This document shows, one piece after another, positions 1-47,646 of a stretch of 47,646 bases of DNA. Below the pieces are notes generated by a model. It made no database searches. It worked only from the letters and a program-made list of their open reading frames with translations, and was not told where the DNA came from. How positions within the stretch are numbered: position 1 is the first letter of the stretch; each line of letters starts with the position of its first letter. The DNA lies in contig LCFP01000009.1 in NCBI GenBank assembly GCA_000999095.1, positions 1-47,646 on the forward strand. The letters run 5' to 3'. Both the position numbers and the translations under genes were made by a program. The stretch comes from Candidatus Gottesmanbacteria bacterium GW2011_GWA2_43_14. Its GTDB lineage: Bacteria; Patescibacteriota; Microgenomatia; 2-02-FULL-39-11.

Positions 1-104
1 ACGAAATCAGGCCGCATGAATCTCTTGATTATCTGACTCCTATTGAATATGCTACCAAAAACTTCGAAGTGTCACCTATGTGGTCGTCCAGGACACGGAT
101 TTGA
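1..104 (+). mobile_element. 3' end of IS481/IS3-type DDE transposase and probable right IS end (truncated by window)
   Basis: Frame 3 reads EIRPHESLDYLTPIEYATKNFEVSPMWSSRTRI*, matching the integrase-core C-terminal RPHxxLxYxTP motif. GTGTCACCTATGTGGTCGTCCAGGACA ends in ACA at 95, like IS481 termini (TGT...ACA). Confidence 0.7.
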
Positions 105-111
105 CAACGTT

Positions 112-120
112 TGGTATAAT
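112..120 (+). promoter_or_regulatory. Extended -10 promoter (TGnTATAAT) for the T-box/tRNA/his transcript
   Basis: TGGTATAAT about 20 nt before T-box Stem I. TTGACA at 101-106 is only 8 nt upstream, too close to be its -35. Confidence 0.55.
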
Positions 121-140
121 GAAAAAAATAAAGTTATAAA

Positions 141-360
141 GCGTTTAACCGGAGTCACGATCCGGGAGCTGAAGGCCAAAATGCCTTACGGAAGCTTATC
201 CGTAAAATGAAGCAATCGGTGTCGCCAGCGCGGAGCCGTACCAAGAGTCCTCCGAAGTAAGATCGGAGGGAAGAAGGATGGGACCGCGGGAGGTCCATTT
301 TTTATGCCTCTCGTTCCTTAAGCACTATTGATTTAGTGGTTAAAGAACGGGAGGTTTTTA
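141..360 (+). ncRNA. T-box riboswitch, His-specific, ultrashort Stem I, transcription-attenuation type
   Basis: Stem I CCGGA-gtCACga-TCCGG (149-165) with His codon CAC in the loop and a flanking GA/K-turn-like GAGC; hairpin TTACGGA/TCCGTAA; F-box-like GCCGTA (235-240); Stem III CTCCGA/TCGGAG; antiterminator AAGGA-TGGGACC-GCGGGAGG...CCTCTCGT-TCCTT (274-319). Confidence 0.9.
307..360 (+). terminator. Intrinsic terminator of the T-box leader
   Basis: CCTCTCGTTC...GAACGGGAGG hairpin (307-354) followed by TTTTT; its 5' arm is shared with the antiterminator 3' strand, so the two are mutually exclusive. Confidence 0.85.
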
Positions 361-368
361 TTGTAAAT

Positions 369-441
369 GGTGGGTGTAGCTCAGGAGCAGAGCGTCCGCC
401 TGTGGAGCGGAAGGTCGCGGGGGCAGAACCCGTCATCCACC
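369..441 (+). tRNA. tRNA-His (GUG), G-1 encoded, C73, full CCA not encoded
   Basis: Acceptor GTGGGTG/CATCCAC, D stem GCTC/GAGC, anticodon arm TCCGC-ctGTGga-GCGGA, T arm GCGGG-ggcagaa-CCCGT. G-1:C73 is the His identity pair. Confidence 0.92.
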
Positions 442-444
442 CAT

Positions 445-1323
445 ATGAATAAACAAAGTAAAGAAAATTTAATTCTTGCTGTTCAAAAAGAAGGGCGTTT
501 GACCGAAGAAACGCTGTCTTTTTTGTGGAAAGCTGGCTTGAAGTTTGAAAATTACAAAAATAAGTTATTTATTACCTGCAGAAATTTTCCTTTAACAATT
601 CTTTTTGTCAGAATAAATGACATTCCGGATTATATAACGTCCCAAACAGCGGATTTAGGTATTACCGGCCAGAATCTACTTTGTGAAAAACGGCCCATCG
701 TCAGTAAACTATTGAATTTGCGTTACGGATTTTGCTCACTGGTAATTGCGGTACCAAAGGACTCGCAAATCAAAAAATTACAGGATTTAAAAAATAAAAA
801 AATCGCTACCTCCTATCCTGAATCACTGATAAATTTTCTGAGTAAAAAGAGAATTAAAGCCGACATCAAAATTATAAACGGATCAGTTGAAATAGCTCCT
901 TCCATTGGACTTTCCGATGCTGTAGCCGATCTGGTTTCATCCGGATCGACTTTGGCCAGTCATGATCTGAAAGTGTTAACGAAAATATATGATTCAGAGT
1001 CGGTTCTGATCAGCGGTAAAAATATTTCCAAACGGAAAATGAAAAGTCTGTTATTAAAACAATTATTAGGAAGGTTTAAATCAGTCTTATCAGCCGAGAA
1101 TTATAAATGCATATATTTGGAATTACCTGAAAACAGATACCGGAAACTGAAAAAAATTATTCCGGGAATAAAAATCGAATCTGCAGTTTCCATAGGAAAA
1201 AATCGTCTTTTTATTTCAGCCGTAATTAAAGAAGATTTTATTTGGAATTCGCTCGATAAATTAAAAGCAATAGGGTCAGGCAGTATTTATCTTCAACCGT
1301 TGGAAAAAATTATCAACATTTAA
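445..1323 (+). CDS. hisG: ATP phosphoribosyltransferase, long form
   Basis: LAVQKEGRL, DIPDYI..DLGITG, IATSYP and GSVEIAP..DAVADLVSSGSTL motifs. Start reassigned to ATG 445 because 367-444 overlaps the tRNA. Confidence 0.95.
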   Translation: MNKQSKENLILAVQKEGRLTEETLSFLWKAGLKFENYKNKLFITCRNFPLTILFVRINDIPDYITSQTADLGITGQNLLCEKRPIVSKLLNLRYGFCSLVIAVPKDSQIKKLQDLKNKKIATSYPESLINFLSKKRIKADIKIINGSVEIAPSIGLSDAVADLVSSGSTLASHDLKVLTKIYDSESVLISGKNISKRKMKSLLLKQLLGRFKSVLSAENYKCIYLELPENRYRKLKKIIPGIKIESAVSIGKNRLFISAVIKEDFIWNSLDKLKAIGSGSIYLQPLEKIINI

Positions 1324-1332
1324 ATAACAAAT

Positions 1333-2622
1333 ATGAAAGTTGTCAAACTCAAAGAGTTGTCCTCAAAAGATTATCAAAGAATTGCGGCGCGCTCAAGCGG
1401 AACTAATCCGCATATTCTTCCAAAGGTTAGACAGATCATGGAAGCTGTCAGAAAAGAAGGCGATAAATACTTAGTCGGTGAATTTAAACGCCGCTTCGGT
1501 AAAAGTAATTTCAAATCGTTCTTAGTTTCGAAAGATGAGATTAGAGAAGCTTACCGCCAAGTTGATAAACGGCTGATAACCGGACTTAAACAGATGATCA
1601 AGAACATTACTATGGTCCATAAAGCACACTTACCCAAAAAGACAGATAGGAAAGTTTTTTCGGAAAAAGGAATAGCTGTCTGGAGGGTCTGGCGAGCGAT
1701 TGAAATAGTCGGTATTTATATTCCCGGAGGTAAAGCAATTTACCCCTCATCTGTTTTAATGACTGCTATTCCGGCGGCAATTGCCGGTTGTCGGGAAATT
1801 GTCATGTGTTCACCGGCAAGAGGTGATGGGCAGATTCCTCCAGCGACCCTGGTTGCCGCCGACATGGTTGGTCTAACCAAAATATTTAAAACCGGTGGGG
1901 TTGAAGCGATTGCCGCCATGACCTACGGTACGGAAACCATTCCGGCTGTTTATAAAATTTTTGGAGCAGGCAATTCCTTAGTTACTGCTGCCAAGTTGCT
2001 GGCCTTGGAAAAAATTGCCATCGATATGCCAGCCGGTCCATCAGAAATTTTTATCATTGCAGACAAAGAAGCAAATCCCGGTTTCATTGCCGCTGACCTC
2101 TTGGCTGACGGTGAACACGGGTTTGATTCCGCCTGCATTTTGTTAACTACTTCAAGAAAAGTTGCAGAAGAGACTATAAAAGAAATCAAAAAGCAGTTAC
2201 TAAAGCTTTCAACCGGTAAGATGGCGGAAGCATCGATTCGAAAGTTCGGTCTGTTTGCGGTAGTGGATTCGCTCGAAGAAGCGATTGATTTTACCAACAG
2301 TTATGCTCCGGAACATTTGGAAATTATGGTTGAAAATCCGGAAAAGGTAGTAGCTAATATTACTAACGCCGGATCGGTTTTCCTGGGTGAATATACTTCC
2401 AAATCCGCAGGGGACTATGCAACAGGAGCAAATCACGTATTGCCAACAGGAGGTATGGCGAAGAATTATCCGCCTTTGGGAGTTGAGGCCTTTGGTAAAT
2501 GGATGCAGGTACAAAAATGCAGTCGTAAAGGGCTTAGTGGGATAAGAGAAACGATCAGAATATTGGCTGAATACGAGGGATTACCGGCACATGATGTTTC
2601 AGCGGATATAAGATTTAAGTAA
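1333..2622 (+). CDS. hisD: Histidinol dehydrogenase
   Basis: GIYIPGGKAIYPSSVLM, IDMPAGPSE, APEHLE and GDYATGANHVLPT motifs. Confidence 0.97.
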   Translation: MKVVKLKELSSKDYQRIAARSSGTNPHILPKVRQIMEAVRKEGDKYLVGEFKRRFGKSNFKSFLVSKDEIREAYRQVDKRLITGLKQMIKNITMVHKAHLPKKTDRKVFSEKGIAVWRVWRAIEIVGIYIPGGKAIYPSSVLMTAIPAAIAGCREIVMCSPARGDGQIPPATLVAADMVGLTKIFKTGGVEAIAAMTYGTETIPAVYKIFGAGNSLVTAAKLLALEKIAIDMPAGPSEIFIIADKEANPGFIAADLLADGEHGFDSACILLTTSRKVAEETIKEIKKQLLKLSTGKMAEASIRKFGLFAVVDSLEEAIDFTNSYAPEHLEIMVENPEKVVANITNAGSVFLGEYTSKSAGDYATGANHVLPTGGMAKNYPPLGVEAFGKWMQVQKCSRKGLSGIRETIRILAEYEGLPAHDVSADIRFK

Positions 2623-2632
2623 GAAAATAATT

Positions 2633-3703
2633 ATGACTGACCAATTTTTTTCAAAAATCGCGCAGACGGCAGTACCTTATGCCTGGGAAAAGGGAGTGGT
2701 TCCGGGCATGTTTCGTTTTGACTGTAATACTCTTACAGATCCGCCGGCATGCCTGGATCAATTTCTGAATGATATGAAGAGGAAATGTCCGATAAATGAA
2801 TATGGTGATCCCGACTGCAGCCGGTTAAAGGCACTTATCGCCGTATATGAAAAAATTAAACCGAATCAAGTAACGGTCACTAACAGCGGAGACGAGGCAA
2901 TTGATATTTTAGCCAAAACATTTTTAGATCCCGGCGATAAATTCATGGTCACGCCGCCGACATATGAAATGTTTCAAATCCAATCTCAAATTAACGGAGG
3001 CAAAAGAATCGACATTCCATTAACGGGAAGAAATTTCCGGATTGATAAGAAAGAAATAATTGCACGCTGTAAAAAAGGCAGGGTCAAACTTATATTTTTA
3101 TGTAATCCCAATAATCCTACTGGGTCTGTAATTCATCCGGCAGATATTGAAGAAATTGTAGGTAAAGCCGGGACAGTGGTTGTTGTTGATGAAGCCTATC
3201 GCGAATTTTACGGTAAGACTTCGGTAGGCTTAATATCTAAATACAACAATCTGGTGATTTTAAGAAGTTTTTCCAAATTCGGTTCAATTGCCGGAGCCAG
3301 AGTTGGTTATCTTCTGGCAAATCAAAAAGTATCTGAAAAATTCGATGCCATTAGATTGCCAATGGGTGTTTCTTATTTTTCCTCTATGTTGGCGGAAAGA
3401 GTTCTTGAAGATAAAAATTGGATTATCAGAAATTCCGGGGAAATTATCCGGGAAAGAACAAAACTTGCAAAAGTTTTCCGTAAACTAGGGTTTGAAGTAT
3501 ATGACAGCGCTGCCAATTTCCTGTTGGTAAGAATCGGGGATAAAGCCGGAGAGATTTGCCGGAAATTAAAATCGCGAAAAATATTGGTGCGGGACCTAAG
3601 TAATCAAAAATATCTGGAAGGATGTGTCAGGATAACCGTCCGCAGCAAAAACGAAAATAAAATATTAGTATGTGTTTTAAAGGAGATTCTTAATGAAAAA
3701 TAA
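2633..3703 (+). CDS. hisC: Histidinol-phosphate aminotransferase
   Basis: LCNPNNPTG, VDEAYREF and RSFSK..AGARVGY class II PLP motifs; operon context. Confidence 0.93.
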   Translation: MTDQFFSKIAQTAVPYAWEKGVVPGMFRFDCNTLTDPPACLDQFLNDMKRKCPINEYGDPDCSRLKALIAVYEKIKPNQVTVTNSGDEAIDILAKTFLDPGDKFMVTPPTYEMFQIQSQINGGKRIDIPLTGRNFRIDKKEIIARCKKGRVKLIFLCNPNNPTGSVIHPADIEEIVGKAGTVVVVDEAYREFYGKTSVGLISKYNNLVILRSFSKFGSIAGARVGYLLANQKVSEKFDAIRLPMGVSYFSSMLAERVLEDKNWIIRNSGEIIRERTKLAKVFRKLGFEVYDSAANFLLVRIGDKAGEICRKLKSRKILVRDLSNQKYLEGCVRITVRSKNENKILVCVLKEILNEK

Positions 3704-4445
3704 GTTTGATTGCCTAATTTTTGACATGGACGGGGTACTGGTGGATGTATCCCGGTCATACCGTAAAGCGATTGAATTAACGGTAAATTTTTATTTGACA
3801 GAAAAAGGCAATGCCGGAAAAATCAGCCAGAAAGAAGTAAACAGAATAAAAAATCAGCCCGGATTTAACAATGACTGGGATGCGGCGTACCGACTGGTCG
3901 GATTATCAAAAAGGGACAGTAAACCTGATGGAATATTGCCGCTAACCGAACAGGAGAGAAACAGCCGAATTTTCAGAAAGCTGAAGAGGATATTCCAGAA
4001 TTTTTATTTGGGCAGTCAGTTGTATGAATCGATTTACGGAAAAAAAGCCGGATATATTGTTGGACTTGGATTGATAGAAAAAGAATCACTGTTAATCAGG
4101 AAAAATTTATTGCTACTTCTAAAACGAAAATATTCTCTGGCAATTGCCACCGGTCGTCCCCGACCGGAAGCCCTCTATACGTTGAGACGATTCGAACTTG
4201 AAACCGGTTTCCACGCGGACATGGTAGTTGCTTTTGAAGATGCAGCATACCCGAAACCCTCCCCGGATCCTTTAATTACCGCAGCCGGCAGAGCTGGAGG
4301 AAAGAATTGTGTTTATATAGGTGACACAATCAGTGACATCGAGGCAGCTGAAAGAGCGGGAATGTTTTCTGTTTATATCGGAAAAGAAAAAATGGGAAAT
4401 CTGCAGCTTAAAAATGTTAATCATTTGAAGGAGGTCTTTTTGTGA
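3693..4445 (+). CDS. HAD-superfamily hydrolase, probable histidinol-phosphatase
   Basis: FDMDGVLVD, GFNNDWD, TGRP, KPSP and YIGDTISD motifs; lies between hisC and a monofunctional hisB. Confidence 0.8.
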   Translation: MKNKFDCLIFDMDGVLVDVSRSYRKAIELTVNFYLTEKGNAGKISQKEVNRIKNQPGFNNDWDAAYRLVGLSKRDSKPDGILPLTEQERNSRIFRKLKRIFQNFYLGSQLYESIYGKKAGYIVGLGLIEKESLLIRKNLLLLLKRKYSLAIATGRPRPEALYTLRRFELETGFHADMVVAFEDAAYPKPSPDPLITAAGRAGGKNCVYIGDTISDIEAAERAGMFSVYIGKEKMGNLQLKNVNHLKEVFL

Positions 4446-5035
4446 CAAAAAGAGTGGCACAAATTAACCGGAAGACCAATGAAACTGATATCAGTCTGAC
4501 TTTAAATCTAGAAGGAACGGGTAAAAGCGTTTTGGATGTGCCATTGGGCTTTTTAAGTCATATGTTGTCGTTGTTTGCTGTTAACGGCGGTTTTGATCTG
4601 AAAGTCAGAGCAGCGGGAGACATTGAAGTTGATGAACACCATTTGACTGAAGATTTGGGAATCGTACTTGGCCAGGCGTTTGCCAGGTGTTTGGGAGATA
4701 AGCGCGGGATAAACCGCTTCGGTTTTTTTATATTACCGATGGATGAAGTCCTGGCAACTGTCGCGGTTGATTTTGCCGGCCGCTACGCTTTCGGTTTTAA
4801 TTCTGTATTTAGCCGGGAAAAAATCGGCGATTTCCCGACCGAGCTGGTATATGATTTTTGGCAAGCGTTTGCCCAAAATGCCCGGGCGAATCTGTTTATT
4901 AAAACCGAGTTTGTCCGCAATGACCATCATCAGATCGAAGCAATTTTTAAGGCGACGGCCCGGGCAATGAAACAAGCTGTGGTTATAGATCCGAAAATTA
5001 AAAATGAGATACCTTCAACGAAAGGCGTCATATGA
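4442..5035 (+). CDS. hisB: Imidazoleglycerol-phosphate dehydratase (monofunctional)
   Basis: RKTNETDI, DEHHLTED, PMDE, NDHHQIEAIFKA and IPSTKG motifs. Confidence 0.97.
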   Translation: MTKRVAQINRKTNETDISLTLNLEGTGKSVLDVPLGFLSHMLSLFAVNGGFDLKVRAAGDIEVDEHHLTEDLGIVLGQAFARCLGDKRGINRFGFFILPMDEVLATVAVDFAGRYAFGFNSVFSREKIGDFPTELVYDFWQAFAQNARANLFIKTEFVRNDHHQIEAIFKATARAMKQAVVIDPKIKNEIPSTKGVI

Positions 5036-5637
5036 TCGCTGTTGTGGATTACGGAATAGGAAATATTGGCAGTGTTGCCAACACCATAAATAAACTGGGA
5101 TTTAAATTTAGAATTACAGGCGATCCTGAAATTATTGGTAAAAGTAAAATTATTATTTTACCCGGGGTAGGATCGGCTGCAGCAGGCATGGCAAATTTAA
5201 AAAAATTAAACTTGGCTGAAACTATTACCGATCAGTTGAGAAATAGAAAGCCTTTCCTGGGAATATGTTTAGGCATGCAGCTACTATTCGATTACAGTGA
5301 AGAGGGTAAAGTTGAATGTTTGGGATTTATTAAAGGTAAAGTATTGAAATTTAAGAAGATGAAGAAAGTCCCTCACATAGGCTGGAACAGAGTCAGTTTT
5401 AAGTCTAATGGATTTAAATATTCTCAAGGATTTAAAGCAAACAGCTATTTTTATTTTGTAAACAGTTATTATTGCGAGCCTGCTGATAAATCAATTGTTG
5501 CCGGAACTACGGATTACGGTGAAAGTTTTGCCAGTGTAATTATACGAAATAATTTATTGGCTACTCAATTTCATCCTGAAAAAAGCGGCATTACCGGATT
5601 ATATTTACTCAATAATTTTTTTAAACATTATCTATGA
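5032..5637 (+). CDS. hisH: IGP synthase glutamine amidotransferase subunit
   Basis: VDYGIGN, LPGVG, GICLGMQ, PHIGWN and QFHPEKS motifs. Confidence 0.97.
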
Positions 5638-6398
5638 TTACAAAAAGAATAATTCCCTGTTTGGATATGACAGAAGGTAAAGTTGTCAAAGGCATAAAAT
5701 TTGAAGCTTTTAGAGATGCTGGTGATCCTGTGGAACTGGCTGAAATATATGACAAACAGGGAGCTGACGAGTTGGTTTTTCTTGATATTACTGCTACCGT
5801 TGATAACCGGCCGATTTTGCTTGATGTCGTAAAAAGAACTGCCGTTAAAGTTACCATACCTTTTTCCGTGGGCGGAGGCGTCAGAAGTGTTGACGATATG
5901 AGGCAAATTCTTATAAATGGTGCGGATAAAGTATCAGTAAATACAGGCAGTGTAAGAAATCCTGAGCTGATCAAAAAATGCGCCAATACTTTTGGCTCAC
6001 AATGTGTCGTTTTGTCTCTTGATGCGAAAAAAGTTAGACCAAAAATCTGGAATGTCTTTATCGACGGAGGGAGAACTGACGCCGGGTTAAATGCGATAGA
6101 ATGGGCAAAAGAAGCGGTCAGAATTGGCTGTGGAGAAATACTATTAACATCAATTGACCAGGATGGGACAAAGACGGGATTTGACGTTGAACTTACAAAA
6201 ATAATTTCCGAAGCAGTTTCAGTTCCGGTGATTGCTTCCGGTGGCGGAGGCAAGTTATCGGACTTTTATGATATTTTTTCCAAGGGTAAAGCCGACGCTG
6301 CCTTAGCTGCGTCATTGTTTCATTTCAATGAATTGACTGTCCTGCAGATAAAAGATTATTTAGAAAAAAAAGGTATTGAAGTCCGAAATGAAACTTAA
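5634..6398 (+). CDS. hisF: IGP synthase cyclase subunit
   Basis: [34 protein letters not shown] and PVIASGG motifs. Confidence 0.97.
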
Positions 6399-6699
6399 TT
6401 TTGCCAAACTTGGTAGTGTTGTGCCGGTGGTGATTCAGGAAAAAAAGTCCGGTCAAATTTTGATGGTCGGTTTTATGAATAAAGAGGCAGTTTCAGCTTC
6501 CATCAGAAGCGGTTATGTTGTCTTTTGGAGCCGGGAGCGGAAAGCATTATGGAAAAAAGGGGAGACAAGCGGCAATCAATTCCGGCTTCTCGAAATAACA
6601 GCCGACTGTGACCGGGATAGTCTATTAATTCAAGTTAAACTTGTGGGGGTTGGTGCCTGTCATTTAGGTTTTAGAAGTTGTTTTCGGAATAAGTTATGA
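6388..6699 (+). CDS. hisI: Phosphoribosyl-AMP cyclohydrolase
   Basis: [20 protein letters not shown] and ACH.G..SCF motifs; ATG 6388 preferred over TTG 6376. Confidence 0.95.
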
Positions 6700-6977
6700 C
6701 CTTAAAACAATTAGTAAAAATCATCGATAGTCGGAAGAAGCAAAAGTCGCCTGAGTCTTATGTATGTCAATTAATCTCAAAAGGAACAGATCGGCTTGTC
6801 CAAAAAATCGGCGAGGAAGCAATCGAGGTAGTTATTGCTGGCAAAAACGGCAACCGGAGAGAAATAATCAGCGAATCCGCCGATCTCTTGTTCCATTTAT
6901 TGCTCTTTTGGTCACTGCAAAAAATCAGCCTGAATGATATTGAAAAAGAATTACAGGAGAGAAATATCGGACGATAA
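6696..6977 (+). CDS. hisE: Phosphoribosyl-ATP pyrophosphatase
   Basis: SY...L, KIGEEAIE and ESADLLFH motifs. Confidence 0.95.
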   Translation: MTLKQLVKIIDSRKKQKSPESYVCQLISKGTDRLVQKIGEEAIEVVIAGKNGNRREIISESADLLFHLLLFWSLQKISLNDIEKELQERNIGR

Positions 6978-8201
6978 TTAAGAAAATTTTTCCGTTAATT
7001 TCTCCTGCGGAATCGTTTCCTGTTTTTGGGTCTGTAAATTTTTCAGAGTGACTGTTTGCTTTTTTGCCTCATCCGGCCCCGCAATGACGGCGTAAGGGAT
7101 TTTTTTCTCATCGGCGTACTTGAGCTGTTTTTGCAGTTTGTCATTCGGATCCGGATAAAGGTCGGTATTGATGTTTTTACTTCTGAGAAGCTGGGTAATT
7201 TTTTGGGAGTAGGAAACCAGTTCTTTGTTAAAGACAGTGACTAAAACCCGGGTGTTTGTCGCCATTTGCGGAAAAAGCTCCATTTCCTCCATGGCCAGAA
7301 TGGTCCGGTCAAAGCCTACGGCAAAGCCGACTCCGGGAACTTTTCTGTCCGAAAATCTGGAGACGACACTGTCAAAACGCTCACAGCCCGCCAAAGAACC
7401 GCTGTCGAATTCTTCGGCAATGATTTCCCAGATTGTGCCGTTGGAATAGGAAAAGGACCGGGCAAGGGAAGGGGAGAATTTATAATTTTCTTTCATGCCG
7501 TAATTGTCCAGGAAAGAAAAAATATATTTCAGATTATCGTTAGGTTTATTATTTCTGACTCTTTCCAAAAGCTCTTTGGCTTTCCTGTCGTCAAAGCCTT
7601 TTTTAAACAGGTCTTTAATAACCCCGGTCTCTCCGATTTTATCCAGTTTATCAATGGCAATAATTGCTTCATATGGAATACCTTCATAAAGATCTCTGTC
7701 ATTGATTACGGCAACCGGTTTTTTAAAGCCCAGGTTATTATATATCTCGATTGTTAAGGCGATGGTTTCAGCGTCGGCTGTCCGGTCGTCAACGCCAAAT
7801 ATATCGGCATCGCACTGCAGGAATTCCCGGTAGCGGCCTTTCTGCGGTTTTTCCGCCCGCCAGACCGTCTGGATCTGGTACCTTTTAAAAGGCATTTTTA
7901 TTTTATCGGGATATTGGGCGACTACTCTGCAGGTGGGAACAGTCTGGTCATAGCGCAAAGCTACTTCCCGGCCTCCGGAGTCGGTAAATTTATAAAACAT
8001 CTGTTCGCCTTCGCCGATTGAACCGGCGAATATATCCAGATATTCGATGGCCGGGGTTTCCAGCGGTTCGAAGCCGTAGAGCTCGAAAGTTTTGCGGATG
8101 ATCTCGATGGCATACTGTCTTTTGCGGGCTTCTTCAGGCAGGAAATCCCGGAAGCCTTTTAATGTTCTCGGTTCAACTTTTTGATTATTTTTCATTGTCA
8201 T
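6978..8201 (-). CDS. hisS: Histidyl-tRNA synthetase
   Basis: GFRDFLP, LRYDQT, WRAEKPQKGRYREFLQCDAD, GFAVGFDR motifs and a C-terminal anticodon-binding domain (KQLKYA). Confidence 0.96.
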   Translation of the reverse strand: MTMKNNQKVEPRTLKGFRDFLPEEARKRQYAIEIIRKTFELYGFEPLETPAIEYLDIFAGSIGEGEQMFYKFTDSGGREVALRYDQTVPTCRVVAQYPDKIKMPFKRYQIQTVWRAEKPQKGRYREFLQCDADIFGVDDRTADAETIALTIEIYNNLGFKKPVAVINDRDLYEGIPYEAIIAIDKLDKIGETGVIKDLFKKGFDDRKAKELLERVRNNKPNDNLKYIFSFLDNYGMKENYKFSPSLARSFSYSNGTIWEIIAEEFDSGSLAGCERFDSVVSRFSDRKVPGVGFAVGFDRTILAMEEMELFPQMATNTRVLVTVFNKELVSYSQKITQLLRSKNINTDLYPDPNDKLQKQLKYADEKKIPYAVIAGPDEAKKQTVTLKNLQTQKQETIPQEKLTEKFS

Positions 8202-8266
8202 AACAAGATGTTAACAGTTTTAGATTTTACTGACAAGTTGACGGAGGACAGGTTGAAGTGAAAAAT

Positions 8267-9334
8267 TTATAACACCGTCAGTTCCTTCGACGCTTTGGAG
8301 AGAATCCGGGGGCCAACGGCAGTCAGATGAATAACATCTTCGATCCTTACTCCGGCAAAGCCTTTGATATAAATTCCGGGTTCTATTGTAAAGACCATAT
8401 TAGCGGCAAGTACGTCTTTAATTTGGGGTTTTAACCTGGGTGCTTCATGAATTGCCAGACCAACCCCGTGGCCGAGTCCGTGCTTATATGCAGTGAAACC
8501 ATTATTCTGAATGAAGTTGCGTGTAAGGGTATCAATTTCTTCGCCTGTTTTTCCGACGGCGAGCGAACTGACGGCCAGTTCATTGGCTTTGGTGACCTTA
8601 TTGAACATTTCAATCTGTTTATCTGCCGGCGTACCGAAAAAAACGACCCGGGTCAGGTCCGCGCAATAGTTGTCATATTTAGCCCCCATGTCAATTAAAA
8701 CCAGGCTGTTGTCGGCAAGCTTAATTTTTTCCGAAGGCAGATAGTGGGGGATGGCGGAATTTTCATTAAAAGCCACTATCGGGGAAAAAGCGATATCCTG
8801 GGAATTTTTCCTGATAAAAATTTCAAGGTCAAGCGCCAATTCTTTTTCGGTAATGCTTTTTTTAATGATTTTTAATGCATATTTGTATGCCCGGTCTGTT
8901 GTTTGGGCTGCTTTTTCAATTGCTACTATTTCCGACAGAGTTTTAACCGCTCTTAAATTTTCGATAATATTTTCCGTTGGGATAAGAGGTACTTTTAGGT
9001 TATTTTTCAGTGATTCAAATTCGGAATAAGTTAAATTGTTTTTCTCAAAAGCCAGCCTCCCAAAGTTGCCGGTAAGATCATTCAGGGCTTGGCTTAACCG
9101 GTACTCGGTCGTAATTTCAATAAGATCAAATCCGGACCTGATATACATGCCGATGGTTGTCGAAAAAGCCAGCAGGTAGGCATTTTTCAAGGTAAGCAGT
9201 AAAAAGGCTTCCCTGTCACCGGTTGACAATCCGCAAATTCCGGTCAGATAGGTGACATTTTCCTGGCCTGAAACAAAAAGTGCCGGGATCTTTTTCTCTT
9301 CCAAAAACCGGCGTATTATTTTTATCTTATCCAT
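8267..9334 (-). CDS. Xaa-Pro aminopeptidase (M24 family)
   Basis: IDMGA..YCADLTR, HGLGHGVGLAIHE, TIEPGIY and GVRIED motifs. Confidence 0.93.
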   Translation of the reverse strand: MDKIKIIRRFLEEKKIPALFVSGQENVTYLTGICGLSTGDREAFLLLTLKNAYLLAFSTTIGMYIRSGFDLIEITTEYRLSQALNDLTGNFGRLAFEKNNLTYSEFESLKNNLKVPLIPTENIIENLRAVKTLSEIVAIEKAAQTTDRAYKYALKIIKKSITEKELALDLEIFIRKNSQDIAFSPIVAFNENSAIPHYLPSEKIKLADNSLVLIDMGAKYDNYCADLTRVVFFGTPADKQIEMFNKVTKANELAVSSLAVGKTGEEIDTLTRNFIQNNGFTAYKHGLGHGVGLAIHEAPRLKPQIKDVLAANMVFTIEPGIYIKGFAGVRIEDVIHLTAVGPRILSKASKELTVL

Positions 9335-9374
9335 CCTGTTATCATTTTAACAAAGCCTCAATTATAATGTCATT

Positions 9375-10190
9375 ATGCGGAAAACTCCCGACAATCTGGA
9401 CGAAATAGAAGCTTTTACCGTTAAAATCATTGCCCGGGCCGGAAAAATTGCCCGGGAATATTTTCTCAGGGATTCCGTTGCCAGACACAGTAAAAAAGGT
9501 TTTGATTTCGTGACGGATGCGGACTTGGCGGTTGAGAAATATCTGAAAGCAGAACTGACCAGGCAGTTTCCCGACGTTGCCATCATGTCCGAAGAATCAG
9601 CCCATAGGAATTTCCAGGCATACAGAAGGGAAAAATTACTCTTTGTGATTGATCCGATTGACGGCACCATCAATTTCGGGCACGGCATTGACCGTTATGC
9701 CGTTTCCATAGGTGTTGTTTCCGAAGGGGAATCATTACTGGGGGTCTGTCTGACGTCCGGCAAAAGTGAAATTTATACCGCCAGATATGATAAACCGGGG
9801 GCATTTTGCAACGGCTTGCCTGTAAAAATCCGTAATGTAGGTAAATTGGGCGAAGCCTTGGTTTTGACCGATTTCCCGCATGAGCTCAAGATACGGGAGA
9901 AAATATTGGACTTTATCAGTAGGGTTTACAGGAAAACCAGATTTCTGAGTATTTACGGGTCTGCCGTATATGACCTGACGATGCTGGCAGGAGGTCACAT
10001 ACATGCAGCATTTATTGCCGGTTATATGCCTTGGGATGTGGCTGCCGCCGGTTTGATTGTAAAGAAAGCCGGAGCGGTCATTACCGCCGGAGACGGGAAG
10101 CCTTTTGATATTTTTACCAGGCATTTTTTGGCGGCCGTGCCGGGGATTCATCCTGAGCTTTTAAAATTGACAAAACCTATCATCAGCTAG
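9375..10190 (+). CDS. Inositol monophosphatase family protein (SuhB/HisN-like)
   Basis: DFVTDAD, SEE, IDPIDGTINF and WDVAAA motifs. Confidence 0.92.
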   Translation: MRKTPDNLDEIEAFTVKIIARAGKIAREYFLRDSVARHSKKGFDFVTDADLAVEKYLKAELTRQFPDVAIMSEESAHRNFQAYRREKLLFVIDPIDGTINFGHGIDRYAVSIGVVSEGESLLGVCLTSGKSEIYTARYDKPGAFCNGLPVKIRNVGKLGEALVLTDFPHELKIREKILDFISRVYRKTRFLSIYGSAVYDLTMLAGGHIHAAFIAGYMPWDVAAAGLIVKKAGAVITAGDGKPFDIFTRHFLAAVPGIHPELLKLTKPIIS

Positions 10191-10953
10191 GTTTTATGGT
10201 AGGAGAGGTTTTAGGCGTACTTTCCGCTTTTTCGGGAGTAGGGGAAAGGTTTATCGGAAAGTGGAGAATCCGCTGGGCAGCAAACCTGTCATCTTCTTTG
10301 GCATTGGCCGTACCCACGATATAGACGCTGTCACCGACGGCAAATTTGGAGAAACCGCTTTTCTGGCTTTTACCCTTGACAAGTAATGAAGTAACGGTAT
10401 ATTTTTCGAAATCGATGACTTTTTCCCCGTCCCGGGCTTTAATCTGCAAAGTAAAGTTGCTTTTGTCAACGTCGGCTACCTTGCCGCTAAGGCGGATTAA
10501 TTTTTCCTGCAAAAAAATAAATTTGGCGGAAAACAATTCCCGTGATTCATTATAATATCCGAAGACGCTGATATAATCGCCGGTTTTCAGTTTAGCATCG
10601 GTCCATTCCTTTTTCAGGTTGTCGGTTATTTGGAAGAAAAGCGTATCCTCGGAATAAGTAAAAGATGATTCACCCTCAGCAGTTGTCAGGACGACGGTGT
10701 TTTCATCTACCGATTTGACCGTTCCCAAAAATGCCCCTTTTTCCTTATCCCTGATCTCGGCAACTTTGGTGGCAATTTTTTCTTTCAAAATTTCTATCTG
10801 TTTGATTTTCTTGATAAGATCTTCATCCTGGGGATCGACCGTTGCGGTCGGGCTTTTCGGTGTCAGAGAGGCGGTAGCGCTTTTGCTCTGGCCGTAAGCA
10901 GCATTTGGTAATGAAATAATCATAAACAGGATAATTAGAATAAAGACTTTCAT
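10183..10953 (-). CDS. Hypothetical exported protein with two beta-rich (OB/DUF5666-like) repeats
   Basis: Signal peptide, coiled segment, twice-repeated G.V..VD...L....GD.V.V.G pattern, Pro/Thr-rich tail. Confidence 0.7.
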   Translation of the reverse strand: MKVFILIILFMIISLPNAAYGQSKSATASLTPKSPTATVDPQDEDLIKKIKQIEILKEKIATKVAEIRDKEKGAFLGTVKSVDENTVVLTTAEGESSFTYSEDTLFFQITDNLKKEWTDAKLKTGDYISVFGYYNESRELFSAKFIFLQEKLIRLSGKVADVDKSNFTLQIKARDGEKVIDFEKYTVTSLLVKGKSQKSGFSKFAVGDSVYIVGTANAKEDDRFAAQRILHFPINLSPTPEKAESTPKTSPTIKPS

Positions 10954-11378
10954 ATTTTTTCAGTTGTATAAAAAACATTAATCACTTTGGTTTCATCATT
11001 TTGGTTTGCGTCAATTCGGGTTATATGGATACTGTTGCCGCCTTCCACCAGGTCAATCGTGGCTTTAAAACTTCCGTCAGCTTCCGGCTGCAAAATAATT
11101 GAATTTTTATAGGATTCGAAAGTAACTGCCTGGGCATTGTTTGTCTTGCCCTCGATTTCGATTTTATTGTCAGTTACGATGGCGTTATTTTTAGGCTTGC
11201 TGATGACGATGGAGGAATTGTCAGCCACGTTTTCTGCCGGAGAAATGGCTGCATTTTTGGCTGAGTCCGAAGCGGATTTCGTAGTTTTGACAATGGTTGG
11301 CAGGCGGACGATGACCAGAGCTGCAACAGCTCCCATCAGAAAACCCAAAACCAAGGCTGAGAGAACGTCCTTTTTCAT
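10950..11378 (-). CDS. Membrane-anchored hypothetical protein with Ig-like domain
   Basis: N-terminal TM helix; I..P.N..IV..IEGKT..DGSF...L.EGGN.I.I pattern; overlaps the next start (ATGA). Confidence 0.7.
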   Translation of the reverse strand: MKKDVLSALVLGFLMGAVAALVIVRLPTIVKTTKSASDSAKNAAISPAENVADNSSIVISKPKNNAIVTDNKIEIEGKTNNAQAVTFESYKNSIILQPEADGSFKATIDLVEGGNSIHITRIDANQNDETKVINVFYTTEKI

Positions 11379-11470
11379 AAAGAAGGGTTAAAACATTAAC
11401 ATCTTAAGTGGTCGATTTCCCCTTGTCAAGCAAACTGGAATTGTGATAAAAGTACTTTACCAAAAATATC

Positions 11471-12082
11471 ATGGAAATTGCCAGTTTAGGTTTTTCCTCA
11501 TTTAAAATCAAGGGTAAATCCGCAGTTGTCGTCACCGATCCGTTTGATCCTGAAAAAACAGGTTTAAAGTTTCCCAGGACGGAGGCTGATATTGTGACTG
11601 TCTCCTCGGAAGACCATAAACTTCCTTCAATGGTATCAGGATTTCCGATGGTGATTGACGGTCCTGGTGAATATGAAGTCAAAGGTGTCGAGATGATCGT
11701 CATCAGGGTAGATGCGAAGAATCTTATTTTCCACTTTAAAATTGACAACCTGATCCTGGTTCATTTGGGAAAACTGGCACAGAAGCTGGGGGACAGGGAA
11801 AAAGAATTACTCAATGGTGCCGATATCCTCATGATCCCTGTCGGCGGCGGTGATTTTCTATCGGCAGAATCGGCATCCCAGGTAATTTCCCAGATCGAAC
11901 CGTCCGTTATTATCCCCATGAGCTATAAAACCGGTAACCTGAACCAGGCTATGGCTGAGAAACTCAGCGGAGTTGAACTGTTTTTAAAACAGATGGGTAA
12001 GGCAGAAATTGAACCGCAACCCAAATTCAATATTACCAGGGACAAACTTCCTGCAGAACAGACAATTGTCGTCTTAGAATAA
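11471..12082 (+). CDS. MBL-fold protein (Lactamase_B_3-like) with degenerate metal ligands
   Basis: VVTDPF, ADIVTVS, GPGEYEVKGV, DILMIPVGG and IEPSVIIPM family motifs. Confidence 0.85.
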   Translation: MEIASLGFSSFKIKGKSAVVVTDPFDPEKTGLKFPRTEADIVTVSSEDHKLPSMVSGFPMVIDGPGEYEVKGVEMIVIRVDAKNLIFHFKIDNLILVHLGKLAQKLGDREKELLNGADILMIPVGGGDFLSAESASQVISQIEPSVIIPMSYKTGNLNQAMAEKLSGVELFLKQMGKAEIEPQPKFNITRDKLPAEQTIVVLE

Positions 12083-12087
12083 TATTT

Positions 12088-13437
12088 ATGGAGCCCCGAA
12101 TTCCGCCGCATGATGAACAGGCCGAAGCTTCCGTTTTGGGAGCTATTCTGATTGATAAGGATGCCATCTCGGAAGTCATCGAATTCCTCAGACCGCAATT
12201 TTTCTATAAGGAGGCTCATGCTGCCATTTTTGAAGCCATGCTCAATCTCTATGAAAAACATGAACCTGTTGATGTCGTGACGGTGACATCAATGCTCAAA
12301 AAAAACAGCTCATACAAGAATTCAGGCGGCACTGCCTATCTGACGGAATTGACCAACTCTGTACCAACTGCCGCCAATATTGAATATTACGGTCAGATCG
12401 TGTCCGATAATTATGTTAAAAGGCAACTGATTGACTCTGCCTCCAGGATTACCCAAACGGCATTTGCCGGCAATGAGGATGCGAAACAAATCCTGGATAC
12501 GGCGGAAGCGGAAATTATGGGCATTGCCCAGCACCGTTCACGCCGGGATTTCATCAATATCAAGGATGCCTTGGCGGAAAGTTTTGACAGACTGGACGAA
12601 TTGCACAAGCGCGGTTCGAATTTGCGGGGTGTTGCGACAGGATTTTATGACTTGGATAACAAGCTGGCCGGTTTGCAGGACTCCAACCTGATTATTCTGG
12701 CTGCCAGACCCGGTCAGGGCAAGACAGCCCTGGCCATCAATATTGCCCAGCATATAGCGGTTCAGCAGAAATTAGGCGTGGGCATTTTTTCGCTTGAGAT
12801 GAGCAAGGAGGAACTGGTGGACAGGCTACTGGTATCCCAGGCGGATGTTGATGCCTGGCGTTTGAAAACAGGCAAATTAACTGATGCCGATTTCACCAAA
12901 CTGTCGGAAGCCATGGGTGAACTGGCCGAAGCGCCCCTGTTTATTGACGATACTCCGGGTCTCAATATTTTTGAAATCCGCACCAAAGCCAGGAGGCTGC
13001 AGCTGATGCATAATGTAAAGCTGATCATTGTTGATTATCTGCAGTTGGTTGATACAGGCAGGCGTTTCGAAAACAGGGTTCAGGAAGTATCGCTGATATC
13101 ACAGTCCTTGAAAAACCTGGCCCGTGAACTGCAGTTGCCTGTACTGGCGGTTTCGCAACTTTCGAGAGCGGTAGAGCACAGGGGAGAGAAGAGACCGCAA
13201 TTGGCCGATCTGAGGGATTCAGGTGGCATTGAGCAGGATGCCGATGTCGTCATGTTTATATACAAGGAAGATCAGGATGTAAAAAATTGGGAACAGCAGA
13301 TTGTCAAACTTCTGATAGCCAAACACCGCAACGGTCCCGGAGGCGAGATAGAGCTTATTTTCAAAGGAGACCGTATCAGATTTTATTCCGTCGAGAAGAT
13401 GAAGGAAGCGGAATCTCCGGCCATCGCCGCTTTTTAA
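12088..13437 (+). CDS. dnaB: Replicative DNA helicase
   Basis: PPHDEQAEASVLG, AARPGQGKT, FSLEMS, VDYLQL, SQLSRAVE and DLRDSGGIEQDAD motifs; no intein evident. Confidence 0.98.
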   Translation: MEPRIPPHDEQAEASVLGAILIDKDAISEVIEFLRPQFFYKEAHAAIFEAMLNLYEKHEPVDVVTVTSMLKKNSSYKNSGGTAYLTELTNSVPTAANIEYYGQIVSDNYVKRQLIDSASRITQTAFAGNEDAKQILDTAEAEIMGIAQHRSRRDFINIKDALAESFDRLDELHKRGSNLRGVATGFYDLDNKLAGLQDSNLIILAARPGQGKTALAINIAQHIAVQQKLGVGIFSLEMSKEELVDRLLVSQADVDAWRLKTGKLTDADFTKLSEAMGELAEAPLFIDDTPGLNIFEIRTKARRLQLMHNVKLIIVDYLQLVDTGRRFENRVQEVSLISQSLKNLARELQLPVLAVSQLSRAVEHRGEKRPQLADLRDSGGIEQDADVVMFIYKEDQDVKNWEQQIVKLLIAKHRNGPGGEIELIFKGDRIRFYSVEKMKEAESPAIAAF

Positions 13438-13450
13438 GAAGCGGGCAATT

Positions 13451-14731
13451 TTATTTTCTTCTGACCAGCAATTTGTCCACCCGGTTGCCGTCCATATCCA
13501 TAACTTCCAGATTGAAGTGGGGGATATCCAACCGGTCGCCTTCTTTGCCTATTTTGCCCAGCAGGTGGGTGATAAGGCCTCCGACAGAGCGGTAACTGCC
13601 CGTCTGCTCTTCAGGCAGTTTCCGGATACGGAAATATTCCTTGAATTCTTCGATTGAGAGAAGTCCGTCCACCAGAAAGCTGCCGTCTTCCCTTTTTATG
13701 ATGTCCTTTTCCTCCTGTTCATCGACAGTCGGAATATCGCCGACAATCGCTTCCAGAAGGTCAGTTATGGTTACCAGTCCGGCTGTGTAACCGTATTCAT
13801 CAACAGCAACAGCAGCATGGATGCCTGATTTTTTAAAATTCTCCAGCACTTTCAGGGCGTTCATGCTTTCCGGGACAAAAACCGGCTTGCGCATCAGTTT
13901 TTTCAGGTCCAGATTTTCCTCCTTAAGATAATGGACTAACAGTTCCTTTGTCCTGACCAGTCCGATGATTTTATCGAGACTTTTTTGACAGACCGGATAA
14001 TAGGAATAAGATTTCGATGTGATGATTTGACTGGTTTTCTTTTCCGTAGCATCGACTTCCAGCCAGCTGATGTCATTTCTGGGTGTCATCAAAGTAGAGA
14101 CCTTTTTGTCAGCCAGACGGAAAGTTCTTTCAACGATATCTTTTTCCGCCAGATTAAAGATACCCAGGCGGGCGCCTTCTCTGATGAGTAATTTTATTTC
14201 CTCTTCACTGACCGGCTGGTCCTGGGCTTTGGGAATTTGAAATAAGTCCAGGATTTTTTCCGTGGATACACTCATAATTTTCACCAACGGAAAATTTATT
14301 TTGGATAAATAGAGCATCGGTAAAGACATTAAAGAGGCGATAGTTTCCGGAAAAATCAGAGCAATTCGTTTAGGAACCAGTTCACCGAAGATGACCGATA
14401 AATAAGTGATTGACAAAACGACAATTAGAATAGAGATTATTCCGCTGAAGTGACCGATAAACGGAAGGGGTGATAGAAATCCGTTAAGAATTTCGGCCAG
14501 CCGCTGCCCGCCGTATGCACCGGCAAAAATTCCGGTAAAAGTGATGCCGATTTGGACTGTAGAAAGAAAAGTATTCGGATTTTTGGACAATTCCAGAGCT
14601 TTGCCGGCTTTAATGTCACCCTGCCTAGCAAGCTGTTCCAGCTTGGACTTTCTGGAGGAAATCAGGGCAATTTCCGCCATGGCGAAAAGGCCGTTTAAAA
14701 AGATAAGCAGGAGAATTATTAGGATATCCAC
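13451..14731 (-). CDS. HlyC/CorC family CBS-domain membrane protein (DUF21-CBS-CorC)
   Basis: NGLFAMAEIAL, GELVPKRIA, MTPR, VDEYG..GLVT..DLLEAIVGDI and DGNRVDK motifs. Confidence 0.93.
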   Translation of the reverse strand: MDILIILLLIFLNGLFAMAEIALISSRKSKLEQLARQGDIKAGKALELSKNPNTFLSTVQIGITFTGIFAGAYGGQRLAEILNGFLSPLPFIGHFSGIISILIVVLSITYLSVIFGELVPKRIALIFPETIASLMSLPMLYLSKINFPLVKIMSVSTEKILDLFQIPKAQDQPVSEEEIKLLIREGARLGIFNLAEKDIVERTFRLADKKVSTLMTPRNDISWLEVDATEKKTSQIITSKSYSYYPVCQKSLDKIIGLVRTKELLVHYLKEENLDLKKLMRKPVFVPESMNALKVLENFKKSGIHAAVAVDEYGYTAGLVTITDLLEAIVGDIPTVDEQEEKDIIKREDGSFLVDGLLSIEEFKEYFRIRKLPEEQTGSYRSVGGLITHLLGKIGKEGDRLDIPHFNLEVMDMDGNRVDKLLVRRK

Positions 14732-14751
14732 AATTAAAAAACTTTTTTAAG

Positions 14752-14837
14752 TGCCGCGGGTCGGAGTCGAACCGACATGAGCTTTTACGCCCACAGGTTT
14801 TTGAGACCTGCGCGTCTACCAGTTCCGCCACCGCGGC
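14752..14837 (-). tRNA. tRNA-Leu (CAA), CCA not encoded
   Basis: Reverse complement GCCGCGGTGGCGGAACTGGTAGACGCG-CAGGT-ctCAAaa-ACCTG, long variable arm, GTCGG-TTCGACT-CCGAC, CCGCGGC-A. Confidence 0.96.
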
Positions 14838-14851
14838 AATTGACTGCCCTG

Positions 14852-14880
14852 ATTATATTTTGTTAAACTTTGTATATCAA
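14852..14880 (-). promoter_or_regulatory. Sigma70 promoter for tRNA-Leu (probably also hlyC/corC)
   Basis: TTGATA-17 nt-TATAAT on the minus strand, 14 nt before the tRNA. Confidence 0.7.
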
Positions 14881-14913
14881 CTTGGGTTGTCTTACAAGGC
14901 TTTTTAAATACCG

Positions 14914-16413
14914 ATGAAGTTTTACCTCCGTCCTACCAAAGCATATAAACAGGAAGTCGATACTTTGAATCTGTTTGCCTTCGAAAATGAAGAACAAATC
15001 GTCTTCAGGGATTTTCCTGCCGAAATTATAACTGATTTTAAAGAAGCTATAAAGAAAGAGAATTTTAACGGTAAAAAAGGTGACAATCTGGTCATCTCCG
15101 GCAGGGGTCCGGTTTCGTTTTACAAGCTTATTTTAACGGGTTTGGGTAAAAAGCAGGAATTTGATCTGGTAACACTTTATGACCAGATTGCGAAATCAAT
15201 TAGGCTCTCCCTTTCAAATAAAGCCGTAAAAGTTGCTTTGTCGGTACCGGCTTTCTTTTTGGATAAGTACGGTTCGGCCGTAGCTGTTCAGGCAACGGTT
15301 GAAGCAGTAAAACTGGCAGGCTACAAATTTTTAAAATATAAAGGGGATGAGGAAAAAGCAAAACACAGGGATGTGGAAGAAGTGATTCTGCTTTTGCCGG
15401 CTGCAAAAATTGCCGCAGCTGAAGAGGGGATAGAGGCGGGTTTGCTTTTTGCAGATGCAGCTCTTTACACCCGGGACCTGGTTAATGAGCCTGCCCAGGT
15501 GACAACACCCGAGTTTTTGGCCGAGGAAGCCCGTAAAATCGCTAAAAATTCCCAGGGAGCAGTTAAAACAACTGTTTTGGAGGAAGAGGAAATAAAAAAC
15601 CGGAAAATGGAAGCGTTCATGGGAGTCGCCAGGGGTAGCCATCAACCCCCTCGGTTTATTCTCATGCATTATAAACCTCTCCGTCCGCGTAAAAAAATTG
15701 CCTTACTGGGCAAAGGCATCACTTTTGATACCGGCGGTTTATCGCTAAAAGGCCCGGAGCACATGGAAACAATGAAATTGGATATGGCGGGAGCTGCGGC
15801 AGTCCTGGGTGTCTTTTCGGTAATCGCAAAAATCAAACCTCAGGCGGAAATTGTGGGAATCATCGCTGCCTGTGAAAATATGCCAGGCGGCCGGGCTTTA
15901 AAACCCGGTGATATTCTCAAAGCATATAACGGCAAAACAATAGAAGTCCTGAACACCGATGCAGAAGGCCGATTGACGCTGGCGGATGCCATGTCTTATG
16001 CTGCGCTCCGGGAAAAACCGGATGAAATGATTGATTTGGCAACGCTGACAGGTGCCTGTGTGGTAGCCTTGGGAGAAGATATCGCGGGACTGTTCGGCAA
16101 CAATGACAGGCTTTTGCTTAATTTGGAAAAATCAGCCGCGGCAACGGCTGACCGCGTCTGGCGGCTGCCCCTGGAAAAAAGTTATCAGCATTTGATTAAA
16201 AGCCATATTGCGGATGTAAAAAATATTTCCGGCGGCCGTTACGGGGGAGCCATTACGGCAGCCTTATTCCTCAATGAATTTACAGGAGAAATTCCCTGGG
16301 TGCATCTGGACATTGCCGGCCCTGCCTTCGCTGAAAAAGACACGCCTCTTGCTCCTGCCGGAGGTACCGGCTATGGTGTCAGACTGCTTCTAAATTATTT
16401 GAAGTCGGTTTGA
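14914..16413 (+). CDS. pepA: Leucyl aminopeptidase (M17)
   Basis: GKGITFDTGG, MKLDMAGAA, NTDAEGRL, ATLTGA and WVHLDIAG motifs. Confidence 0.96.
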   Translation: MKFYLRPTKAYKQEVDTLNLFAFENEEQIVFRDFPAEIITDFKEAIKKENFNGKKGDNLVISGRGPVSFYKLILTGLGKKQEFDLVTLYDQIAKSIRLSLSNKAVKVALSVPAFFLDKYGSAVAVQATVEAVKLAGYKFLKYKGDEEKAKHRDVEEVILLLPAAKIAAAEEGIEAGLLFADAALYTRDLVNEPAQVTTPEFLAEEARKIAKNSQGAVKTTVLEEEEIKNRKMEAFMGVARGSHQPPRFILMHYKPLRPRKKIALLGKGITFDTGGLSLKGPEHMETMKLDMAGAAAVLGVFSVIAKIKPQAEIVGIIAACENMPGGRALKPGDILKAYNGKTIEVLNTDAEGRLTLADAMSYAALREKPDEMIDLATLTGACVVALGEDIAGLFGNNDRLLLNLEKSAAATADRVWRLPLEKSYQHLIKSHIADVKNISGGRYGGAITAALFLNEFTGEIPWVHLDIAGPAFAEKDTPLAPAGGTGYGVRLLLNYLKSV

Positions 16414-16427
16414 ACTTCCATTAATCC

Positions 16428-17663
16428 ATGTTGTCGTCATATAGAGCGGTTATCCGTAATTACCCGTTCCGTACTCTTTGGTTGGGGCAGATTATTTCCC
16501 AGATAGCCCTTAACATGCTCTCGTTTGTCCTGGCCATCCAGGTTTATCAGAGAACATACTCCAACACAGCCGTTTCCCTGATGATGTTAACGTTCGGCAT
16601 CCCCGCAATTGTTTTCGGTATCCTGGCCGGAGGGATTGTCGACAGGTTTGATAAGAGAAAAATTCTTATGTTCTGCAATTTCAGCCGTTTTTTAATCCTT
16701 TTGGCATATTTTATTTTTTATGACAACCTGCTCATGTTGTACGTTTTATCGGTGGCTATTTCCATCGTTACCCAGTTGTTTATACCGGCCGAAGGGCCTT
16801 CCATTCCACAGCTATTATCGAGGGAATATTTGCTGCCAGCCAATTCACTTTTTACTGTCTCTTTCTATCTGACCACTATTCTGGGATCGATTGCTGCCGG
16901 TCCTTCATTAGGGCTTTTGGGCAGCCAGCCAATTTACCTGATACTGTCAGCTTTTATGTTGCTGGCTTACCTTTTCACCAGCCGTCTGCCCCAACTTGCG
17001 GCGGAAAAACAATTGTCTGCCCCATTTAACCTGATTAGTTTGGCCAGGCCAATTTTGGAAGGCCTGATTTTCATATACCGGCATAAAAGGATAAAACAAA
17101 GTCTTTATTTATTAACTTTTTCCCAGGCGTTAATTGCCACTCTGGCAGTTTTGGCGCCGGGATTTGCCCATAAAATACTTATGACCGATATCACCGCTTC
17201 TTCGCTTCTGGTTTTAGGTCCGTCGGCACTAGGCTTGGTTAGCGGTGCCATGTTAGTAGGGGTTTGCGGCCGCCGCTTTTTAAGGGGATCTTTGATTCTG
17301 ACCGGTATCGTCGCGACCGGTGTCAGTCTTATCCTGCTGTCACTTTTCAGTTCCGGGGCAAACGGTGTCGTGTTATACTTTATTCTGTTTCTTTTATTTA
17401 TAATCGGCATATCCAATTCGCTGATCAATGTGCCGAGTTCGACTATATTACAGGAGGAGACGGAGACCAGGGTCCGCGGACGCATTTACGGAGTTTTGAC
17501 TTCCCTGACGGGAGGATTTTCGATTCTCCCGGTTTTGTTTTCCGGTTTGCTGGCTGACATTGTCGGTATTGCAAATACATTGATCACCATAGGGATATTT
17601 GTTCTCGGGATCGGCATTTTTTATGTTATTCAAAGGCACAAAATTATTGCTTTAAACGGATGA
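16428..17663 (+). CDS. MFS transporter
   Basis: About 12 hydrophobic segments; motif A GGIVDRFDKRK; RGRIYG. Confidence 0.9.
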   Translation: MLSSYRAVIRNYPFRTLWLGQIISQIALNMLSFVLAIQVYQRTYSNTAVSLMMLTFGIPAIVFGILAGGIVDRFDKRKILMFCNFSRFLILLAYFIFYDNLLMLYVLSVAISIVTQLFIPAEGPSIPQLLSREYLLPANSLFTVSFYLTTILGSIAAGPSLGLLGSQPIYLILSAFMLLAYLFTSRLPQLAAEKQLSAPFNLISLARPILEGLIFIYRHKRIKQSLYLLTFSQALIATLAVLAPGFAHKILMTDITASSLLVLGPSALGLVSGAMLVGVCGRRFLRGSLILTGIVATGVSLILLSLFSSGANGVVLYFILFLLFIIGISNSLINVPSSTILQEETETRVRGRIYGVLTSLTGGFSILPVLFSGLLADIVGIANTLITIGIFVLGIGIFYVIQRHKIIALNG

Positions 17664-18430
17664 TGCCTGTCATCTTTACTATCGGCAGTTATAATGTCTA
17701 TTCCTTCGGCTTTTTCCTGGCCTTGTCTTTTTTGCTGTCAACGTTTGTGATCTGGCGGTATGCCAGGGAAGAGTTTAAGGAGGAAGAGTATCTGGATGCC
17801 TATTTTTACGGCTTTATGACTGCCTTGGTTACAGCCAGGGTTGTCTATATTATCCGTAATTTCGCTGATTTCGGCTTTAACTTCCTGCAGTATATATTGG
17901 TAACCGAAACTCCCGGTTTGTCGATGATGGGAGGCGTAATCGGCAGCTTTCTATTTCTTCTCTATTACAGCAGCAAGAAAAAGTTGAAATTTTGGCATAT
18001 ACTGGACCTTTTTTCCCTAAGCGGCTCTCTGGCTTTGATGTTTATCAAAATCGGTCAGCAGTTGGGTGGGGCTGCATTCGGACGGGAAACAGAATTCTTT
18101 TTAAAGGTCAGAATCATCGGATTGCCGAAATTTCACCATCCCGCGGAATTTTATGAAGCGTTTTTTTTCCTGTTGATTTTTCTATTGCTGATTTATCTTT
18201 ATAAAAAAGCCGGCCAGAAAAAGTGGCCGGAAGGATTGGTTTTTTCCGTTTTCAGCCTGCTTTTAGGGATGCAGGTTTTCGCACTTGAATTTTTAAAAGT
18301 TTACCGCGTATACTTATATGGCTTGTCATTCAGGCAGCTTTTAGCTTTAGGTATTATTGCCTTAAGCATTGCCAATATTATTAGGATTCTGAATCTGTTT
18401 AAAAAAATATACCATAAAAAACTGACATGA
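17660..18430 (+). CDS. Lgt-like membrane protein with altered signature residues
   Basis: P.IFTIG..VYSFG, ARVVY, GLSMMGG and HPAEFYE follow the Lgt pattern. Confidence 0.75.
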   Translation: MMPVIFTIGSYNVYSFGFFLALSFLLSTFVIWRYAREEFKEEEYLDAYFYGFMTALVTARVVYIIRNFADFGFNFLQYILVTETPGLSMMGGVIGSFLFLLYYSSKKKLKFWHILDLFSLSGSLALMFIKIGQQLGGAAFGRETEFFLKVRIIGLPKFHHPAEFYEAFFFLLIFLLLIYLYKKAGQKKWPEGLVFSVFSLLLGMQVFALEFLKVYRVYLYGLSFRQLLALGIIALSIANIIRILNLFKKIYHKKLT

Positions 18431-18786
18431 AATTTCCCAGAAATCTGCTGGATAATGTTTACAATAATATGGTTGGCTTAAAAAGCAAAATTGAGCAGAG
18501 GCTTTCCAGTCTCAAATTGCAGGACCCGTTTTCCGACCCGGACCGTTTAAATGATAATGCCGCTTCCGATACCGATGCCAAAGAAGAAAGTTCTCATGAA
18601 AGAATGGAAGCATTGGAAAAGGTATTGAAGTCACAGCTTGAAGAGATCAACCTGGCTTTGGAAAGAATAAATAAAGGAACTTACGGCAAATGTCTCAACT
18701 GCGGCAAAACCATCAGTCCGGAGAGGCTGGCCATAAAACCGTCTGCGCGCTATTGCGTCGATTGTGAGCGCAAAAAGGAAAAATAA
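18427..18786 (+). CDS. TraR/DksA C4 zinc-finger protein
   Basis: ALERI..GTYGKCLNCG..I..ERL...P.A.YCVDC motif. Confidence 0.92.
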   Translation: MKFPRNLLDNVYNNMVGLKSKIEQRLSSLKLQDPFSDPDRLNDNAASDTDAKEESSHERMEALEKVLKSQLEEINLALERINKGTYGKCLNCGKTISPERLAIKPSARYCVDCERKKEK

Positions 18787-18830
18787 GATCCCCTTTATAC
18801 GAATCGTTTTCCCTTTTATACTAATACTAA

Positions 18831-19556
18831 ATGGATATTCCCACAATTTACGAGGACGAGTATCTTTTGGTTGCCGATAAACCGGCCGGTTTGGTCGTAA
18901 ATGTTTCGGAAAATGCCAGGAATAATACTCTTCAGGATTGGGCAGTTAAAAAATTAGGCCTTGAAAACCGGGCTGATTCTTCCGGAAATCCCCAGTTTTA
19001 TCAGAGGGCGGGGATAGTGCACCGGCTGGATAAAGAAACATCCGGTTTAATCCTGATTGCGCGAGACCCCGAATCATTTGACAATTTACAACAACAATTC
19101 AAGGCAAGGACTGTCAGCAAGTCATATAGCGCTTTAGCTCACGGAAAGATAAATAATATGACTCAGGCAGTTAAAGTGCCTGTGGGCAGACTGCCTTGGA
19201 ACCGGCGTCTGTTCGGGATTTTACCTGAAGGCAGGGAAGCCGAGACGGAAATTGCGGTTACAGCTTTTTATACCGACGGGCGAGAAGAATTTACTCTGCT
19301 AGAAGCCCAGCCTAAAACCGGCAGGACTCACCAGATCAGGATTCACTTAAAACACCTGGGTCATCCGCTGGTTGGCGACCCTTTGTATACAGGCAGGAAA
19401 ATTTACCGCAATGACCGAAATTTCTGTCCGCGGCTGTTTTTACATGCAGCATATATTGCCTTCAGGCACCCTCACTCTGACAGGAATCTGCAATTTACAT
19501 CACCCCTGCCGCCTGATTTAAAAAAATGTCTGGAAAACCTGACAAAGGAAAACTGA
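18831..19556 (+). CDS. RluA/RluD-family pseudouridine synthase
   Basis: DKPAGL, HRLDKETSG, TGRTHQIRIH, GDPLY and LFLHA motifs. Confidence 0.95.
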   Translation: MDIPTIYEDEYLLVADKPAGLVVNVSENARNNTLQDWAVKKLGLENRADSSGNPQFYQRAGIVHRLDKETSGLILIARDPESFDNLQQQFKARTVSKSYSALAHGKINNMTQAVKVPVGRLPWNRRLFGILPEGREAETEIAVTAFYTDGREEFTLLEAQPKTGRTHQIRIHLKHLGHPLVGDPLYTGRKIYRNDRNFCPRLFLHAAYIAFRHPHSDRNLQFTSPLPPDLKKCLENLTKEN

Positions 19557-19575
19557 TAAGATTTTCGAATAAGTT

Positions 19576-20574
19576 ATGGGAAATAAACGGTTGAAAAAAA
19601 CCAAAAAGCTGTTCTGGCTGCCGGCAAGCCTGGTTTTGGCGTTTTTGTGTATACTGATTTTTCTCAATTTATCATCAGACTGGAATGGTGATCGCCGTTT
19701 TACCGTCGTGATGCAGAATATTTATCCGGAAGGAAGCGAAACAGAGAATGAATTGGGGATTATATCATTGGAAGCGTCATCGGGAAGGGGTATTTACTTT
19801 TATATTAATCCTGATATTATGCTTGACCTGCCCTATGGTTTTAAAACCTATCCGTCATCCTCAGTCTACCGCCTCGGCGAACTGGAAAATAACCGCGGCG
19901 GCGGACATCTTCTGGAGAGAAGTGTGGAGTTATCCCTGGGTGTGAAGACAGACGGATATATTGTGGCTAAAAATAAACAGTTTTTTTTAGCCCGGGAAAA
20001 GAAGGATTTTTCCGTTTTTAAAAAAGATAATTTTTCACTTATCAGGGGTTTGCCGTTCCTTTACCGTTTAATGATCGGAAATTTAGAATCGGATTTATCG
20101 CCAACAGAGAAATTCCGATTTTGGAACGCCGTCAGAAATATCCGGCTGGACCAGCTGGAATTTGTAAATTTAGCTCATACAACCAGTGTCTACAGGGAGA
20201 AATTGCCTGACAAAAGTGAAGTTTACCGTATAGATGCCGTCAATTTTGACCATAATCATTTCGGCAGTTTTGAAGACCGCGGAATCAGGTTTGAGGAAAT
20301 TTCCGTGGAAGTCCAAAACGCCTCAGGTGAAGAGAAAGTAGCCACCTTATTTGCCCGTGTTTTGAAAAATTTCGGAGTCAAGGTCATCGCCAGGTCAACT
20401 GCCAATGTCTTGATTAACAGGGAATGTACCGTCATTTCCGCCAATCACAAAGCCAAAACAAGCAGGCTGGTAGAAATTATGGCCACGGATTATAATTGCA
20501 TCCCGGAATTTAGCGATAACGAAAATGCCCAGGCGGATTTGATGGTGATTTTGGGCAGAAATTTTATCAAATGA
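19576..20574 (+). CDS. Membrane-anchored protein with LytR C-terminal-like domain
   Basis: N-terminal TM; VEVQNASG...A....L...G and C-terminal ADLMVILGRNF. Confidence 0.7.
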   Translation: MGNKRLKKTKKLFWLPASLVLAFLCILIFLNLSSDWNGDRRFTVVMQNIYPEGSETENELGIISLEASSGRGIYFYINPDIMLDLPYGFKTYPSSSVYRLGELENNRGGGHLLERSVELSLGVKTDGYIVAKNKQFFLAREKKDFSVFKKDNFSLIRGLPFLYRLMIGNLESDLSPTEKFRFWNAVRNIRLDQLEFVNLAHTTSVYREKLPDKSEVYRIDAVNFDHNHFGSFEDRGIRFEEISVEVQNASGEEKVATLFARVLKNFGVKVIARSTANVLINRECTVISANHKAKTSRLVEIMATDYNCIPEFSDNENAQADLMVILGRNFIK

Positions 20575-20762
20575 ATACTCAGATTATTATTTTTACCTTG
20601 ATATTTTTCATCTCTCTGGTTATGGCTCTAAGAGCTGTCAGGCATGAGTTGACCGTTCCTGAAAGTGTCAAAAAAATCAGGATTCGCAGAAAAAAAGGAT
20701 TCTCAGGGGCGATTCTTTTTTTGAAGGAAAAAATTGTTCATTATTCTTCGGGTTCATCCTGA
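20571..20762 (+). CDS. Small single-TM hypothetical protein
   Basis: ATGA overlap with the upstream stop; hydrophobic N-terminus followed by a basic tail. Confidence 0.55.
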   Translation: MNTQIIIFTLIFFISLVMALRAVRHELTVPESVKKIRIRRKKGFSGAILFLKEKIVHYSSGSS

Positions 20763-21451
20763 GTTTCATTATCGGAATTTTCTTCCGAAAGAACAGCTTT
20801 CTTAATCTCTTTCTGAATGGTGGTTGTGAATTCCTTGAGGTTGGCAGGGGAAAAGCTGGACTGGTGTTTCAATTTCTTGCCCCTGGACATTTCCCTTATG
20901 AAAACGGAAACAAAGTTTTTTTGGATGTTTTTAATACATACTAGGTAAGTGTTTCCCGCATCGATAAACCTTAACAGCCGGAAAGTAATATCATCAGGCA
21001 TGGCTCCGTAATATGTTTTGTCAGGGCCTCTGACTTCGATAGCATGTTTTTTCGGAAAAAGCTGGACAGTATCGCCGATGGATAAATTGGAGAGGATTTT
21101 AAAAGGGGCCAGATTTATCAGCTGGATGACTTTTGTTTTTCCGGGTTCTTCAATAAACAGGCTGGGGGAGACTCTTTCACTGCAGGCGGTTTTGCCCCGG
21201 CCGTTTGACATTGAGGCTATTTTCGTATAATTTTTTTGGGCGACTGAATGGTAGCGGTCAATTGAGAGAATTTTTTTATAAAGCTTGCGGGCTTTATCAA
21301 ATTCACCTGTTTGGAGATAGGCGTAAGCCAGACGGCACTGCGTTTCCAAATCATCTTTGTTATCTTTCAGGAGATTGCGGTTGATCTCAATGGCCAGATC
21401 CCAATTTTGGGCCAGAGCTGCGGATATTGCGGATGATATGGCGTCCTGCAT
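20741..21451 (-). CDS. TPR-containing hypothetical protein
   Basis: N-terminal TPR pattern (W..A..N..LL; RLAYAY...G....A...Y..L); FIEEPGKTK; acidic tail. Confidence 0.8.
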   Translation of the reverse strand: MQDAISSAISAALAQNWDLAIEINRNLLKDNKDDLETQCRLAYAYLQTGEFDKARKLYKKILSIDRYHSVAQKNYTKIASMSNGRGKTACSERVSPSLFIEEPGKTKVIQLINLAPFKILSNLSIGDTVQLFPKKHAIEVRGPDKTYYGAMPDDITFRLLRFIDAGNTYLVCIKNIQKNFVSVFIREMSRGKKLKHQSSFSPANLKEFTTTIQKEIKKAVLSEENSDNETQDEPEE

Positions 21452-21523
21452 TATCGGAATGGAGGTAGTGTAAAAGCAGTGTTGAGAAATGTCAATAGTA
21501 GAGATATAATTTGTCTAAAGAAT

Positions 21524-22252
21524 ATGTCGGGACACTCCAAATGGTCCAAAGTTAAGCACCAGAAAGCGGCTACGGATGCCGTCCGCGGTAAAATTTTTAC
21601 CAAAATGTCAAATGCCATTATTATTGCCGTTAAACAGGGCGGGGGGGTGGCTGATCCGGATAGCAATTTTAAATTAAGACTGGCTATCGACCGGGCGAAA
21701 AGCGTCAATATGCCCAAGGAAAATATCATGAGGGCTATTGAAAAAGCCGCCAAGTCAGGGGATTCGGAAAACATGTCAGAGATTGTTTATGAAGCATACG
21801 GCCCCGCCGGAGTGGCTGTTTTGATAAAAGCAGTCACTGACAACAAACAAAGGACGGTAGCTGAGGTGAAAAATTTGCTCGAGCGGGGCGGAGGAGTTTT
21901 AGCAGCGCAGGGATCCGTTTCCCGCCTGTTCAGCCAGGTGGGTCTTATCGAAATCGGAAAAGAAGGCAGGACATTTGATGAAATATTTGAATTGGCAACT
22001 GAAGCCGGGGCAATCGATATTGAAGATACGGATGAGGCTTTTTTGGTCTATACTGACCATGGTGAACTTCATAAAGTCAGGGAATTTTTACAGACTAAAG
22101 TGACAATTTTATCCGCTGAGCTGTCTTTCCGGACCGAAGCGGCCGTCCGGCCGGATAAACAGGAAACCCGTGAAAAAATAGAGAAGCTATTAGATGCTGT
22201 CGAGGATATGGAAGATGTCCAGAGGGTATATACTAATTATCAACCTGTCTGA
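21524..22252 (+). CDS. yebC: YebC/PmpR family protein
   Basis: MSGHSKW, N..LRLAI..AK..NMPK.NI.RAI, YEAYGP.G and TDNKQRT motifs; start reassigned to 21524. Confidence 0.96.
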   Translation: MSGHSKWSKVKHQKAATDAVRGKIFTKMSNAIIIAVKQGGGVADPDSNFKLRLAIDRAKSVNMPKENIMRAIEKAAKSGDSENMSEIVYEAYGPAGVAVLIKAVTDNKQRTVAEVKNLLERGGGVLAAQGSVSRLFSQVGLIEIGKEGRTFDEIFELATEAGAIDIEDTDEAFLVYTDHGELHKVREFLQTKVTILSAELSFRTEAAVRPDKQETREKIEKLLDAVEDMEDVQRVYTNYQPV

Positions 22253-22285
22253 GGATTTTCCCGTATTCAATGTTAAAATCCCATC

Positions 22286-23215
22286 ATGTACAAACGGATA
22301 AACGTTTCCACTGAAAAGAAGCATAAATACTTACAGAGGTCCATTTTTAAAAGATATCTAAATTTTAAAAAAAGACTTGGCTCAAAAAACCGCAAAAAAA
22401 GGCTCATCCGCCCCGATCCCCGTTTTATCTTAAGAGTCATATATTTTTTGGAGAAAAGGGAAAGATTTGCTCTCTCTACGGTGATTTTAACTGCAGGAGT
22501 TCTGGTCACCCAGCTGATCTGGCAGGATGTGCGTTTCGCCATGGTAATTTTCCTTTCCCTGGCTTCTTATATACTGACCGCCTGGTCTTTGCGGGAAGAC
22601 ATCAAAGGCAACGAGTGGCTGCTTTTATTTATCCTGCCCGTACTTTTTACCGCCTCTTTATCCATGTTTTACTTCCTGCTGCCTGCAAGAATGATAATCA
22701 GGCTGACGACTTCCGTAATTTTCGCCGTCGGCACTTATGCCATTCTTCTAATTGAAAATATCTACAATGTGGCTGCACAGCGTTCCATCCAGCTTCTCAG
22801 AGCGGCTCAAAGTATCGGTCTTCTGTTGACTTTGACGGTAATTTTTTTAAGCGCCAATATTATTTATTCATTAAGGTTGGGATTTATGTCGAACGCTCTG
22901 ATTTTGACTCTATTATCATTTTTTCTGGGTTTACAGTCCCTCTGGTCGGTAAAGCCGGAAAGCAGGTTTTCCCAAAGGTTTTTTATTCATGCACTGGTGA
23001 TTGCTTTCGGAGTAGGCGAGCTGTCACTGGCTTTGTCTTTCTGGCCGATTGAAAATGCTTCTTATTCTTTGCTGATTGCCGCTGCTTATTATTCCCTGGT
23101 CGGCATTATCCAGCAGCATTTTAATGAACGCCTGTTTTTTAATGTCGTGCGGGAGTATATGCTGGTATTCTTTTTCACTTTTCTTCTGACTTTTCTGACA
23201 ACCCGCTGGGGTTAG
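22286..23215 (+). CDS. Multi-pass membrane protein (DUF5656-like) with basic N-terminus
   Basis: Multiple TM segments, ENIYNVAA.RSIQLLRAA, FWP and C-terminal WG; family assignment from memory. Confidence 0.65.
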   Translation: MYKRINVSTEKKHKYLQRSIFKRYLNFKKRLGSKNRKKRLIRPDPRFILRVIYFLEKRERFALSTVILTAGVLVTQLIWQDVRFAMVIFLSLASYILTAWSLREDIKGNEWLLLFILPVLFTASLSMFYFLLPARMIIRLTTSVIFAVGTYAILLIENIYNVAAQRSIQLLRAAQSIGLLLTLTVIFLSANIIYSLRLGFMSNALILTLLSFFLGLQSLWSVKPESRFSQRFFIHALVIAFGVGELSLALSFWPIENASYSLLIAAAYYSLVGIIQQHFNERLFFNVVREYMLVFFFTFLLTFLTTRWG

Positions 23216-23293
23216 CTTCCTTACGTTTTTCTTATTAATCTCAATATTTTCCGTATGGAAATGCCTCTATGATATTTTGGGTATAAAATTTCC

Positions 23294-24853
23294 GTGGCGA
23301 TATTTGCTTATCTGATCAGGTTGTTAATTCTTTTCTTTTTGTATTTTTCCACAGCTTGGTTTGGTTTAAGACTGGATCCGGTTGAAGGGTTTGCTACGCT
23401 TTTCTGGCCTCCAACCGGTATTGCCCTGGCATTTGTCTTCCTTTATGGCTATAAATTATGGCCGGGGGTATTCAGTGCTGCATTTTTTATCAACCTTCTT
23501 TTCGGAGCACCATATTTATCAGCCTTAGGCATCAGCATCGGAAATACGCTGGAAGCGCTTTTGGGTTCGTATATTCTTAAAAGGTTTATTAAATTCAACC
23601 CCGGTATTTCCCGTATCAGAGATGCCGTGGGACTCATCTTTATTACCGCACCATTAAGCACTGTCGTAAGTGCCATAACAGGAACTGTCAGCTTGAATTT
23701 AGGGGGGATGATAGATCAGGGATCTGTTTGGAAAACTTTCGGAAGCTGGTGGCTGGGCGATATTACCAGTAATCTGGTTGTGGTACCTCTTTTTTTTCTG
23801 TATCTTCATCAACCGTTCGCCAAATTGTCAGACCTTAAATTAACTCAGCTAATTTTATTTATAATAAACTTCTTTATCAGTATCTATATTTTTTTTGGCT
23901 TTTCAGATTTTATGACCCGTGCATCGCCGTTATCCTATCTTGTTTTTCCGCCGCTGATATTAACCTCAATTGTAGCCGGACAAAAGACTGTGGTGACCAG
24001 CGCTTTTTTGGCAGCTATTATCAGTGTTTATTCCACGGTAAAGGGACAGGGTCCCTTTGCTGGAAATGACCTGTTTTACAGTCTTTTACTTGTTCAGAGC
24101 TTCATGAGCATTTTATCCATTACCGTCATATTATTGTCAGCCGCGATCTCGGAAAATAAAAAATTGGAATTGCAAAAAGATGAATTTGTCAGTATCGCTT
24201 CACACGAGTTAAAGATGCCTTTAACCACTTTAAAGGCGCTGACTCAACTGTTGATGAAACGGTATCAGCAGGGTAAAAACCGGAGCAAATTGCTTTATAT
24301 AGAAAAAATGGAAATACAAATTAACAATATAATCAGATTGGTAAATGATTTGCTGGATGTTTCAAAATTAAATTACGGCTTGTTGGAATTGAAAAAGGAG
24401 AAAGTCAGCCTTAACAGGTTGATTGATGATGCCAGGGAATTGGCTCTGGTAAAAAAACGGAATCCGGTAACCTATTTACCGTTGAATAATGACAAGATAA
24501 TCGAAGTAGATAAGGAGAGAATAAATCAGGTAATTTATAACCTCTTAATTAATGCCATGATCTATTCCGCCAAAGGAAAAAAAATAATCATCAGAATCAT
24601 AAACGGGGAGGGTTACATAACTGTTGGTATCAGGGATTTCGGAAAAGGTATCGCCTTTGAGGACCGGGGCAGGATCTTTGAAAAGTTTTACCGGTCTGAT
24701 GATAATTCATCTGAAAAAGGATTGGGTTTAGGTTTATATATTTGTGCTGAAATAATTAAACAGCACCATGGAAAAATCTGGGTCTTCAGTAGAGGAAAAG
24801 GGGAGGGGTCTGAATTTTTTTTCAGTCTGCCTTTATCCACCCATGCCCATTAA
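23294..24853 (+). CDS. MASE1-domain sensor histidine kinase (orphan)
   Basis: MASE1 FWPPTG/WWLGD; H box SHELKMPL; N box NLLINA; DFGKGI, FEKFYR and GLGLGLYI. Confidence 0.93.
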   Translation: MAIFAYLIRLLILFFLYFSTAWFGLRLDPVEGFATLFWPPTGIALAFVFLYGYKLWPGVFSAAFFINLLFGAPYLSALGISIGNTLEALLGSYILKRFIKFNPGISRIRDAVGLIFITAPLSTVVSAITGTVSLNLGGMIDQGSVWKTFGSWWLGDITSNLVVVPLFFLYLHQPFAKLSDLKLTQLILFIINFFISIYIFFGFSDFMTRASPLSYLVFPPLILTSIVAGQKTVVTSAFLAAIISVYSTVKGQGPFAGNDLFYSLLLVQSFMSILSITVILLSAAISENKKLELQKDEFVSIASHELKMPLTTLKALTQLLMKRYQQGKNRSKLLYIEKMEIQINNIIRLVNDLLDVSKLNYGLLELKKEKVSLNRLIDDARELALVKKRNPVTYLPLNNDKIIEVDKERINQVIYNLLINAMIYSAKGKKIIIRIINGEGYITVGIRDFGKGIAFEDRGRIFEKFYRSDDNSSEKGLGLGLYICAEIIKQHHGKIWVFSRGKGEGSEFFFSLPLSTHAH

Positions 24854-25009
24854 TATTATTGAGATTGTATTTAAATTATAAATATTAAAAGTTTAAAATA
24901 AATTTTACAGCGATAATAAAAAAATGACATCATAAGCGGAGGACAGGGGAGGAGTATTGTTTAAAAGGTGATGTAGTTTGATATAGGTATTAATTTTAGC
25001 CTATAGTAT

Positions 25010-25066
25010 TGTGGATAACTTTTCACGATGAGACTTTTCACAAGTAAGAAATTCTTACAATCCACA
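25010..25066. promoter_or_regulatory. DnaA-box-like cluster
   Basis: Perfect TTATCCACA on the minus strand (25010-25018), CTTTTCACA (25034-25042), CAATCCACA (25058-25066); also TTATCCACC at 24833-24841 and an AT-rich tract at about 24851-24925. Confidence 0.45.
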
Positions 25067-25113
25067 GAGGGGTCTGCCCGGGAGGAGGGAATGGAAACGA
25101 GGCTAATTTAAAG

Positions 25114-25445
25114 ACTTTAGAGCAACAGGAAGCGCTATTCTCTTCTCTATATAAAGATAATGAACAATTATATTACGCATAATAATGTCAGTTTAGATTG
25201 ATATGACGCTCCAAAATTAATGCGTACATGCCCCTGTCTTTAAAAATTAGCCTTAAAAATTATACTTAAGAATGTTCTAAAGCGCTAAAAACCCGAAACA
25301 GCGTTCCATCAAAAGTCAGGATTTCAGGCTTAAAATTAGAGGTTTAGACTGTTCTTATGCTCCAAATTACGTTACAGACTGGCTGCTGCCTTATAAATTT
25401 GCAGCCTCAAATACAAAAATATAGAGCGTTAATACGCTCCAAACT
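25114..25445. repeat. Degenerate array of five 28-bp 11-6-11 quasi-palindromes, period 74-77 bp
   Basis: 25114 ACTTTAGAGCA-ACAGGA-AGCGCTATTCT; 25190 AGTTTAGATTG-ATATGA-CGCTCCAAAAT; 25264 ACTTAAGAATG-TTCTAA-AGCGCTAAAAA; 25341 GGTTTAGACTG-TTCTTA-TGCTCCAAATT; 25418 AATATAGAGCG-TTAATA-CGCTCCAAACT. Confidence 0.7.
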
Positions 25446-26042
25446 GAAGTAGATTCAAAAATAACCCGAAAGTGCTTTATGAAGACCGATGCCCATTACT
25501 CTTTGAGTAATCTTTAATCCATTAAGTACCATGCGGTAACAATTCAGCCACTTCTCGAAAGCAGTAACCTGCTGTCCTTGTAAGTACTGCTTCTCTGTAT
25601 TGGGAGGTATGGGCAAAATGAACCCGGGGTATTTCAGGGATTTTCCAAACGAATTGTCGGCAGGGAATAAAACTAGTTTTGTCGCACAATAATTCTTTTG
25701 CGACGTTAACCAGCCTGGCCGCGGAGAAGGGGCTGGTTTTTGATTTATCCGTTGTAGACCAAATCCGTGAATTTATTTATTTGATTATTGTATTAAATCA
25801 GGAAGAAGATCCGGCAATTATATCCCCGTATAGCATGGTACCAAAGAGGTTCACAGAACTTGCCGGACAATTGGGCATCAGCTGTAATTTGAAGCCATTC
25901 TGGGGCATTACAGCCGGTCAGTAACAAGGCTAAATTTAGGGCAGTACGAGCCAGGCTTTGAATCCTAAGGATTGGTAATAATGGACTGTCAGGACAATCT
26001 AAAGTTATTAATTGAGGCTGTTGGCTAAGTTTCTGGAGAAAC

Positions 26043-26071
26043 TTGACAAAAAAAAGGTGACGTCGCAAAAT
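26043..26071 (+). promoter_or_regulatory. Sigma70 promoter of the xer gene (leaderless layout)
   Basis: TTGACA-17 nt-CAAAAT-6 nt-ATG (26078). Confidence 0.6.
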
Positions 26072-26077
26072 ATTAAT

Positions 26078-27028
26078 ATGAGCAATCTGCCCGATTTGGT
26101 TGAAAAATTTTTGGAATACCTGGAAATCGAGAGAAACTGTTCCAGATTAACCATCCGCAATTACCGCCATTATTTGAACCGCTTTACCGGTTTTGCCCAC
26201 AGGTATTCCCCTCCCCTGGATAGCGCCGAACGGATTTCGCCTGATGTCATCCGTGCCTACCGTTTATTTCTTTCCCGATATTCGGACGGGAAAGGCATGG
26301 TTTTGAAGAGGATCACCCAAAATTACCACCTGATTGCAATAAGGGCATTTCTGCGTTTCCTTATAAAAACTGATGTGGTTACTTTAAATCCGGAAAAAGT
26401 CGAATTGGGAAAAGCCGAAAGCCGGAGCCTGAAATTTCTGAATTTAGAACAGGTAAACAGACTGCTGAATATGCCTGAAATATCCACACCCCAGGGACTT
26501 CGCGATAAAGCCATCCTGGAAATATTGTTTTCGACAGGATTAAGAGTGTCGGAACTGACCAGGCTTAACAGGGATTCCATAAATTTGGACAGGAGGGAAT
26601 TCGGCGTTATCGGCAAGGGCGGTAGGGCCCGGGTGGTTTTTGTTTCGGACGGGGCTGCCAAATGGATTGAACGTTACCTGGCTGACCGCAGCGATGATTA
26701 CGAGCCTCTTTTTATCCGCTACTCAGGCAAAAAAGCCGATATGGAAGCTGCCGGAAACAAATACCGTCTGACGGCCAGATCAGTCCAGCGCATTGTGGAA
26801 AAATACGTAAAAAAAGCCCGGTTGCCGATAAAAATTACCCCACATGGTTTAAGGCATACTTTTGCCACGGATTTGCTGTCCGGCGGCGCCGACCTTAGAG
26901 CCATCCAGGAAATGCTCGGCCATAAAAACATTTCCACCACCCAGATTTACACGCATGTCACCAACCCTCAATTGAAGGAAATCCACCGCAAATTCCACAG
27001 CAAACCTTCTTTAAACGCGGAGACGTAA
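26078..27028 (+). CDS. XerC/XerD-type tyrosine recombinase
   Basis: N-terminal SAM-like FLEYL..ER..S.LT..NY; RDKAILE.LFSTGLRVSE, GKGG.R, TPHGLRHTFAT, QEMLGH..ISTTQIYTH (catalytic R-K-H-R-H-Y intact). Confidence 0.95.
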   Translation: MSNLPDLVEKFLEYLEIERNCSRLTIRNYRHYLNRFTGFAHRYSPPLDSAERISPDVIRAYRLFLSRYSDGKGMVLKRITQNYHLIAIRAFLRFLIKTDVVTLNPEKVELGKAESRSLKFLNLEQVNRLLNMPEISTPQGLRDKAILEILFSTGLRVSELTRLNRDSINLDRREFGVIGKGGRARVVFVSDGAAKWIERYLADRSDDYEPLFIRYSGKKADMEAAGNKYRLTARSVQRIVEKYVKKARLPIKITPHGLRHTFATDLLSGGADLRAIQEMLGHKNISTTQIYTHVTNPQLKEIHRKFHSKPSLNAET

Positions 27029-27104
27029 CGTGACAGGATGAAACTCACGAAATCGGCCATAACCGTAATTGAAAATGCGGATAAAAACAGTCCCAGGTGG
27101 ATAC

Positions 27105-27983
27105 TTATTCAGGATTATTTTCATGGACTAAATCTGAGGCTGTTTGCAATTCAGCTGCAATTACTACATTTGTCATCAGCATGGCGACATTGACAGGCCC
27201 GACCCCTCCAGGAACCGGCGTGTAAAATAAGGCTTTATCGGCAATTTCTTCCTGAATGTAATCAGTTTCCAAACGATCGTTTTCAGGGTGGAGACCTACG
27301 CCGATCAGGATTGTTTTATTTGGAATCATTTCATGTCGTACAATATTCGGTTTCCCTACCGCGGAAATAATAATGTCTGCGGATAAGGTTGCCGACTTTA
27401 AGTTTTCGGTTGAACTATGGGCTACGGTAAATTGAATTTTATTTTTTGTTAAATATTTAGCTATAGGCTTTCCGGCTGTCTCTCCCCTACCGATGACCAG
27501 TATCTTTTTATAATTCAGCCATTCAAAAAAATTTGAATTTTTATTTTTTTTTGAATTATTAAAAACAGATTTAAGTATTTCAATGACAGCTAAAACAACC
27601 GGAGGATCAAAAAGAGACTGCGGATGAAAACCGTCAACGTCCTTACCCGGCGCGACTAATTTGTCAAGTTTATTTGACTCAATGGCAAGATGAACAGGCC
27701 GTTGGATGATGATTCCATGGACAGAGCTGTTGGCATTCCAGCCATTGATTTGGGATATTAGTTCTTCCGGGTTTGCAGAATCGTCCAACATGGCAACGGT
27801 AACTTCAACACCAAGCTTTTCTCCCAGTTTTACTTTTTGCCGGACATACTTTTCCGAAGGCCTGTCGTGGCCAACAAGCATGACAGCTAACCTGGGAAAG
27901 ATGTTTTTTTGTTTAAGAGTATCAATTCTTTGTTTGAGATTTTCCGACAAATGAACAGCAATTTCCCGGCCGTTTATAATCAT
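27105..27983 (-). CDS. folD: Methylenetetrahydrofolate dehydrogenase/cyclohydrolase
   Basis: IINGR, S..YV..K, HGIIIQ.P, KDVDGFHP, ADIIISAVGKP and TPVPGGVGP motifs. Confidence 0.93.
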   Translation of the reverse strand: MIINGREIAVHLSENLKQRIDTLKQKNIFPRLAVMLVGHDRPSEKYVRQKVKLGEKLGVEVTVAMLDDSANPEELISQINGWNANSSVHGIIIQRPVHLAIESNKLDKLVAPGKDVDGFHPQSLFDPPVVLAVIEILKSVFNNSKKNKNSNFFEWLNYKKILVIGRGETAGKPIAKYLTKNKIQFTVAHSSTENLKSATLSADIIISAVGKPNIVRHEMIPNKTILIGVGLHPENDRLETDYIQEEIADKALFYTPVPGGVGPVNVAMLMTNVVIAAELQTASDLVHENNPE

Positions 27984-28006
27984 GAATCAACTATACAGGA
28001 GTTTTT

Positions 28007-30508
28007 TTAAGACAGGCAAGTAGCGGCAGCTACGGAGTCATTAGGATCGGAGAATCTCATCAGAATGACTCCCTGGGTTGCCCTGGATAGTCTGGGTACG
28101 GAAGCGATGGGCAATTTGACTACCTGGCCTTTGTTGGAAGTTAATACCAGGTTCTGGCAGTCTGTCGGAATCATTTGGGCTGAGGCGACTTTGCCGGTTT
28201 TTTTGGTGATTTCAGCCACTTTGACCCCCTGTCCGCCCCGGTGCTGTTTGGGAAAACCGGAGAATGGAGTTTTTTTGCCGATGCCTTTTTCCATGATGGC
28301 CAGGAAGTCATTCTGGGCACGTTCTTTGTCGATGATTTCCATGGAAACGACATAGTCTCCGCTTTGGGTGAGGATGCCGCGCACTCCCATGGTATCGCGG
28401 GCAGTTGGCCGGATCTCGGTTTCCGGGAATTTTATCGATTTTCCATCATGGGTAACGAGGAGTATATTGTCCTGTCCGGTTGACTGCTTTGCCCACCTCA
28501 GTTCGTCGTCTGCTCCCAGTTTGACAGCGACCAGTCCGTTCCTTCTGATATTTTCATACTCCTTGAGTTTGGTTTTTTTAACCGTGCCTTTTTTGGTTGC
28601 CATGGTGATATAGGCAAATTTTTTCGCCACCTCGCCTTTAAGGGCATAGGAAAGAACCGAAGTCACAATTTCCGACTGGTCGATATTGATCAGGTTGACA
28701 ATCGCCTGGCCTTTGGCCACCCGCGAACCTTCAGGCAGGTCCCAGACCCTCAACTGGTAAACTTTGCCTTTATTGGTAAAGAAAAGAATATTGTCATGGG
28801 TAAATGCCGAAAGCAGGTGTTCGATAGAGTCTTCATCCTTGGTGGTCATGCCGATGACGCCCTTGCCGCCCCTGGCCTGGACTTTGAATGAAAGAGGCGA
28901 CTGGCGCTTGACGTAACCGGTTTTAGTGATGACGATGACTGTTTCTTCATTGGCAATCAGCTGTTCATCGGAAAATTCGCCGACTTTTGATTTAAAAACG
29001 CGGGTCCGCCTCGGGTCCGCGTATTTTTCTTTGAGTCTGACCAGTTCGTCTTTGACTACCTTGAGGATTTTTTCCGGATGGGACAGAAGATCGGTCAGAT
29101 AAGTAATAGTTTCGCGGATCATCGCCAGTTCATCTTCGATTTTCTGCCTTTCCAGAGCCGCCAGTCTTTTCAACTGGAGGTCCAAAATAGCCTGGGCCTG
29201 CAATTCCGAAAGTTTGAAGCGTGTCATCAGTTTAATTCTGGCCTCATCGACATCCTTGGCTTTTTTGATAATCTCAACCACTTCATCGATATGGTCGACG
29301 GCAATTTTCAGCCCTTCCAGGATATGTTCCCGGGCGCGGGCTTCCCTCAGTTCAAATTCACTCCGGCGGCGGATGACGCTGTGGCGGTGTTTGATGTATT
29401 CCTCAAGGATCACTCTCAAAGTCAGGGTCTGGGGTGTGCCTTCAACCAGTGCCACCATGTTTACCGGGAAAGAGGTTTGCAGATTAGTATGCTTGTATAG
29501 GTTATTGAGGATTTTTTTTGGTACCGCATCGCGTTTCAGTTCAACCACGACCCGGATGCCTCTGCGGTCTGATTCATCCCTAAGGTCTGTTATTCCTTCT
29601 ATCTTTTTGTCTTTGACCAGTTGGGCGATATGGGCTACCAGCATGGCTTTATTTACCTGGTACGGCAGTTCGGTTACGATAATGGCCGATTTACCCCGGT
29701 CAGTTTCTTCGATTTCCGCTTTGGCCCGCATGATGATTTTGCCCCTGCCTGTTGAATAGGCATTTTTGATTTCATCGATATCGTAGATTGAGGCGGCCGT
29801 CGGAAAATCAGGCCCATGAATATAAGTCATCAGCTCGTCAACCGAAGTCTCAAATTGGAATTGCGGCGGCCCGTCCTTTATTTCGTCTTCTGCTTTGGTC
29901 AGTTTGGTTTTATCAAGCATGTGGATAATGGCATCAACAACTTCACCGAGATTATGCGGTGGGATCTTGGTGGCCATGCCAACAGCTATGCCGTCCGAGC
30001 CCATCAGGAGGAGGTTGGGTAATTTGGCCGGCAACCAATCGGGTTCTTTGAGAGTCTGGTCAAAGTTAAGGGTATAATTGACGGTTTCCTTTTCCAGGTC
30101 CGTCATCATTTCCTCGGCGATTTTTGCCAGTTTGACCTCGGTGTAACGCATGGCCGCCGGCGGGTCGCCGTCAACAGAGCCGAAATTGCCCTGGCCGTTG
30201 ATCAGGGGGTAGCGCATGGAGAAGGTCTGGGCCAGGCGGACTAATGCGTCATAAACCGGCATGTCGCCGTGCGGATGGTATTTGCCCAACACTTCTCCCA
30301 CGACCTTGGCACTTTTAGTATGTTTGGATGAGGCGTGTAGACCCATCTGGTGCATGGCAAAAAGAATTCGGCGGTGGACAGGTTTGAGGCCGTCACGGAC
30401 ATCAGGTAAAGCCCGGGAGACGATCACGCTCATGGCGTAATCGAGATAACTCCGTTTCATTTCGGAGGTAATGTCTACTGCTTCGATTTTACCGATATTA
30501 CTGTCCAT
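28007..30508 (-). CDS. gyrA: DNA gyrase subunit A
   Basis: [31 protein letters not shown]; GyrA-box QARGGKG and beta-pinwheel CTD. Confidence 0.97.
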
Positions 30509-30532
30509 AAAACCTGATTTGCGATAAAAAAC

Positions 30533-32557
30533 TTACTTGCCGATGACCTGGATGACAAAGGGAGCTATCAGTAAAGCAACTATCTGGACGATTTTCATCA
30601 TCGGATTCAACGCCGGTCCGGCGGTATCTTTCAAGGGATCCCCTACCGTGTCGCCGACTACGGCTGCTTTATGTGCTTCCGAGCCTTTTCCGCCAAAATT
30701 GCCGTCCTCGATATACTTTTTGGCATTATCCCAGGCTCCGCCGGCATTGCACATATAGAAAGCCAACATCAGTCCTGAAACAACGACTCCGCCTAAAAAG
30801 CCGCCCAGGGCCATAGCACCGAACAGTCCAGTTACTACAGGCACCAGAATGACGATAGCTGCCGGAATTATCAGTTCACGCTGGGCTGCCCTGGTGACAA
30901 TCTCAACCACTTTGGTGTAATCGGGTTTGGCTTTGCCCTGCATGATGCCTTTTATTTCCCGGAATTGCCGTCTGACCTCTTCGACTACTTCATAGGCAGC
31001 CCGGCCGACACTTTTGATCAGTCTTGAACTGAAGAGAAACGGTAAAGCTCCTCCTATTAACAGTCCCACGAATACCTTGGGATCAGCAATATTAATGGTC
31101 GTCAGGCCGGTGGCTTCGAAATAGGTGGCAAAAAGGGATGAGGCTGCCACGGCAGCCGAGCCTACCGCAAAGCCTTTAGTCAGGGCTTTGGTGGTATTGC
31201 CAACCGCATCCAGGCTGGCAGTTACTTTTTGAGCCTTACCTGACAATCCTGCCATTTCAACCATACCCTGGGCATTGTCGGATATGGGACCATAAGTATC
31301 CAGGGACATGATAATACCCGTTGTGGCCAGCATGCCCATGCCTGCCAGGGAAATACCGTAGAATCCCAAAAAAGCATATCCGGCATAGATGGTTGCCGCC
31401 ACAATCAGGACTGAGACAAAAGTCGATTCCATGCCTAGGCCAAGTCCCGCAATCAGGGTTGTGCCGCTGCCGGTTCTTGAAGCTTCAGCGACAGCCACAA
31501 CCGGTTTTTCTCCGGGTCCGGTGTAATATTTGGTGACGTAAAGCAATGCCATCATGGAAATAATGCCCGTCACAGCCGCAAAACCGGCTCTGGGTTCTTT
31601 CAGGAGGAAGACAGCCAGTATCATAAAGATGACTACAGCTGCAACAGCCGAGATGATAAAACCCCGGATTAAGGGTTTGATGGGGTTTTCAGTTTCGTTT
31701 TTGGCTTTGACAAAAAATGTCCCCAGGATGGAAGTCAGAATGGCTCCCGAGCGGGCTAAAAGCGGAAAGACAACACCGGGCAGGCCGAAAAGAGACCCGC
31801 CCAAAATCATGGCTGCCACAATCGTTAAAGCGTAAGATTCAAAGACATCAGCCGCCATGCCGGCACAGTCTCCCACATTATCACCTACGTTATCGGCTAT
31901 GACAGCCGGATTCCGGGGGTCGTCTTCGGGAATACCCTTTTCCACTTTGCCTACCAGGTCAGCTCCCACGTCAGCAGCCTTGGTAAAAATACCGCCGCCC
32001 ACCCGCATAAATAAGGCAAGCAGAGCTGCCCCGAAGCCGTATCCGACCAGGATATCAGTGGCATTCCGGGTAACGAATTCCGGTCCCAGGGACGAGTAAT
32101 TGAAATATGACCACATATAAATCAGGGAGACACCGAGAAGTCCCAAGCCTACTACCAGCATGCCGTTGACGGTACCGGCTCTGAAGGCTGTCTGCAGGGC
32201 AGGATTCAATCCTTTTTGGGCATTGTTGGCAGTGCGGACATTTGCAGCCACGGCAATCCACATACCGAAGTATCCGACAACGGCTGAAAAGATGCCGCCC
32301 ATGACAAAAGTTATGGCGATACCGGTTCCCAAAGTAAGGGCGATAATTACTGCCAGGATAGCCATCAGCGGCAGGACGATTTTAAACTGGCGGTTCAAAT
32401 AGGCCATGGCTCCTTCCCGGATTGCCAGGGCTATAGTCTTTAGTTTGTCCGAGCCTTCTTCTTCGGCCAGGACTTTTTTCGAAAGGTAGATTCCGTAAAT
32501 TAGGGCAAGGACGGCAGTAATGGGTGCTCCGAACAGAGCGATCAGTTGAATATCCAT
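30533..32557 (-). CDS. hppA: Membrane-bound pyrophosphatase, K+-independent H+-pumping type
   Basis: GGGIFTKAADVGADLVGKVE, DDPRNPAVIADNVGDNVGD, GNTTKA (Lys), GDTVGDPLKDTAGP; strong SD AAGGAGG. Confidence 0.95.
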   Translation of the reverse strand: MDIQLIALFGAPITAVLALIYGIYLSKKVLAEEEGSDKLKTIALAIREGAMAYLNRQFKIVLPLMAILAVIIALTLGTGIAITFVMGGIFSAVVGYFGMWIAVAANVRTANNAQKGLNPALQTAFRAGTVNGMLVVGLGLLGVSLIYMWSYFNYSSLGPEFVTRNATDILVGYGFGAALLALFMRVGGGIFTKAADVGADLVGKVEKGIPEDDPRNPAVIADNVGDNVGDCAGMAADVFESYALTIVAAMILGGSLFGLPGVVFPLLARSGAILTSILGTFFVKAKNETENPIKPLIRGFIISAVAAVVIFMILAVFLLKEPRAGFAAVTGIISMMALLYVTKYYTGPGEKPVVAVAEASRTGSGTTLIAGLGLGMESTFVSVLIVAATIYAGYAFLGFYGISLAGMGMLATTGIIMSLDTYGPISDNAQGMVEMAGLSGKAQKVTASLDAVGNTTKALTKGFAVGSAAVAASSLFATYFEATGLTTINIADPKVFVGLLIGGALPFLFSSRLIKSVGRAAYEVVEEVRRQFREIKGIMQGKAKPDYTKVVEIVTRAAQRELIIPAAIVILVPVVTGLFGAMALGGFLGGVVVSGLMLAFYMCNAGGAWDNAKKYIEDGNFGGKGSEAHKAAVVGDTVGDPLKDTAGPALNPMMKIVQIVALLIAPFVIQVIGK

Positions 32558-32587
32558 CTTCCTCCTTATAAATTAATTAAATCACCA

Positions 32588-35328
<2,741 letters not shown>

Positions 35329-35369
35329 AAAACTAGAATATTCTAAATATTCCAGGATTGTCAAATCTG

Positions 35370-35408
35370 TACCGATCCAGGATCGGTATAGCTAGGACGA
35401 TCCGGGAT
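35370..35408. repeat. REP-like palindromic repeat, right copy
   Basis: TACCGATCCAGGATCGGTATAGCTAGGACGATCCGGGAT with perfect inverted repeat TACCGATCC-A-GGATCGGTA. Confidence 0.9.
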
Positions 35409-35410
35409 AG

Positions 35411-36064
35411 TTAGGATCTCGGGAAACCTAAAAGAAGGATATCGATGACTAATTTGTGGTTTACGTTTCCTGAAATAAATTTTTTAGCCTGGACTGTGCG
35501 TCTGAGCGCCTCAGCAGTTTGGGAAAAATCTTTTTTGTATTGAAGTAGTCTTTTTTCCAAGGAAGCAGCCAACTTATCTACAAAAACGACAGCTTCTTCG
35601 CGGGTTTTTGCCAAATTTTCCGACAACAGCAGCCTACGGCCGGGACTGGCTGCAAAAATTTCCTCAAGAGTGCCCACCGGCAGGCTTTCCGTTTCGTTTA
35701 TATCCGTCTGAGACGCACGCAGAATTTGGCTTCTGGATAAAACGGTTGGCAGGATTTGGTTGTCGGAAGAAGCAGTCATCACAATAACAGTAGTTTGCGT
35801 TGGCTCTTCCAGAATTTTTAAAAGGGCATTTTGAGCTTCCGAAGTAGCAGTATCAATACTATGGACAACCAGCATTTTCTTAAGTCCTGCTAAAGGTTTT
35901 TTGGCACTGGCAAATACCGCCTGGCGTACCTGAGCAATACCGATTGAAGAATCAGAAGTCAGCTGATATAAATCGAATTCTGAGATATCGTATTCTTTCA
36001 TCAACTCTGCAATTTTAGCCTGGCGAAAGTTGTTGTCTTTACCTAAAATCAGAAAGGTCTGCAT
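35411..36064 (-). CDS. holB: DNA polymerase III delta'-like clamp-loader subunit (short)
   Basis: SIGI.QVR, EAQNALLKILEEP and ILPTVLSR motifs. Confidence 0.8.
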   Translation of the reverse strand: MQTFLILGKDNNFRQAKIAELMKEYDISEFDLYQLTSDSSIGIAQVRQAVFASAKKPLAGLKKMLVVHSIDTATSEAQNALLKILEEPTQTTVIVMTASSDNQILPTVLSRSQILRASQTDINETESLPVGTLEEIFAASPGRRLLLSENLAKTREEAVVFVDKLAASLEKRLLQYKKDFSQTAEALRRTVQAKKFISGNVNHKLVIDILLLGFPRS

Positions 36065-36141
36065 ACGGCTTTATTTCATTGACAATTATAAGACAATAAA
36101 ATGATAATAAAAATATCTCTCCTTAATAAAAGGAGGGCTAC

Positions 36142-37845
36142 TTGTCTATGGATTTTGGCCAGAAACTTCTGCAAATACTAACCGATCAGGGTGAGCTGAC
36201 TGTTGAGGCGGCCGAGGAAATCAAGCTTGCCGCGATAAACTCCGATACTCCGGTTGTCGATATCCTTCTTAAGAGACATGTTGTTGACGAGGAAAAATTG
36301 CTGAAGGCTAAAGCTAAGGCGATGAATGTTCCTTTTGTTTCCCTTTTAGGCCGTGGTATTTCACAAGATATTCTCTCTTTGCTGCCTGAACCGGTCGCCC
36401 GCCGCTATAAACTTATTCCTTTGGAAATCGATAAAAACAGCGGCAAGCTGTCTGTAGCCATGACCGATCCGTTGAATTTGCCGCTGATTGAGTTTTTGGA
36501 ACAAAAAAGCGGCAAAGCGATCAATCCCTGTTTGGCCAACGAGCAGGAAATTTTATCCAAGATAAATGAACAGTATTCTCAGGGATTGGCATTTGATGTA
36601 ACCGAAGCCTTAAAAGAAACAATCTCTGGAGGCGTCAGGACGGTTAAAGCAGAAAATATTAACCAGATAATCAAGGAAGCTCCCATTGCCAAAATAGTAT
36701 CGACTGTCCTGGAATATTCCGTTAAAAACAGGGCTTCGGATATTCATATCGAACCTCAGGAAACCAGGACACGCATAAGATACCGCATCGACGGCGTGCT
36801 TCATGAGAAATTAGCCTTGCCCAGGACAGTCCATGAGGCGGTTTTGTCGCGCATCAAAATATTAGCCAATATGAAAATTGATGAAAAGAGGCTGCCCCAG
36901 GACGGCCGCTTCAATTTCAAAATGGGAGATGAAGAGGTTGATTTGAGAGTATCTACCTTGCCTACCATATTCGGGGAAAAAGTCACCATGAGGCTTTTGC
37001 GGAAAACCGGCGGCATCCCCTCTCTCCAGGACTTAGGATTGACAGGCGTCCCCTTGAAAAATCTGCAGGCAGCCGTGAGCAAACCTCATGGAATTGTGCT
37101 GGTGACCGGGCCGACCGGCTCCGGCAAAACAACGACTTTATATTCCATCCTGACCCGCTTAAACTCAGCCAATGTCAATATCATTACCCTTGAGGATCCT
37201 GTTGAGTATGAAATTGTCGGGTTAAACCAAGTCCAGGTAAATCCCCAGGCCGGCCTGACTTTTGCCTCCGGCATGCGTTCATTTCTGCGTCAGGACCCAA
37301 ATATTATATTGGTTGGCGAGATCCGCGACACAGAAACGACACAGCTGGCTGTCCAGGCTGCCCTGACAGGACACCTGGTTTTTTCCACCCTGCACACCAA
37401 TAATGCCGCTACGACCATTCCCAGGTTATTGGATTTGGGTGCAGAACCTTTTTTAATAGTTTCTGTCCTGAATGCTGTCGAAGCGCAAAGAATCGTTAGA
37501 AGAATCTGCAACTCATGTAAAATTGAGTTTTCACCCGACCCTCAGGCGGAAAATGATATGAGGACAGTTTTGGGAAATTTAATTCCTTCGGGTGAGTTGA
37601 AATTATTTAAAGGACGCGGCTGTGAGAAATGTAATCATACCGGTTATCTGGGCAGGGTCGGTATTTTCGAAACTTTAATCGTATCCCCTGCCATAGCCAG
37701 GCTTATCATGGAACGGGCAACAGCTGAAACCATCGAGAAACAGTCAGTTTCCGAGGGTATGATCACATTAAAGCAGGACGGCTATTTGAAAGTCTTACAA
37801 GGCACAACCACGCTGGAGGAAATATTCAGAGTAGCGCAGGAATAA
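36142..37845 (+). CDS. pilB: Type IV pilus assembly ATPase (PilB/GspE)
   Basis: ASDIHIEP, RLPQDGR, TGPTGSGKTTTLY, LRQDPN.ILVGEIRD, TGHLVFSTLH, two CxxC motifs; SD AAGGAGG. Confidence 0.93.
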   Translation: MSMDFGQKLLQILTDQGELTVEAAEEIKLAAINSDTPVVDILLKRHVVDEEKLLKAKAKAMNVPFVSLLGRGISQDILSLLPEPVARRYKLIPLEIDKNSGKLSVAMTDPLNLPLIEFLEQKSGKAINPCLANEQEILSKINEQYSQGLAFDVTEALKETISGGVRTVKAENINQIIKEAPIAKIVSTVLEYSVKNRASDIHIEPQETRTRIRYRIDGVLHEKLALPRTVHEAVLSRIKILANMKIDEKRLPQDGRFNFKMGDEEVDLRVSTLPTIFGEKVTMRLLRKTGGIPSLQDLGLTGVPLKNLQAAVSKPHGIVLVTGPTGSGKTTTLYSILTRLNSANVNIITLEDPVEYEIVGLNQVQVNPQAGLTFASGMRSFLRQDPNIILVGEIRDTETTQLAVQAALTGHLVFSTLHTNNAATTIPRLLDLGAEPFLIVSVLNAVEAQRIVRRICNSCKIEFSPDPQAENDMRTVLGNLIPSGELKLFKGRGCEKCNHTGYLGRVGIFETLIVSPAIARLIMERATAETIEKQSVSEGMITLKQDGYLKVLQGTTTLEEIFRVAQE

Positions 37846-37854
37846 AGTAATTAT

Positions 37855-38919
37855 ATGAATATTACGGAACTTTTAACCATAGCCATTACCCGTAATGCCT
37901 CCGATTTGCATCTGGTGATGAATTTCCCTCCTTCACTGCGCATAAACGGTGAACTGAAACCATTGCCGGCCTTAAATGATTTAAACAGTGAGGAACTGGA
38001 AAAGTTGATTTTTGACTGTCTTTCCCCGGCCCAAAAGGAATTGCTGGTTACCAACAGGGAATTGGATTTTTCCACGGTTTTTACGCTTACCAACGGCCAA
38101 AAATTCCGCTTCCGCGTCAATACCTATTACCAGAAAAATACTTTAGCCGCATCATTCCGGGTCATTCCTTCGAGCATTAAAACCCTGGCTGAATTGAATT
38201 TGCCCCAGATTCTGGGGAATTTTGCCACTTTACGGGAAGGTCTGGTGCTTTTGACCGGCCCTTCCGGCCAGGGCAAATCTACCACCATTGCTTCAATTAT
38301 TCAGAATATAAATGAAAACCGCATGGCTCATATAGTTTCCATCGAAGACCCGATCGAGTACGAATTCGCCAAATGCAAATCAGTGGTCTCGCAAAGGGAG
38401 ATGTACCAGGATACCCATTCGTGGAGAAACGCTTTGAAATATGTTGTCAGAGAAGATCCTGATGTGGTTTTTATCGGGGAAATGCGGGATTACGAAACCA
38501 TATCTTCAGTTCTGACCATCGCTGAAACCGGGCACCTGGTTTTTTCAACCCTGCATACCAACTCTGCCTCACAAACAGTCGACCGCATCATTGATATATT
38601 TCCCTCTGCCCAGCAGAGCCAAATCAGAATGCAGCTGTCATTGGTTTTGCGCGGGGTTGTTTCCCAAAGACTGGTGCCGACGGTAGCAGGTGGCCGGTTG
38701 CCGATCTGCGAGATCCTTCTGGGATCCGACTCAGTACGCAATACTATCCGTGAAGGCAATACCCATATGATCGACAATATTATCCAGACTTCGGCTGAGA
38801 GCGGTATGATGCTTTTTGAAGAACATCTGAGGCAAAGGGTGGAGCAAAATCTGATAGCCCATGATGTGGCGATGCAATACGCTTTAAGGCCGTCAACATA
38901 TTTACAGTTAGTGCGTTAA
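37855..38919 (+). CDS. pilT: Type IV pilus retraction ATPase
   Basis: ASDLHL, GPSGQGKSTT, EDPIEY, REDPDV.FIGEMRD, AETGHLVFSTLHT and VRNTIRE (AIRNLIRE-like) motifs. Confidence 0.93.
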   Translation: MNITELLTIAITRNASDLHLVMNFPPSLRINGELKPLPALNDLNSEELEKLIFDCLSPAQKELLVTNRELDFSTVFTLTNGQKFRFRVNTYYQKNTLAASFRVIPSSIKTLAELNLPQILGNFATLREGLVLLTGPSGQGKSTTIASIIQNINENRMAHIVSIEDPIEYEFAKCKSVVSQREMYQDTHSWRNALKYVVREDPDVVFIGEMRDYETISSVLTIAETGHLVFSTLHTNSASQTVDRIIDIFPSAQQSQIRMQLSLVLRGVVSQRLVPTVAGGRLPICEILLGSDSVRNTIREGNTHMIDNIIQTSAESGMMLFEEHLRQRVEQNLIAHDVAMQYALRPSTYLQLVR

Positions 38920-38922
38920 CTT

Positions 38923-40122
38923 ATGCCCAGATTTACCTATAAAGCCAAGGACAGTCAGAGTAAAACTGCCGAAGGTATTGTTGAAGCCAACAGTCTGAAA
39001 CAGGCGCAGAGTTTATTACATGAACGCGGTTTTTTCATCATCAGTTTAAAAGAGCAGACCCCGGGATTGTTCCAAAAGGGCGCGGGTACAGGCATTGCCT
39101 TTCAGGATCTGGTGCATTTTACCAGGCAGCTTTCAACCATGATCACCGCCGGTTTGACTCTGGATGAAGCTCTGTTGATCCTGATAGCGCAGATTAAGAA
39201 ACCCAAGCTGATTCTTCTGTTAAGGAAAATTGAGGAAGAAGTCAAATCAGGCAAGTCTTTTGCTTCCGTCCTGGCCAAATACCCCAAAGTCTTTCCCCCG
39301 GTCTATCTGTCTCTGGTTCAGGCGGGGGAAGCTTCGGGAAAGCTGGACACAATTCTCAGCCGGCTGGCGGAGAATCTGGAAAAAAGCCGCGATTTCCGCA
39401 ATAAAATAAGAGGAGCCTTGGTCTATCCGATCATTGTTATTTCAGGAATGGGTGTGGTCTCTTTTATAGTCATGACAGTGGTTGTGCCGAGACTGACTTC
39501 CCTTTATCAGGAATTTGAAATCGATTTACCGTTACCGACACAGATTATGATTACCCTTTCCAACATACTGGTTAATTCCTGGTATGTGATTGTTATCTCA
39601 ATTGTTTTGATTTTTGTCGTTTTTATGAATATCAGAAAATCGAAATACGGCCAGTTTGTCCTGTCTACATTGATATTGAATATCCCTGTTTTTGGCCCAT
39701 TGATAAAACAGTCTACCCTGGTAGAAATAACAAAAACCCTGGCTTTGTTGATCGAGGGCGGTGTGCCGATTCTGACTTCTTTGGAAATAGCCCAGCATAC
39801 CACCAATAACGTACTCTACCGCGAAGCTTTTGTGGAAGCTGCCCGAAAGGTGGAAAAGGGATTTCCCCTCTCCGACCCGCTGATGGAAAACAAGATCATG
39901 CCGACCATTCTGGGCCAGATGGTAGCTGTGGGCGAACATACCGGCCAGCTTGACGATTCTTTAAATAAACTGTCGGTTTATTTTGAAACAGAAGCCGATT
40001 CAGCCGTCAAGACTTTAACTACTATGATCGAACCGATTGTCATGGTTTTACTCGGAATAGGCGTCGGTTTTTTGGTCCTGGCGGTACTATTGCCCATTTA
40101 TTCCCTGACCAGCAAGTTCTAG
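38923..40122 (+). CDS. pilC: Type IV pilus platform protein (PilC/GspF)
   Basis: FTRQLSTMI.AG, GEASGKL, ALVYP, GEHTGQL and IEP..LPIY motifs. Confidence 0.93.
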   Translation: MPRFTYKAKDSQSKTAEGIVEANSLKQAQSLLHERGFFIISLKEQTPGLFQKGAGTGIAFQDLVHFTRQLSTMITAGLTLDEALLILIAQIKKPKLILLLRKIEEEVKSGKSFASVLAKYPKVFPPVYLSLVQAGEASGKLDTILSRLAENLEKSRDFRNKIRGALVYPIIVISGMGVVSFIVMTVVVPRLTSLYQEFEIDLPLPTQIMITLSNILVNSWYVIVISIVLIFVVFMNIRKSKYGQFVLSTLILNIPVFGPLIKQSTLVEITKTLALLIEGGVPILTSLEIAQHTTNNVLYREAFVEAARKVEKGFPLSDPLMENKIMPTILGQMVAVGEHTGQLDDSLNKLSVYFETEADSAVKTLTTMIEPIVMVLLGIGVGFLVLAVLLPIYSLTSKF

Positions 40123-40152
40123 TTGACAAATATTTTGGCTTATGCATAACAT
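40123..40152 (+). promoter_or_regulatory. Internal promoter for the pilin gene (leaderless layout)
   Basis: TTGACA-18 nt-TAACAT-6 nt-ATG (40159). Confidence 0.6.
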
Positions 40153-40158
40153 AGTATT

Positions 40159-40680
40159 ATGAAACAAAAAAGTTCAAATCCCGGTTTTACCCTGATAGAA
40201 ATATTAATCGTGGTCGCCCTGCTTGGAGCACTGACTATCGGACTTTTGGCCACACTTGATCCTTTCCAGCAGATCCGGAAAGGTGCTGATTCAGCCAGAA
40301 GGACGATGGCTTCCGACCTCTACCGGGCTTTTATCGCCTACCAGGCAACCAAAGGCTCTTTTCCCTGGACTGCTGATGTTCCTGCTACTTTGGCTAACGA
40401 TACTTCGATGACTGACGGAACGACCGGCTATATTACAGCCCTGGTGAACAGCGGCGAACTCAAAAGCAATTTTATTACGGCGGCAGGCAGCAATTTAGGC
40501 AAGCTTTATGTAACCTCAACTGATACCGCCGGCGTTTACGATCTGAATGTCTGTTACCTGCCCGAATCGAAATCATTCGCCAATGATCCGGCCGCAATCT
40601 ATGACAGCGCCGGTGCAGATGGACTTACATGTATCGCGAATGGATTAGGTTCAGACACCTGCTATATTTGCATAAAATAA
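40159..40680 (+). CDS. Type IV pilin, candidate major pilin
   Basis: G|FTLIEILIV class III signal; own predicted promoter; C-terminal Cys residues. Confidence 0.88.
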   Translation: MKQKSSNPGFTLIEILIVVALLGALTIGLLATLDPFQQIRKGADSARRTMASDLYRAFIAYQATKGSFPWTADVPATLANDTSMTDGTTGYITALVNSGELKSNFITAAGSNLGKLYVTSTDTAGVYDLNVCYLPESKSFANDPAAIYDSAGADGLTCIANGLGSDTCYICIK

Positions 40681-40706
40681 TATAGATCCCCAAATATTAT
40701 CTTTAA

Positions 40707-41471
40707 ATGATAATACCTGCTGTTTTTAGCATCGGCCTTGTCTGCGGCTCTTTTTTTAACCTTTTAATTGACCGGCTGCCGGAAAACGAGGACGTCATTT
40801 TCAAGCGATCCCATTGCGACCGCTGCGGCAGGACCCTTTCTGTTTCCGATTTGATACCCGTTATCTCTTTTGTCTTTTTGAAAGGCCGCTGCCGATACTG
40901 CCGACAACCTTTATCATGGAAATATCCGTTAATGGAAATTCTGACAGGCCTGCTTTTTCTTTTGGTGTATTTCCATTTATATCCTTTCATAAGTGTCAGT
41001 GATTATCTCAGGTTGTTTTATTTTCAGTCTGTAGCCGGCATACTTTTGGTTATCTTTTTTATCGATCTTAAGGAACATATTATTCCTGACTCACTTACTT
41101 TGCTGTTGATTTTGTTGACGCTTGTCTTTCAATGGTTTTATGCGCGGCCGGATATGACGCTCAATCTTTTGACAGGCGCTGGATTCCTGGCTTTTTTTCT
41201 GTTTCTTTTTCTTATCACCCGCGGCCGGGGCATGGGATTCGGCGACGTCAAATTGGCCTTTTTTATAGGGCTGTTCAGCGGCTTCCCGCGTATCATGGTG
41301 GTTTTTTACCTGGCTTTCTTGACAGGAGCGGGGCTTTCTTTGATACTGGTATCAGTGGGTAAAAAGAAGCTGAAAAGCACCATCGCTTTCGGACCCTTTC
41401 TGGTTTTTGCCACCCTGGCGGCCTTTTTTTACGGGGATACATTACTTGGTTATTTCTCTGCTTTTTTCTGA
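40707..41471 (+). CDS. pilD: Prepilin peptidase
   Basis: GSFFN..IDRLP, RSHC..C, GRCRYC, IDL...IIPD, GMGFGDVKL and FGPFL motifs. Confidence 0.94.
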   Translation: MIIPAVFSIGLVCGSFFNLLIDRLPENEDVIFKRSHCDRCGRTLSVSDLIPVISFVFLKGRCRYCRQPLSWKYPLMEILTGLLFLLVYFHLYPFISVSDYLRLFYFQSVAGILLVIFFIDLKEHIIPDSLTLLLILLTLVFQWFYARPDMTLNLLTGAGFLAFFLFLFLITRGRGMGFGDVKLAFFIGLFSGFPRIMVVFYLAFLTGAGLSLILVSVGKKKLKSTIAFGPFLVFATLAAFFYGDTLLGYFSAFF

Positions 41472-41479
41472 CAAAAACA

Positions 41480-41950
41480 ATGAACAAAATTCCTGCCCCC
41501 GACCGCTTAAAACGCACGAATTCCGGTTTTACCCTGATTGAGATCCTGATCGTTATTGCCTTAATAGGCATTCTGTCGACCGCACTTTGGAGCAATTTAA
41601 TCCAGTCCATCTATAAGGGAAAAGACGCCCGCCGGAAACAGGATCTGTCGGCTATCGCAAAGAGTCTGGAGCTTTATTATAATGACAATATCAGTTACCC
41701 GGCACCTCCTCTTGATTTCGGCAATCCCCTGACCCATCCTGATGACGCCAGTATCGTCTATATGGCGAAAATCCCGACTGATCCGGGTTATCCCGACAGG
41801 AATTATTGTTATGACGGAGGCGCTGATTTTTACAGACTCTATGCTAATCTGGAAATTTCCAGCGATCCGGATGTGCTGGAAGTCTTTGAAGCCTGTCCGG
41901 CTGACGGGGTCGAATATAACTATCTTATAAAAAGCACCAATTTGCCGTGA
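41480..41950 (+). CDS. Pilin/pseudopilin (GspG-like)
   Basis: G|FTLIEILIV; KDARRKQDL..I..SLELY...YP. Confidence 0.88.
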   Translation: MNKIPAPDRLKRTNSGFTLIEILIVIALIGILSTALWSNLIQSIYKGKDARRKQDLSAIAKSLELYYNDNISYPAPPLDFGNPLTHPDDASIVYMAKIPTDPGYPDRNYCYDGGADFYRLYANLEISSDPDVLEVFEACPADGVEYNYLIKSTNLP

Positions 41951-42414
41951 AGACGAAACATAATGCAGCTTTTACTTTAATTGAGATTCTGGTGGCTATT
42001 GCCATCGTGGCTTTGGTGAGTGTCATGGTCTTCCCCAATTTCATCAATATCCGCCAAAAAGCCCGGGATACTAAACGCAAATCGGACATTCTGCAAATTC
42101 AGAAGGCTCTGGAATTATATAAGACAGACCAGTTACCCCCTGCTTATCCTGACGGTAATTTTCTGGAATTCCTGTGCAACCAGTGCTGGTCGCAGAGTGA
42201 GGATTGTACAGGCAATATCTATATGAGAAAAGTGCCCTGTGATCCGGGCACTACAGCTGACATGCCTTATATCTATGTCCGGGATCCGTCGGATGGACTG
42301 AAATATTCATTAAGCGGCTGTTTGGAAAGCACCAGTGATCCTGATGAGGATCCGGTAAGCACAACAGAATGCGCTGATTTGGGGAAGGAGAGTTTTACTG
42401 TTTATGAGCCTTAA
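41947..42414 (+). CDS. Pilin/pseudopilin (GspG-like)
   Basis: A|FTLIEILV; RDTKRKSDI..I..ALELY....YP. Confidence 0.88.
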   Translation: MKTKHNAAFTLIEILVAIAIVALVSVMVFPNFINIRQKARDTKRKSDILQIQKALELYKTDQLPPAYPDGNFLEFLCNQCWSQSEDCTGNIYMRKVPCDPGTTADMPYIYVRDPSDGLKYSLSGCLESTSDPDEDPVSTTECADLGKESFTVYEP

Positions 42415-42823
42415 AAAAAAATACCGGCAGGCTTTCACCTTGATTGAAATAATGGTGGTGGTATCCATTATTGCTCTTTTAATGGCTGTCGGGGTCAGTT
42501 CCATCTCAACTGTCCAGAAAAAAGCCCGGGATGCCAAACGCCGCGCGGATTTAAGGGATATGAAAAATGCCCTGGAGCAGTATTATGCCGTCTGCGGCAA
42601 CCAGTATCCCCTGCCGAACGGTAATACCTACGATCCGGTCGCCTGTGATCCGGGTTCCGGCCAGATCGACATTCTGCCAAACTTGCCACTTGATCCCAAA
42701 ACCAACGATCCTTACTATTGTCCGGATGTGGTAGATGACAATTGCAACCAGAACAGATTTTATTTATGTGCTGATATGGAAACAGAAAGCTCGCCGCAAT
42801 ATTGCGTCAGCAGCCTGCAATAG
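42404..42823 (+). CDS. Pilin/pseudopilin (GspG-like)
   Basis: A|FTLIEIMVV; RDAKRRADL....ALEQY....YP. Confidence 0.88.
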   Translation: MSLKKKYRQAFTLIEIMVVVSIIALLMAVGVSSISTVQKKARDAKRRADLRDMKNALEQYYAVCGNQYPLPNGNTYDPVACDPGSGQIDILPNLPLDPKTNDPYYCPDVVDDNCNQNRFYLCADMETESSPQYCVSSLQ

Positions 42824-42831
42824 GAGATATC

Positions 42832-43233
42832 ATGAAAAGAAAAGGTTTTACCATTATAGAAATATTGGTTTCGGTTGCCCTGATTGCCTTATTATCCACC
42901 ATGGGGGTAACCGGATTCCAGGCAGTTTCCCGCGGAGGACGTGACGCCTTGCGTAAAACGGATCTGGAACAGATCAGAAGCGCCCTGGAGATATTTAAAT
43001 CCGACTACGGATCCTATCCTGATTCGAGCGAAGAATGCCTGCCCGACATCCCGCCGGAATATATCAATAATTATCCTGTCGATCCCAAGAGCGATTACCG
43101 TTACTGTTACAATAAAACATCTCCCCTAACTTATGAATTGTGCGCCCACCTGGAAAACGGAAATGCTGATGATCTCTGCGGTGGCTGGTCTGCCTGTCTT
43201 TCCAACTGCAATTACCAGGTAACTAATCCATAA
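42832..43233 (+). CDS. Pilin/pseudopilin (GspG-like)
   Basis: G|FTIIEILV; RDALRKTDL..I..ALE.F....YP; start ATG 42832 after SD AGGAG. Confidence 0.88.
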   Translation: MKRKGFTIIEILVSVALIALLSTMGVTGFQAVSRGGRDALRKTDLEQIRSALEIFKSDYGSYPDSSEECLPDIPPEYINNYPVDPKSDYRYCYNKTSPLTYELCAHLENGNADDLCGGWSACLSNCNYQVTNP

Positions 43234-43236
43234 AAA

Positions 43237-43743
43237 ATGCCGACTGTCAAAAATGAAGGTTTTACCATTATAGAAATAGTGGTCACCATCGGCATCATAC
43301 TGGTACTATTGGGTATTTCATTCTCAGGTTATGCCACCGTCAGCCGGCGTCAGAAACTGACGACTTCAGGCCAAAATCTGAAAAATATGTTAAGGGATGT
43401 CCAGAGCCGGGCTTACAACGGCGAAGTCGACTGTTCGGTTTGTGACTGTGATGTAGATTCGCAGGTCTTTTTTGAAGGTTGGCTGGTTGATTTTAATAAC
43501 CGTGAATTTTTCGGCAGCTGTAACGGTAACCAGTACTTGTTAACTAAACTAGGTATAGATCCGGAGGTCAATATCTCCGCTAATCCCTGGGTGACTCGCT
43601 TTTCTGATGATCCTCCGGGCATTGATGAAGACTCGGTAATCTGTCTGTATTTAGACGACCTGCCGGGCCGTTTCTACGGAATTAATATCAGCCGCTCAGG
43701 CGATATTTCAGACTCAGGAGGAATTGCAACCAGCTGTCCATGA
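43237..43743 (+). CDS. Minor pilin (FimT/GspH-like)
   Basis: G|FTIIEIVV signal; I.ISRSG.I near the C-terminus. Confidence 0.8.
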   Translation: MPTVKNEGFTIIEIVVTIGIILVLLGISFSGYATVSRRQKLTTSGQNLKNMLRDVQSRAYNGEVDCSVCDCDVDSQVFFEGWLVDFNNREFFGSCNGNQYLLTKLGIDPEVNISANPWVTRFSDDPPGIDEDSVICLYLDDLPGRFYGINISRSGDISDSGGIATSCP

Positions 43744-44204
43744 TGAAAAGATCACAAGACTTGGGGCAAACCATGATTGAAGTCATCGTGGCTTTGACTT
43801 TAATTATTCTATTTTTGTCGGGTGTGGTTATTGTTGAACTGTATGCCATCAGGAATGCTGATTATTCCAGGCATAAAAGCCAGGCTACCCAGCTTGCCAA
43901 GCAGCAGCTGGAACGGGCCAGAGTAGTCAGGGATGCCGGCGGTATCGCTGCTTTGGATATTTGCCAGACAACCTGTTTTATCAATTACATGCTGACGCCC
44001 GTTCCGGTGACGCCGACCGGTCCCTTTGGTCAATCTCTGACTATTGTCGGTGCTTCGTCTTATGATTGTCCGTTGCCGGAGGTGACGGTTATCCCTGAGC
44101 CGCAGTCTTATATGGCGACTGCGGTAGTCGAATGGGGTGAAGGTGCCCAGGTTACTCCGGTACCCAGGGCAGAGCTCTCATCCTGTATTACTGACTGGAG
44201 ATAA
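43740..44204 (+). CDS. Minor pilin (PilV/GspI-like)
   Basis: G|QTMIEVIVAL; A..LA...LE..R; V.W. Confidence 0.8.
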   Translation: MMKRSQDLGQTMIEVIVALTLIILFLSGVVIVELYAIRNADYSRHKSQATQLAKQQLERARVVRDAGGIAALDICQTTCFINYMLTPVPVTPTGPFGQSLTIVGASSYDCPLPEVTVIPEPQSYMATAVVEWGEGAQVTPVPRAELSSCITDWR

Positions 44205-44741
44205 ATGAAATTGTTGATAAAAAAAAACGGCGGCTATTCCTTCATTGAAATGCTGGTCGTCATTACCCTGATTGCCATTTTAGGCACGATCACTTCAGAA
44301 GCATTCATCCTGGGGCTGAAAGCCCAGGGCAAGAGCGAAATTCTCAAGGAAGTCAAGCAAAATGCCGATTATGCCGGCCAGGTTATGGATTCGATGATCA
44401 GGAATGCCGAAAACGTGGATGAAAGCTTGTGCAATGCCAATTCAGAATCATTAACCATCCTGAACCGTGACGGACTGACAACCACTTTTGACTGCAGCAA
44501 TGAGAAATTATCATCAGTCAGCGGCGAATTTCCAGTTCCGACAGTCAGTCAAGCCCTGGTTTCGACCAGGGTCAAGATTGAAGCCTGCAATTTCCGGGTT
44601 ATCTGCCCGACTCCCCCTTTGGCTCCCAAGTATGTCTTGTACAATTTCACCATATCCCAGGCCGGCGGCGGCGACCAGGCAGTTGAAAAGCAGGCTTTTT
44701 TGGAATACCAGACGACCGTCTCGCTTCGCAATTACGAATAA
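44205..44741 (+). CDS. Minor pilin (PilW/GspJ-like)
   Basis: G|YSFIEMLVV; IRNA; C-terminal TTVSLRN. Confidence 0.8.
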   Translation: MKLLIKKNGGYSFIEMLVVITLIAILGTITSEAFILGLKAQGKSEILKEVKQNADYAGQVMDSMIRNAENVDESLCNANSESLTILNRDGLTTTFDCSNEKLSSVSGEFPVPTVSQALVSTRVKIEACNFRVICPTPPLAPKYVLYNFTISQAGGGDQAVEKQAFLEYQTTVSLRNYE

Positions 44742-44788
44742 TTCTTCTGAAACCTGCGCCCCAATTTGATATTATTGGCTAAAGAAAA

Positions 44789-46012
44789 ATGAATATTCTC
44801 CTGGTTAACAAATTTTTTTACCTCCACGGAGGCGTTTCCCGTTATTTTTTTGAGCTGTCCCGGCTATTGACGGAAAAAAAGCACCGGTTGGCTTTTTTCG
44901 CCATGAAAGACGGGAAAAACCTGCCTTCGGATTGGTCCCGCTATTTTGCCAGCTATATCGATTTTGACAGGCCGTCATTATCAGCCGCTTTGCCGGTCCT
45001 TTCAAGGATGTTCTATTCCCGGGAAGCGCGCCGCAAAATTTCAGACCTTTTGGACATCTTTCCGGCTGAGATAGCCCATATCAGGTCCGTCTATCACCAT
45101 CTCTCCCCTTCCCTTCTATTTGAACTTAAAAAAAGAGGCATTCCGGTTGTCCAGACTTTAGGAGACTACCATCTGATCGCTCCCAATTACAGCCTTTTCC
45201 ATGACGGAAAAATTTGCGAAATTACCAAACCGCAAAATTACCACAGGGCGATCCTCCACCGCTGCGTTAAAGGCTCGTATTCAGCCAGCCTGGCTTGTGC
45301 GATCGAGCTTTATCTGCAAACCAAATTCAGGTGGTATGTAAACAATGTCAATTTTTTTATATCCCCCAGCCTCTTTATGAAAAAAAAGCTGGTTGAATAC
45401 GGCCTGCCGCAGGAGAAAATCATCCATCTGCCCCATTTCGTTGACAACCGGAAATACAAAGCGGTTTATGAGGATAGCGGCTACATCCTCTACTTCGGCC
45501 GCCTGTCTCCGGAAAAAGGACTGCTGTTTCTTCTCGAAGTCATGTCAGGGTTGCCTGAAATCAAGCTGAAAATTGCCGGACGCGGGCCGCTCTTGGCCGC
45601 CCTGTCCTCTGCCGTCAGGCGGAAAAAGCTCTCAAATGTCGAGCTGGTTGATTTCAGGGAGGATCGGGAATTGAAAACCCTGATTGCCGGCAGCCGTTTT
45701 GTCGTTTTGCCGTCAGTCTGGTATGAGAATTTCCCCAACTCCCTCCTGGAAGCTGCAGCCGGCGGCAAACCGGCGGCAGCTTCAGACATAGGCGGCATTC
45801 CGGAACTGGTGGAAAACGAACGAACCGGCCTTCTCTTCAAACCGGGCAATTTGCCTGATGCGGTTGATAAAATCAGCCGGCTCTGGCAAAACAAAAAAAT
45901 GGTCCGGCAGCTGGGCAAACAGGCCAGGGAAGCGGCGGTCAAATACTTCAATCCGGAAAAGCACTACTTGAGGTTGATGAATACCTATCAATCCGTTCTC
46001 CGGTCCGGTTGA
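44789..46012 (+). CDS. Glycosyltransferase family 4
   Basis: MNILLVNKF...GG, FGRLSPEKG and PS.WYENFP..LLEA...GKP..SDIGGIPE motifs. Confidence 0.93.
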   Translation: MNILLVNKFFYLHGGVSRYFFELSRLLTEKKHRLAFFAMKDGKNLPSDWSRYFASYIDFDRPSLSAALPVLSRMFYSREARRKISDLLDIFPAEIAHIRSVYHHLSPSLLFELKKRGIPVVQTLGDYHLIAPNYSLFHDGKICEITKPQNYHRAILHRCVKGSYSASLACAIELYLQTKFRWYVNNVNFFISPSLFMKKKLVEYGLPQEKIIHLPHFVDNRKYKAVYEDSGYILYFGRLSPEKGLLFLLEVMSGLPEIKLKIAGRGPLLAALSSAVRRKKLSNVELVDFREDRELKTLIAGSRFVVLPSVWYENFPNSLLEAAAGGKPAAASDIGGIPELVENERTGLLFKPGNLPDAVDKISRLWQNKKMVRQLGKQAREAAVKYFNPEKHYLRLMNTYQSVLRSG

Positions 46013-46037
46013 CGCCTGCTGAATACTGTTATATAAT
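46009..46037 (+). promoter_or_regulatory. Sigma70 promoter of the TA operon
   Basis: TTGACG-17 nt-TATAAT. Confidence 0.7.
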
Positions 46038-46067
46038 CTTAATGTTTTTATAATGTATTCCTAAAGC

Positions 46068-46370
46068 ATGGATTTTATTCAATCGACTTTTATCGGTGCA
46101 TTTGAACTAAGGAAAAATTTATCTGATCTTCTCAGTAAATTACAGAAGAAGAAAACGGAAATTGTGGTTACCCAGAACGGTAAACCGGCTGCCATGTTAT
46201 TGTCGTTGGATAAATACCTGGAGATGAAAGAATTGAATGAGGAGCTTGAGGAAGCCTTAAACGAACTTTCCAACAGGAAATACATCAAGACACTCAAGGG
46301 GGAGGTAGAGATTGTCAGGAGCGGCAAAGGATTGAAAGCCCGTAAATTATTCCAAAAACTCGGACTTTAA
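46068..46370 (+). CDS. Phd/YefM-family antitoxin
   Basis: ELRKNLSDLL...IVVTQNGKPAAMLLS...Y pattern. Confidence 0.88.
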   Translation: MDFIQSTFIGAFELRKNLSDLLSKLQKKKTEIVVTQNGKPAAMLLSLDKYLEMKELNEELEEALNELSNRKYIKTLKGEVEIVRSGKGLKARKLFQKLGL

Positions 46371-46374
46371 AAAT

Positions 46375-46635
46375 ATGTATACAGCTGATCTTACTAAACA
46401 AGCTGTAAAATCCTTCAAAAAAATTCCCAAAGAATTCCAAAAAAAAATTAAAGAAGCGATTTTGAAATTGGAACAAAATCCTTTAACTTCGGGCACAATC
46501 AAACTCGCCAATTATCCGGTAGCTGAGTACCGCAAAAAAGTCGGAGACTATAGTATTCTTTTTGATCTTGATGACGACAAAAAACTGCTGATTATCGCCG
46601 ATATTAAAAGAAGAACCAGCACAACCTATCAATAG
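46375..46635 (+). CDS. RelE/ParE-family toxin
   Basis: A.K.FKK.P....I..AI..L..NP, YR..VGDY.I.F, I..R; 86 aa directly after the antitoxin. Confidence 0.88.
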   Translation: MYTADLTKQAVKSFKKIPKEFQKKIKEAILKLEQNPLTSGTIKLANYPVAEYRKKVGDYSILFDLDDDKKLLIIADIKRRTSTTYQ

Positions 46636-46656
46636 AACAGGTCAATCAGCCCAGTC

Positions 46657-46685
46657 TTGAAAAGACTATAGGCTAGTGATATAGT
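46657..46685 (+). promoter_or_regulatory. Sigma70 promoter
   Basis: TTGAAA-17 nt-TATAGT with TGn extension. Confidence 0.6.
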
Positions 46686-46699
46686 TACCAAAATTTGTT

Positions 46700-47646
46700 A
46701 TGGCAGGAATTACTCAGATCGAAACTCTTCACCATCCGGGTGAACCATTAAGCCGCCGTGAGGCTGGCAAGGTATTTGGAACGACTCCTTTTGCATTCAA
46801 AGTATCTGAAACTGCAGCCAGATTGAAGAGTTTGGGATTACCTGAAGTAGCTCCCGATAAAGGATTAGATTTTATTACGGCCTTTGCAGTAATTTCCGAA
46901 CTTGATATTATTCCCAATTCGCTAAAGCTGGGAATGCAGATAGACGAAAAGTGGACTCCTCAAGATGTAGAGCTAAGTTTCATATCCAGAAATAAGGATC
47001 TGTTACCGGAGCGGACGAGAATTGACAATCCGCAGGCTCACGGTTTTCGGGTCAGGCTCAAATTCACTCAGGGCGGCCGGGATGCCTGGGAAAGCGCAAA
47101 CTATCTGAAAGATTTTATCGCTAATGTGAATACGGCAAAATATGCCTGGGAATTGACAAAGAGCGTCGGACCGGCTGTTGCTGCCACTATATTGTTGGGG
47201 GATGAAAGTAAGAATAGGAAGTCACTGTCTTTGGTTATCGGCCTGACTGTTCTGGGATCGGCAGTCTGGATTAGCAGTGCCTGTAATAATCTTTCCGCTA
47301 CAAATACCAGTGATTCCGGTGTTGAAGCGACAAAGGCGTTAGCTACTCTGGTTGTTGGAGATACGGTAACTACCCCGGAAAGTACTCGGGTGACAGTAGA
47401 AACATTTCCCCTGCCGGAGATAAGCCATGAAAGCAAAACATTGTCAAGGAAATACTTAATTGACAATGCCATGATTGCCCAAAACAGGCAATCCGAACCG
47501 GTCACTTTTCCTCCAAACGGCGATAACGGAGCTAAACATGAAAATGTCGATCTGTCACAAATCCAGTATGCCAATAAAGTATTCGGTGAATTCCGGGAAA
47601 ATTGGAATGATCCGATGTGGGTCATGAAATACCTGGTTTCCCAGGG
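46700..47646 (+). CDS. Hypothetical protein, truncated by window end (absent from ORF track)
   Basis: Frame open from ATG 46700 (MAGITQIETLHHPGEP...) to the end; internal hydrophobic stretch LSLVIGLTVLGSAVWISSAC followed by a Thr/Ser-rich linker; promoter upstream. Confidence 0.75.
   Translation, partial: MAGITQIETLHHPGEPLSRREAGKVFGTTPFAFKVSETAARLKSLGLPEVAPDKGLDFITAFAVISELDIIPNSLKLGMQIDEKWTPQDVELSFISRNKDLLPERTRIDNPQAHGFRVRLKFTQGGRDAWESANYLKDFIANVNTAKYAWELTKSVGPAVAATILLGDESKNRKSLSLVIGLTVLGSAVWISSACNNLSATNTSDSGVEATKALATLVVGDTVTTPESTRVTVETFPLPEISHESKTLSRKYLIDNAMIAQNRQSEPVTFPPNGDNGAKHENVDLSQIQYANKVFGEFRENWNDPMWVMKYLVSQ

Follow-up and report, generated by a model that had tools for sequence, protein, structure and literature searches.

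A histidine T-box leader directly ahead of a tRNA-His gene and a his operon in a Gottesmanbacteria genome, and its possible role in gating its own ligand

T-boxes sense the charged-to-uncharged tRNA ratio and are described as regulators of genes for synthetases, biosynthesis and transport. Classical transcriptional T-boxes, such as those of Bacillus tyrS and glyQS (RF00230), combine a specifier codon, a UGGN bulge, Stem II, a Stem IIA/B pseudoknot and Stem III with mutually exclusive antiterminator and terminator structures, and they stand ahead of amino-acid genes. In a different context, tRNAs are excised from longer transcripts, as in mitochondrial tRNA punctuation and in bacterial transcripts that join tRNA and mRNA, for example from the tufB operon. 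Transcriptional T-boxes generally need a long, platform-bearing Stem I, as stated in the accessible text of PMC7583486, which also cites Sherwood et al. 2015 for the actinobacterial ileS T-boxes, translational elements with an intermediate or 'ultrashort' Stem I that sequester the ribosome-binding site. Non-standard tRNAs have also been connected with T-boxes: the accessible part of PMC3399842 describes Bacillus cereus tRNA-Other, a pseudo-tRNA affecting trpS1 expression via the T-box system, and that of PMC12256121 a Staphylococcus aureus glyS T-box addressed by multiple tRNA-Gly isoacceptors, some of them non-proteinogenic.

Here we analyse a T-box leader followed by a tRNA-His gene and a his operon in a window of 47,646 nt, the whole stretch of contig LCFP01000009.1 that was studied (its genome is labelled G000 and other G-numbers denote relatives). 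The genomes are small, and a search for ribosomal protein L30 found none; the sequencing runs listed for the stretch include groundwater metagenomes and no RNA run that covers it. The leader has all the classical features listed above. Unlike classical T-boxes, it carries a single-hairpin Stem I whose 7-nt terminal loop contains the codon, and has neither K-turn, AG bulge nor the distal loop that forms the elbow platform; it also has a conserved hairpin with a U-run inside the antiterminator loop, and its first downstream gene is a tRNA. The absence of an elbow-binding platform and the reliance on the Stem II domain and pseudoknot are shared with the ileS T-boxes as that source presents them, whereas the strong intrinsic terminator, the specificity for His instead of Ile and the lineage are different. 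Like tRNA-Other, the tRNA is an atypical extra copy whose anticodon matches a T-box of the same cell; however, the gene for tRNA-Other, as far as the accessible text goes, does not follow the affected T-box, whereas the tRNA of the window lies inside the predicted regulated transcript and looks canonical in most relatives. As in S. aureus glyS, several tRNA paralogs, some non-canonical, would converge on one T-box, but the tRNA genes there are not reported as T-box-controlled in the accessible part of PMC12256121. With mitochondrial punctuation and tufB the locus has in common that an mRNA with a minimal or missing leader would begin where a tRNA ends; in contrast to these systems, the tRNA here stands behind the terminator of a riboswitch to which it is cognate, and the familiar bacterial examples retain normal leaders. 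In our literature search, which covered mainly the main texts of open papers, we met with neither a T-box described ahead of a tRNA gene, or a tRNA as first regulated product, nor any account of T-boxes from Patescibacteria or the candidate phyla radiation, so that an earlier mention is possible. The elements of the locus are as follows.

101-129 (+): promoter-like region, putative in function, with TTGACA at 101-106 and TGgTATAAT (extended -10 type) at 112-120 (scan and sequence)
135-359 (+): His-specific T-box leader of the terminator type with an ultrashort Stem I (RF00230 match and covariation in 13 leaders)
149-165 (+): Stem I hairpin, CCGGA 149-153, loop GUCACGA 154-160, UCCGG 161-165 (sequence and RF00230 alignment)
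172-176/183-187 (+): Stem II (5/5 pairs compensatory)
188-191/200-203 and 194-197 with 210-213 (+): Stem IIA/B pseudoknot (covariation)
249-269 (+): Stem III (5/5 pairs compensatory, 100% paired)
274-319 (+): T-box sequence and antiterminator, A1 274-278/315-319, bulge UGGGACC 279-285, A2 286-293/307-314
281-303 (+): small hairpin GGACC/GGUCC followed by a U-run, within the antiterminator loop (terminator-like scan match)
306-359 (+): intrinsic terminator, stem 306-355 and U-run 355-359 (folding and compensatory pairs)
369-441 (+): tRNA-His(GUG), second copy, with an atypical elbow (Rfam tRNA and model R1)
445-1323 (+): hisG, long form (TIGR00070, 177.9 bits, and HisG C-terminal domain)
1333-2622 (+): hisD
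2633-3703 (+): hisC
3693-4445 (+): HAD-type phosphatase gene
4442-5035 (+): hisB
5032-5637 (+): hisH
5634-6398 (+): hisF
6376-6699 (+): hisI
6696-6977 (+): hisE
6978-8201 (-): hisS, histidyl-tRNA synthetase, a convergent neighbour outside T-box control (TIGR00442, 352.2 bits, above cut-off)

The order proposed in the first-pass annotation, a T-box with CAC and UGGG, a terminator, about 9 nt, tRNA-His(GUG) and hisG, is borne out by sequence, Rfam and covariation; hisA is not in the operon (445-6977). The T-box model search that the annotation advised gave a mixed answer: RF00230 does match at 135-321 (+), with 40.6 bits and an E-value of 1.1e-7 for 461 bases searched, yet the score lies below the gathering threshold of 93, and the leader is absent from the output at that threshold and was overlooked by the first whole-genome scan. 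The low score is due to a Stem I reduced to one hairpin, in which 7 nt stand in for 75 model positions of distal Stem I. The remaining four T-boxes of G000 also score under the threshold (40-57 bits). We know of no biochemical precedent for a platform-less T-box class acting as a transcriptional switch.

The specifier CAC (156-158) matches both the GUG of the tRNA-His and the his genes downstream. The Stem I loop motif is identical at 13/14 loci, the 14th differing at one stem base, and alignment pairs 16:32 and 17:31 covary among the 13 related leaders, that of the window included, that were aligned for this purpose. In G005, a sister T-box shows GUCGCGA at the specifier-loop position, together with UGGC. 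At the other end of the leader, the T-box sequence AAGGAUGGGACCGCG (274-288) includes a UGGG (279-282) complementary to C73-CCA and invariant in 13/13 leaders. The antiterminator folds alone at -16.2 kcal/mol, with compensatory changes at 3/8 pairs of A2, and the terminator reaches -28.6 kcal/mol (z -7.3), a stability that 0/200 shuffles equalled. Positions 307-319 serve as the antiterminator 3′ strand and as part of the terminator 5′ strand, and both helices covary. The pseudoknot shows a double change in 2/4 pairs, present in the window sequence itself. Across the 13 leaders, where helices, pseudoknot and antiterminator covary, the RNAalifold consensus has compensatory changes at 25/57 pairs; in the manually read structure 96.2% of cells are paired and 21/44 pairs are compensatory, with 0/500 shuffles as high. 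The hairpin at 281-303 is kept in all 13, with an invariant U-run, and is a possible pause site or weak first terminator.

How is the tRNA gene transcribed? Upstream of the leader, the promoter scan preferred the pair TTGACA-17-AAAAAT, and a TTGACA-N8-TAYAAT comparable to the promoter-like region of the window precedes the leaders of G015 and G016. Between the terminator U-run and G-1 of the tRNA there are 9 nt (360-368), too little room for a sigma-70-type promoter, and the scan found no match there; the distance shrinks to 0-1 nt in G015, G012, G101, G292 and G346. This speaks against an independent promoter between terminator and tRNA. A survey of His T-box loci in the class, 32 in all with one per genome, extends the proposed adjacency well beyond G000: a tRNA-His lies right behind the T-box terminator in 22/32 loci from 8 families, followed by a His-related operon. 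hisG is downstream of the linked tRNA in 16 of these 22; G267, G379 and G036 carry hisS further downstream, while G267 and G101 have a histidine-racemase-like gene there. Given the missing promoter, the short gaps and this conservation, the best reading of the sequences is that the T-box gates transcription of the gene for its own ligand species.

A model of the mechanism, which we consider probable as a whole, would run as follows. A single transcription unit would start near 125-130. Uncharged tRNA-His would base-pair with the leader twice, at the CAC of the Stem I loop and at the UGGG of the bulge, whereupon the antiterminator would form; polymerase would then pass the terminator and transcribe the second-copy tRNA-His gene together with the his operon. 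Cleavage by RNase P at the tRNA 5′ end would remove the T-box leader, and 3′ processing at C73 would free the tRNA, so that the hisG mRNA would be practically leaderless, with about 3 nt ahead of its start codon. In consequence, histidine shortage would yield more biosynthetic enzymes and more tRNA-His, while a constitutive tRNA-His gene elsewhere would sustain translation and sensing. Positive feedback through the extra tRNA is plausible; since T-boxes read the charged-to-uncharged ratio, however, more tRNA need not produce it. Action of the downstream tRNA in cis on its own leader was rejected because the tRNA is transcribed only after the termination decision.

The genome does encode another tRNA-His, so the first-pass query whether the leader copy is the only one is answered in the negative: a canonical gene lies on another contig (G000:C2:57896-57968). 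A free-standing tRNA-His is found in G000 and in 10 of the 12 other genomes of its family with a T-box-linked copy, as well as in G111, G292, G140, G346 and G036. With such a separate copy, the sensor does not depend on its own output. The leader copy matches Rfam tRNA at 370-441 with 48.2 bits (gathering 29) and scores 80.5 bits with R1, a covariance model of tRNA-His built for the survey in place of ARAGORN, which undercounts. It has G-1 at 369, anticodon GUG at 402-404 and C73 at 441, thus the G-1:C73 pair that is an identity element for HisRS, and an incompletely encoded CCA. Its elbow, in contrast, departs from the canonical G18-G19 and U54-U55-C56: with the D-loop AGGAGCA (383-389) and T-loop GGCAGAA (422-428), just G19 and C56 are retained and G18 and U54-U55 are missing. 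Because of this remodelling, ARAGORN makes no call for it (the tRNA-His of G017, G292 and G346 are overlooked as well), its role in translation is uncertain, and it may not be a normal tRNA. Seen over all 22 linked tRNAs, G-1:C73 is kept throughout, GUG as read from the alignment occupies the anticodon loop, 99.6% of stem cells are paired and 14/22 pairs are compensatory, which argues for a working tRNA-His and against a relic.

Why would a tRNA gene stand first behind a T-box? One answer is that it is a processing signal only, detaching the leader and making a translatable hisG 5′ end, the freed RNA being neither decoder nor T-box ligand. The 3-nt spacing between C73 and the hisG ATG (445) does suggest a processing role. 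This start is favoured by the NCBIfam hisG model, which begins at residue 10; an ORF from ATG 367 was rejected as the hisG start, since it overlaps the tRNA and the model fits the later one. No Shine-Dalgarno motif precedes hisG, where the upstream bases are acceptor stem, whereas the HAD gene and hisB have one; the start codon thus lies a few nt from the tRNA 3′ processing site in the manner of a leaderless mRNA. The gap is 2-3 nt at 8/22 loci (G000, G015, G020, G018, G013 and G008, and 2 nt in G379 and G111) and 7 nt in G007. Three further tRNA genes of G000 adjoin ORF starts at 1-5 nt, and two of these ORFs are real domain proteins with domains starting near residue 12-13. G000 encodes RNase P RNA and a CCA-adding enzyme; the sole RNase Z-like match, a weak one, scores 58 and 43 bits where the cut-off is 293. 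Processing as the only role would also accommodate G010, where another structured element of about 130 nt occupies the tRNA position, and the remodelled elbow tolerated in 5/22 linked copies. Yet any tRNA would then do, and all 22 are tRNA-His with G-1:C73 and GUG; among the five T-boxes of G000 only the His T-box employs a tRNA; and at 13/22 loci the spacer from tRNA to start is longer, in some with a Shine-Dalgarno motif. We therefore hold this explanation unlikely.

Alternatively, the remodelled tRNA-His could be a non-translating paralog dedicated to sensing, like B. cereus tRNA-Other as presented in the accessible part of PMC3399842. A T-box without a distal Stem I platform has no need of the elbow for sensing, and the odd form is not confined to the window: G55-type tRNA-His occurs in 8 genomes, T-box-linked in G000, G020, G292, G346 and G140 and free-standing in G002, G017 and G267, with positions 18 and 55 varying jointly (A18 or C18 with G55) and a canonical copy alongside in all 6 that are at least 96% complete. 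Nevertheless, 17/22 linked copies have a canonical elbow, G002 and G267 combine a free odd copy with a canonical linked one, and G017 and G020 (each 85% complete) show the odd copy only, which, if real, would mean that the odd form must serve translation. A dedicated sensor is thus decidedly unlikely in our judgement.

We give very little credit to the idea that the layout is functional in the lineage but the G000 leader copy is a redundant duplicate on which selection is relaxed and which is heading for loss. A canonical copy is indeed present, the leader copy has the lowest R1 score of the 32 tRNA-His sequences compared, and in 10/32 His T-box loci the tRNA is absent, through loss or from the outset, so that the switch does not require it. 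All stems are nevertheless complete and show compensatory changes when set against the canonical copy, including 15:48, altered on both sides from A:U to G:C; and the GGCAG-type T-loop recurs in G346, from a different family, G002 and G017, which points to a conserved form and not to random decay. Finally, independent units with incidental adjacency, the tRNA and/or hisG having promoters of their own, could draw on spacers of 35-196 nt in 9 relatives, in which a promoter could hide, but are extremely improbable given terminator-tRNA gaps of 0-15 nt in G000, G015, G012, G020, G101, G292, G346, G111 and G267, the empty promoter scan of 130-445 and the recurrence of the layout.

Should T-box gating of the tRNA gene be confirmed, a riboswitch would be giving rise to its own ligand, in a simple natural circuit that couples end-product control with autoregulation of the sensor species. 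The leader runs counter to the rule that a T-box of the terminator type depends on a long elbow-binding Stem I, and its compactness (about 220 nt) suits structural and kinetic study. The recurrent rebuilt-elbow tRNA-His and the tRNA-start-codon abutments point to an unusual tRNA biology and to punctuation resembling that of mitochondria, in bacteria that have few protein regulators. More speculatively, in a reading that we hold unlikely, the platform-less His T-box and its T-box-driven tRNA-His paralog may have co-evolved in this small-genome groundwater class as a sensor-plus-ligand module, in which the switch would boost its own effector, some rebuilt-elbow paralogs (G55 with A18 or C18) would be regulatory and not translating, and tRNA excision would also create a leaderless mRNA for the first enzyme or HisRS.

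The tRNA as integration site of a his island was rejected as the main explanation of the layout, since there is a T-box upstream of it and hisS-type operons are preceded by the same arrangement too. As for the portable cassette suggested at first pass, the indications are circumstantial: the distribution is patchy, hisG not being found in 5 family genomes without the T-box, and an IS end lies directly upstream of the T-box-tRNA-his cassette.

The his operon of the window is preceded by a His T-box leader, and a tRNA-His gene lies directly behind its terminator. The leader, the tRNA and the genes that follow are laid out in this way, the Stem I hairpin, the codon and the tRNA landmarks having been read from the sequence:

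101-106 and 112-120: promoter-like stretch (TTGACA and TGgTATAAT; promoter scan and sequence), upstream of a leader of about 220 nt
149-153 and 161-165: Stem I remnant hairpin (CCGGA and UCCGG) with the loop GUCACGA at 154-160
156-158: His codon CAC, within the terminal loop of Stem I
172-176 with 183-187: Stem II
188-191 with 200-203: IIA/B pseudoknot; 194-197 pairs with 210-213
249-255 with 263-269: Stem III
279-285: T-box sequence bulge UGGGACC
281-303: small hairpin GGACC/GGUCC and then a U-run, within the antiterminator loop
307-319: 3′ strand of the antiterminator, which is also the 5′ strand of the terminator
306-355: terminator, with a U-run at 355-359 (-28.6 kcal/mol, z -7.3, none of 200 shuffles equally stable)
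369, 402-404 and 441: G-1, anticodon GUG and C73 of tRNA-His, C73 being followed by CA
445: ATG of hisG (long form), three bases past C73
to 6977: hisD, hisC, HAD-type phosphatase gene, hisB, hisH, hisF, hisI and hisE, in this order after hisG
6978-8201: hisS, convergent to the his operon

Over its full length the Rfam T-box model matches 135-321 (40.6 bits, E 1.1e-7 in a search of 461 bases). This is well below its gathering score of 93 bits because 7 nt stand in for 75 distal Stem I positions of the consensus. The UGGG of the bulge is complementary to C73-C-C-A of tRNA-His. To ask whether so reduced a structure is a real T-box, window positions 130-450 were compared by BLAST with 61 related genomes, and 13 of the matching leaders, all from one family, were aligned. 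In this alignment, 25 of the 57 pairs predicted by RNAalifold carry compensatory double changes. As a second test, the T-box architecture was written out by hand, pseudoknot and antiterminator included, and scored on the same alignment: 96.2% of 559 cells are paired and 21 of 44 pairs are compensatory, values that none of 500 shuffles reached, and pairing falls to only 33–48% when the partners are slid by 1–3 columns. The window's own sequence carries a double change at two of the four pseudoknot pairs. A sister leader in G005, a related genome, has the loop GUCGCGA in the same place together with a UGGC bulge, which shows the codon-reading position in this architecture. The small hairpin and U-run at 281-303 are kept in 13 of 13 family leaders; by inference, we suggest a pause site that would buy this platform-less leader time for tRNA capture. 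In three His leaders (the window's at 101-120, L008 and L017) a -10 element of the TGnTAYAAT type follows TTGACA at a distance of only 8 nt, an unusual geometry that would depend on the extended -10.

Is the tRNA behind the terminator a genuine one? The Rfam tRNA model matches 370-441 with 48.2 bits (gathering 29), CCA is not encoded, and ARAGORN did not call the gene at 369-441. Its T-loop is GGCAGAA, compared with the usual UUCRANY, and its D-loop, AGGAGCA, is without the usual G18. The first-pass annotation had asked whether this is the only tRNA-His of the genome. It is not: a canonical tRNA-His gene lies on another contig, at C2:57896-57968. Relative to that copy, the window's one has both-sided changes in the acceptor and anticodon stems, and its tertiary 15:48 pair is G:C in place of A:U, again a change of both bases, which indicates that the tRNA fold is being maintained.

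To follow the layout beyond the window, we built a covariance model for tRNA-His (R1), which in the 21 genomes of the window's family separates tRNA-His (at least 80 bits) from other tRNAs (at most 70 bits). Among the candidates scored in these genomes, up to 150 in each and with tRNA-His misses possible, 11 genomes have two tRNA-His genes, one behind a His T-box and one free-standing, G015 and G020 (both 85% complete) show the linked copy only, and eight show the free copy only. Class-wide, BLAST with the leader of G015 matched 64 of 401 genomes, and the loci examined are the best 30 of these matches plus G010 and G008. The T-box sequence with UGGG or the loop motif with CAC is present in each of the 32, and in 22, spread over eight families, R1 places tRNA-His directly after the terminator, with a gap of 0–1 nt between U-run and G-1 in G015, G012, G101, G292 and G346. 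G111, at 97% completeness and with 43 tRNAs, contains both a linked and a free tRNA-His gene. Pairing in the 22 linked tRNAs reaches 99.6%, and 14 of 22 pairs are compensatory; these values come from an alignment made by fitting to the model, a procedure biased towards pairing. G-1:C73 is invariant, and GUG, as read from the alignment, stands in every anticodon loop.

The next gene is hisG in 16 of the 22 tRNA-linked loci. In the small genomes G267 and G101 the locus showed no hisG, and a histidine-racemase-like gene of DapF fold, below family cut-offs (L049 1825-2646 and L057 556-1467), sits between the linked tRNA-His and hisS; hisS lies further on in G267, G379 and G036. In the ten loci that have no tRNA, the leader is followed immediately by hisG in G339, G345, G010 and, by sequence reading, G074, by hisS operons in G285 and G349, by histidine ammonia-lyase in G276, and otherwise by unassigned ORFs. 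The G276 gene (L069 1785-3248), a hutH above the curated cut-off, stands directly behind the His T-box and terminator, so that uncharged tRNA-His would seem, against expectation, to induce a degradative enzyme.

The unusual loops of the window's copy recur elsewhere. G55 together with A18 or C18, which we call the odd elbow, occurs in 5 of the 22 linked tRNAs, all of them preceding hisG: the window's and that of G346 (T-loop GGCAGWA), those of G020 and G292 (AGCGUUA), and that of G140 (UGCAACU, with C18). The same type is found as a free-standing copy in G002, G017 and G267; the G002 and G017 copies are identical to each other and have their acceptor stem in common with the window copy. Of these eight genomes, six are at least 96% complete, and each of the six has a canonical tRNA-His as well; this co-occurrence is compatible with a specialised or a redundant role of the odd copy. 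The odd copy alone is seen in G017 and G020, both 85% complete; if either truly has no other, the odd form must work in translation.

The order, spacing, conservation, covariation and copy number of the T-box/tRNA-His layout are observed directly, and a mechanism may be proposed from them. Following the established T-box mechanism, uncharged tRNA-His would pair with CAC and UGGG, the antiterminator would form, and polymerase would read through into the tRNA gene and the his operon. Judging from the spacing, RNase P would then cut the leader off at the tRNA, and 3′ processing followed by CCA addition would free the tRNA, so that only about 3 nt would remain ahead of the hisG start codon in the mRNA; RNase P RNA (C12:77453) and the CCA-adding enzyme are both found in the genome. 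The distance from C73 to the start codon is 2–3 nt in 8 of the 22 linked loci and 7 nt in one more. No Shine-Dalgarno motif was found before hisG; the HAD gene and hisB each have one. A longer ORF from 367, overlapping the tRNA, was ruled out as the hisG start because the match to the NCBIfam hisG model starts at residue 10 of the protein read from 445. In the same genome, tRNA-Gln(UUG) (C2:47835-47906), tRNA-Arg(CCG) (C11:8228-8301) and tRNA-Ser(UGA) (C11:13962-14050) each end 1–5 nt before the ATG of an ORF of 191–233 aa, two of these being HD_3 and alpha/beta hydrolase proteins with domains from near residue 12–13. The organism may therefore make tRNA-punctuated, near-leaderless mRNAs as a rule. 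The invariant His identity elements argue that the linked RNA is used as tRNA-His, beyond being a mere processing signal. T-boxes respond to the charging ratio. Extra tRNA-His might give positive feedback; it would mainly hasten capture, and this could matter for a leader without an elbow platform.

According to the review PMC7583486, transcriptional T-boxes generally require a long, platform-bearing Stem I, and an 'ultrashort' Stem I characterises actinobacterial T-boxes that act on translation. The window leader has the ultrashort Stem I in common with the latter but differs in having a terminator, a combination that makes it a structural variant. The literature covered by the search contains neither a description of a T-box ahead of a tRNA gene nor one of T-boxes in this group of bacteria; an earlier mention is possible. 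We rate the riboswitch class as known, and the combination of architecture and mechanism, together with the type of regulated gene, as new.

The genome has four further sub-threshold T-boxes, which, from N-terminal sequences, look like leaders of trpE-, argF- and alaS-like genes and of one unassigned gene; no tRNA was found behind any of these four or behind the G005 sister T-box. Its sole RNase Z-like gene (C4:82912-83691), a weak match with metallo-beta-lactamase fold, lies directly upstream of the trp-operon T-box. hisA is not in the operon (445-6977), and hisF is the sole hit of its family model anywhere in the 98% complete assembly: either HisF does both steps, or HisA is very divergent, or hisA is unassembled. 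Ribosomal protein L30 was likewise not found in this assembly; lack of L30 is characteristic of the candidate phyla radiation and would fit the lineage guessed at in the first-pass annotation.

No hisG was found in five family genomes without the His T-box, including G001 of the same genus (93% complete). Window positions 1-95 are the end of a repeat, probably encoding a transposase-like C-terminus, with copies at four contig ends (C9, C6, C23 and C14). The patchy hisG and the adjacent repeat end are compatible with an accessory, possibly mobile cassette. On C6 the same repeat lies just upstream of the argF-like T-box leader.

Other elements accompany these leaders. At L015 (G010), L020 (G013), L016/L074 (G041) and L072 (G036) there is a structured module of about 75–130 nt, whose core is conserved and whose ends are inverted (AAUCCNCC ... 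GGNGGAUU). It lies either in the antiterminator loop or past the terminator, ahead of the next gene, and in G010 it occupies the tRNA's place. It has no Rfam match at E ≤0.01 in L015, L016 and L020, and could be a mobile repeat or a new RNA element. At L010 (G019:C46) the linked tRNA-His is enclosed by a second tRNA-His-like sequence, which reaches about 60 nt upstream and 45 nt downstream of it: a complete inner gene looks to be set inside the anticodon loop of an outer one, with the acceptor, D, anticodon-stem and T arms of the outer one on either side. Between terminator and tRNA, L007 (G011), L014 (G008), L017 (G016) and L020 (G013) have a conserved hairpin whose stem ends GGUGGAACGU ... 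ACGUUCCUACC mimic the tRNA-His acceptor stem; this hairpin may be a vestigial minihelix or serve in processing. A second hairpin comes next, and its 3′ strand shares G-1 and G1 with the tRNA.

Follow-up and report, generated by a model that had tools for sequence, protein, structure and literature searches.

In the plasmid sites cer and psi and in transposon resolution sites (e.g. the Tn4430 IRS), accessory sequences or repeats directly abut the recombination core, and the accessory sequences of cer, psi and transposons bind PepA, ArgR, ArcA or the recombinase itself. We know of no accessory architecture described so far outside plasmid and transposon sites; to our knowledge, the dif sites of other chromosomes work without accessory sequences, FtsK supplying the control. 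Known Ter sites (Tus-Ter, RTP-Ter) are dispersed or paired and do not form arrays with a period of ~76 bp. In the XerS/difSL system of streptococci and lactococci and the XerH/difH system of Helicobacter and Campylobacter, a dif-like site stands just upstream of the recombinase gene, according to the parts of the reports consulted (PMC2731167, PMC2965235, PMC3325230, PMC5357621), and the title of PMC3325230 assigns a single type-IIA topoisomerase to H. pylori. XDS (Karaboja 2021, as cited in excerpts of PMC11840125 and PMC12322038) are XerD-binding sites resembling dif, at which SMC is unloaded near the terminus of B. subtilis. In Thermococcus kodakarensis, dif lies in an intergenic region of ~1.9 kb in which the flanking DNA, and not dif or Xer, has a separate protein-dependent function; in the sections of that paper considered here, the boundary depends on SMC and on the filament-forming TrmBL2, without a discrete repeated motif (PMC11840125). 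Our literature searches found no paper joining Patescibacteria with a dif site, and a search on dif, Xer and the candidate phyla radiation gave none on Xer recombination among the matches listed.

We analysed a window of 47,646 nucleotides (the whole stretch of DNA, 47.6 kb) from Candidatus Gottesmanbacteria, class Microgenomatia, in which an array of five units and a candidate dif core precede the recombinase gene xer. As in cer, psi and the Tn4430 IRS, a few hundred base pairs of ordered, putative protein-binding DNA occupy a fixed side of a tyrosine-recombinase core; accessory DNA of the cer/psi type is itself no substrate of recombination and presumably shapes the synapse, and the layout here appears to be the same. 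Unlike cer/psi, the array is chromosomal, stands ~225 bp from the core and is built of ~76-bp tandem units with a motif of their own, in a genome that encodes FtsK with its gamma domain. Like XerS/difSL and XerH/difH, the locus has its dif candidate upstream of xer, and as in H. pylori the search gave a single type-IIA topoisomerase A subunit (genome 98% complete); in contrast to these systems, the arm sequences differ, a second Xer-type recombinase is present, and no repeat array is described for them in the parts of their reports consulted. XDS resemble the array in that extra protein-binding sites, putative in the array, cluster near dif, with a role that the citing excerpts describe as chromosome-organising and not recombinational. 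Unlike XDS, the array units are not dif-like, and the SMC hinge, full SMC and ScpA were not found in this 98% complete genome, TIGR02168 matching only below its cut-off. A large dif-containing intergenic region, of 1.2 kb here, is shared with T. kodakarensis, to judge from the same sections of its report; unlike that archaeal region, it holds a discrete tandem motif array in a genome where SMC was not found. With Tus-Ter and RTP-Ter the locus shares asymmetric, orientation-specific sites, here putatively protein-binding and near a presumed terminus.

The five units and their conservation

The array (25096-25448) consists of five units on the same strand. The sequence-only reading had placed them at these positions, and its spacings of 76, 74, 77 and 77 were reproduced from the projected unit starts.

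25096..25144, + strand: unit 1, weak; upstream word inverted (AGGCTAAT at 25100); dyad TTTAGAGCA-N6-AGCGCTATT
25172..25220, + strand: unit 2; upstream word ACGCATAA; dyad TTTAGATTG-N6-CGCTCCAAA
25246..25294, + strand: unit 3; TTAGCCTTAAAA ... TTAAGAATG-N6-AGCGCTAAA, then AAAAACCCGAAAC
25323..25371, + strand: unit 4; CAGGCTTAAAA ... TTTAGACTG-N6-TGCTCCAAA
25400..25448, + strand: unit 5, the last; CAGCCTCAAAT ... TATAGAGCG-N6-CGCTCCAAA
25456..25472, + strand: A-run and CCCGAAA word after the last unit (direct repeat D2)

The dyads of the five units lie at 25116-25139, 25192-25215, 25266-25289, 25343-25366 and 25420-25443, and their outer hexamers are 12 nt apart, a geometry as in the dif core. 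The proposed unit length of 28 bp proved too short: with the upstream word, which stands at a fixed distance from the dyad, conservation extends over ~45-49 nt. This word, AG(G/C)CT(T/C)AA, noted earlier before most units, does precede units 3, 4 and 5 (25249, 25326 and 25403), whereas it is inverted in unit 1 and replaced by ACGCATAA in unit 2. A suspected sixth copy near 25041 was matched by no model, and the stretch is a separate 7-bp hairpin. Unit-to-unit identity in this genome is 67-74%; for units 2 and 4 it is 67% over 27 nt, close to the 20/25 given before. The A-run and CCCGAAA word has a second copy after unit 3 (25287-25305).

The pattern TWWAGA-N10-GCKCYAAA, allowing for up to one mismatch, had four matches in the window, all exact and all inside the array. 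Dinucleotide shuffles of the window gave an expectation of 0.35 +/- 0.56 matches, and none of 100 reached four, which places the motif beyond chance. A looser pattern matched six times on both strands of the whole 1.65-Mb genome, with four matches within 25192-25443. Using an independent nhmmer model made of 34 units, all from other genomes, we obtained units 4, 5, 3 and 2 as the four best whole-genome matches (E 3e-6, 3e-5, 6e-3 and 8e-3, respectively), unit 1 scoring E 0.15; with model R1 the corresponding values were 9.9e-9, 3.6e-8, 2.2e-7 and 8.6e-6, and 0.007 for unit 1. The array is the sole such locus in the genome. Three lone dyad-like sites were seen elsewhere, each upstream of an unrelated gene. 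Tandem Repeats Finder did not detect the array in this genome because the units are too divergent; in loci of other families it found only 7-14-nt repeats and no period of ~76.

The spacers are ~30 nt long, carry neither ORFs nor cargo and are in some parts conserved between genera. An integron or cassette-like array, one of the options raised before, was rejected on the short, ORF-free distance between units, and CRISPR on repeats only 67-74% alike, spacers partly conserved between genera and Cas1 not found in the genome. Contigs of four DNA runs (depth ~4, contigs only) showed no copy-number variant of the array; one 771-nt contig of the same strain spans 24711-25481 and is identical to the window, the other pieces belonging to relatives.

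Among its relatives, groundwater bacteria with tiny genomes, arrays of 2-9 units at a single locus per genome were found in 20 of the 21 genomes of Candidatus Gottesmanbacteria (family), the sole genome without one being 75% complete, and in 34 of 151 sampled class genomes, over 11-12 families. No array was detected at E 1e-4 or better in 117 of the 151 class genomes; it is therefore dispensable for basic dif function or has diverged past detection. The unit consensus is two-part with fixed geometry (TTAGCCTCAAAA - ~10 nt - TTTAGAGCG - 6 nt - YGCTCTAAA), and columns G25, A26, A35, G37, C40 and A42 of alignment A1 are invariant or almost so. Orientation is uniform within arrays and the tandem period is ~76 bp. 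Helical phasing, as supposed earlier, was not seen in a strict form: of 60 spacings in 21 arrays, 31 measure 72-80 nt and the others are longer.

Position-specific unit variants are common to several families. The inverted upstream word also marks the first-place unit of the arrays in G001 and G012, and the unit 2 variant ACGCATAA/TGCATAA occurs at the matching position in G001, G002, G012, G007, G009, G035 and G067. Unit 3 has blastn matches in G010, G030 and G004. The CCCGAAA word after the last unit recurs in G001, G002, G012, G007, G009, G011, G098 and G147. Unit 4 is absent from the same-genus genome G001, where the alignment has a gap; the two genomes of the genus differ by one unit. Judged from conservation, invariant columns and shared variants, the array is evidently under purifying selection, and the sequence comparison makes the five units a single instance of a non-coding element that is conserved in Gottesmanbacteria and in ten or more other families of the class. 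A decayed relic (CRISPR remnant, dead mobile-element ends) or a chance similarity of AT-rich sequence, which the low likeness of units within the genome (67-74%) would suit, is hardly credible given the spread over 11-12 families, the invariant columns and the fixed geometry, and the shuffles exclude chance.

The 11-6-11 palindrome reported earlier turned out to be only apparent: each arm has its own consensus, the right better conserved than the left, and the arms do not covary. Paired arm cells amounted to 68.9% compared with 70.3% in shuffles (438 of 500 shuffles were as high), the covariation score of the arms was 0.140 against 0.164 in shuffles, and pairing per position equalled the independence expectation. 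Selection for a hairpin or RNA is therefore unlikely. The sequence behaviour fits binding on duplex DNA, in line with the protein-binding array that had been offered as one option.

The candidate dif site, xer and the flanks

Downstream of the array, the following features were located.

25473..25680, no strand: gap between array and dif, of near-constant length and variable sequence
25681..25704, + strand: candidate true dif core, GTCGCACAA-TAATTC-TTTTGCGAC; two inverted, near-identical arms with a 6-bp centre
25710..25741, + strand: hairpin CCAGCC...GGCTGG with a T-run, containing the purine word GGAGAAGGGG (25723-25732)
26043..26077, + strand: xer promoter-like TTGACA-17-CAAAAT, ending at the ATG and overlapped by the half-site GTCGCAAAA at 26062-26070
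26078..27028, + strand: xer, Xer-type tyrosine recombinase, 316 aa from the ATG at 26078

The core at 25681-25704 is a candidate for the dif (dimer-resolution) site of the chromosome. Of 201 class genomes, 105 carry such a candidate, in 104 of them as a single copy, G008 having two copies 230 nt apart; the reversed-pattern control gave 0 in all 201. Among the 105 genomes the centre has many different sequences and the arms are conserved, with C/T variation at arm position 5 that is independent on either arm, as expected for two like half-sites. The candidate usually lies 350-790 nt upstream of xer, and in 20 of 29 loci the dif-like site is followed by xer, a count from which, as from the family-locus scan, locus L022 was left out because the regex missed its one-mismatch site. 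Wherever both were located (13 non-family genomes and the family loci), the units stand upstream of dif on the same strand. Of 21 arrays, 16 have their last unit starting 246-288 nt ahead of the dif core (median 269); here the distance is 277 nt, with about 225-230 bp between array end and dif. A contig of a relative has 25478-25659 replaced by 167 other letters, and six-frame ORFs from 21 genomes gave no conserved ORF or small protein in the gap.

The Xer half-site GTCGCAMAA had no match with up to two mismatches in 25096-25448; within the 1.2-kb gap it occurs only in the two dif arms, at 25862 (two mismatches) and at 26062. The unit dyads have their A/T-rich ends (TTTAGA / TCYAAA) outward and their G/C-rich parts toward the centre, the reverse of the dif core. 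On these words, the units are not supported as recombination sites. What survives of the earlier interpretation is an array of several sites that is non-random, phased and linked to the Xer locus; the dif-like or core sites that it had seen in the units give way to the separate single candidate at 25681-25704, and its cassette-like array does not stand. The notion that the neighbouring Xer acts on an array of recombination core sites (multi-dif or cassette-like) would draw on the dif-core spacing of the outer hexamers and on the differences in unit number, one within the genus and a range of 2-9 overall, which could come from recombination between units. It is nonetheless very improbable, as no unit has a half-site, the dyad ends point the opposite way, the spacers lack cargo and the same-strain contig is identical, without a copy-number variant. 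Moreover, position-specific unit variants are kept across families, which therefore indicates no homogenisation or shuffling.

The xer product matches Pfam Phage_integrase (E 6e-45) and Phage_int_SAM_1 (E 1.7e-15). Perfect Xer half-sites number 15 in the genome, three of them in the dif-containing gap; the one in the xer promoter is also present in G001 and G006, and in G002 with a single base changed, and xer seems to be autoregulated through it. By eye, the consensus GCCTCAAAA is alike to GTCGCAAAA at 7 of 9 positions, a likeness that is weak after allowing for the alignments tried. A second Xer-type recombinase (the C4 enzyme, C4:5975-6880 in G000) is conserved across the class (141 of 151 genomes), therefore this need not be a single-recombinase system. 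As binders of the array by co-occurrence we rejected both the near-universal C4 enzyme and a third tyrosine recombinase (C11), present at E 1e-40 in two of 151 genomes, one of them this genome (G000), with no family orthologue; thus neither tracks the distribution of the array (34/151). An SMC-unloading reading of the XDS type was rejected because SMC hinge and ScpA were not found; the units also have no Xer half-site. Given FtsK with its gamma domain, the single type-IIA topoisomerase A subunit found and the missing matches to SMC hinge and ScpA, the organism may lean heavily on Xer/FtsK.

Upstream of the array stands a conserved flank.

24937..25044, + strand: conserved left flank, with a purine box at 24937-24955 and GATATAGT-type repeats
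24978-25007, + strand: promoter-like TTGATA-18-TATAGT, 10/12 in the promoter scan, ~90 nt upstream of unit 1
25010-25018, + strand: perfect DnaA-box word TGTGGATAA
25020-25026 and 25035-25041, + strand: two TTTTCAC words

By blastn, 24968-25041 is conserved in seven genera. The left-flank words also precede the arrays of distant families, the DnaA-box-like ones varying in order and orientation between families. A replication origin with iterons was rejected despite the DnaA-box-like words at 25010-25041, the skew being positive upstream and ~0 downstream of the locus. The skew of G022 has its minimum at dnaA (125 kb), and its maximum (585 kb) is 36 kb away from the dif site. On the other side, a similar purine word is found 20-35 nt after dif at most loci, across families. 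A KOPS/SRS-like role in orienting FtsK was rejected for this word, since in neither G022 nor G011 is the ratio of leading to lagging copies higher than base skew predicts. An unbiased k-mer ranking for FtsK-orienting words was dominated by G+T skew.

The units could be operators, i.e. transcription-factor sites controlling the promoter-like site at 24978-25007 (directed toward dif) and xer, through it or by looping, and both the conservation of this site together with the array and the apparent autoregulation of xer would agree with this. We consider it improbable: 4-9 sites over 300-700 bp downstream of a promoter are an unusual layout, dif and the hairpin with its T-run stand between units and xer, the lone dyad-like sites precede unrelated genes, and the sole nearby regulator (Trans_reg_C, beside a lone dyad-like site) occurs in only five of 21 family genomes. 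A modular non-coding RNA is likewise quite unlikely. It would be a transcript of ~730 nt running from the promoter-like site to the hairpin and T-run after dif, with five modules acting e.g. as a protein sponge; the promoter-like and terminator-like ends, the conserved non-coding character of the region, the constant length of the gap and T-G combinations in some units, which would pair as G-U on the + strand, are in its favour. Yet the only recurrent helix lacks covariation, no Rfam match reached the gathering score (only two chance-level rows at E up to 5), the DnaA-box-like flank words are reordered and reoriented from family to family in the manner of DNA sites, and the two dif arms vary independently, like separate half-sites. 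Among 13 listed sequencing runs, no RNA run contained the region.

The putative chromosome terminus and the possible role of the array

In eight single-contig genomes the dif candidate lies 0.25-0.43 genome lengths from dnaA. The GC-skew break falls within 1.1 kb of dif in three of nine genomes (G000, G011 and G099); in the remaining ones it is 2.9 kb away (one), 6.5-11 kb (two), 18-25 kb (two) or ambiguous (one). The skew at dif changes from positive to about zero without a sign flip. Polar barriers (Ter/RTP, Tus, rDNA barriers) are tandem, asymmetric sites in one orientation, and so are the units. They might thus bind a terminator-like protein, stop forks (or a translocase) from the dif side and fix one edge of the termination zone at dif. 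The cumulative GC skew goes from about +30 per kb to ~0 within 1 kb in G000 (break at 26,000, dif at 25,681) and in G011 (95,000 and 94,000), where the flat zone extends to ~238 kb before a slope of -27 per kb, and the array is always on the strongly skewed side. We nevertheless regard such a barrier as unlikely. The array-less G099 also breaks within 1.1 kb, so that the skew break is not array-specific; the break is 10.9 kb off in the array-bearing G009, ambiguous in G002 and 18 and 25 kb off in G088 and G022, a terminator protein is not known here, and the nine genomes form a small set of relatives.

We tentatively favour, as possible though short of probable, that the units are double-stranded protein-binding sites which build an accessory nucleoprotein structure beside dif. 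From the array, its conservation, its geometry and the position of dif we infer protein binding, a binder and an action of the complex. Each unit would be a docking site on duplex DNA for a sequence-specific protein, of which two subunits would occupy the dyad, the upstream word providing a third contact. When loaded, the units would assemble into an ordered nucleoprotein structure, always to the same side of dif and separated from it by ~225 bp whose sequence does not matter. This structure would be an accessory region for the Xer/dif/FtsK machinery, possibly acting through DNA bending or wrapping that leads to controlled presentation or synapsis of dif. The fixed side and distance from dif, although the intervening sequence is not conserved, argue for such an accessory structure; against it are unit words unlike the Xer half-site, the control that FtsK supplies at chromosomal dif sites elsewhere (FtsK-gamma being present here too), the 117 class genomes in which no array was detected, the ~225 bp that separate the array from dif where cer/psi sequences are adjacent, and the promoter-like site and hairpin with T-run, which leave a transcript possible.

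A more speculative extension, to which we give rather little weight, concerns a large branch of the candidate phyla radiation seemingly without SMC condensin and topoisomerase IV. There, a dedicated nucleoprotein array beside dif might organise the final unlinking of sister chromosomes, either as a barrier of the polar type or as the chromosomal equivalent of the accessory sequences of plasmids. A broad termination zone free of skew would have one of its edges sharply defined by this array, which would also present dif to FtsK and Xer and would represent a previously unknown terminus-organising class with its own binding protein. Chromosome completion and separation in bacteria of the candidate phyla radiation are essentially unstudied. 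The present analysis adds a dif candidate for the class Microgenomatia with a gene-linked Xer, a second conserved recombinase and a DNA array that is conserved, can be counted and keeps a fixed distance from dif, by which the question becomes testable. If the array shapes recombination or termination, chromosomal dif sites can have accessory architecture.

The repeat array and its genomic setting

The G000 genome (Candidatus Gottesmanbacteria bacterium GW2011_GWA2_43_14) comprises 1.65 Mb in 24 contigs, the window being contig C9, and is 98% complete. The array of repeated units and a candidate dif site share a 1.2-kb intergenic gap without convincing ORFs, arranged as follows.

23294-24853: MASE1 histidine-kinase gene, left neighbour of the gap
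24854-26077: intergenic gap
25096-25448 (+): array, units 1 to 5, each an upstream word and a dyad
25681-25704 (+): candidate dif core, GTCGCACAA-TAATTC-TTTTGCGAC, within the conserved piece 25670-25746
26078-27028 (+): tyrosine recombinase gene (xer), right neighbour of the gap (Phage_integrase, E 6e-45)
Beyond xer: folD, gyrA, an H+-pyrophosphatase gene and gyrB, on the other strand

In G000 the MASE1 gene stands between the array and a DUF5656-type membrane-protein gene; in the alignment of at least four relatives (G001, G003, G007 and G011), the conserved left flank directly adjoins a coding 3' end that these genomes share. Both gyrase genes, gyrA and gyrB, are found at 1 to 9 kb from xer, separated by the H+-pyrophosphatase gene. 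At the window's left end, Rfam called a tRNA at 370-441 (48 bits) that has no ARAGORN call and overlaps the start of ORF 367-1323.

All five units proposed in the sequence-only reading were found in the window, and the spacings of 76, 74, 77 and 77 nt were reproduced from their starts. The motif also held up against shuffled sequence and genome-wide: TWWAGA-N10-GCKCYAAA, allowing one mismatch, matched 4 times in the window, each time exactly and inside the array, versus 0.35 ± 0.56 expected (0/100 shuffles reached 4), and four of the six matches to a looser regular expression in the whole genome fell inside the array. With a profile built from 34 units of other genomes only, the four best whole-genome matches in G000 were units 4, 5, 3 and 2, at E values from 3e-6 to 8e-3; unit 1 was weak (E 0.15). 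The sixth copy suspected near 25041 was matched by none of the unit models. Ungapped alignment covers 45-49 nt per unit, with the consensus TTAGCCTCAAAA-ATAAnAn-TTTAGAGCG-TTATnA-TGCTCTAAA; the upstream word is part of the unit.

A candidate dif site and the strand asymmetry around it

Comparison of the gap with 40 relatives by blastn yielded several conserved pieces, the strongest being 25670-25746, with up to 96% identity in other families of the class Microgenomatia. The generic core pattern GTCGCACAA-N6-TTTTGCGAC was found, with at most one mismatch, in 105 of the 201 class genomes sampled (a tally that includes G086, flagged as unpublished), in single copy in 104 of them and in two copies 230 nt apart in G008; read backwards, it matched none of the 201. 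The centre is highly variable. Base five of each arm can be C or T (on the right arm, G or A) whatever the other arm has, a pattern that suggests a pair of like half-sites for protein binding and not the stem of an RNA. In 20 of 29 loci, drawn from several families, an xer orthologue begins 350-790 nt downstream of the site, on the same strand (a count leaving out locus L022, whose site the regular expression missed). Of 68 xer loci with 1400 nt or more of upstream flank, 38 have the site within 1.5 kb. Its distance from dnaA is 0.25-0.43 genome lengths in eight single-contig genomes.

Near dif the cumulative GC skew shifts from positive (about +30 per kb) to about zero, without a sign flip. 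Piecewise fits placed the break 0.3-1.1 kb from the site in G000, G011 and G099, the slope per kb changing from +33 to +4, from +31 to +1 and from +38 to -1, respectively; in five others the distance was larger (G006, 2.9 kb; G192, 6.5 kb; G009, 10.9 kb; G088, 18 kb; G022, 25 kb), and G002 was ambiguous. The flat zone beyond dif spans at least 21 kb in G000 and about 145 kb in G011; in the latter the slope becomes negative from about 238 kb on. For G022, a complete genome of 785,860 bp, the cumulative skew is lowest at 125 kb (dnaA at 127 kb) and peaks at 585 kb, the dif site being at 620.9 kb. The CACAA arm always faces the skewed side (the window; G011 C1:1-400000; G099, G006 and G192). We take 25681-25704 to be the candidate chromosomal dif, at one edge of the flat-skew zone. 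By the skew profiles, the units are not a replication origin. A polar replication-fork barrier formed by the array would account for the sharp break, but array-less genomes can show the same break and we regard such a barrier as unlikely.

Several other words accompany the site. A perfect DnaA-box word, TGTGGATAA, and two or three TTTTCAC(G/A) words (window 25010-25041) occur with the dif-like site across families (further loci with such words are L023, L024, L026-L029 and L145-L156), in varying order and orientation and far from dnaA and the skew minimum; G022 has only 11 perfect DnaA boxes, one of them 190 nt from its dif site. DnaA-box-like words of this kind are class-wide. In most families the purine-rich words GGGGAGGAG and GGAGAAGGGG (24937-24955, 25723-25732) recur at constant positions around the locus, and a pyrimidine counterpart is found some 110 nt ahead of dif, for instance at 25590-25600; as the purine-rich words show no genome-wide strand skew beyond base composition, they are probably not FtsK-orienting words. 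Between dif and xer, a block of AAGCCATTCTGGGGCATTACAG followed by AAGGCTAAATTTAGG (25892-25941), kept across the family, has as its second part the unit's upstream word, inverted. In three loci of family f30 (L039-L041) a different, lineage-specific repeat of 7 nt (AATTTCT type, 4-6 copies) flanks the dif-like site on both sides at about 56-95 nt.

The promoter-like site of xer, TTGACA-17-CAAAAT (26043-26080), reaches the ATG without a Shine-Dalgarno word. A perfect Xer half-site, GTCGCAAAA (26062-26070), overlaps it and is one of only 15 such half-sites in the G000 genome. This arrangement suggests autorepression of xer and a leaderless xer mRNA.

Distribution and geometry of the arrays

In 20 of the 21 family genomes, a sequence-only covariance model built from 39 units (alignment A1, model R1) detected full-length units, grouped at a single locus in each; 11 of these genomes played no part in model building, and the genome missed is 75% complete. 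Across the class sample, units were found in 34 of 151 genomes (11-12 families) at E 1e-4 or better. By coordinate comparison, every one of the 13 non-family genomes with both located (G101, G040, G053, G047, G147, G030, G059, G079, G120, G161, G076, G117 and G034) has its units upstream of dif and on the dif strand, as do the family loci. In families whose dif departs by more than one base, the array still stands ahead of a recognisable variant site. The 21 arrays measured hold 2-8 units (about 9 are suggested for G019 by the covariance-model search), 31 of 60 spacings fall within 72-80 nt, and the last unit starts 246-288 nt ahead of the dif core in 16 of the 21 (median 269). The sequence of the array-to-dif gap is unconserved among the arrays compared, nor do the loci compared share an ORF there. 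Certain unit variants hold their position across families, e.g. ACGCATAA in the first full unit, or a leading unit whose upstream word is inverted. The G000 array has one unit more than that of its congener G001, and contigs of four DNA runs contained no copy-number variants. In the literature searched, neither dif nor arrays of this kind were found described for this group of bacteria.

Nature of the units and a possible accessory role

Over nine arm pairs, 68.9% of cells pair versus 70.3% after shuffling (438 of 500 shuffles were as high), the covariation score is 0.140 versus 0.164 in shuffles, and the per-position pairing count agrees that the arms do not covary. Moreover, A26 of the alignment remains A with T, G or C as its partner, and the right arm (A-GC-CTA) is better conserved than the left. 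Each arm is therefore under selection for its own sequence, which fits recognition of duplex DNA and speaks against selection as RNA or cruciform. The array region has no Rfam match. A modular RNA carrying the repeated units is an unlikely alternative. Of the earlier proposal of a recombination or protein-binding array, the second part fits these observations. The first part, with the units as dif-like sites, does not hold: the array contains no Xer half-site at two mismatches or fewer, and its A/T-rich and G/C-rich parts are arranged the opposite way round from those in the dif core. Inter-unit spacers of only about 30 nt rule out a cassette array, and a CRISPR array was ruled out by the divergence of the units and by a search of the genome that found no Cas1. 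That the units are transcription-factor sites forming an operator array is doubtful; the regulator gene beside a lone dyad-like site, considered as a binder, is not conserved among family genomes.

G000 encodes three tyrosine recombinases: the dif-linked xer product, a second Xer-type enzyme (C4:5975-6880) and a third (C11:30744-31649). The C4 enzyme is unlinked to dif and is kept in 19 of the 21 family genomes and in 141 of the 151 class genomes. Microgenomatia therefore have two core Xer-type enzymes, but the presence of neither follows the array distribution. The C11 enzyme, without an orthologue in the family genomes searched, is strain-specific and probably a mobile-element integrase. G000 also encodes ParB and an FtsK that has a gamma domain; SMC hinge, ScpA and a second type-IIA topoisomerase A subunit were not found in this 98% complete genome.

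Accessory sequences or repeats beside a recombination site, as proposed here for the array, are known from cer/psi and from transposon resolution sites. Protein-bound DNA beside dif with a role apart from recombination is described for the XDS sites flanking dif in B. subtilis (Karaboja 2021 as cited in PMC11840125) and, in Thermococcus, for the TrmBL2 boundary within the 1.9-kb intergenic region that holds dif (PMC11840125); the array may be similar. SMC-based versions of such parallels are disfavoured because SMC was not found in G000. Our best-supported reading, though somewhat short of an even chance, is that the units are duplex protein-binding sites: bound by protein, they would build up an ordered structure that keeps to one side of dif at a fixed distance, and this structure may serve the Xer/dif/FtsK machinery as its accessory region.
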